A stretch of 35,685 nucleotides of DNA from a virus (taxonomy: Duplodnaviria; Caudoviricetes). A program made the translations under genes and the position numbers. Of the stretch, positions 1 through 35,685 are shown piece by piece. Numbering within the stretch: the stretch's first letter is position 1; each line of letters opens with the position of its first letter. The notes under the pieces were generated by a model. The model worked only from the letters and a program-made list of their open reading frames with translations, searched no databases and was not told where the DNA came from. Location: positions 1 to 35,685 of IMG/VR virus record IMGVR_UViG_3300048579_000427; one strand, given 5' to 3'.

Positions 1-385
1 GACAAGCCCGGAGCTGTTGACAGTCGCTTTCGATGGATCAGAACTCGACCAGGTAACCCCAGCGTTGCTGGCATTTGAAGGCTGCACATTCGCGGTAAGC
101 TGAATTGTACTTCCTACAACACCTGAACTGTTGCCTGTAATGCTGATTGAGGTTACAGGAACCACGGCCGCCGTAATTGTAAGACCTTTACTTGCACTTA
201 CATTGCTGCCGTCTTGGGCCGTGGCGGTGATGGTAACAGGCCCTTCAGCAATAAGTGTGACAAGCCCGGAGCTGTTGACAGTCGCTTTCGATGGATCAGA
301 ACTCGACCAGGTAACCCCAGCGTTGCTGGCATTTGAAGGCTGCACATTCGCGGTAAGCTGAATTGTACTTCCTACAACACCTGAA
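1..385. repeat. Perfect 127-bp direct repeat (1-127 = 259-385), period 258 nt = one 86-aa Big_2 module
   Basis: Base-by-base identity; first copy truncated by window edge. Confidence 0.95.
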
Positions 386-1266
386 TTGTTTCCCGAAATT
401 TCAATAGAAGAAACTGGTATAGTAGAAACCTCTCCTATTGAAATTACAAATGATCCCACCACCCCGCTTCCGTCATGTGCGGCGGCGGTAATTTCAACTA
501 ATCCGGTTGAAATTAATGTAATAAAGCCATCACCGGCAAAAATTGCTTTTGAGGCATCTTCGATTCCCCAATTGAAATTTTTATTGCTCGCATTCGAAGG
601 GAAAACCGTGGCTGTAAGCTGGATGGTATCCCCAACATCGCCCATGTCACTTCCTGCAATTTGAATAGACTCTACATAAACCAATGTTCCAAAATCTAAA
701 GTCTCTCCGTATGATGTTCCTACCTCGTTTTTAGCGTAAGCACGTACATAATAAGTTGTATTTGGATTAAGATTTGAAATGTCGAAACTAAATTCACCAA
801 GATTGGGGCCTAATAGTTTAACTTTTATTGTATTTGTACTAAAACTTGAGTCAAGGCTGTATTCTAGTCCTTTTTCAATTATTATACCGTTTCCGGCTGA
901 AATCACATTTACACCCAATTCTGCGGTTGTATAACTAACCGAAGTTGGGTTTATTGTAACGACAGTAGGCAATACAATAGCAGGAGTAATTGTTAACTCT
1001 TTACTACCACTCACTCCGCTTCCGTCCGTGGCCGTGGCGGTTATCGTTACGTTTCCTTCTGCTAGTAATTCTACATTACCGTTTTGATCAACAGTCGCTT
1101 TTGATGTGTCTGAACTCGACCAGCTCACAACTTTATTCGTCGCATTTGTGGGCAATACGATAGCGGTAAGCTGTATTTGACTTCCAACTTCGCCGCTATC
1201 GTTTCCTTCAACGATAATTTCTTCAACTTTGATAATTTTTCTTGGAATGTATATTACGTTTGTCAT
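1..1266 (-). CDS. Ig-like (Big_2) repeat and FN3 domain tail/virion protein, 3' partial (not in ORF track)
   Basis: ATG at 1266, open for 422 codons to window edge (MTNVIYIPRKIIKVEEIIVEGNDSGEVGSQIQLTAIVLPTNATNKVVSWSSSDTSKATVD...). At least 4 Big_2-type repeats (QLTA.V.P.NA.N..V.W.SSD.SKATV) and one FN3-like unit (NLNPNTTYYVRAYAKN). Confidence 0.85.
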   Translation of the reverse strand, partial: MTNVIYIPRKIIKVEEIIVEGNDSGEVGSQIQLTAIVLPTNATNKVVSWSSSDTSKATVDQNGNVELLAEGNVTITATATDGSGVSGSKELTITPAIVLPTVVTINPTSVSYTTAELGVNVISAGNGIIIEKGLEYSLDSSFSTNTIKVKLLGPNLGEFSFDISNLNPNTTYYVRAYAKNEVGTSYGETLDFGTLVYVESIQIAGSDMGDVGDTIQLTATVFPSNASNKNFNWGIEDASKAIFAGDGFITLISTGLVEITAAAHDGSGVVGSFVISIGEVSTIPVSSIEISGNNSGVVGSTIQLTANVQPSNASNAGVTWSSSDPSKATVNSSGLVTLIAEGPVTITATAQDGSNVSASKGLTITAAVVPVTSISITGNSSGVVGSTIQLTANVQPSNASNAGVTWSSSDPSKATVNSSGLV

Positions 1267-1267
1267 T

Positions 1268-4189
1268 TTATACCTCTTTCAACGCGTAAATCTGATTATT
1301 TTCTGAATAAAAACTTTGTCCGCCAATAACAATTTTTAGGCGGCTATTGTACTTTGTAAATGAAAAGATCTTTTTATTGGCTGCACTTTGGCCTGTTTGA
1401 TTAACCGCGAACGCTGTCCAGTAATAGGTTCCATTTGGTAGCGCATCTATGACTTTTGTAAAATCAGCAAGCGAATCACAGTTATAAATAGTTCCTCCTG
1501 AAAGGTCAGCATTTTGAGAAACAATAAATCCTTGTGATGTCACCGACTGCCCTCCATTGTAAAAGACATTGCCAGCCAGTTGAATTTGATTGTTATTGAT
1601 AATATGTGCAGCTAAAGAAAGCACAGTTGGCGCGGCGAAGAAATTTACACCAGGCAAATCAAAACTTAAAACGTCTGATATTGAATTCCAGCCAAATCCA
1701 ATAAATCGTCCGTTTTCTGGAAGAAAAATTTCATTAACTGGATTGCTTAAATTGATACCGTTATTTTTATAAACCTGATACGCTGCTACAGTTCTTTGAC
1801 CAACATTTTCAGATAATGACCAGTTGTCAACATCTGAAATATCAATGACATAAATATAACCACCTGTATTTCTAGCTTCAATTAAATAATTACCAAAAAT
1901 CAATGAAGCATAGCTCTGATTACTATCATTTTGCGTTGAATGGAGTTTTAGCAATTTAGTTACTTTCATGTCTGATTTCCTGATAGCGCAAGTACCCCAC
2001 CCATATCCAAACGATGCCGTGTTTGCAGGTGTATAAAGTTCTATTCCAATAAATAAATGACCGGCTGTCTGACACATATCATCAGTCATTTTTGGAACAA
2101 ATGCTTTAGATACAAAAGTCATGTCTGACTTTTGTATCTTATGTATTTCGTGTTGACCATTGCTTGAACTAGTTCCAAAACCTATGTATAAAAACTCATT
2201 ATCAACAACCATTGTGTGTGGTTCAATTGTTGTATCTGAAAGGTTTGGAGTTCCTAAATAATAGGTATTTCCTAAAGAATATGTTGTCGATACATTAAAT
2301 TTTTCAGCCGACGAAAATATAGATACATCAACTTTATAAATTTTACTTGCCGAAACATATACATATAAAAAACTTCCGTCGGTACAACTTGGAAATCCGG
2401 CGCCGGTATATTGCACATTAGTTTTCCAGACTTGATAATCGTCAGTAGCTAAGCTAAATTTCACAAGATAAGCGTAACCACCAACCGGGGCAAAAGCTAA
2501 CGTATATAGAAAGTCTCCAATTCGTACTAACGAATCCATATTGCACAACTTCAGATTCGACATATCCCCGTATATATTAATAAGTGAAAATGCGGTAGGA
2601 TCAGCAATAAGTACTTTTACAATTGAACAGTAATTTGTATTATTCGCAACATCGCCGCGAGATGATCCATAGATTGCGGAACTGGTTGCACAGCTTCCAT
2701 GTATGTAACGCCCAGCCATCCCGGAACTTTGCAAGGTTGAATATGTATTTGCAACGACTTTTGTTGTTGTTGTCGCGGAGTTTAAAAAATAATGTGTGTA
2801 TGTTGTGCTGTATTGATAAATTTTTGTTCCTTGATAAATTACCCAACTTTTGATAATAAAATTTACATCAGAAGTCAGTGCCGAAACTGTATTTTCAACA
2901 CTGTTTTCAAAGCTGAATAACAAATTTGAACCTGATGAATCAAATACATCACATCCAAATTGACTGCTTTCGTCTGTTGTTAACAATTTTATTGAAAATG
3001 ATGATGAATTTATACGTTCACAAGAGTGAACACATTGATTATTTGCATAATAAAATGTAGGAACTGCAACGTTTCTCAATTCTGGATGCTCAGTTCCTAT
3101 TTGCCAAGTATTTGTAAAATCCCATCCTGCATAGGACGATTCGAGTAAACAATTAGCATCCGTCAATCCCGTTTCTGCTCCAGCAATTTCAGTAGGAGTG
3201 TTACTTGTAATTTTTGATTTTTTAAAATAATTATTTGCTATCCCGGCCGAATTACTATCGTTGTTAAACACACGTGCGCTAGGGTAATTTGGTGTATCTA
3301 TGTTTCCTGTGAAAAAATTGTTTTTTAGTTCAGTTGTTCGAGCAGCAACAACTGCATAACCAAGCTTTGAATATAAACTTTTTATAATAAATAAATTATC
3401 CTGTATGTACCCACCTGAATTTGCTGAATTTATTAATGCAAACTGACTTGTATTTATTGCCTTATAATCTTTAAAAATAGGTATCTTAATTACATTTTGA
3501 AAAATTTGACCTCCGTTAAAATTGTTAAATAAATAACCAGTAAATGCAGAATACGACTGCAAAATTACTGATTCTAAATTGAGCACATTTAAGTAATTTT
3601 TCTTAAAGATAAAAGTTGATGCAGTGCCTTGTATCAACTTACCAATTGCCAAATACAAATTAAAGTAGCAATACTCGATTGTGCATTTGACGGTTGGAAG
3701 TATATAATTGTATTTCCCTTCAATTACTAGATTATTAATAATACAAGTGCTATCTAGCGTTATTGAGTCGCTAAATAAGTATGTACTATATACAAAAGTT
3801 AAGCTAGGATTAACAAAAACTTTAACTCCCGTAAAAACAAAATTTGATAGTGTGATAGAACTACTCGAATTAAAAATTGTAAATCCTGAACTAGACCCTG
3901 AAACTCTTGTAATGTAAAACTCTATATTTTTAAAATAAGTATTGCTTTTTATATAAAATCCGTTAAATGATGCGCCGCGCATGTTTTGTAATTTGTGACT
4001 TCCGCCATCTAAATTACATCCAAAATTTGCAAGCGAAAAACTATCTGTTGCACTGAAATTTAAATCATTCATTAGCAAGAAATAATGACTACTTGTGTAA
4101 GCAACATCATTCATTTCCTGAAATTGCGCAATTGTTGTTATTTGGTACGGATCAGCTTGTGTCCCGCTTCCTAGTCCTGAGTATGCCAT
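1268..4189 (-). CDS. Large tail/receptor-binding-like protein (GLUG-like N-terminal motif, beta-helix-like region, propeller-like region, C-terminal FN3-like)
   Basis: 973 aa; starts GSGTQADPYQITT; Asn/Ser-rich beta region; C-terminal LPNGTYYWTAFAVN; position in distal tail block; AT-rich. Confidence 0.6.
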   Translation of the reverse strand: MAYSGLGSGTQADPYQITTIAQFQEMNDVAYTSSHYFLLMNDLNFSATDSFSLANFGCNLDGGSHKLQNMRGASFNGFYIKSNTYFKNIEFYITRVSGSSSGFTIFNSSSSITLSNFVFTGVKVFVNPSLTFVYSTYLFSDSITLDSTCIINNLVIEGKYNYILPTVKCTIEYCYFNLYLAIGKLIQGTASTFIFKKNYLNVLNLESVILQSYSAFTGYLFNNFNGGQIFQNVIKIPIFKDYKAINTSQFALINSANSGGYIQDNLFIIKSLYSKLGYAVVAARTTELKNNFFTGNIDTPNYPSARVFNNDSNSAGIANNYFKKSKITSNTPTEIAGAETGLTDANCLLESSYAGWDFTNTWQIGTEHPELRNVAVPTFYYANNQCVHSCERINSSSFSIKLLTTDESSQFGCDVFDSSGSNLLFSFENSVENTVSALTSDVNFIIKSWVIYQGTKIYQYSTTYTHYFLNSATTTTKVVANTYSTLQSSGMAGRYIHGSCATSSAIYGSSRGDVANNTNYCSIVKVLIADPTAFSLINIYGDMSNLKLCNMDSLVRIGDFLYTLAFAPVGGYAYLVKFSLATDDYQVWKTNVQYTGAGFPSCTDGSFLYVYVSASKIYKVDVSIFSSAEKFNVSTTYSLGNTYYLGTPNLSDTTIEPHTMVVDNEFLYIGFGTSSSNGQHEIHKIQKSDMTFVSKAFVPKMTDDMCQTAGHLFIGIELYTPANTASFGYGWGTCAIRKSDMKVTKLLKLHSTQNDSNQSYASLIFGNYLIEARNTGGYIYVIDISDVDNWSLSENVGQRTVAAYQVYKNNGINLSNPVNEIFLPENGRFIGFGWNSISDVLSFDLPGVNFFAAPTVLSLAAHIINNNQIQLAGNVFYNGGQSVTSQGFIVSQNADLSGGTIYNCDSLADFTKVIDALPNGTYYWTAFAVNQTGQSAANKKIFSFTKYNSRLKIVIGGQSFYSENNQIYALKEV

Positions 4190-4196
4190 GTTTTTT

Positions 4197-5858
4197 TTAA
4201 AATTCTAATGTTGTTGAAATTGAAACCGCATTGCCATTGACCGTAATTGCACCGGTTATATCTTTTATACTGCCATAGTCTTCAGTAAGCCCATATTCAA
4301 GTGAAATTAAGGCATCCTGATTCTTTGTGTCAATAGTCGCCGCTACATTAAATGCGCTATCAGAAGTTCTTGTAAATGATAAGTTTGATACAGTAGGTGT
4401 GATAATAGCCGCTTCAATAGTTAATTGCTTTATTCCGATCACCTCGCTTCCGTCGCTGGCCGTTGCTGTGATCGTTACCGATCCGGCCGCAATCAACGTC
4501 ACTAACCCGGTTGAACTTACAGTTGCTTTCGATGTGTCGGAACTTGTCCATGTCACAGCCTTGTTAGTTGCGTTTGCAGGTAGTACTGCTGCACTAAGCT
4601 GTATTGTATTACCTTGAACACCAACCGAATCACCTAAAATTGAAATAGATGAGACGGCTATGTTTGATGCAGTTATTGTCAATGATTTAGTGCCTGTTGC
4701 AGCTGAACCATCGCTGGCCGTAGCGGTAATGGTAACAGGACCTTCAGCAATCAGCGTGACAAGTCCTGAAGAATTTACCGTCGCCTTGCTCGTATCCGAA
4801 CTTGTCCATACTACTGTTTTATTTGTCGCATTCGAGGGCGTAATTAATGCAGTTAATTGAATTGTATTTCCTGCGACGCCGGTGCTGTCTCCTGTGATTG
4901 AAATTGTGGTGACGGGTATTTGTTCTGCCGGGGCTGTATCAATATTCAATTGCACAATAATTGCCGAAGGATTTCCGGTATATACTGTACCCCAGCTAAT
5001 TGATAGCTCGTCGCCGACCGCAACTTTATTGTTCCCAGTTGCAGGTGTTTCAATTGTATTAGTTGTTGCTGAAATTGCGGAAATGCCTGTTATTTCAGTT
5101 CCGTTTTTTAGAAATGAAATTTCAAGTGTGCCATCATCAAGTTTTAAAACACACGAAGTTATTGTAAAAGCATAGAGCGCTTTCAATAAAAGAACATGGC
5201 TATCTGCCGTTCCCGCCTCAATGTCTCTGTATTCCGCGCTAATCCATGTAGGTTGTGTTTCAGCATTTGGAATTTTATAAAGTTGAATCCAATCTGTGTC
5301 GCCAACATATCGCTGACATAGATACCCGGAAACGACAGCCATTTGTATTTCACGCCCGTCAGTTCCATCATCATAATCCACTCCTTTTTGAGGAGTAATG
5401 CCGTGAAGAGAATCCAGCCACTGAATCTCAGTCCCAGCGTACCCATGCGCAACTGCTAGCTCATAAGGGGTTTTACCATTATTCCCCGGTGTTCCAATTC
5501 CTTTAAAACTCCCATATTTATCAAAACATCCTTCCAAAGTCCAGGTATCTCTTACTGATAGAGTTACTGAAGCAATTATTACGTAAACGCCATTGCTGTT
5601 GATTCTTATAGTTGCAGTAACAGCAACTGAATCGGCATTAAAAAAATTCAACGATTTGATAATTCTCCGAACCCCTTCATCAGGCCCCGGCACAGCAACA
5701 ACGGCGGTTGTTCCATCTGTTTTTATATGACTTTCGCCTTCAGCAAATACAGTTCCGTTATCTGCCCAAGCTGCAACTACATCACAATCGGCAGTTACTT
5801 TTGCTGATTGCAATACAACTTCAATACTTTGATTTGTTGTAAGAATGATTGTTTTCAT
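4197..5858 (-). CDS. Tail fibre/baseplate-associated protein with two Big_2 Ig-like domains
   Basis: 553 aa; GKTPYELAVAHGYAGTEIQWLDSL motif typical of phage tail proteins; two Big_2 repeats. Confidence 0.7.
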   Translation of the reverse strand: MKTIILTTNQSIEVVLQSAKVTADCDVVAAWADNGTVFAEGESHIKTDGTTAVVAVPGPDEGVRRIIKSLNFFNADSVAVTATIRINSNGVYVIIASVTLSVRDTWTLEGCFDKYGSFKGIGTPGNNGKTPYELAVAHGYAGTEIQWLDSLHGITPQKGVDYDDGTDGREIQMAVVSGYLCQRYVGDTDWIQLYKIPNAETQPTWISAEYRDIEAGTADSHVLLLKALYAFTITSCVLKLDDGTLEISFLKNGTEITGISAISATTNTIETPATGNNKVAVGDELSISWGTVYTGNPSAIIVQLNIDTAPAEQIPVTTISITGDSTGVAGNTIQLTALITPSNATNKTVVWTSSDTSKATVNSSGLVTLIAEGPVTITATASDGSAATGTKSLTITASNIAVSSISILGDSVGVQGNTIQLSAAVLPANATNKAVTWTSSDTSKATVSSTGLVTLIAAGSVTITATASDGSEVIGIKQLTIEAAIITPTVSNLSFTRTSDSAFNVAATIDTKNQDALISLEYGLTEDYGSIKDITGAITVNGNAVSISTTLEF

Positions 5859-5860
5859 GC

Positions 5861-7984
5861 TTAAGAGATAAACCAGGCGTATGCCTGTTGTGGTGAATTT
5901 ATTGCTGCTTTCTTTAATTGTATGCGCGCAAAGCCATCCTCTTCGGTCGAATCAACATCTGTTGCTTTTAATTCAAAGTCACTATCGCTTAAATAAGCAG
6001 GCGAGCTTGTTAATGCACCTGCGTCATCAATTAACTGAACTGTTTTTGTTGTGTTAACGGTTTTTGCTGATTTTTCAGTTGCATTTTTAAGCGGATCGAT
6101 AACAATTAACGAGGTTGTATTTTCAACAATCAATAAATCAATGTTATTGTCAACTTGTTCAACGTAGTTGCCTTCACACGCCTGCGTATCATCATCATAC
6201 GTCAAAGCCGTTTCGACAAATATTTTTCCGGGTATATTGACATCTTCAACAACAATAATATCAACAGGAATTATGTCGCACAATTTTGCTTTAAAAACGT
6301 AACGCGGGTTTATTGACTGTGCAGCCAGATTACGAGCTATAAATTCAGAAAATGAATATAAAGTGGTAGCCCCCGGATAACCCCAGGCGTGGGTTGTTTC
6401 ACCATTTGCGCGCTGTATTCCGCCGTTAAATATAATTTTGTTGTTAACTATTTCAGGATAATCACCTATTTTGAGCGTAATTTCGTCGGGTACTGCATTG
6501 TTATTTAAATCATTAATTACTTTAATTTCCCGCTTTGTTGGATATTCTTCGGCCTGTTCGTCGAGGATATTCATTTTCACACCTGTAAAACACGATCCTG
6601 AAATCTGCGAGCGATCGGTATAAGGCACAAATAAATCAATACGCAAATCGCCTGAAATTGGTAACCCTGCTACACTGGCTTTAAATGTTTCAAAATTATC
6701 AGCTATTTTTTGAAATGGAATTGCCGTAACTTTATCATATGTATTATAGTACTTCCCGGTTTTTCCTGAAGCATGCGAAACTTCAAGATGTGATTTTAGT
6801 GTTAGCATTAAATCAGCATCATTAAATGGAAAATTATCCGTAAAATTTTTCCAGATAAATTCTGCTGAAGTTTCGTCAGTCCAGGGCTTGTAACGCAAAT
6901 AATAGTTTGCATTCTCATTATGTAGCGTAATTCGCATAAACATGTAGCACGAATATTTTGTGCCCATTAAAGCAAATTTAGTTTCAAAAGTTACCTGCGA
7001 GGTTGTTTGATTGACGGGCAATGTTTTACGGATAAATTTCGTTAACTGTCCATATCCGCCGTCATTAAATCGGCCTGGGTATTGCTGCCCGTACAAGTAA
7101 ACAAATTTGTCACCATCATCGTTTAAAGACTGTTGAACTGGCGTTATATTTATATTTTCCCAGGTAGCAAATTTTGCAAGTTCAGCGTTATAATCAACAA
7201 ACGAACCGTTTGAAAGCACATTTGCTTTGTACCCAAAATCCTGTGTTAGACGTAATTGTTTAATCGCAGCAATTACGTCTAAATTAGCTTCGCCTTCCTG
7301 CCAAAAATCGGTATAAGTAATCGGTTTTTGATTGATTTTTTTGTTTGATACTACGTGCCAGGCTCCGCCGCGTTGGTAAATCCTGCAATTTACAGCAACT
7401 TGCTGAAGGACATCAAAACAATTCATTTCTGCAAAATCAATTGTATTGATCAAATGACTTTTGTAATCTGTTGAAGTTTCATCTAAAAAATTGATATTAA
7501 AATTAATCGATAATCCAAGACCGGTTAATTCTAACAAATCAGTAATAATTGATTCAATTGTTCTAAATTCATCAATTGCATCAAAATCAATATTTTTCAA
7601 AAATCCTAAATTGTCATAAGCTGTAAACTGGCAAGGGTAAGGCGTAGCAGTCAGCGGTTCATTCCAGGTGTCCGGTTCAATAAACCATTTACCAAAAACA
7701 ACACCGCCCTTTTTAATTTCAACCAAATGCTTTTTAGCATCAGCCGAAAATAAATTCAAAAATTCGAAATCAATTTCGGCATCGAGGTAAACGGTAACCG
7801 AAGAGCCATAAATGCAAGGCGGCAAAGTGTCGTTGCTGCCCTGGTCGCCCCATTCGGCTTTAAATGCCGCAGGAGCATAACGAACGTCAGCAGTGCCGGT
7901 ATAGTCGCGCCGATAAATATTGATTTGCGTCAACACTTCATTGCGATCTTTATATTCAAGTCGATATCTTAAACCGTAGGCCAT
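5861..7984 (-). CDS. Putative distal tail/baseplate hub protein
   Basis: 707 aa directly after the tape measure gene; N-terminus MAYGLRYRLEYKD...QINIYRRDYTG resembles Bacteroidota siphophage post-TMP proteins. Confidence 0.55.
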   Translation of the reverse strand: MAYGLRYRLEYKDRNEVLTQINIYRRDYTGTADVRYAPAAFKAEWGDQGSNDTLPPCIYGSSVTVYLDAEIDFEFLNLFSADAKKHLVEIKKGGVVFGKWFIEPDTWNEPLTATPYPCQFTAYDNLGFLKNIDFDAIDEFRTIESIITDLLELTGLGLSINFNINFLDETSTDYKSHLINTIDFAEMNCFDVLQQVAVNCRIYQRGGAWHVVSNKKINQKPITYTDFWQEGEANLDVIAAIKQLRLTQDFGYKANVLSNGSFVDYNAELAKFATWENINITPVQQSLNDDGDKFVYLYGQQYPGRFNDGGYGQLTKFIRKTLPVNQTTSQVTFETKFALMGTKYSCYMFMRITLHNENANYYLRYKPWTDETSAEFIWKNFTDNFPFNDADLMLTLKSHLEVSHASGKTGKYYNTYDKVTAIPFQKIADNFETFKASVAGLPISGDLRIDLFVPYTDRSQISGSCFTGVKMNILDEQAEEYPTKREIKVINDLNNNAVPDEITLKIGDYPEIVNNKIIFNGGIQRANGETTHAWGYPGATTLYSFSEFIARNLAAQSINPRYVFKAKLCDIIPVDIIVVEDVNIPGKIFVETALTYDDDTQACEGNYVEQVDNNIDLLIVENTTSLIVIDPLKNATEKSAKTVNTTKTVQLIDDAGALTSSPAYLSDSDFELKATDVDSTEEDGFARIQLKKAAINSPQQAYAWFIS

Positions 7985-8005
7985 TGCTTAATAAATTATG
8001 AGTTA

Positions 8006-10111
8006 TTAGTTACCCGTGCGTTTGTTTGCTTTTGCTTCGAGTCGTTTTAGGTATATGCGCATTTTATCGCCATCAAAATCAAGGCCCGGCTGAAGGATAA
8101 TGTTTGCCGATCCACCGCCGCCTATTATAGCCTGAAGTTTTGAAAGTGGTGCGATAATTTCGGGGTTGCTGCGGGCGCCAGGATATTCGCCCATCACGCC
8201 CATAGTAGGGCCGTACACAATACCACCGTCGGCAAAAGCGGGGATAGCCGCAAAGGCTGACATTACTCTACCAACCGCTAACGCTATAAAAGCCGGGCCA
8301 GTAAAAGCGGCGAGAAAACCAGTACCCAAGGCGCTTAAACTACCCTGTTCGATAGCATAAGCGACAGATGATGCCATTGCCATAGCAATTATCTGCGTAA
8401 CTAATTCCCCCATTTTTCCGACAAAACCTTCCATCCCATGTGCAGCGAGGCCAAAACTGGCCACAACGCTTTGCCCAATTGCCGCAAATCCATTGCCAAC
8501 AGCTTGACCTATCATTTCAGATTTTTCTTTTAGCTTATCAAATTCTTTTTTGACACGCTCCATATTCTTTTGAAAAATAGGCATGTTCTTTTGCATGTCT
8601 TCAACATCAAGCTTTATAGGAACTTTATAACCTTCCAGATTATTTTGTTTGATAAATTTTGAATAGGTATCGGTTAAATTTCCGGCTGAATTGTCGGTTG
8701 AATTAGTATCGAACATTGGCGATTGCTTTGAAATGAGCATGGTAAGCTTCATTTTTTTAACCCCTGTTTGCTCATCGGCATACAATTCTGCAATCGACTT
8801 TTTCAGCTTTTCGTTCTCCTGAATACGGTATTCAATTGCTGCAACTTGTTTGTAATGTGCAATTACACCTTCTTTATTTGTTGCTACTACTTTAGCTTCA
8901 TCTTCGTTTAGTGTTTTAAGCTGATCGGAAAGCCCCCCCAAACTAGCTTTTTTCAAATTAGCAGCATCGGCATTTTTTTTCTTTTGTTCTTCAGCAGCTT
9001 TTTCCGAATCAATTTCTTTTTTGTACTCCGATGGCAATTCTTTTAACGTTTGCTCATATACCTGAAGCGTTTCGCGCAAAAAATTGATCCGGTCAACGTG
9101 TTCTTTCCCAAATAGAACATTTATAAAGTCAGTGTTCGAAAGTTCGGCGTTAAGTTTCCCCTGAGTTTTTTGAATCCATGATTTTAAATCAGTAAGATTC
9201 GTCTCAATTTTCTTTTTTGCCTCTTCTTTATCTTTCGGAAGATCACCAATAAAATCGCTTATAAGTGAATTCTTTCTATCCTGTACCGACGCATCACCTT
9301 TTACAAGTTTGTTTGTGCGTGAAAGCAGGTCATTGAAAAATGAGATAACACCGGACATCACTCCGCTGCTCTTTGAGCCCATCGAGTTCATTAGCGCATC
9401 CCAATTGTCTTTTAAGTTCGATATTTCTCCACCTAAAGTTTTAGAAATCGAACTCATCGAACCCTGAACACCATTTAATTCGCCAAGGCCAAGAATGTAA
9501 TTTTTTATTGCTGCCGAATTATTTTCAACTGTTGTTTTTTGCTCTTTGAAGGTGAATACAACCTTGTCGCCTGAAGCCTGTGCTTTAATTCCAAACTCCT
9601 TTAGGCGTTCGTATTCGCCTGTTACAGCATCGGCAACGGCTTCAACAAGCTGGTCAAAACCTTTACCAACGCTGGAGGCCAGATCGCCATATTTGACCAT
9701 CTCAGCCATATTAGGCTTCAACCCGTAATTTGTCAGCTTGACGTATGCTCCGGTAAGCTCATTCAATTGAAACGGCGTAGTAGCGGCAAATTTTTGAAGC
9801 ATGCCCATGGCTTCAGCCGATTTACGTTGACTGCCCAACGATGTGGTTAAAACGGCCTCATACTTTTCAAACTCCGATCTTACATCAATCATATTGCCAA
9901 TAACCAATTTTGCGCCAGCAGTAACAGCCGCAAAACTACCAAGGGCTAATACTTGTTTGCCCATATCGCCGAAAAAACCATCCATCTTGCTTTTCGACGA
10001 ACCGACGGAACCATCCATTTCCTTCAGCTTTCGTTCGTTTTGATCGATAGTCTGTATGAACTGGCGGTTATTACCAACAAAATCAAGTATGTATTTATAG
10101 GTGTTTGCCAT
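8006..10111 (-). CDS. Tail tape measure protein
   Basis: 701 aa; tape-measure domain (FAATTPFQLNELTGAY...GEYERLKEFGI), coiled coil, C-terminal FADGGIVYGPT...GEYPGARSNPE. Confidence 0.92.
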   Translation of the reverse strand: MANTYKYILDFVGNNRQFIQTIDQNERKLKEMDGSVGSSKSKMDGFFGDMGKQVLALGSFAAVTAGAKLVIGNMIDVRSEFEKYEAVLTTSLGSQRKSAEAMGMLQKFAATTPFQLNELTGAYVKLTNYGLKPNMAEMVKYGDLASSVGKGFDQLVEAVADAVTGEYERLKEFGIKAQASGDKVVFTFKEQKTTVENNSAAIKNYILGLGELNGVQGSMSSISKTLGGEISNLKDNWDALMNSMGSKSSGVMSGVISFFNDLLSRTNKLVKGDASVQDRKNSLISDFIGDLPKDKEEAKKKIETNLTDLKSWIQKTQGKLNAELSNTDFINVLFGKEHVDRINFLRETLQVYEQTLKELPSEYKKEIDSEKAAEEQKKKNADAANLKKASLGGLSDQLKTLNEDEAKVVATNKEGVIAHYKQVAAIEYRIQENEKLKKSIAELYADEQTGVKKMKLTMLISKQSPMFDTNSTDNSAGNLTDTYSKFIKQNNLEGYKVPIKLDVEDMQKNMPIFQKNMERVKKEFDKLKEKSEMIGQAVGNGFAAIGQSVVASFGLAAHGMEGFVGKMGELVTQIIAMAMASSVAYAIEQGSLSALGTGFLAAFTGPAFIALAVGRVMSAFAAIPAFADGGIVYGPTMGVMGEYPGARSNPEIIAPLSKLQAIIGGGGSANIILQPGLDFDGDKMRIYLKRLEAKANKRTGN

Positions 10112-10188
10112 TTTTTATACTGAAGGTTTGAATGACTGAAGGATTTATTTATTTAATTTTCAAATCCTCACATCTTCAAATTTTCAAA

Positions 10189-10509
10189 TTATTTGTCTTT
10201 CCACTTTTCGGCTATTCGCTTCGCCCTTTCCGGGTCTGGTTTTACCTCTTTTTTATTGCGTTTGTCGCCCGGTAATTCAAGCAAATCCATTACGCTCAGT
10301 TGTTTGTCTTCAGGAGGGCACAGGGTGCGCCAAATTTGCCATCGCGCCACCTGCCAGGCTGTTAATTCGGCCTGATCACGTTCTTTATTAATCTTGTCAA
10401 TAAACGCTTCGTGAGCTTTCCGAAATTGGTAAGGGGTGAGCGACAAATACGTTTCGTAACTTATCCCCATTACTCCGGTAGCCAACGCAATCTCTTCGTC
10501 AACCGACAT
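10189..10509 (-). CDS. Tail assembly chaperone, T-like part (probably made as a -1 frameshift fusion)
   Basis: Between chaperone and TMP; -1 frame is open from the slippery site at 10560-10566 into this ORF. Confidence 0.75.
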   Translation of the reverse strand: MSVDEEIALATGVMGISYETYLSLTPYQFRKAHEAFIDKINKERDQAELTAWQVARWQIWRTLCPPEDKQLSVMDLLELPGDKRNKKEVKPDPERAKRIAEKWKDK

Positions 10510-10868
10510 TATTTCCCCGGTTCCGGCAACTGAGCTTGTCGAAGTTCCGGGGCTTGCAGGTTTTTTGGTTCGTCAGTATTTTGAGTGGATTCTTCTGATA
10601 ACCTGATCTCTGAAAGTCTCAAAAAAACATCTTCAACATCGGGCTCCGAGTTGTCAATAAATTCCTCAAAACTGTCGGAAATTGGTGTACTTGCCCGTTT
10701 AGCGCAATCAACAAGGTTATAATAGATCAATGCCAGTGTGGCGGTTGTTTTGCCCTCTAACACGTCCTGAGTAGTAAAACCAGCATTCTCGAAATTTACC
10801 CGACCTCTGTTTGTTTTGTAAAAAGGAAAGGTCTGTCCTTTGTATTGTAAAGTTGTACGTGGCTCCAT
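10509..10868 (-). CDS. Tail assembly chaperone (gpG-like); start re-assigned to ATG 10868
   Basis: Follows tail tube; the track's longer N-terminus overlaps the tube gene and is translated heptamer repeats. Confidence 0.75.
   Translation of the reverse strand: MEPRTTLQYKGQTFPFYKTNRGRVNFENAGFTTQDVLEGKTTATLALIYYNLVDCAKRASTPISDSFEEFIDNSEPDVEDVFLRLSEIRLSEESTQNTDEPKNLQAPELRQAQLPEPGK
10560..10566 (-). promoter_or_regulatory. Programmed -1 frameshift heptamer A_AAA_AAC with downstream GC stem
   Basis: CCA AAA AAC in frame; CCCCGG...CCGGGG stem starts 7 nt downstream; -1 frame has no stop up to ATG 10509. Confidence 0.8.
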
Positions 10869-10869
10869 T

Positions 10870-10970
10870 TGAATGATAAATGATGAATGATAAATGATAA
10901 ATTGTTGTTGCGGGTTACAAGTTGCAGGTTGCGGGAAAACCCGTAACTCGCAACTCGTAACTCGTAACAA
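10870..10970. repeat. Short heptamer tandem repeats ((A/G)AATGAT; AACTCG(C/T) with inverted counterpart)
   Basis: gaatgataaatgatgaatgataaatgataaa; gttacaagttgcaggttgcgg...ccgtaactcgcaactcgtaactcgtaac. Confidence 0.7.
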
Positions 10971-10971
10971 A

Positions 10972-11460
10972 TTAAGGCGCTGCAACAGTTTCAACAGTTA
11001 CGGCCAGCGAATTTTCGAAAGTAGCCGTCATCGTAGAGTCTTCGCCTTTTTTGTCGTTGCGACTTACTTTTGTAATAATGAAATTGCCTTTTTCGTATTT
11101 GTCGCCAGCCTGTTCAGCTACTTCGGCAGCTCCGGCAGTTACATCAGTAGCCGGACGGCCCGAGTATTTCAACATCACTTCGGTTCCTGCAAGTTGCTTT
11201 TCGCGAAGCGTAAAATAGTTAAAACCCGTACCGGGATAAGTAGCCAATGCCGAAACATTGATTGTAGTTGTTTGCTCACCTGCACGTTTTTGAGCCGATT
11301 TCCCGGTATCCTTTGTTTTCCGTGTGCGCAGTTCGGTCGAGTGCTCTATCGAGCATTCAGTGCAATGAAATGCGGGCGTCCAGGTCGGTGTTTGCGTGTT
11401 TGAGGTGTTGAGATATACCAGGATATCGCCACCGTCGATAATTCCAGTGTTTGCTGCCAT
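10972..11460 (-). CDS. Major tail tube protein (TP901-1-like)
   Basis: 162 aa; IIDGGDILVY...TECSIEHSTELRTRKTKD...GNFIITKVSRN...STMTATFE; precedes chaperones and TMP. Confidence 0.8.
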   Translation of the reverse strand: MAANTGIIDGGDILVYLNTSNTQTPTWTPAFHCTECSIEHSTELRTRKTKDTGKSAQKRAGEQTTTINVSALATYPGTGFNYFTLREKQLAGTEVMLKYSGRPATDVTAGAAEVAEQAGDKYEKGNFIITKVSRNDKKGEDSTMTATFENSLAVTVETVAAP

Positions 11461-11461
11461 C

Positions 11462-11878
11462 TTATTGCTTTTTAATGAGTTTTGTAAAAAACTTGACTAC
11501 ACCGGTATCATAAAGCAGGTTAGCAAATACGCCAAACAGGCCCGCATAGAAAATAATCCAAATTGCACCTGTATTTTCAAATACTCCTGTATTTGTTAAC
11601 CAGGCCAAAACGGTTAATAAAAAGGCAACCATCCACGATAACGATACCGCAAAAAATCCTTTAAAAACATCCGGCAATTTAAGTTTCAAAAATTGTGTAA
11701 CGGCTGCTATCCAGACGCTCATAATCAAAATTGACGTAAAAAGCGTCAATGGATTAACCAGCACTACAACGGGCTGTACAGTTTTAGTTACTTCCTGTGC
11801 AGTTACAGGACTTGCAAAAACAAGCATTGCAATCATTCCGAAAAGCAATGCTGAAAAAAGTTTTAAATAAGCTTTCAT
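11462..11878 (-). CDS. Multi-pass membrane protein, holin-like
   Basis: N-terminal signal-like segment plus about 3 hydrophobic helices and basic C-terminus; in lysis cassette. Confidence 0.5.
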   Translation of the reverse strand: MKAYLKLFSALLFGMIAMLVFASPVTAQEVTKTVQPVVVLVNPLTLFTSILIMSVWIAAVTQFLKLKLPDVFKGFFAVSLSWMVAFLLTVLAWLTNTGVFENTGAIWIIFYAGLFGVFANLLYDTGVVKFFTKLIKKQ

Positions 11879-11884
11879 AACTAT

Positions 11885-12355
11885 TTAATTAAGATTTAAA
11901 CGTTTCTTCAATAATCTGATAAGCAAGTAAATTAGGATTGAGGCCAGAAACAACCGCCCGGCATAAATCTGAACAATCTGCCAGTTTGTTAATTCATTAA
12001 CCTGAACCGGTACCTTAACAGGCACTTCTTTATAGATAACAGAGTCTTTTGCTTCAACACGGACTGTATCGTGAACAACAAAAGCATGATAATCGAGAAT
12101 TCCACCCTGAAAATTTGTTTGAGATGAAATTCCAGGCGTCTTATGTTCCGAAATCGATTTTAAAACAACCTGATTAAGCGAGTCGCACTCAAACATGGCT
12201 TTCATGCGAATGCTGTCATCGTTTGTTTTTACCTTAACCAATCGGGTTATAACTTTTTCTTTGTACTGAATAGGCACTTCAACAACTTGTTTTTGTGTTT
12301 TGCACCCGACTGCCAGAGCGAATAGTAGCGCAATAATCAATATTTTAAGCTTCAT
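11885..12355 (-). CDS. Lipoprotein with C-terminal TM helix, candidate unimolecular spanin
   Basis: Lipobox LAVG-C18, beta-rich middle, C-terminal TM (IYAGRLFLASILIYLLI) then KKR. Confidence 0.6.
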   Translation of the reverse strand: MKLKILIIALLFALAVGCKTQKQVVEVPIQYKEKVITRLVKVKTNDDSIRMKAMFECDSLNQVVLKSISEHKTPGISSQTNFQGGILDYHAFVVHDTVRVEAKDSVIYKEVPVKVPVQVNELTNWQIVQIYAGRLFLASILIYLLIRLLKKRLNLN

Positions 12356-12587
12356 TTTTTACCTCCTGTTTAATTTCGTTTTTCTTCTGTGCAAATAAAA
12401 AAGCCATTGCCGGCCCGGCAATTGTGATAAAGATTGTTCCGGCTGCTGTAGCTGCCGTCATAATGTCGTTTCGACCAAAAAAAAGCACCTCCTGAGCAAA
12501 CACCAAGGCAACCATAATCACGATAAAACCAATCAACCGGCTACTGCTTTGATTGCCTGATATGCTTTGAAAAAATGATGTTTTCAT
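12345..12587 (-). CDS. Two-TM holin-like protein
   Basis: 80 aa, SSSRL motif before TM1, two TM helices, charged C-terminus, adjacent to endolysin. Confidence 0.6.
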   Translation of the reverse strand: MKTSFFQSISGNQSSSRLIGFIVIMVALVFAQEVLFFGRNDIMTAATAAGTIFITIAGPAMAFLFAQKKNEIKQEVKNEA

Positions 12588-12594
12588 GTTGACG

Positions 12595-13197
12595 TTAAAC
12601 GCGGTTTAGCCAACCGAAGAAATATACTTCCTGTTCTGGTTTTGCCTCACATATTGCAACATAGCGGGTAAATTGCAGTCCGTTCATTGCTTTGAGCAAC
12701 GTTGAAATAACCCGCTCTGTCGAACGTCCCGGAAAAGCAGAAGTAAACATGTAAGCCGTAAAAGCTTTAATAGTTGCCGGACCAATCGATCCATCTTCAT
12801 TGATATCAGAGTAATGTTTTTGGTTATTATTCAACAAGTTTAAGGCTTGCTGAAAATATTGAACGGCCTTTACTGCACCCTGATTGATAGCGGTATCAAA
12901 TAATTCATCAGCAATTTCCTGAATGTTGATTTCATTAAATTTCAGGTTGTCGTAGAAATTAGCCTGGTAAAATTCCTGAACCATCTCTTCCAGTTCCTCG
13001 TCGGCGCGTAGCGCTTTTACCAGATCAACAGCATTAACAGCCCGTTTAATTGAATCAATTACAAGCCATCCCTCCCAGGTTGGCCAATTTTTGCGCGAAA
13101 TTCCCTTCCAGGTTTCGCCGCCCAAATCGCGAGGATCGTTCGAATATTGCCCTTCGTGGCACATCGATTTGTTATACGATACTTTGAAATCTGTCAT
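12595..13197 (-). CDS. Endolysin, glycoside hydrolase family 108 with peptidoglycan-binding domain
   Basis: HEGQYSNDPRDLGGETWKGIS; LFDTAINQG; DGSIGPAT; C-terminal FFGWLNRV. Confidence 0.9.
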   Translation of the reverse strand: MTDFKVSYNKSMCHEGQYSNDPRDLGGETWKGISRKNWPTWEGWLVIDSIKRAVNAVDLVKALRADEELEEMVQEFYQANFYDNLKFNEINIQEIADELFDTAINQGAVKAVQYFQQALNLLNNNQKHYSDINEDGSIGPATIKAFTAYMFTSAFPGRSTERVISTLLKAMNGLQFTRYVAICEAKPEQEVYFFGWLNRV

Positions 13198-13421
13198 TTT
13201 TCAGCGGTTTTATGTTCGTTCATTGCTTCACGAGCTTTTGATACAAATACGTTTTTCTTTTTTGAGAAAAATTGAACGGCTTTAGCAGCTACCCATTTAC
13301 CTAAGTAGGCAAAAGCGCCGGTTGCGAAAGCTATGCTAATCGAAACGAGAACATCGGTAAAAGCTGTCCAACTAATCAGGCCGGTAATTGCCCCGGCGAT
13401 GGGTTCAAAAAGTCGTTTCAT
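13194..13421 (-). CDS. Small membrane protein (holin/antiholin candidate)
   Basis: 75 aa, 1-2 TM segments, basic tail, overlaps endolysin start. Confidence 0.55.
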   Translation of the reverse strand: MKRLFEPIAGAITGLISWTAFTDVLVSISIAFATGAFAYLGKWVAAKAVQFFSKKKNVFVSKAREAMNEHKTAEK

Positions 13422-13435
13422 CTGTTGAGTTTTTT

Positions 13436-13478
13436 AAAAAAAGCCGGGATCGACAGGCTCACCCCACCGCCCGGCTTT
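13436..13478 (-). terminator. Putative intrinsic terminator after capsid gene
   Basis: AAAGCCGGG/CCCGGCTTT stem followed by T-run on minus strand. Confidence 0.55.
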
Positions 13479-13513
13479 CAGTCACAATTCAGAAAAGATA
13501 TCAGTATCAGGAT

Positions 13514-14461
13514 TTAAGCATTTTCTTCCAACAAGGCTACAACGCCTTTTTGATCTTTACGCGCCCAGCTTGCGCCAAAACGGGTCCATGTTTCGATGAT
13601 GGTAGCACCCAGGTAGCCCGGAGCATTTGGGTTAATCGATGTCTTAACCATACCCTCTGCGCTGGCAACCATCTTGTCGTGCCAGAACAAAGCCGTCGGG
13701 CAATCAGTGCTTACAATGTCGGTATCGATTGCTTTTTTAGCGTACGCGCTCGAATACAGCAAACCGGTACTTTGATCGTCGGTTGAACGAATCATCAGTT
13801 CAATGCCCATGATGCGGCCAATGATGCCCAATTCCAGCTTCGAAGTGTTACCCGTTTTGTCGTAATCAACAAATTCGGCAATGCCCAGCAAATCGCTATA
13901 AAAATCGGCAGTAACAAGCCCGTAGAAATTACCGGCCATACCCGACAGGTTCATGCGCATCAACAGGTTTTGCACCTTGATCATATCAGCTTTGGTTACA
14001 GCTTTGCGATTAGCAATTGCACTGCCGGTAGCGGCCACTACGTTTGATGCGCGGCTGGCTCCTGATGTTTTCAGTATTTGAGCGGCGGCAGTTGGTCCCC
14101 AGCCAATGGCGGCAATGGTTGCGCAGCGGGTATTAATCGTACCGGCTTGCTGTACCTGTTTGGCAGCGCGCTTGTTGTAATTCAATGCAAATTCGCCGGG
14201 CAGATCAACCGCAATTGGCGGAGCATACACCAGGTCGGTAGTGTAATAATCAGAATCGTCGCGGGCAACATTGACCTGAAGGGGCAACGAGGCCGGTTTG
14301 CCGGATTTTGCTGCCGAAATACTGCCCTGAACAGGGCGTTCAACGCGTTCGGTAGTGTCTGCAATTCCGGTTTCCTGGATTGCTTTTTTGTAGAATGAAT
14401 TGTCGGGAAACAATTGAACCTGTAACTCCGACGAGTACTTAATAGGATTAATTTCAGCCAT
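13514..14461 (-). CDS. Major capsid protein (HK97 fold likely)
   Basis: 315 aa downstream of Clp protease; GLVTADFYSDLL...GIIGRIMGIELM...RFGASWARKDQKGVV pattern. Confidence 0.8.
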   Translation of the reverse strand: MAEINPIKYSSELQVQLFPDNSFYKKAIQETGIADTTERVERPVQGSISAAKSGKPASLPLQVNVARDDSDYYTTDLVYAPPIAVDLPGEFALNYNKRAAKQVQQAGTINTRCATIAAIGWGPTAAAQILKTSGASRASNVVAATGSAIANRKAVTKADMIKVQNLLMRMNLSGMAGNFYGLVTADFYSDLLGIAEFVDYDKTGNTSKLELGIIGRIMGIELMIRSTDDQSTGLLYSSAYAKKAIDTDIVSTDCPTALFWHDKMVASAEGMVKTSINPNAPGYLGATIIETWTRFGASWARKDQKGVVALLEENA

Positions 14462-14475
14462 TTTATAGATTTTTA

Positions 14476-14596
14476 GAGGCCTCCCCCAACCCCCTCCAAA
14501 AGAGGGGGCTTTAAGAAAAGCCGTTTGTTTTTAACTATCTTTTACTCAATGCACCTTCTTTACCCCTCCCCTTCGGGGAGGGCTGGGGTGGGGCTT
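14476..14596. repeat. Inverted pair of GC-rich REP-like palindromes (CCCCTCC...GAGGGG family)
   Basis: 14476-14511 and 14563-14596; same family as 19847-19878, 21527-21660, 22103-22206. Confidence 0.75.
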
Positions 14597-14597
14597 C

Positions 14598-14939
14598 TTA
14601 ATCGATTTGAATAAATGCGCCAGCTTCAACGAAATTGGTGCCGTCGTAGAAGAATGAAACCACATTGGTTTTTCCAGCTACTCCCGTAATGGTAGCACCC
14701 TGCATTTTAGTTCCAAAAATGGTAGTTTCGGTAGCGGCTGTTTTGCTTTTGACAAACAAGCGGGCACCTGCGCTTACCGATGCAGCTACAGTGAGGTTAA
14801 GCGTACGGTTGCCCGTAGCTGGAACGGTCACACCATCAACGATAGTCATATCGTTTACAATGTCGATTGCCTGCGCACCGGTTGCGGTGAGCTGTACAGT
14901 TGTTGCGGGGCCAAACGGCCATTTAATAATTTCAGCCAT
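14598..14939 (-). CDS. Small beta-rich structural protein (head decoration candidate)
   Basis: 113 aa, Thr/Ala/Val/Gly-rich, between protease and capsid genes. Confidence 0.5.
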   Translation of the reverse strand: MAEIIKWPFGPATTVQLTATGAQAIDIVNDMTIVDGVTVPATGNRTLNLTVAASVSAGARLFVKSKTAATETTIFGTKMQGATITGVAGKTNVVSFFYDGTNFVEAGAFIQID

Positions 14940-14958
14940 ATCTTTGCTTTTTTAAAGA

Positions 14959-16041
14959 TTATTCGTATTGAGCCTGGTCTTTAGCCACCAGTTGGGCAAA
15001 CTTTTCCGGCTCCTGAACTTCCATGCGGGCCAGCGCCTTCGGATCGTTCTTTTCATACCATCCAAAATCCTTTTCAGTACCGACAGTGGCGGTGGCTGAA
15101 CCTGTCGAAGCCTTGGCGGCGGCAACCAGATCGCTCATGCGGGCCTGTGGTGTTTTGGGAGTTTGCTCTTTCGACCCGAGTTTTTCCTCGTCAATCAGTT
15201 CGCAGAAAGATTCGGGATCGGCTTTGGCCAATGCCCGCATGGCTTTCTCTGTTTTATCGGTTACAATGCCGGTTTTTTTGCCGACAGCCATAAGCTTATC
15301 GATCAGCTTTTCGTTTAAATCGACCGGAGTCGATGGCGTAAGCTTTGCGATTGCTTCAACTACCTGATCTTCGGTAGCATCCTCGGCAAGGCCGAGCTTT
15401 GCAATTACTTTCTTCATTTTTACAGGATTATTTGTTTTTAACTCATCGGTTAATTTTGCTACAAGCTGAAGGGGTGAGAGCGCGGCTAAATCCATTTTTC
15501 GGCCTGTGACCGCAATTTCATCAACCAATTTTGCAGTAAAAGCTTCATCGGCAGTAAACCAGGTATCCGTTTTCATCATCCGGTTTACCTCGTCGGTTGA
15601 TATTCCGCGTTTGCTAAGAAGAGATACAAGCGTATCTTTCAGCATTCCGAGGCTTTTCTGATCTTTAGCGCTGAGTGTTTTTATTTTATCGCCATTCTCA
15701 TCTACATAATAAGGCGAATGAATCATCACTTTTGCATAGTCGTTGATAATGACTTTATCAGCAGCGGCAAGGATAACCGCAGCCATCGAGGCAGCTATGC
15801 CATCAATCTGTGCAATAATAGTTGCCGGACTGGCCAGCATTTCAGCTACTATACTTAAGCCTTGAGAAATTGAACCGCCGTTTGAATTGATGCGAATTTT
15901 AATTTCGTCGTAGTTTTGTCCTAGCCAATTTAATTCACGTGCGAAATCGTGTCCGTTGATGCCTTCGCCCAGTTCGCCGTAAAGCATCATTTCGCATTTT
16001 CGCTTATCCAAACCCACTATTTTTGTGAAATTCAATTCCAT
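14959..16041 (-). CDS. ClpP-type head maturation protease with C-terminal scaffold region (start re-assigned to ATG 16041)
   Basis: RINSNGG, IDGIAASMAAVI (catalytic Ser), VMIHSP (His), DTWFTADEA. Confidence 0.9.
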   Translation of the reverse strand: MELNFTKIVGLDKRKCEMMLYGELGEGINGHDFARELNWLGQNYDEIKIRINSNGGSISQGLSIVAEMLASPATIIAQIDGIAASMAAVILAAADKVIINDYAKVMIHSPYYVDENGDKIKTLSAKDQKSLGMLKDTLVSLLSKRGISTDEVNRMMKTDTWFTADEAFTAKLVDEIAVTGRKMDLAALSPLQLVAKLTDELKTNNPVKMKKVIAKLGLAEDATEDQVVEAIAKLTPSTPVDLNEKLIDKLMAVGKKTGIVTDKTEKAMRALAKADPESFCELIDEEKLGSKEQTPKTPQARMSDLVAAAKASTGSATATVGTEKDFGWYEKNDPKALARMEVQEPEKFAQLVAKDQAQYE

Positions 16042-16212
16042 AATTCCGAAATTTTTATAAACCTTTGTTGCGGTTTTGCATTCCAAAAGTCCAAACATTT
16101 TTTTGATAAAATCGGAAAGTGTCCAACCGTAAAACGTTACTATCCAACTGTTTTACAAATTCAGCTAAAGCATAGAATTAATATCCATTTTTGAGCTGAA
16201 AAACAGCGAAAA

Positions 16213-16692
16213 ATGGCAGTTACCAAAAACTCAGCAATAGAAGTTTTATTTAAAGATGGGTGGGATCAAAAGGATATTGCCCGCATTCTCAAATTATCGG
16301 AAGTAACCGTGTCGCGCTATGCGACTGAGCGCGGACTTCGTAAAAAACGAGCTATGCACTCGCTTGCAAGGCAAACGTCAGAGGAAAACTCTTTGATTGC
16401 GCTGGAACATCAATCGACTATTATTCGCATGATGGCTGAAAAGCTAAAAGGTGCTTTAAGCGAAGAGCCCGACATGGACGAGCTTAAAGCTGCTTTGCTG
16501 CCTAAAGGTGAGATTGACGCCTTGCAAAAGTTGTTTACTACTATTAAAGGTAAGGAACTCGAATGGTCTGCAGTAGTGAAGATTATTCGTGAATTTACTT
16601 CTTATTTAAAAGAAGTTGCGCCGGAAAAAGCTCAGGGCATAGTTGATCATGCCGATGATTACATCAACGAAAAGCGGAGGGTTATGTCATGA
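16213..16692 (+). CDS. Putative terminase small subunit (N-terminal HTH)
   Basis: QKDIARILKLSEVTVSRY HTH; overlaps large terminase start (ATGA). Confidence 0.7.
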   Translation: MAVTKNSAIEVLFKDGWDQKDIARILKLSEVTVSRYATERGLRKKRAMHSLARQTSEENSLIALEHQSTIIRMMAEKLKGALSEEPDMDELKAALLPKGEIDALQKLFTTIKGKELEWSAVVKIIREFTSYLKEVAPEKAQGIVDHADDYINEKRRVMS

Positions 16693-18293
16693 CCGGCATT
16701 ATGCGCTTAAAGGAAAAGCAGGAATACGAGGCATGGCTCAAAGAGAAAGCAGCTATTAAACGCCTTAGCCCTGAAAGCCGCGAAAACGACGAGGCGAAAA
16801 AAAAACGTATTACCGACCTGCTGAAACCAGGTCATGAGCCGCAATTTGCCCGGTATTATCTTGCCCATCTAATTGATTCAGAATTTGGGTATTTCCAGAA
16901 ACGCGATATGAAAAAGGTTAGTGAAGAATCTGACCTGATGGCATTAATGGAATATCCCCGTGAACACGCGAAAAGCACCATTTTTGGCACTGTAATGCCC
17001 ATGATCCTTTTAGCACGGACAATTTACTTACATACAAATGATTTTACAGGTTGTGTTTTAGGATCGGCGACTGAACCGAAAGCCGATAAATTGTTAGCCG
17101 ATTTGCAAAGTGAATTGATGTTTAATAAGCGTTACATCGATGATTTTGGCGAACATTACGGATCAGGTAAGTGGACTGAAGGCTTTTTTGTTTCTACCCA
17201 AGGGTTTGGGTTTTGGGCATTTGGCCGGGGGCAAAGTCCTCGCGGCATTAAAGAGGCTGCATTTCGCCCAAACTATGGGCTTATCGATGATATTGACGAT
17301 AAGAAGCTTGTCAAAAATGAAGAATTAGTTGACGAGGTTCTTGAATGGATGCTGGAGGACTTTTATGGATGTTTGCCGCTGAAGGGTAGCCGGTTTATCA
17401 TGATTGGTAACCGTATTCACCGCAAATCAGTACTAGCTAAATTTGCGGGCGATATCGATGAAGATGACCCAATTCGTGAAGGTTTATACCACTCCAAAGT
17501 TTATGCGCTTGAAAACCCAAAGACGCATAAAATGGACTTATCAGAAAAAGGCGTTCCAGCTTGGAAGGAACGATATACCTACGAAATGCTGTGGACGAAA
17601 ATAAACCGAATGGGTCGCCGTAGCGGGTTAAAAGAATACTTCCATCAGCACATTATTTTAGGTAAGGTTTTCAAAGAGGAACATTTGCCCTGGGAAGATA
17701 TGTTACCACTAAACGAGTACGATTGCCTGATTACCTATAACGATCCATCATATAAAAACTCAATGACAAGCGATTGCAAAGCCATTGGATTGATCGGTAA
17801 AAAAGGAAGGTATTTCGACATTATCGACGTTTTCGACCGCCAGTGTTCAACTGCTGAAATGGTACGCGGCCATTACGCCATAGCCTCACAGGTACCATCC
17901 TATTTGGATTGCAGACACTATATGGAAGCCAATTTTATCCAGGATTTAATGCTCGAAGAATACTTTAGATATGGCGAGCAAAATCCGCCAATCCTCCGCA
18001 TCCGGGGCGATAAGCGCAAAAAACCGGACAAGGAAGTTCGTATTGAAAACCTGACTCCGCTTACTGAACAATGCCATATCCGTTTCAACCGTAAGCTAAA
18101 GCATAAACCCGATATGATTACCCTGCGTGATCAGTTTCTGGGGTTCCCGGACAAACGAATTAAAGACGATGGGCCTGATATGGTGGAGGGTGGTATATTC
18201 ATTCTCGATAAGAAGAAAGGCAAGCCAGGCAAGGGTGACCGATCAGTCAAAACCGGCCAGTATGATCGTAATAACGAACGTTCAATTTATTAA
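16689..18293 (+). CDS. Terminase large subunit (Mu gp28-like)
   Basis: PREHAKST Walker A variant, LIDDIDD Walker B, YNDPS and DDGPD nuclease motifs. Confidence 0.9.
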   Translation: MTGIMRLKEKQEYEAWLKEKAAIKRLSPESRENDEAKKKRITDLLKPGHEPQFARYYLAHLIDSEFGYFQKRDMKKVSEESDLMALMEYPREHAKSTIFGTVMPMILLARTIYLHTNDFTGCVLGSATEPKADKLLADLQSELMFNKRYIDDFGEHYGSGKWTEGFFVSTQGFGFWAFGRGQSPRGIKEAAFRPNYGLIDDIDDKKLVKNEELVDEVLEWMLEDFYGCLPLKGSRFIMIGNRIHRKSVLAKFAGDIDEDDPIREGLYHSKVYALENPKTHKMDLSEKGVPAWKERYTYEMLWTKINRMGRRSGLKEYFHQHIILGKVFKEEHLPWEDMLPLNEYDCLITYNDPSYKNSMTSDCKAIGLIGKKGRYFDIIDVFDRQCSTAEMVRGHYAIASQVPSYLDCRHYMEANFIQDLMLEEYFRYGEQNPPILRIRGDKRKKPDKEVRIENLTPLTEQCHIRFNRKLKHKPDMITLRDQFLGFPDKRIKDDGPDMVEGGIFILDKKKGKPGKGDRSVKTGQYDRNNERSIY

Positions 18294-18303
18294 TTGATAT
18301 ACC

Positions 18304-18726
18304 ATGCAATTCTTAACTGAAAACGATTTTAAAGGCATCATCGGTGCCAACACACTTACACAATTGCGGGGCGTTGGCGATGCTGATTTAAATATTGCCG
18401 AAAGCCTGTCGATATCGGAGCTTGATCCGCTTCGGGCTAAGTTCAATATATCGGTTGAGCTGACTAAGTCAGATACTGAACGTAACCCGGTGATAATTCG
18501 CCTAATGGTGCATATTACTGCCTACTATCTGTATAATACGGTTGAAGATGCAGACATTCCCGAACGCATTACCGAAAACTATAAACAGCAGGTGCGCGAC
18601 ATCGAAAAGTTTGCAAACGGGTCAAAAGCTTGCTCACTGACTCCACTGATTGATGAAACAACCCAGGCGCCTAAAAGCAACTACCGTTTTGGTGGAGATG
18701 CTCCACGTAATAATGACATTTTTTAA
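18304..18726 (+). CDS. Mu gp36-like (DUF1320) head-tail adaptor
   Basis: 140 aa; MQFLTENDF start, RNPVIIRLMVHITAYYLY, PERITENY; synteny. Confidence 0.75.
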   Translation: MQFLTENDFKGIIGANTLTQLRGVGDADLNIAESLSISELDPLRAKFNISVELTKSDTERNPVIIRLMVHITAYYLYNTVEDADIPERITENYKQQVRDIEKFANGSKACSLTPLIDETTQAPKSNYRFGGDAPRNNDIF

Positions 18727-18743
18727 TTTTAAATACACATACC

Positions 18744-19940
18744 ATGAAATTTTTTTGGCAAAAAAACATACAAAATGCGGCAACGCCACCAGCTACTCAA
18801 ACGCAAAATAAAAAACGAGGTAGCCGAAATTCCGACAATGTTAATTTGCCGCAACCCGAACGGGTTCAAATGGAATTAAGCAATTTAAGGCAAAACGTTG
18901 AATTTGCTAAAGATGTGTATAATCCAATTTGGTACGATTTGTATCGCATGTTCGAAAATACATTGACCGATTCGGAGGTAATTACCCAACGTAAGATTGC
19001 CATAAACAAGATAAAGGCGGAAAAATTCATCATTAGTAAAAATGGAGTTGACTCACCCGAATTAAGCGCTTTGTTTCAAAAGCCCTGGTTTATGCAGTTT
19101 CACGAATGTTTTGTCGATTCTGAATTATGGGGTTATCGCCCGGTTGAATTTGGGCAATTTGATGCTGAGAATCAGTTTATCGACTGCCGTTTATTCCCGG
19201 TTTTCAACATTTACCCGCACAATAAAAACATTATTCTAAATTACACAGATCGCGCTGGTATTCCATATGCCAATGACGATCCGGCCAAAGGTGAGTTGGT
19301 TAATCCATACGAGCTTTTTATACTCGAATTGGGCGATACCAAAAGCCTGGGATTGATTGAGCCTTTGACACGCGAGGTAATTATTAAGGCATTTGCAACT
19401 CGCGATTGGAACGAACATTCGGAGAAATGGGGACAACCACGCGAAATAATACAAACAGACGCAGAGGGTCCAGACCTTGACACAATTGAACGTGGAGCCC
19501 GTAACTTTGCGCGAAACGGTTATCAAATCGTTGGCTTAGACGATAAAGTCACGACGGTTGAAGCCTCGAACAATGGCACTGGCTATTTGATTTACGACAA
19601 AAATATCGACAGGCGCGATCAAAACATCGCCAAAATCATCAATGGCCAATATGGCACCGGCGCTGAAAAAGCGTTTGTTGGCACTGCCCAGGTTGCCGAA
19701 AATATACTTAACGATTTTCATCATTCAAGGCTTCGCGACGAGCAAAACGTAATCAATTATGAGTTAATTCCTTTCCTTATTTTCCACGGTTATCCGTTGC
19801 AAGGCTGCACAGGTCGTTTTCCCGTATTGGACGAAAAAACACAGGAAGCCCCCTCTAACTCCCCCGACGGGGGAGAACCAGCAACCCCCGGCAAAGCACA
19901 AAATAACGGTAAAAAAAAAAGGATGGTAGCGCCCTGGTAG
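18744..19940 (+). CDS. Portal protein (Mu gp29/DUF935-like)
   Basis: DWNEHSEKWGQP, IAKIINGQ, INYELIPFL motifs; lies between gp36-like and MuF. Confidence 0.85.
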   Translation: MKFFWQKNIQNAATPPATQTQNKKRGSRNSDNVNLPQPERVQMELSNLRQNVEFAKDVYNPIWYDLYRMFENTLTDSEVITQRKIAINKIKAEKFIISKNGVDSPELSALFQKPWFMQFHECFVDSELWGYRPVEFGQFDAENQFIDCRLFPVFNIYPHNKNIILNYTDRAGIPYANDDPAKGELVNPYELFILELGDTKSLGLIEPLTREVIIKAFATRDWNEHSEKWGQPREIIQTDAEGPDLDTIERGARNFARNGYQIVGLDDKVTTVEASNNGTGYLIYDKNIDRRDQNIAKIINGQYGTGAEKAFVGTAQVAENILNDFHHSRLRDEQNVINYELIPFLIFHGYPLQGCTGRFPVLDEKTQEAPSNSPDGGEPATPGKAQNNGKKKRMVAPW

Positions 19941-19976
19941 AGACAAGGCATGCCTTATCTCATGCATTGTCTCTAC
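19937..19976. repeat. GTAG-type REP-like hairpin at portal/MuF junction
   Basis: GTAGAGACAA-G-GCATG...CATGC-A-TTGTCTCTAC (10+5 bp stem). Confidence 0.75.
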
Positions 19977-21001
19977 GCCGCATAGTGGCAAAATCGGAGT
20001 TATTCGATCAGGATGCCTTTGAAAAATCGTTTGCCGTATATTCGGAGCAGGTGCGCATGGGCGTTGGCGTTAAGAGCCTGAAAGATTTAAGCTACACCGA
20101 TCCGCGATTTGAACTATACAACAACCTTCAGGCCGATGCTGCCCGCTTTGCTGCTTTCCGGGAAGCGCAGAAACAACGCGAGCTCAATGATGCTAAAACA
20201 GACCTGGATAAAGCTAAAATTGAAAAGCGGTACAAAGAATACCAGCTTACCGAAAAACAGGCCATTTTTGCCAATTCAGCCGCCGCTGAGCAGTGGATCG
20301 GGTTTCAAGAGAATGCCGATATTTACCCAAATGTTACCTTTCATACTGCGGGCGACTCTGATGTTCGCCCATCGCACCGGGCACTGGAAGGCTTAACCGT
20401 TTCGCTGAACGATCCGTTCTTGAAAACACACTCAACTCCACTCGATTTTGGTTGTAGGTGCCAATGGATTCAAACTGATGAACCGGTGAACCATAAGGAT
20501 GAGCAGTATAAAGGCTATAAAAATACGCCGGTGGGCAAAGGCTTCGATTTTAATCCAGGCATCGATCAAACGCTATTTTCTGATAATGCCGGTTATTATA
20601 CCAATGCCACGAATGCCGATGCCAGGCAATTGTATGAGCAGGCTACAAAATTCACAATAAGCAAATCACGCGACTTTGGATATGACAACATTAATAAGGC
20701 CGTTAAAAACAAAATTGGTGAAATAACAATGAATTCGACTACCAGGCGCGAGTGGATCAATCAACCGCACATTGATTATGCCGCTAAAAATTCATTGATC
20801 GAAAATCTTGATTTCCTTAAAAATCTGAAGTTTTCAAAAGCACCGGCCAAAGAAAACCCAATGGTAAAACAAAACTGGATCGCTAAAATTTTGCTGATGA
20901 ATAAAGAGTCGGTTGTAATTGTTCGCGAGTACATCGACGGTAGGAAAGTGCTTTATTCAATTTCGGATAAGCCCGAAAAATTCAGGGAGTATTTAAAATA
21001 A
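19967..21001 (+). CDS. MuF (gp30/SPP1 gp7-like) minor head protein with extra C-terminal domain; true start uncertain
   Basis: TAGDSDVRPSH...PLDFGCRC MuF motifs; about 110-aa C-terminal extension ending VLYSISDK; TTG start only. Confidence 0.85.
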   Translation: MSLRRIVAKSELFDQDAFEKSFAVYSEQVRMGVGVKSLKDLSYTDPRFELYNNLQADAARFAAFREAQKQRELNDAKTDLDKAKIEKRYKEYQLTEKQAIFANSAAAEQWIGFQENADIYPNVTFHTAGDSDVRPSHRALEGLTVSLNDPFLKTHSTPLDFGCRCQWIQTDEPVNHKDEQYKGYKNTPVGKGFDFNPGIDQTLFSDNAGYYTNATNADARQLYEQATKFTISKSRDFGYDNINKAVKNKIGEITMNSTTRREWINQPHIDYAAKNSLIENLDFLKNLKFSKAPAKENPMVKQNWIAKILLMNKESVVIVREYIDGRKVLYSISDKPEKFREYLK

Positions 21002-21083
21002 AAATGGTCAGCGCCATCACTAAGGAAACAGTCCAAAGCTGAACGCCAACCATTTTCACGACAAATATAAACAAAATAATTAA

Positions 21084-21524
21084 ATGAATTCGGACTTTAT
21101 TAAAAAACTCGACCAGATACGGCAGCAATTGCCCGCTATTTTTAAACGGCTTCCAGGCATTGCCAAGGTTGAAGGATTACGGTTTATTGCAGATAATTTC
21201 GAACATGAAGGGTTCGAAGAAAAGAAAGGCAGTTATAAAGCCTGGCCAAAAAAGAAAACCAAAGGGGCAACGAAAAAAACGCTGGTGGGCGAAAAACGCG
21301 GTGCATCGTTAAAACGGTCGTGGCAGCAAGATTCGACTGCCGGGGCTGATTATACGGCTTTCCAAAGCCAATTACCCTACGCCGGTGTGCACAATGACGG
21401 ATTGAAAGCCGGGCGACCTCCTGGCTTTATGATGCCGGAAAGGAAAATGATTGGCGACAGTGAGGCCCTGTTTGGAAGGATTGAGGGGAAGATGGATAGG
21501 ATGATGGATGAAGCAATAAAGTAA
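21084..21524 (+). CDS. Virion morphogenesis protein (Mu gpG-like)
   Basis: NFEHEGF...W...PYAGVHNDG...MPERKMIGDS. Confidence 0.8.
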   Translation: MNSDFIKKLDQIRQQLPAIFKRLPGIAKVEGLRFIADNFEHEGFEEKKGSYKAWPKKKTKGATKKTLVGEKRGASLKRSWQQDSTAGADYTAFQSQLPYAGVHNDGLKAGRPPGFMMPERKMIGDSEALFGRIEGKMDRMMDEAIK

Positions 21525-21526
21525 GA

Positions 21527-21660
21527 AGCTTCCCCCCTGCCCCTCCGAAGGAGGGGTGATAAGAACGCATTGAATATGATTATTGATTAATTAAAAATAT
21601 AACCAAAGAAACTGGAATCCCTCGCCAGTCCCTCCCCTCCGGGGAGGTTAGGAGGGGCCT
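21527..21660. repeat. Inverted pair of GC-rich REP-like palindromes
   Basis: cccctccgaaggagggg (21540-21556) and cctcccctccggggaggttaggaggggc (21631-21658). Confidence 0.75.
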
Positions 21661-21662
21661 AA

Positions 21663-22115
21663 ATGTTATATCCAATTTACACGGCGCTTAAATCTCATTT
21701 AAATGAGGCCGACGAAAACAAGGTAATTAAAGGAATTGAGTGGTACAACGTGCAATACGAAGGAAGTATTGCCACAACTCCACGGCTGTTTGTTGAGTTT
21801 CCTGAACCGCTAAATTTTGGTGATTTAGGAAAAGAAGCCGATAAACGGGCGCCTGTTAAAATTCGCCTGCATGTAGTTACCCAGGCCTTAGCCGGTGCCG
21901 ATGGCGCTATTGATGACCAGGTGGCAGCCGACCACGAAAAAACTGCGCTGTGGGTAAAAAACAAGTTGGATAACTTCTTGCCCCCTTTGACAAGCTCAGG
22001 GGCCAAGCCATGTTTAACACTTCATTTTACAGCCTGGCAGCATTTCCACAAGTATAAGGGCTGGATGGTGACGTTTGTGGAGTTTACGGCAAAGAAAACA
22101 ACAGCCCCCTCCTAA
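21663..22115 (+). CDS. Putative tail terminator/neck protein (Mu gp37-like)
   Basis: IEWYNVQY...PRLFVEF...KIRLHVV; follows gpG-like gene. Confidence 0.6.
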   Translation: MLYPIYTALKSHLNEADENKVIKGIEWYNVQYEGSIATTPRLFVEFPEPLNFGDLGKEADKRAPVKIRLHVVTQALAGADGAIDDQVAADHEKTALWVKNKLDNFLPPLTSSGAKPCLTLHFTAWQHFHKYKGWMVTFVEFTAKKTTAPS

Positions 22116-22206
22116 CCTCCCCCAAGTGGGGAGGAACAAAAAAACCAGGTCGCATTGACCTGGCTTTTTTTAAGCCCTCCCTTTTGGGGAGGGTTTGGGT
22201 GGGGCT
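22103..22206. repeat. Inverted pair of REP-like palindromes bracketing a terminator
   Basis: 22103-22135 and 22172-22206. Confidence 0.75.
22138..22171. terminator. Bidirectional intrinsic terminator between convergent operons
   Basis: A7-CCAGGTC-gcatt-GACCTGG-c-T7. Confidence 0.8.
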
Positions 22207-22208
22207 TC

Positions 22209-22433
22209 TCACAAATCCTTAATCTCATCAAACATAGCTTTTGCCTGTTTGTGGTCTGGTAGCATTTCCTTCAGTAGGTTAAAAAGCGCGTGGTAGTTAT
22301 CGCTGGTGTTTAGCTCACGGTCGTTGCATTGCAGGCAATCGATAATATCGTTCATCGTTTCAACGTAATCTTCGGCAGGATGGCACCCGGTTTTAACCTC
22401 AATGGCAAACCCTTTGGCAGTTTTAGTTACCAT
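22209..22433 (-). CDS. Hypothetical protein coupled to antirepressor
   Basis: 74 aa, overlaps the upstream gene's end. Confidence 0.6.
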   Translation of the reverse strand: MVTKTAKGFAIEVKTGCHPAEDYVETMNDIIDCLQCNDRELNTSDNYHALFNLLKEMLPDHKQAKAMFDEIKDL

Positions 22434-22980
22434 GATCTATCCCTCCCATCATTAATTTGTTGGCGATACTGAGGCGTACCTCGCGGTCATCAATCCGGGC
22501 TACATCGGCCATAATGGAGAGTAAGCGGTCGGAAGTAAGGCGGTTGGCACGGGTGCGATTGGCTGGCAATTGGCGAGCCGGAACATCGAACAGGGTTTGC
22601 TGCCGGTGCTGTTCTACTTTTTCGATAACCAACTCCTCGGCCCAGTCGCGGAATAATTTGGCCCGTTCCGATTTAATAAAGAAACCAAGACGAACAATAC
22701 CGCGCTTTGTTAGCAGAAATGAATTGGGTTGGATGATACCTCGCGTTGCATGTGTGGACAAAATGTCCACACCCTTAACAACGTGTTTACCTTCAACTAA
22801 TTCGGCACTATTCCGGTGTAGCGCCTTAAAAATTGCATACTTGGTAGTTCCGTAGCCATTAGCTACCTCGCTTACCGTCATCATATACTCATGATGTGCA
22901 TTTGGTAGCACATTAACGGTGACTCCTTCTGTTACCGTCATCGGCAATAAATTGCCTACTTCATTCTTTAGGGTCTGCAT
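22423..22980 (-). CDS. Antirepressor-like DNA-binding protein (BRO/ORF6N-like N-terminus); start re-assigned to ATG 22980
   Basis: MTVSEVANGYG...ELVEGKH...LLTKRGIVRLGFFIKSERAKLFRDWAEELV. Confidence 0.7.
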   Translation of the reverse strand: MQTLKNEVGNLLPMTVTEGVTVNVLPNAHHEYMMTVSEVANGYGTTKYAIFKALHRNSAELVEGKHVVKGVDILSTHATRGIIQPNSFLLTKRGIVRLGFFIKSERAKLFRDWAEELVIEKVEQHRQQTLFDVPARQLPANRTRANRLTSDRLLSIMADVARIDDREVRLSIANKLMMGGIDHGN

Positions 22981-23149
22981 TTTTAAAGAATTTATGATTA
23001 AACAAAAAAGGGCCCGCATGCTGCAGACCCCTAACATATCTCATAGAGATACGAAGAAAATGCCGTTCCAAGCGGCTCATGCGGGCTTTATCTTAAATTT
23101 TCTTTGCTGATTTTAGCCCTATGTAGATATATTAGAAAGTCTGCAAGGG

Positions 23150-23157
23150 CAAATATA
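23150..23157 (-). promoter_or_regulatory. Bacteroidota -7 promoter box TATATTTG upstream of the antirepressor leader
   Basis: Matches TAnnTTTG; followed by a structured ~170-nt leader. Confidence 0.6.
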
Positions 23158-23161
23158 TAAA

Positions 23162-23323
23162 TTAATTAGATTCGTCGTATTCCCCCGCCAATTTTTTCAG
23201 CAGTCGTATAATTTCATCGTTTTGGGCGATCTTTTTATTGATTTTGAAGTACCAGGCAACAAGTTCACGCCCAATTAAAAAAACAGCAATAATGGTAAGT
23301 AAAATAAGCGTAGTTGCATCCAT
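23162..23323 (-). CDS. Small single-TM protein (53 aa; not in ORF track)
   Basis: MDATTLILLTIIAVFLIGRELVAWYFKINKKIAQNDEIIRLLKKLAGEYDESN; preceded by shared upstream motif. Confidence 0.7.
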   Translation of the reverse strand: MDATTLILLTIIAVFLIGRELVAWYFKINKKIAQNDEIIRLLKKLAGEYDESN

Positions 23324-23351
23324 GATTTATGATTTTAAATTGTGACTGAAA

Positions 23352-23612
23352 TTAAAATATCTCAATTGATTCACTATCAATATCTTCACTTTTTATTATT
23401 CGTAAACCGCGAAATTGATATGACTGAAAACTTTCAATGTTAGTTCCAATTTCATTTTCAACTTTACGTTTAAGTAAATTAAACGTATTCGGATTAATCA
23501 ATAGAACTTCTGGTTTTATAGCATTAAATCTACAATGATTAAATGCAAGATGTATTGCTATATCAAATTCAACAAACTCTAAATTTCCTTTAACAAAAAT
23601 ACGATGTTTCAT
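23352..23612 (-). CDS. Hypothetical protein resembling an isolated HK97 capsid A-domain
   Basis: PEVLLINPNTFNLL...FRGLRIIKSEDI pattern. Confidence 0.5.
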   Translation of the reverse strand: MKHRIFVKGNLEFVEFDIAIHLAFNHCRFNAIKPEVLLINPNTFNLLKRKVENEIGTNIESFQSYQFRGLRIIKSEDIDSESIEIF

Positions 23613-23637
23613 TTGTTTGATTTTAAATTGTGACTAT

Positions 23638-23883
23638 TTAACCAAATAAAGTTAGCTGTTTCTTTTGATTTTCTTCAAGCCGTTCAAGTTCTTTTTTAAC
23701 CGGGATGAGCAGGTAGGCATAAAAAGTTGATCGCGAAATCTTAATCTGAGGGAAAATGATGTTTGCATAAATCCACTCGTCGGTACATCCACCATTGCCA
23801 CCTATATTGTTCTTGCTGTGCTCAGCCCATTGTTCCTGAACCCATTGCGCCCGAAGTAACTTATTTCTTGTATTGTATGCCAC
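23638..23883 (-). CDS. Small HTH protein, candidate middle/late transcription activator
   Basis: IYANIIFPQIKISRSTFYAYL helix-turn-helix-like motif; end of early operon. Confidence 0.55.
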   Translation of the reverse strand: MAYNTRNKLLRAQWVQEQWAEHSKNNIGGNGGCTDEWIYANIIFPQIKISRSTFYAYLLIPVKKELERLEENQKKQLTLFG

Positions 23884-23919
23884 GGGTTCAAAGATAAATT
23901 GTTAATTGTTAATTGTCAA

Positions 23920-24507
23920 TTATAAATTGTTGCGGGTTACGGGTTTCGAGTTGCGCGACTCCAGCTTATCAAGCAGCCGGGTGGCATATTTTACCGTATA
24001 ATTACCGCCTTTGTCGTTTATAGCTTCATTTTGGCTCAATTCAGCCGCTGTTTTGCAACGCTCTTCAAAATAGGTAGCAAACCAGGTCATTACCTTCGGC
24101 ACATCGAGCGATTCGTAAAACGAGCCGTAATCGCCGTTAATGGCCGCATTGAACACAAAATTGATGTCGGCAACTGTCAATACTGCATACTTCGAAACCA
24201 CACGCTCGGCAATTGCATCTATTTTGGTTGCGTTCAGTGGCCGGGCAATATTCACAAGTTCCGTTAATTGCACCAAATAAGCTTTTATCAATGCTTCCAC
24301 TTTTTCGGGGCCATTGGCCGCTTTGAGTTTTCCCAGCGTAGGGTAATCGCCGGCCACCTTCAGCACATCAGTAACCGAACGCACAGCCTTTAGCTCTTTG
24401 TTCAGCACACTAGGTAAGCAAGTCGCGAGCGATCTGGGCGCGATAGTCGGCACTGATGCCGCTTGCTGCGTTGCCGGAGTTGCGTTTGATTGAGGTAGTG
24501 ATTTCAT
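23920..24507 (-). CDS. Conserved phage protein (DUF6633-like)
   Basis: LTVADINFVFNAAINGDYGSFYESLD...WFATYFEER. Confidence 0.55.
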   Translation of the reverse strand: MKSLPQSNATPATQQAASVPTIAPRSLATCLPSVLNKELKAVRSVTDVLKVAGDYPTLGKLKAANGPEKVEALIKAYLVQLTELVNIARPLNATKIDAIAERVVSKYAVLTVADINFVFNAAINGDYGSFYESLDVPKVMTWFATYFEERCKTAAELSQNEAINDKGGNYTVKYATRLLDKLESRNSKPVTRNNL

Positions 24508-24862
24508 TGAATTTTTTATTGATTACCGTAAGTGAGAATGCGTTGTTTTTATACCAGTCGGGCAATTTGCTGATGAGCGCCTCAAAAGTTTTTACCGTTT
24601 GCTCGTCGTTAAGATACGTCAGCGCTTGCAGCTTTTTAATTATATCGGCCAATGCAATGCCGTCTTTTGCTCCAAAGGCATACGAAAGGCCTGAATAATC
24701 GGTAAATTCACGATTAAATATGTGCTTACATTGATTAAAAACTGTTTGACGTTCAGATTTATTTTCGTGGTATTCAACGCCCAGCGCTTCGGCCAAAGCT
24801 TCGCGCAATTGTTGTTTTGTTGCAGCGGGGTTGCGTAGTGTTTTAAGTAAAAGTTCGCTCAT
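24410..24862 (-). CDS. Hypothetical protein
   Basis: 150 aa ATG ORF, co-oriented in operon. Confidence 0.65.
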   Translation of the reverse strand: MSELLLKTLRNPAATKQQLREALAEALGVEYHENKSERQTVFNQCKHIFNREFTDYSGLSYAFGAKDGIALADIIKKLQALTYLNDEQTVKTFEALISKLPDWYKNNAFSLTVINKKFNEITTSIKRNSGNAASGISADYRAQIARDLLT

Positions 24863-25086
24863 AATATTTCTTTATAATATTCAATGACTTGTTCGCATCC
24901 AGCTTGCAAAACGTACCATTTATTTCTATCAAAGCAATAAAATGCGACTCCTTTTGACTCTTCACCACCCATTGTAATAGTTTTTACAAAAAACCAATCA
25001 CTAATATTTTTTGATATGTGAAATTCATCCTTACTTTTTGGAGGAATTTCATTATATTTTTTTATTTCAAAAATTTTAGTCTCCAT
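24859..25086 (-). CDS. Hypothetical protein (start probably ATG 25086)
   Basis: METKIFEIKK...; AT-rich; abuts neighbours. Confidence 0.55.
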   Translation of the reverse strand: METKIFEIKKYNEIPPKSKDEFHISKNISDWFFVKTITMGGEESKGVAFYCFDRNKWYVLQAGCEQVIEYYKEIL

Positions 25087-25087
25087 G

Positions 25088-25552
25088 TTAATTATCTGAA
25101 AGTTGACTGAATCCATTTGCTTTATTCCAGGCTTTTGTGCCTGCATTTTCGGCTGATTTAGTAAAGTTTGCCTCCAGTCCGCGAAATTGTTTGATCAACT
25201 GGTCAAGTTCGTCAATGGTGTATTTATTAAGCCGTTTTTTAAGGATGCTTCGAGCTTCCATAAAGGCATTGAACTTATCGAAGTTAGTGCCTTCATGAAT
25301 GCCCACGCGTTGAGCGATTGCCAGAACTATTGCCCGTTTTTCCTTTAATGCAAGCTGTAATGCTAGCTCCCCTGATGCTTTTTCAATCTTGTTTAATTCA
25401 TTAACAAGCTGAGTAAGTTCAAGATCGTATAATTCACGGGTACTTTTTGTTCGTCCATCAGTAAATGAATAAATAAGCTCATGCCTTGAATCAGCATCGA
25501 AGCCTTTCTTATTCAGTATTGCCATTAACTGGCGGTGTTTTGATTCGTTCAT
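25088..25552 (-). CDS. GemA/DUF1018-like regulatory protein
   Basis: RHELIYSFTDGRTKSTREL...L..L and second repeat LNKYTIDELDQLIKQFR. Confidence 0.6.
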   Translation of the reverse strand: MNESKHRQLMAILNKKGFDADSRHELIYSFTDGRTKSTRELYDLELTQLVNELNKIEKASGELALQLALKEKRAIVLAIAQRVGIHEGTNFDKFNAFMEARSILKKRLNKYTIDELDQLIKQFRGLEANFTKSAENAGTKAWNKANGFSQLSDN

Positions 25553-25579
25553 CGCTGCTTGTATTCAATTTATTGCATG

Positions 25580-26122
25580 TCAATATTTTTTAATAGGTTC
25601 GTTAAATTGATCAATAGTAATTGATCCGGCATTAAGTTGCATAAGTAAATTTCGTCCCATTTCAACTCCTTCATTAAATATTTCGTTCTTTTCATCTGCA
25701 ATAGCTTGTATTGCCAGTTCTTTTACTCTTTGTTCACGATTTTTAATGTCATCTAGTGTGTTTTCCAAATTGTTCAAGATATTTTTAATTGAATCATATA
25801 ATGATGCTGGAATTGTATATGATTGCCCATTACTTCCCATAGAATATTTTAAACATTCCTTTTGATTTATCAATACTGCAAATTGATTGTTATAGGCATC
25901 AAGTAAATCATAACTCAATTGCCTTACAGTTTCATTTTTAAATCCGTAGAAATGCTGAAAAAATCTAACATATTTACGTTCTGTTTCAACATTGACTTGT
26001 TTCCCTCGCTTTAAAATTTCTGCGCATGATGGACACAGTTTTGTGCGAATACTCCTATGTTGTTCAAGTCCTGTTTTGCCGCAACCTTGGCAAGGTTCTT
26101 TTCCTTCGTACATAGTTTTCAA
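25580..26122 (-). CDS. Hypothetical protein with N-terminal CxxC...CxxC zinc ribbon
   Basis: CQGC...CPSC, coiled-coil C-terminus. Confidence 0.65.
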   Translation of the reverse strand: MKTMYEGKEPCQGCGKTGLEQHRSIRTKLCPSCAEILKRGKQVNVETERKYVRFFQHFYGFKNETVRQLSYDLLDAYNNQFAVLINQKECLKYSMGSNGQSYTIPASLYDSIKNILNNLENTLDDIKNREQRVKELAIQAIADEKNEIFNEGVEMGRNLLMQLNAGSITIDQFNEPIKKY

Positions 26123-26124
26123 TT

Positions 26125-26436
26125 TTAAGTGAATAAGTATCTATCGTTTTCTTCAATAATTGTCGTTTTGAAAGGGAATCCATTTTCAGGAACCTTTTGA
26201 ATGACTTCGATCAGTCCGGTTGACGAGGTAAAAACCACGTGTTTGCGGTTGTCAAACGATATTTGCAGGTGCAGGCATTTACCGGTGCCTTTCTCCTGAA
26301 ATGATTTTACTTTTGAGTCTTCCAACTTGAAATGATGTACAACGATTTCACGGTTTAGAATTCGCGACATCTTGATTTTATCACCTTCAAAAGCCTGGCT
26401 CTCGATTTTAATGTTGAATTGACTAAATGAATTCAT
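26125..26436 (-). CDS. RT-coupled hypothetical protein, candidate DGR accessory factor
   Basis: 103 aa, ATGA overlap with RT stop; beta-strand-rich pattern, unlike helical Avd. Confidence 0.7.
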   Translation of the reverse strand: MNSFSQFNIKIESQAFEGDKIKMSRILNREIVVHHFKLEDSKVKSFQEKGTGKCLHLQISFDNRKHVVFTSSTGLIEVIQKVPENGFPFKTTIIEENDRYLFT

Positions 26437-27383
26437 GCAAGTAATTTTTTCATAAGGTTTTTGCTGTTACAATGCGAAGCCCAGCCGTTGTATGAAGCAA
26501 TTGATTGGGGATTGCGCCGCCGCTTTAACATGCGGGCAAAGCGCTGTTTTATGCTTTTGCGTAAGAGCACGTGCGTGTGTCTGAAGATATATCCAACAAA
26601 GTCGATCCCGCGCGATTCGACCGGAAAAATTTGATAATTCTGTTTAACGGTGAGCTTCAGGTTATCGTGCAGGTATGTTCTGATATCAGACAGCAGTTGA
26701 TGTAAATAGGTCTTATCAGAGGCAAGTATAACCAGGTCATCGGCATATCGGAAATAATACCTTAGTTTTCGGTCTTCCTTGATCCAATGATCAAAGTATG
26801 CCAGGTAGAAATTTGCAAAGTATTGACTCAGATAGTTGCCAATGGGTAAACCTTCGGTACTGTCAATAATCTCATCGAGCAACCAAAGCAAATCATTGTC
26901 TTTAAATTTTCTTCTGAGCAAACCTTTTAAAACATCATGGTCAACAGATGGATAAAACTTTTTAACATCGAGCTTCAGGCAGTATTGCGTATTTTCAACG
27001 TCGTTTAAAGCCCGTTTAACTGCTTTTGCAGCGGCATGTATGCCACGGCCTTTGATGCAACTGTACGTGTTGGCGGTGAATGTTGAGACGAATATTGGTT
27101 CCAGAATATTCATAACGGCGTGATGGGTGATGCGGTCGGGGAAGTATGGCAGTCGGAAGATCAGGCGCTCTTTAGGTTCAAACACCGTGAATGTGGTGTA
27201 TTCGGACGTGCGGTAAGTTTTGTTTTTCAGCATTGAATGCAGCTCATGTATGTTTGCCTCGCGGTTGCGGTCATGGGCGATCACTCCGGGCTGTTTTGAT
27301 TTACCTTTGCGGGCAATTTCGTCAGCAAGCTGAAGGTTTTCAATGCTGTAAATTTGTTCGTATAGGTTATTTATCCTTTTCAT
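26433..27383 (-). CDS. DGR reverse transcriptase
   Basis: 316 aa; PKER.I...PDRITHHA, LKLDVKKFYPSV, GLPIGNYLSQYFAN, YFRYADD, GIDFVGY; no maturase or endonuclease domain. Confidence 0.97.
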   Translation of the reverse strand: MKRINNLYEQIYSIENLQLADEIARKGKSKQPGVIAHDRNREANIHELHSMLKNKTYRTSEYTTFTVFEPKERLIFRLPYFPDRITHHAVMNILEPIFVSTFTANTYSCIKGRGIHAAAKAVKRALNDVENTQYCLKLDVKKFYPSVDHDVLKGLLRRKFKDNDLLWLLDEIIDSTEGLPIGNYLSQYFANFYLAYFDHWIKEDRKLRYYFRYADDLVILASDKTYLHQLLSDIRTYLHDNLKLTVKQNYQIFPVESRGIDFVGYIFRHTHVLLRKSIKQRFARMLKRRRNPQSIASYNGWASHCNSKNLMKKLLA

Positions 27384-27500
27384 TTTCCTGATCTGTTTTG
27401 TGCCTTTGCTTTTTAATGAGTCGCTTTCCCCGTAAGTACCAACGCCCCGTTAAACACTCGTTATTTTTTGCCGTGTTGGCAAGGTTTACACTGCAGAATA

Positions 27501-27581
27501 GCATAGGTGAGAGCTGACATTCGTATTCGTGTTATCGTAGTTGTAATTCGAATTCGAAAAACTGAAACCGGAAGACAGAAC
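27501..27581 (-). repeat. DGR template repeat (TR), 81 nt, 21 adenines
   Basis: GTTCTGTCTTCCGGTTTCAGTTTTTCGAATTCGAATTACAACTACGATAACACGAATACGAATGTCAGCTCTCACCTATGC; AAY-rich, intergenic, upstream of RT. Confidence 0.96.
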
Positions 27582-27616
27582 TAGCAGCATCGCAGTGTAC
27601 AACCCTTTTTATCTTA

Positions 27617-28030
27617 TTATGAATACAGCAAAAAATCGCGGTATTCAGCCTCAAATTGCTCAGTTATGTATAGGGCCTTCTCACGTGTATCAGTGCAAAG
27701 GCGAGAGCCGACATCCGTAGACGCGTTAACGTAGCCGTAATGCGAAAGCGAAAAACCGAAACCGGAAGACAGAACCTCAAACCAGGGATAGTACTTGTAT
27801 TGATTCCAGTTGCTCCAGTCGGGTTTCCACCCGTTATTTATTGCTTTATATATAATCAAAAGCTTGTAGTAATTAACAACGTGCTTTCTCATGTCTTCAG
27901 GAAGCATTGATACATCAGGAAGTTGTTGCGGATCAATACTCTCTTTTGCGCAGGCGTCTTCAAAAGTTTTGATTGTTCTAAAATCAAACTCAATTACATT
28001 TTTTTCTTCGTTTGTTGAATTTGTTGACAT
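27617..28030 (-). CDS. DGR target protein 1 (137 aa)
   Basis: Contains VR1 (VLSSGFGFSLSHYGYVNASTDVGSRLC); paralogue of 28035-28496. Confidence 0.93.
   Translation of the reverse strand: MSTNSTNEEKNVIEFDFRTIKTFEDACAKESIDPQQLPDVSMLPEDMRKHVVNYYKLLIIYKAINNGWKPDWSNWNQYKYYPWFEVLSSGFGFSLSHYGYVNASTDVGSRLCTDTREKALYITEQFEAEYRDFLLYS
27695..27775 (-). repeat. DGR variable repeat VR1
   Basis: 81 nt ungapped vs TR, 14 mismatches, all at TR adenines. Confidence 0.96.
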
Positions 28031-28034
28031 AATC

Positions 28035-28496
28035 TTAATTGTTTAGTGTTAAAAATTGTTTGTAAATATCAATGAATTGCGTTGCTGCGTAGTTGCTTTT
28101 AGCCTCAGACTCGAAGCAAAGGCGAGAGCCGACACTCGTATGCGTGAGATCGTAGGCGTAATTCGAATTCGAAAAACCGAAACCGGAAGACAGATTGAAC
28201 CATGGCCACCACTTTTGCTGGCTTTTATTGTCCCAATCCGGAACCCAGTTTTGATTAATTGCTTTTGCCACTATTTTCATCTTTTTGTAGGCAATCTCAT
28301 CTGGAGTATCATTTTCGGTGAATAAGCTTTTAGGATCATTAATGCCAAGCTCCTCGCAGGCATCTTCAAAAGTTTTGATGTCCTTAAAATGTCGTTTTTC
28401 GAATGCTTTTGCGCCAAATTCGGCAGTAAGTTCTTTCTGAAACCATGCGGGCGACGTTGGATAAATCGCCTTTGCTTTTTCAAGTGTCATTTCCAT
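28035..28496 (-). CDS. DGR target protein 2 (153 aa)
   Basis: Contains VR2 (LSSGFGFSNSNYAYDLTHTSVGSRLC); shares IKTFEDAC, KAIN..W.PDW, PWF with target 1. Confidence 0.93.
   Translation of the reverse strand: MEMTLEKAKAIYPTSPAWFQKELTAEFGAKAFEKRHFKDIKTFEDACEELGINDPKSLFTENDTPDEIAYKKMKIVAKAINQNWVPDWDNKSQQKWWPWFNLSSGFGFSNSNYAYDLTHTSVGSRLCFESEAKSNYAATQFIDIYKQFLTLNN
28116..28194 (-). repeat. DGR variable repeat VR2
   Basis: 79 nt ungapped vs TR, 10 mismatches, all at TR adenines. Confidence 0.96.
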
Positions 28497-28536
28497 ATCT
28501 ATTCAATTTAAATTGTGACTGACATTATTGTCATTG

Positions 28537-28579
28537 CCCCTGATCAGGGAATCGAACCCTGATCGTGAACCGTTCAGGG
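28537..28579 (-). ncRNA. Minimal tRNA-like fold (acceptor stem + T-arm)
   Basis: CCCTGA/TCAGGG stem, CAGGG-TTCGATT-CCCTG T-arm, followed by G-CAA. Confidence 0.45.
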
Positions 28580-28581
28580 TA

Positions 28582-28812
28582 TTACTCAGCTTTTACAAAG
28601 TCGAGATAATAATTTTGGCCTACTTCGAAGAAATTGGACGCAGGAGTTTCATAGCTGATGTTTAGATATGCTCCACCTGATGGAGTAAATTTGGCAAACG
28701 ATTTGTTTTCTTCGCTTCCATCGGTTACTGCTAAGAAATCAACTAACTTCTGTTGAGATTCAGGCTGATCTTCAACTTTAATACATTGAAATTTTGCTCT
28801 TACTTGTTCCAT
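28582..28812 (-). CDS. Conserved small phage protein
   Basis: 76 aa, VRAKFQC...ENKSFAKFTPSG...F.VGQNYYLDF. Confidence 0.75.
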   Translation of the reverse strand: MEQVRAKFQCIKVEDQPESQQKLVDFLAVTDGSEENKSFAKFTPSGGAYLNISYETPASNFFEVGQNYYLDFVKAE

Positions 28813-28850
28813 TTGATTTTTTTTTATTTAATTTCTGGCTTATGCCATTG

Positions 28851-28939
28851 AGCCGAATAGGAGAATCGAACTCCTGTATCTCAACCACTCCGGGAAAACA
28901 CTCCGGCGGTTTACCGATCTGCCACTGATCTAATCCGGC
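28851..28939 (-). ncRNA. tRNA-like RNA with non-canonical anticodon arm
   Basis: Acceptor GCCGGAT/ATTCGGC, T8A9, D-arm GATC-AGTGGCA-GATC, T-arm AGGAG-TTCGATT-CTCCT; 39-nt middle; no assignable anticodon. Confidence 0.6.
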
Positions 28940-29161
28940 GGTTTGCCCCGGCCAATCATTCCGGGGCTCTCTCAACCAATTATCAATCGGTAGAAGCTTC
29001 TTTGGGCTTTGTAGTGTAAAAACTTGTTTGATCTCCACAACACTTTTTAGCCTTTTTACCACTTCCACATTTACACAGTGCATTTCTATCTTGTTTGCGT
29101 GTTACAATTGGCGATCCGTCGCCAAGATGTATTGTTACCATTTGTCTTTCCCTTACCATAA

Positions 29162-29776
29162 CTAGATGCTTGAAAAATTCAAATCAATCACGTTGTATTT
29201 GCCGTCAGCATCTGCTACCGAAACTCGAAAATAGCGTTTAGAAGAGGGGCGACGAATAGCTTTTTCAATAGCATCCAGCATAAGATGAAATGCCGGGTAC
29301 TTTTCGGCATCAATGCGTTGCCGATACTTCGTTAAACCAGTCACTTTTTTGCTGTCAAGCTTTCCGCGCGAGGTCGAAAAAGCATCAAGAATCAACTCTC
29401 GTATCATATTATCAAGCCCATTAGTGTTCATAGTTAAAAACTCGTCCATGTGCGATTTTGCTACAGCAATTAGCGTATCATCAAACTCAATGCGCTCGTT
29501 TACATCAACCTCTGCTTTTACACTTCTGTCAAAATTAAAAATAGCCATGTTGCCCTTTGTTTCTTTTGCTTCAACATTGTTTTCGGACATTACTGCTGCA
29601 ATAATTTCGTCAACATCTTCAGAAAATTCCTTTTTGAAATCAGCCAATAGTTTGTTAATACGCTTCGCCTTTGCTGTTAACTTGTCAAGCTTTTGCTCCT
29701 TCAGTTTTTCTGCCGGGGTTACCCGTTTTGCCGGGATTTCTATCCCGTTTTCGTCAATCCACTTTTTTGTTGCCAT
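29162..29776 (-). CDS. DUF3164-like Mu-like phage protein
   Basis: KGNMAIFNFDRSVK...IEFDD...AF...GKLD...RRPSSKRYFRV...LNFSSI. Confidence 0.75.
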   Translation of the reverse strand: MATKKWIDENGIEIPAKRVTPAEKLKEQKLDKLTAKAKRINKLLADFKKEFSEDVDEIIAAVMSENNVEAKETKGNMAIFNFDRSVKAEVDVNERIEFDDTLIAVAKSHMDEFLTMNTNGLDNMIRELILDAFSTSRGKLDSKKVTGLTKYRQRIDAEKYPAFHLMLDAIEKAIRRPSSKRYFRVSVADADGKYNVIDLNFSSI

Positions 29777-30014
29777 TTTTGTTACTTTTTAAAAGGTTTA
29801 TAATTGTTTCGTCAATCAATTTTTCGAAGAATTCTTTAGCTGGCTTTTTGGAGCCATCTGACAGCACTACATGCAGACGGGGCACTTGATACAGCTCGCT
29901 TCGGTTGTGGTATTCGCTTCGCCATTCGGTAATATCAACCATTTCAGTTTCATAGCCAATAAGCTTTAAATAGGCAGCCAATTGTTCGTTAGTAATGTGA
30001 ACTTGAATGATCAT
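29754..30014 (-). CDS. Hypothetical protein
   Basis: 86 aa, overlapping chain of early ORFs. Confidence 0.65.
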   Translation of the reverse strand: MIIQVHITNEQLAAYLKLIGYETEMVDITEWRSEYHNRSELYQVPRLHVVLSDGSKKPAKEFFEKLIDETIINLLKSNKNGNKKVD

Positions 30015-30274
30015 TTTTTTATGATTTTGGGTACCTGCAAAATAGATTCGTGTCGGTATTCGGCCTGAAATTCGCCGTTTAATCGGTTTTCGAGAACTTC
30101 AATGTGATAGCGCAATACGTTAATTTTTCGAGCTAATTCAATAGAAAAATCGCCGTTTAACTGCTTTTTTTCCAGTTCTTTAAGGCGTTCAACAGACCTG
30201 AGCCGATCTCCTTCTAATGATGCCCGGCATTCGGCTTTGCTCTGTACTGTTTGTATGTTTCGTTGCATTTGCAA
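30011..30274 (-). CDS. Hypothetical coiled-coil protein
   Basis: 87 aa (start may be ATG 30268). Confidence 0.55.
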   Translation of the reverse strand: MQMQRNIQTVQSKAECRASLEGDRLRSVERLKELEKKQLNGDFSIELARKINVLRYHIEVLENRLNGEFQAEYRHESILQVPKIIKK

Positions 30275-30629
30275 ATATTTTTTTTAAGGTTGATTGTGGT
30301 ATTAAACTGGAATTGAACCTGAGCCGAATGTAAATTTCGTTGTACCCATCGGCCTGATAGTAGTGGCACACCCGCCATAACTGAAAACTCCACCAAGTCC
30401 AAAAGTGAGGTGAGCTAAGTATTTGCCTGAAAGCTTTATCAGGAGATACTTGAATTGAAAGTTCTCCAAATTGAGCTTTAAAAGTAGAATGATTCTTTAT
30501 CCTATCGCGTAAAATGTCTAGATAGTCGCAACCCGAATCAAAGAACAGCGACCACGTAGCTGTATCATTTGCCCTAACTGATTGAACAGCTTTCGAGTTA
30601 ATTACTTTTTCGATAATTGTTGTTTCCAT
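30189..30629 (-). CDS. Hypothetical protein
   Basis: 146 aa, SPHFWTWW motif. Confidence 0.65.
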   Translation of the reverse strand: METTIIEKVINSKAVQSVRANDTATWSLFFDSGCDYLDILRDRIKNHSTFKAQFGELSIQVSPDKAFRQILSSPHFWTWWSFQLWRVCHYYQADGYNEIYIRLRFNSSLIPQSTLKKIFANATKHTNSTEQSRMPGIIRRRSAQVC

Positions 30630-30634
30630 TGTGA

Positions 30635-31255
30635 CTATATTTTTAAACCCCAGTATTCGTTTGCCATTTGCTTGTTGATGTCTATTGTTTCGCCACCGCC
30701 GTAGCGGCCTACCGGGAAAGCTCTGAAACCTTCAACCCGAAAAGCGATGTTTGCATCGCGCCATATTCGTCGTGCAGTATTGCCTTCGGGTTGTCGACCT
30801 TCAATGTGAGAGATATAGATGAATATTTTGGTGGGGAATTGCTTTTTCAACTGCTTGTATTCATCCCAGGTAATTCCCCAAAACTGTATTGAATCAATTG
30901 CGACAATATCGGGGCTCTTGTGTCTGGAAAGGCGTTCGGCTAATTCGGGTACAGTTTCTGAACCGCTTGTACAAACGAAACGAGTTTTTACATCAATCAT
31001 TCCAACCCGTTCGATTTGTGCTTTTAGAGACAATGACAATTTTTCTTCAACCGGATGATACATCACCCTTCCAAAATTTGTCAGGTATTTAGAGAGCTTC
31101 ATTGCAAAACTGGTTTTTCCGTTTTTTGGTGGCCCGTAAATGAAAAACGTGCCTGAAACTTCTGGTTTACCACATGCTGCAAGCCACTCCCCGGTAAAAT
31201 CCATTACATTGAATTTCGCGTCAATAATGTTGTTTACTGAGTAGGCGCGAGACAT
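30635..31255 (-). CDS. RecA/KaiC-like P-loop ATPase
   Basis: GPPKNGKTS Walker A, VAIDS Walker B, IYISH. Confidence 0.85.
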   Translation of the reverse strand: MSRAYSVNNIIDAKFNVMDFTGEWLAACGKPEVSGTFFIYGPPKNGKTSFAMKLSKYLTNFGRVMYHPVEEKLSLSLKAQIERVGMIDVKTRFVCTSGSETVPELAERLSRHKSPDIVAIDSIQFWGITWDEYKQLKKQFPTKIFIYISHIEGRQPEGNTARRIWRDANIAFRVEGFRAFPVGRYGGGETIDINKQMANEYWGLKI

Positions 31256-31259
31256 GCAA

Positions 31260-32144
31260 TTATTGGTTTTTTGTTAGTTCGTTGTAAATTCTGCGAAGCG
31301 ATGGACGGCCATCTTCGCCCATGGTGTTACGCAGTATAACCTGGTGGTTAGCATCAGCAGGAGCATTAGCCTTAATAATCATCATTGCAGTTGCATTTAA
31401 AAGCTTGTTGCTTTCTTCGCCAGCAACCGGAACCACTTTGCCGTATCGTTTACCAAATCGGCTGAAAAGCTCAGTATATCCAACCTTTTTGTAGTTAATC
31501 GAGTTGCGGATACGGTTTTCAAGGCCATCGGCACCCATCATGTAAAAACCGCAAAAGTGTTCGGTAGCATTCCAAAGAGCCTTTATCTCTAACATAGCCG
31601 AGTGTTCCAGATCGCCAGCCTCGTCGAGTACAATCAACGGCTGAACCAACGTTTTGAGGTAAAAAACTAAATCGCTGTACACGTCGGCATAACGGCCCGT
31701 TGAGCCAACGCCAAAACCCTGGGCAATTCCGCGTATCATCTTTTGCTTGCTTTTCACCTGCGAGCAGTCGATGTAAACCGCGTTTTTCGTGTTTCGGCAA
31801 TAGTACTGTGCCGCGAAGCTCTTACCAATGTCGGATAAATCAACCAGCATCGACGAAAGGCCCTGCTCCTGACAAACTTTTAGCTGTGTAGTGATAAATT
31901 GGAATACCGGGGTATTGGCAATCTTCCATTCAGGGCGATTGCTAAGGCTCACGTTTAGTTGCCGGGCCAGACTGATAAATTTTGAATCGCTCAATACCTG
32001 TTCGGTTTCGCCTTTTTTAAGACGCGAGTAAATGGCAGCATTCAGGCCGATGGATACTGCAAAACGGGCATCCGATCCGTCGAAATTTTCGCGGGCAATA
32101 GCCAGCGCGTCAATTACTTTTTTCTTGAATTCAATTGTGACCAT
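31260..32144 (-). CDS. MuB-like transposition AAA+ ATPase with N-terminal HTH
   Basis: N-terminal HTH, DLSDIGKS Walker A variant, IVLDEA Walker B, LFSRF; near transposase. Confidence 0.85.
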   Translation of the reverse strand: MVTIEFKKKVIDALAIARENFDGSDARFAVSIGLNAAIYSRLKKGETEQVLSDSKFISLARQLNVSLSNRPEWKIANTPVFQFITTQLKVCQEQGLSSMLVDLSDIGKSFAAQYYCRNTKNAVYIDCSQVKSKQKMIRGIAQGFGVGSTGRYADVYSDLVFYLKTLVQPLIVLDEAGDLEHSAMLEIKALWNATEHFCGFYMMGADGLENRIRNSINYKKVGYTELFSRFGKRYGKVVPVAGEESNKLLNATAMMIIKANAPADANHQVILRNTMGEDGRPSLRRIYNELTKNQ

Positions 32145-32146
32145 GA

Positions 32147-32383
32147 TTATTCAGCGTTTAATTCGTCGATGTATTTATTCACGTGATCAATGAAATCACC
32201 ATAACTGACATATTCGTCGTATAATTCAGTCGAATAATCATAAACTATGCTAAGCACAGTCTCGTAGTCTAATAACTGGCTTTGCCACATTTCAATTTCC
32301 GATTCTTCTAAATCGGCGGCAAACGAAATAATGTTGATCAATAAAAATTTTAAAAATTCAATCTTTTCATCTTTTGTTTTCAT
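32147..32383 (-). CDS. Small acidic hypothetical protein
   Basis: 78 aa, Asp/Glu/Tyr-rich. Confidence 0.6.
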   Translation of the reverse strand: MKTKDEKIEFLKFLLINIISFAADLEESEIEMWQSQLLDYETVLSIVYDYSTELYDEYVSYGDFIDHVNKYIDELNAE

Positions 32384-32403
32384 AATTGTGATTGTTTTAT
32401 TGG

Positions 32404-32931
32404 TTAGTATTTAAGTGAAGTCCAGTGAATAATCTTGCCTTTAAAATCGTGATCAAACCAATTCCAGAAAGCTTCCAAAGAATTAAAACCATCGTTTTTA
32501 ATTAAATCTTTAAAAGTCTGATCTAAATAAAATCCCATTGGTTCAGCTTCATATATAACGCGACCGTCAGTCGCTACAAACTGGTAATCTTTCCTGTTAA
32601 TTATCTCAATTTTCTGAGTTGAAACGCATGGGAAAACAGGCGCAAACTGGAATTGATTCTTTGATCGGTTATTAATTACCGGATGTATTAACCGCCCAGC
32701 ATGCCAGCGGTCGTGTATGTCTTCGCGAATGGTTGTAATCTTCGGAATCATATTATTAATTGGCTCCCAATTATTCAATAAGAAATTTCGTTCGTCAGAA
32801 GTTGCTGCGTTAAAAAATTTCACAAATTCTTCATTTGTAAAAATTTGGTTGCTCAATAGTCCCGCCCAAATCTTTTCTACAAAATGCGTTTTTGTTCCAT
32901 TTTTAGTCTGTGTTGAAAATGGTAAAATCAT
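32404..32931 (-). CDS. ASCH/PUA-like domain protein
   Basis: KITTIRED...W..G...NDGF.S...F..WF...F.GKIIHW. Confidence 0.55.
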   Translation of the reverse strand: MILPFSTQTKNGTKTHFVEKIWAGLLSNQIFTNEEFVKFFNAATSDERNFLLNNWEPINNMIPKITTIREDIHDRWHAGRLIHPVINNRSKNQFQFAPVFPCVSTQKIEIINRKDYQFVATDGRVIYEAEPMGFYLDQTFKDLIKNDGFNSLEAFWNWFDHDFKGKIIHWTSLKY

Positions 32932-32943
32932 AATTGTGACTAT

Positions 32944-34929
32944 TTAAAGTGAGTTGATTGCTTTAGCAGCCCAGTCTGTTGTAAACTCGTCGGTTTCGTA
33001 ACCTTCAGGCTGGCGGGTTTCTTCAATGATAATAGTAGTAGGTAGCTCGTCGAGTTGTTTCGACTCTTCGCGGGTGATGGTCCCGATTTTTGGAATTGCA
33101 ATGCGACGGTCGCGTACCTGTTTGTCAAATTTCGAGATGCGTTTGTTTTGTTCGAGCATTCCGGCTTCGTCAGCGGCTGTCCGTTCAATGGCATTTTCAT
33201 TGTAAGCATTCGCAAAACGGTCTGTAGCTTCGCCTATGTATGTATTGCCCTGGTATAGATATACTTTGCTCGTAGTTCCATCAGCTTCAGGAAGCCAATA
33301 GGCAGTAACCTCGTAGTTATTCGAGCGCAAGCGTTTCAACAAAGTAAAATCGGCAATGTTGAACATCGTATCGTTCACCCGAACGAAGTCGTTATTCACA
33401 ATTGAGGTTTCGGTTACGTTGCCAATGAATTGATACAAGTACCAAGGCTCAATTTGCTTCAGGTCTGGATTGATTTGCGACAGTAAAACATCGCGGCGGG
33501 TCATTCCCGGATAAGTCTTTTGCAGCGGGTGAAATTCGTTGTTGTGTTTTTCAACGTCCGAAAGGTCATCGGCAATAATGGTCTGAGGTTGCAATTTATC
33601 TTCAATGAAATCACCGGCCATTTTATTACGAACACTCCTGAAAGCTTCGTGATTGGCGTACCACCGACCGCGCGTATGGCCTTCGCGTTTTGATGTTCCG
33701 TATTTGAATGCCTTGATTTTATGCTCTGCACGTTTTTCTGTTGGGCTCTCGCAGAAACGAACGAACGGGAACAATTCTTTTAACCAGTCGAAATCCTGCA
33801 TCAGGTGATATTCAACTTCCAATTCGCCAGGCATCGGGCAATTCAGCGTTGAAAGCTCGCAAAACATGTTCCTGAACGATTCAATAACTGTATTGTGTGT
33901 TGGTTTACCCACTACATAAGCCGGACGGAACCAATAGCCTGAAACCACATCAACCGCGATGTATTTGTAAATCCATCCGCGAACAGATTGGCGGCTAAGT
34001 GCCACGTCATCCATCGAAATCTTGGAAAGTGAGAACCGGCCAAGTTTACGCTGATGTTTCGGGCGTTTCGAGTTTACATAGTCGAAGTTTCCGTTACGAT
34101 CAGCATAAACAGCCGTATTATTAACCACATCTTTTAAGTAATTCCAAACCGTTGCTTCGGTAATTTCCATAGCGCGGCCTTTGTGCCTGAAGTCAGAAGG
34201 ATTGAAAACTTCGCCGGTTGTTTTGTCAAAAATTTCTTTCGATCCGCATACAAATTCAAGGTAACGCTGATGAACAGTTTTAATAAAAGGCTTGTCGTTT
34301 GTGCGCCAGATGGCCAGTAAAAGGTTTTCAATGCTGGTAGAAACTTTTCTACTATTGTCGTTGCCTTGGTTGCCATGAATAAGGCATCCGTAACCTTCAT
34401 TTATATACTGTTTAAACAGTCTTTCAAGGCTACGTGCATTCGTCACGCGAGTGCATTGGTATTTTGTCAACTGGTTGTTATACCAGGCAACGGCATGCTC
34501 CCAAAATTCGCCCATTTTCATGCGTTTACCAGCCTTTGCCCGTGCGGAAATCTGTTTTTCCAATCCACTTCGCAAACCGTTCAATATGCTGGCTCTGTTG
34601 GTATACTCCTCTACATTTTCCACCAACAAAGGTGAACCATCTTGTTTACGGAAATCAAGATAATAATCGCGGGCGGCTGTATCCAATTCAACCGTATAAG
34701 TTAATGTAGTCTTTTGCTGTTCAACTTTTCCAAATGCAGCTTCAATAACCCGAAGGCGGTCAGGGCGCTTGATTGATTTAACATCAATAAGGGTATTACC
34801 TGCGACAGCTCTATTAATAATACTAAGGAATCCGCGTTTACTGTCGTTTTTAAACTGGTCAATTGTAAAACCAAGACTTAACCAGTCGTTTACAGATATT
34901 GCTACCGTATTATTGAATTCCTGATACAT
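32944..34929 (-). CDS. Mu-like DDE transposase (MuA analogue)
   Basis: 661 aa; ISMDD, YIAVDVVSG, ELEVE, EKRAE RNase H-fold motifs; between Ner-like gene and MuB-like ATPase. Confidence 0.85.
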   Translation of the reverse strand: MYQEFNNTVAISVNDWLSLGFTIDQFKNDSKRGFLSIINRAVAGNTLIDVKSIKRPDRLRVIEAAFGKVEQQKTTLTYTVELDTAARDYYLDFRKQDGSPLLVENVEEYTNRASILNGLRSGLEKQISARAKAGKRMKMGEFWEHAVAWYNNQLTKYQCTRVTNARSLERLFKQYINEGYGCLIHGNQGNDNSRKVSTSIENLLLAIWRTNDKPFIKTVHQRYLEFVCGSKEIFDKTTGEVFNPSDFRHKGRAMEITEATVWNYLKDVVNNTAVYADRNGNFDYVNSKRPKHQRKLGRFSLSKISMDDVALSRQSVRGWIYKYIAVDVVSGYWFRPAYVVGKPTHNTVIESFRNMFCELSTLNCPMPGELEVEYHLMQDFDWLKELFPFVRFCESPTEKRAEHKIKAFKYGTSKREGHTRGRWYANHEAFRSVRNKMAGDFIEDKLQPQTIIADDLSDVEKHNNEFHPLQKTYPGMTRRDVLLSQINPDLKQIEPWYLYQFIGNVTETSIVNNDFVRVNDTMFNIADFTLLKRLRSNNYEVTAYWLPEADGTTSKVYLYQGNTYIGEATDRFANAYNENAIERTAADEAGMLEQNKRISKFDKQVRDRRIAIPKIGTITREESKQLDELPTTIIIEETRQPEGYETDEFTTDWAAKAINSL

Positions 34930-34938
34930 TGTCGTGAT

Positions 34939-35025
34939 TTATTTATCAATTTGACCTGCAAGCCAATAAGCGCCACCTACTAAAAAAGCAACGCCAACAA
35001 TTCCGATTAAAATTCCTGATACCAT
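34939..35025 (-). CDS. 28-aa single-TM peptide (not in ORF track)
   Basis: MVSGILIGIVGVAFLVGGAYWLAGQIDK; fills the gap between Ner-like gene and transposase. Confidence 0.55.
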   Translation of the reverse strand: MVSGILIGIVGVAFLVGGAYWLAGQIDK

Positions 35026-35032
35026 CGTGTTT

Positions 35033-35200
35033 TTATTTATTGATTTCAACACCACCGCGTTCAACGGCTGCTTTTCTTATGCGTATAGCCAAGGGAGAGT
35101 TTAATTTTCCGCTTAAAGATTTGCGGACGGTAACATGACTTGTTTTAAAAATTCGTTGCAATTCTTTTTTCTCGCCGTGAAGTACTAAAACTGATACCAT
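35033..35200 (-). CDS. Ner/Cro-like small HTH protein (55 aa; not in ORF track)
   Basis: MVSVLVLHGEKKELQRIFKTSHVTVRKSLSGKLNSPLAIRIRKAAVERGGVEINK; divergent from repressor. Confidence 0.75.
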   Translation of the reverse strand: MVSVLVLHGEKKELQRIFKTSHVTVRKSLSGKLNSPLAIRIRKAAVERGGVEINK

Positions 35201-35257
35201 CGTTCTAATTTTTTTTGGTTAATTTTGATGACCGTTTCACTTTAGAAACTGATTTCA

Positions 35258-35312
35258 AAAATAATAGAGATATTTCAGTTATGCAAGAAAATAATAGAGA
35301 AATTTCAGTTAT
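35258..35312. promoter_or_regulatory. Candidate repressor operators: 25-bp direct repeat, 30-bp period
   Basis: AAAATAATAGAGA(T/A)ATTTCAGTTAT at 35258-35282 and 35288-35312; inverted 13-bp copy at 35434-35446. Confidence 0.6.
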
Positions 35313-35685
35313 AAAACAAAGAATTTTACAATTTGCTGAAAATGAAGGTATTTCTAAGTATGAATTATATCAAAAAACAGGAATATCTAATGGTGTTTTT
35401 TCACAGAAAGGTGGAATATCTGAAGAAAATCTGCTGAAATTTCTCTCTTACTATAACAATATAAATGAATGTTGGATACTTAGAGGAAAAGGAGAAATGA
35501 TTAAAAATGATACAATTGACAATGTAATTACAATAGATAATAAAAATGAATCGTATAAATTTCTTTTAAACAGGATCGAAGAGCTTGCAATCGAAAATTC
35601 GGCGCTAAAAAATGAAATTACCGACTTAAAAAAGAAAAAAAAGTATGATGAACCTGGTTGCTTGTCTATTGCATCAGAGCCTTAA
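35281..35685 (+). CDS. Prophage repressor (HTH, CI/c-like); start probably ATG 35281
   Basis: IKQRILQF...ISKYELYQKTGISNG...WILRGKGEM, C-terminal coiled coil; divergent from early operon. Confidence 0.8.
   Translation: MQENNREISVIKQRILQFAENEGISKYELYQKTGISNGVFSQKGGISEENLLKFLSYYNNINECWILRGKGEMIKNDTIDNVITIDNKNESYKFLLNRIEELAIENSALKNEITDLKKKKKYDEPGCLSIASEP

Follow-up and report, generated by a model that had tools for sequence, protein, structure and literature searches.

The window, a 35,685-nucleotide stretch of viral DNA analyzed in full, carries on one strand a compact cassette of a long target gene, a short target gene, a noncoding template repeat (TR), a reverse transcriptase (RT) gene and a small accessory gene, with a variable repeat (VR) inside each target (Table 1). 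Its identity as a diversity-generating retroelement (DGR) is, in our view, virtually certain. The initial annotation described the cassette itself correctly but left two components undescribed, namely the structured RNA around the TR and the accessory gene, which lay inside the range it covered.

Table 1. Features of the DGR cassette in the window
Feature	Position	Strand	Description
Distal (long) target	28035..28496	-	153 aa; pI 5.4; N-terminal helical extension; phrog_11581
VR of distal (long) target	28116..28194	-	residues 102-127; 10/10 mismatches at TR adenines
Proximal (short) target	27617..28030	-	137 aa; pI 4.9; same family, without N-terminal extension; phrog_11581
VR of proximal (short) target	27695..27775	-	14/14 mismatches at TR adenines
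5' arm of 12-bp RNA stem enclosing TR	27592..27604	-	from covariation
Template repeat (TR)	27501..27581	-	81 nt, not protein-coding; 17 of its 21 adenines are free
3' arm of TR-enclosing stem	27483..27494	-	from covariation
Spacer RNA, TR to RT	27396..27486	-	hairpin 27469-27481; conserved GGTA...GAAA and GCAAAGGC blocks
DGR reverse transcriptase	26433..27383	-	316 aa, uninterrupted; IGNYLSQ and YADD motifs; PF00078, phrog_1423
Accessory gene	26125..26436	-	103 aa; pI 8.8; overlaps the 3' end of the RT gene; SSB-like OB-fold by prediction

Adenine-specific variation in the window and in related phages

Recounting confirmed the earlier claim that all mismatches between the TR and both VRs fall on TR adenines (24/24; the 79-nt distal VR was compared against TR positions 27501-27579), with chances of every mismatch landing on A of 9e-11 for the VR at 27695-27775 and 2e-7 for that at 28116-28194. 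The VRs also differ from each other at such positions, as had been noted, with all 12 differing places corresponding to TR adenines. The earlier figure of 4^21 sequences per target was too high. At four of the 21 adenines (27563, 27515, 27508 and 27504) the two VRs share the same change, which is silent in one case and in the other three affects codons that the whole family keeps constant (Gly of GxF, Gly and Arg of GSRL). With 17 adenines remaining free, each target could take ~1.2e10 protein forms. Both VRs lie in frame within coding genes, with 6 AAY codons, and the reachable codons include no stop. Related RTs are likewise accompanied by A-biased TR/VR pairs: among 258 distinct pairs, with segment ends chosen by a score penalizing non-A mismatches, we counted 3,815 mismatches at 5,485 TR adenines versus 91 at 14,788 other bases.

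The exact cassette has only one other copy, L001, which shows no difference from the window, and the four sequencing runs compared contained contigs of relatives at ~85-95% identity, which are not informative on VR diversity of the window phage itself; the matches listed had small shares only and included no RNA run. Recent change confined to the VRs was found in three sets of relatives: L043 and L176 differ at 21/40 VR adenines and 0/2067 other places, L022 and L023 at 9/45 and 0/2036, and L079 and L191 at 21/38 versus 28/2066. The 9 adenine differences between L022 and L023 occur while the proximal VR is unchanged in L021, in agreement with the suggestion that the VRs diversify independently.

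Structured RNA around the TR

The RT proved intact, as first annotated, by its uninterrupted frame, YADD motif and profile matches. The TR is enclosed by an RNA stem with 97.7% of cells paired in 44 sequences and 7/12 pairs changed on both sides; we call the stem because of this covariation, folding of the single TR RNA being no better than that of shuffles (z 1.15). Between TR and RT, the spacer matched the Rfam RT-17 model over its full length at 27.9 bits (E 0.028), below the 40.4 cut-off; it would work like RT-17 RNA but is not classed as a member of that family. A GC-rich hairpin after the VRs was not found, either in the window (DNA folding of -0.6 and -1.6 kcal/mol) or across the family, where the mean was only ~1 kcal/mol below shuffles and no consensus stem emerged. 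Promoter and terminator scans performed at chance level.

A small gene linked to the reverse transcriptase

No avd gene lies between target and TR or between TR and RT, and the flanking genes had no Pfam match. Immediately after the RT lies the accessory gene, which returned no Pfam family as a single sequence or as an alignment and nothing under E 0.001 in Foldseek. Its structural model is beta-rich rather than helical, with five strands, and the top rows of a structure search were SSB, PriB, RPA and other OB domains at Z 3.8-6.4, the best match being a middling one (Z 6.4, rmsd 3.1, 69 aligned residues); an atlas search led to the phi29 SSB (44% of the top cluster). Sizes, pI and the absence of a Pfam match led us to reject CH1, MSL and HRDC domains as identities. 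The gene was found in 152/160 loci collected with the RT, and among new loci collected with the accessory gene the RT lay directly upstream in 74/76, the other 2 being cut. All 21 longer homologues are fusions to the C-terminus of the RT; L223 and L235 are examples of natural fusions. It is missing from four loci with room for it, including two (L226 and L234) that keep clean A-specific VRs. We consider it highly probable that this predicted OB-fold protein belongs to the DGR machinery, where it is likely to substitute for Avd. It may bind single-stranded DNA or RNA, on which the pI and the RT fusions bear indirectly.

A persistent family of paired small targets

The two targets are tandem paralogues, as first described, with 47% identity across their shared part and no hydrophobic stretch in either; across the family, 3/257 targets have a hydrophobic 19-mer above 1.6. 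The VRs are indeed internal, with 26 and 25 residues following the SRLC motif in the long and short proteins, respectively. Neither target matched a Pfam family (single sequences and alignments) or an NCBIfam family, or anything under E 0.1 in a PDB sequence search, and BFVD matches were all uncharacterized phage proteins, several from crAss-like phages. The AlphaFold model of the long target (pLDDT 86.9) contains at least 6 helices and no strand reaching 3 residues, and its VR (residues 101-120) forms a loop modeled with low confidence. The minimal C-type-lectin fold contemplated in the initial annotation found no structural match among those listed for this model (best Z 4.2), though the VR is modeled at low confidence and its peptide aligns over 25 columns with the end of a 468-aa tail-type target. 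Foldseek against PDB and a wide structure search assigned no fold, which does not by itself establish a new one. For each target, we predict a helical scaffold from which a loop with ~11 variable residues is presented.

The cassette order of long target, short target, TR, RT and small gene is found again in related loci of Bacteroidota phages and is kept in more than 100 distinct relatives. Two tandem targets occur in 124/160 loci, three in 11 and one in 5. A scan of viral sequences with a single target as query returned only 3 loci. The N-terminal extension marks 103/135 distal versus 8/145 proximal targets and was not found outside the target family among the loci examined, and the nearest neighbor keeps its position for 115/126 proximal and 104/120 distal targets. 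Long and short subtypes thus persist together across the family, and in this form the target pair claimed initially is retained. The two forms may act as a pair, but an obligate one is contradicted by the single-target loci, the triple-target loci and a lone copy in LoVEphage (discussed below). VR amino-acid spectra are alike in long and short targets, giving no sign of different ligands.

This persistence bears on whether the cassette is selfish or neutral, a unit spreading between phages as a mobile block with targets of no important role. On a 101-tip RT tree we counted 21 changes between Mu and non-Mu phage backbones (shuffled mean 30), and occasional copies have decayed (L063, L039 and L069), as such a unit might. 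Yet an alignment of 110 targets shows conservation of the scaffold residues, the two subtypes persist, and retrohoming leaves the DGR itself uncopied, so that we hold a selfish unit to be very improbable indeed.

Genomic context and the role of the targets

The Mu-like setting recognized by the initial annotation was borne out by a transposase, a MuB-like protein and Mu portal, F and gp36 genes. Its placement of tail genes about 20 kb away needs refinement: the major tail and tape-measure genes lie 16-18 kb from the cassette and Ig-domain genes 22-27 kb, and a neck gene lies 6 kb away on the other strand. No third (tail) VR occurs within the window, and as the record ends at position 1 inside an Ig-domain gene, the window phage could carry one beyond the break; six of six longer relatives, two of them 93-98% complete, have none. 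Of 110 loci of at least 10 kb, 97 are flanked by Mu A/B or by replication/methylase clusters; most of the remaining 13 carry genes for replication, recombination or an integrase, or else head genes of Mu type on the opposite strand. Against a counter-defense reading, methyltransferase genes are common neighbors in early regions, and the commonest of them here occurs in only 21/145 loci.

Position, size and homology support the view, already taken in the initial annotation, that the targets are not tail adhesins, and very probably they are nonstructural altogether. The alternative, that the virion contains them, unrecognized so far, as small adhesins or ejected proteins whose genes lie outside the structural module, draws on several observations: in 30 of the 31 loci that have a head protease, the head module follows the cassette on the same strand at a distance of 1.5-7.4 kb, making late co-transcription possible; in one locus (L221) the cassette is located within the late region, after the terminase gene; a single LoVEphage TR writes both a tail-fiber VR and a small target; and the VR peptide shares the alignment with a tail-type target noted above. 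In Mu-type loci, however, the head and neck genes lie on the strand opposite the cassette, in L234 and L226 the targets are interleaved with DNA polymerase genes, and the targets have no attachment domain. Roux et al. 2021 (PMC8144416), who allow that such targets may be unrecognized structural proteins, give a structural prediction for only 1.6% of the corresponding target cluster, PC_00007. We regard a virion role as quite improbable.

For nonstructural targets we see an even chance of a counter-defense role, our best guess, though neighboring genes tell location and not ligand. A different intracellular ligand is proposed if the targets are host-range adaptors that bind essential host machines (RNA polymerase, replisome or protease) differing between Bacteroidota hosts. 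The cassette does lie beside primase, helicase, polymerase or Mu transposition genes, and relatives span Prolixibacteraceae, Flavobacteria, Sphingobacteria and Chitinophagaceae genomes, with frequent changes of phage backbone. Slow-changing housekeeping proteins nevertheless fit poorly with VR turnover between phages otherwise identical over 2 kb, and a host switch would also require a variable tail, contrary to the lack of a tail VR in all six longer relatives. Host-range adaptation is unlikely in our estimation.

Many of the related loci are prophages in host chromosomes, which is compatible with prophage-encoded sensors or inhibitors that bind proteins of superinfecting phages and are made in the lysogen or early. 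The cassette operon, however, points away from a repressor-like gene, and in Mu-type phages an operon of this orientation is normally silent in lysogens. There is also no conserved effector neighbor and no fused effector domain, longer target homologues numbering only 2 among 7,994 scored (295-297 aa, no Pfam domain). Though bacterial DGRs have been tied to conflict systems in two reports (PMC7159879, PMC10907252), a function against superinfection appears a slim prospect here.

Comparison with known DGRs

Two elements in Wu et al. 2018 (PMC5758913), from Galbibacter sp. ck-I2-15 (row 120, TG-TG-TR-RT) and Pedobacter arcticus A12 (row 121), both assigned to Lineage 3, architecture A1, VR class CLec3 and target code f4, share with the window the lack of avd, small targets and no post-VR stem-loop. 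The Galbibacter targets are tandem like ours (156 and 123 aa). The Pedobacter element is our locus L175, whose RT is 74% identical to that of the window and whose targets score E 4e-47 and 1e-39 against the profile of the window family; we found two VRs where the table gives one target. For neither row is an accessory gene recorded or a phage flagged. The same authors filed the VR as CLec3 yet noted that it "aligns poorly," left the mechanism of Avd-less DGRs open, and called a gene, PAG1, in 3 DGRs "tenuous"; PAG1 may be a distant form of the accessory gene, as by eye it equals an ORF in locus L238 that scores E 0.08 to the accessory profile. By its small-target family, VR at ~0.7-0.8 of target length and avd-less RT lineage, the window DGR groups with Wu Lineage 3 and Roux PC_00007.

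As presented in the accessible part of Roux et al. 2021 (PMC8144416), PC_00007 ("Phage_other," DGR clade 1) holds about 1,300 catalogued targets, the Pedobacter and Galbibacter ones included, with the VR at 0.70-0.77 of length; they are viral, with FCB hosts, come from soil, freshwater and anoxic habitats, and are called nonstructural/unknown. There the cluster is a catalogue entry, given without gene context, pairing, fold or accessory gene, and every VR is expected to be a C-type-lectin variant.

Benler 2021 (PMC8008677) and Dahlman 2025 (PMC12629997) read the second DGR target of Quimbyvirus/LoVEphage-type phages as counter-defense. Like the window targets, it is a homologous small protein with an internal VR in a nonstructural region: the LoVEphage homologue QVQ57199 (E 1e-23), equated with Benler's ORF 80/84 by matching neighbors and not by direct comparison, has 19/19 VR mismatches at A, with DUF2400, methyltransferase and RtcB genes around it; the structural genes are on the other strand. 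The RT of this type ends in an accessory-like domain (E 1e-4). In these phages, however, a tail-fiber DGR with a TR of 113-118 nt has it as one additional, distant target, whereas in the window type the TR is ~80 nt, a tandem pair lies beside it, and the relatives checked no longer have the tail target. The novelty initially attached to nonstructural DGR targets was thus overstated, given PC_00007, Wu row 120 and the counter-defense role already proposed for the Quimbyvirus target.

With the BPP-1 DGR (mtd-avd-TR-brt) the window shares adenine-specific TR-to-VR rewriting, an RT downstream of the TR and fixed TR/VR differences at the 3' end. The BPP-1 cassette encodes Avd, its only target is a virion protein whose C-terminal VR lies within a C-type-lectin fold, and its IMH is followed by a GC-rich inverted repeat; the window, by contrast, has no avd, two internal VRs, no conserved hairpin, the predicted OB-fold gene and a target modeled as helical. 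In ANMV-1, vir525 and Hankyphage-like BT-TP2, an accessory homologue lies directly after the RT (E 8e-19, 2e-21) or makes up the C-terminal part of the RT (E 1e-4), though their adjacent targets, unlike those of the window, are tail-type. Paul 2015 and Benler 2018 called a small ORF Avd-like from size and pI only. The openly readable literature that we searched (subscription papers and bioRxiv supplements aside) contained no description of an OB-fold DGR accessory or a long/short target pair; the persistent pair, the helical target model and the 103-aa OB-fold/SSB-like gene apparently have not been described before.

Proposed mechanism

We propose, with a probability of roughly 40%, that this is an Avd-less DGR of a Mu-like Bacteroidota phage whose two small, nonsecreted targets, encoded in the transposition operon, act inside the cell by blocking host defense proteins. 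(i) The adenine-specific pattern, intact RT, kept cassette and VR-only change in relatives argue for a working DGR type. (ii) Covariation shows that the TR is transcribed within the closed stem, with the RT-17-like spacer after it, and this RNA would serve the RT as template and primer. (iii) The OB-fold protein would be the partner of the RT, by its fold prediction, linkage and RT fusions, likely holding single-stranded template or cDNA, the job of Avd elsewhere. (iv) Judging from gene position, the targets would be expressed early, together with the transposase or replication genes, and remain in the cytoplasm. (v) Each would display its variable loop on the helical scaffold, the long and short forms possibly pairing. 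(vi) The ligand, best guessed among several, may be a fast-changing host immunity protein. A bolder version is a long shot: an antibody-like adaptive counter-immunity in which long and short hypervariable chains pair inside the cell on a helical scaffold that is not a C-type lectin, while Avd is replaced throughout the avd-less lineage by an SSB-like OB domain, either as a separate protein or as part of the RT.

If true, the helical target model would be an exception to the view of DGR targets as C-type-lectin folds. An OB-fold partner, RT-fused in many members and present in the DGRs of archaeal viruses and gut phages, is a concrete candidate for the mechanism of Avd-less DGRs, and a single-chain RT-OB enzyme would make a compact mutagenesis tool. 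The PC_00007-type targets have no assigned function, and here they are the only target found; culturable hosts such as Pedobacter arcticus A12 therefore make that function testable free of confounding tail variation.

A genuine retroelement with paired targets

The repeat finder returned one family of three copies from the window, which is an entire record, a 35,685-base virus contig ending within an Ig-domain gene. Its three copies start at 27500, 27694 and 28115; the first is the template repeat (TR), and the other two, the variable repeats (VRs), mismatch it at 14 and 10 places, every one of them a TR adenine (chance 9e-11 and 2e-7), which bears out the adenine-specific diversity-generating retroelement (DGR) proposed in the initial annotation. 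That annotation also allowed up to 4^21 sequences per target, of which the 21 adenines stand but the full freedom does not: four carry the identical change in both VRs, with Gly and Arg codons among these four invariant family-wide, and the 17 free adenines, in 11 codons, give about 1.2e10 proteins per target.

Components of the DGR cassette in the window
Feature	Coordinates	Strand	Position in cassette
Long target	28035-28496	-	First in cassette gene order
Short target	27617-28030	-	Between long target and TR
TR	27501-27581	-	Between short target and RT
Reverse transcriptase (RT)	26433-27383	-	Downstream of TR
103-aa gene	26125-26436	-	Start overlaps RT stop

Upstream of the cassette on the same strand lie genes for a transposase, a MuB-like protein, an ATPase and DUF3164, and the head genes run in the opposite orientation. 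The TR is enclosed by a 12-bp stem, seven pairs of which show compensatory changes across 44 sequences, a kind of count that kinship inflates, and the spacer after the stem is RT-17-like with a score below threshold. Directly upstream of the cassette, a 58-aa ORF (28983-29159, minus strand) has a SEC-C-like zinc motif with NCBIfam matches under the cut-off (best E 1.6e-7), and a stretch related to it occurs in contigs of several sequencing runs.

Elsewhere in the window, two minus-strand tail-region genes (1-1266 and 4197-5858) carry repeated Big_2 Ig domains, with 1-141 and 259-399 being 97% identical in DNA, a recent internal duplication. GC-rich palindromic repeats lie at operon boundaries (14556-14598, 22167-22209, 21634-21660 and 22103-22129) as two direct copies 84% alike and one inverted pair, and 7-nt units form short intergenic runs at 10872-10936 and 23897-23958, 13 kb apart and 72-81% alike. 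The terminase-portal-neck operon (16213-22115, plus strand) lies on the strand opposite to both the early and the capsid/tail operons, a layout repeated in about 40 related loci.

Conservation and activity in relatives

We collected 160 RT-seeded loci, the best-scoring 80 of 563 from viruses and the best-scoring 80 of 174 from genomes. They are non-independent, since some phages were sampled more than once; the loci of at least 10 kb contain 101 distinct RTs. Two tandem targets precede the TR in 124 of the 160, three in 11, one in 10 (5 at a contig end) and none in 15, of which 5 lie at a contig end and 3 others that were inspected are tail-type DGRs. Across 258 distinct TR/VR pairs, mismatches fall on 3815 of 5485 adenines versus 91 of 14788 other bases. 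Most pairs of near-identical cassettes show no difference at all; three sets of related loci (L022/L023, L043/L176 and L079/L191) differ solely or nearly solely at VR adenines, indicating that the element has recently been active in relatives. For the window phage itself, the sole counterpart is an identical copy (locus L001). At a one-target locus (L063:6004-6224) the TR has lost most of its adenines, as if the template had died or been overwritten. Cassette-carrying genomes are nearly all Bacteroidota, and among the 80 top-ranked of the 174 genome loci the closest RTs (83-84%) are in Prolixibacteraceae, at most a hint at the host of the window phage.

With the VR masked, the nearest neighbour occupies the matching place in its cassette for 115 of the 126 proximal (short) targets and for 104 of the 120 distal (long) ones; median identity within a locus is 36%. 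An N-terminal helical extension occurs in 103/135 distal versus 8/145 proximal targets. These position-wise neighbours, together with an extension typical of the distal target only, indicate that the long/short pair has been maintained through divergence. Exceptions include single, triple, remote and internally duplicated targets; in two cases (L233:6939-7784 and L229:6553-7389) a two-domain target carries its own VR in each domain. The targets, with a median pI of about 5.4, are acidic and have no hydrophobic stretches.

Genomic position

Among 110 loci of at least 10 kb, Mu A/B genes were found in 40, replication or methylase clusters in 69, and either in 97. In 9 of the other 13 loci, the 43 neighbors scanned were mostly replication, recombination and integrase genes, with one tail gene 4 kb away on the opposite strand and one terminase directly upstream (locus L221). 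The contrast with tail adhesins drawn in the initial annotation holds, and each of six relatives (whole contig or about 48 kb on each side scanned) had precisely two VRs, neither of them in a tail gene. In 30 loci of a second phage type, the cassette sits between repressor/primase and the head module, on the same strand and 1.5-7.4 kb before the head protease, so late expression of its targets is possible. Mapped onto the RT tree, Mu and non-Mu labels (drawn from incomplete flanks) switch 21 times, versus a shuffled mean of 30, from which we conclude that the cassette has moved between phage backbones.

Target fold

AlphaFold (110 sequences) predicts a helical target with confidence (pLDDT 86.9), the VR being its sole weak part. 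No C-type lectin was among the matches listed by Foldseek or a wide structure aligner, and a viral structure library returned uncharacterised phage proteins only. Several of these BFVD look-alikes belong to crAss-like phages, and cr111_1 and ctDAq1 have two in each genome; the scaffold may thus represent a broader family of phage proteins, older than its link to DGRs. The final 25 columns of the small target align to the end of a tail-type target, and in LoVEphage, where a gene whose neighbors match the remote second target is a homologue of the window targets, one TR writes both target types. We read these as the same VR peptide displayed on two scaffolds, of which the small one may be a novel fold or may be a lectin stripped down. 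In BT-TP2, a Hankyphage-like record, an unannotated target-family gene (L243:7893-8279) is split across the record ends beside repressor genes.

An accessory that travels with the RT

The 103-aa gene is present in 152/160 RT-seeded loci; four of the eight exceptions are contig ends and four (L069, L226, L234 and L238) are real at the search sensitivity used. Seeding with the accessory profile (best 80 of 341) added 76 loci, many sharing contigs, with the RT immediately upstream in 74 and a contig end in 2. Every one of the 21 longer homologues is fused to an RT (e.g., in L066, L223 and L235), and matches form 904 clusters at 50% identity. In ANMV-1 and vir525, both archaeal viruses, a homologue comes after the RT, whereas in BT-TP2 and LoVEphage it forms the C-terminal end of the RT. 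Since it is also present in tail-type DGRs, the accessory appears to belong with the RT rather than with the targets. Its model is a five-stranded barrel with SSB, PriB and RPA domains as structural neighbors at modest Z, with which an atlas lead agrees, and we infer that it takes the place of Avd. In the accessory-less L234, a gp2.5-like SSB gene (10528-11085) lies 1.6 kb past the RT and might substitute; in L238, an ORF between target and TR (6411-6746), by eye the PAG1 of Wu, aligns weakly over the full length with the accessory profile (E 0.08).

Relation to described systems

The window holds a genuine DGR, of a type that has been catalogued without being studied. In Wu 2018 (PMC5758913), a Galbibacter entry shows the same architecture and a Pedobacter entry records one of two targets; both are placed in avd-less Lineage 3 with VR class CLec3, and neither lists an accessory. 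Roux 2021 (PMC8144416) files targets of this family under PC_00007 as non-structural/unknown, and Benler 2021 (PMC8008677) and Dahlman 2025 (PMC12629997) propose counter-defence for remote second targets. With the type and the counter-defence idea in print, novelty is lower than the initial annotation had it. Counter-defence as the function of the targets is a guess, to which we give a probability of roughly 0.4. The pair, the helical model and the OB-fold accessory are undescribed in the portions available of PMC6199706, PMC4372165, PMC8143477, PMC12135933, PMC7159879, PMC10743442 and bioRxiv 2024.11.15.621889. To the published record our analysis adds a long/short pair that is conserved and forms the only target, a predicted target structure for which the searches listed no lectin, and a specific gene as candidate for the accessory that avd-less DGRs had been missing.
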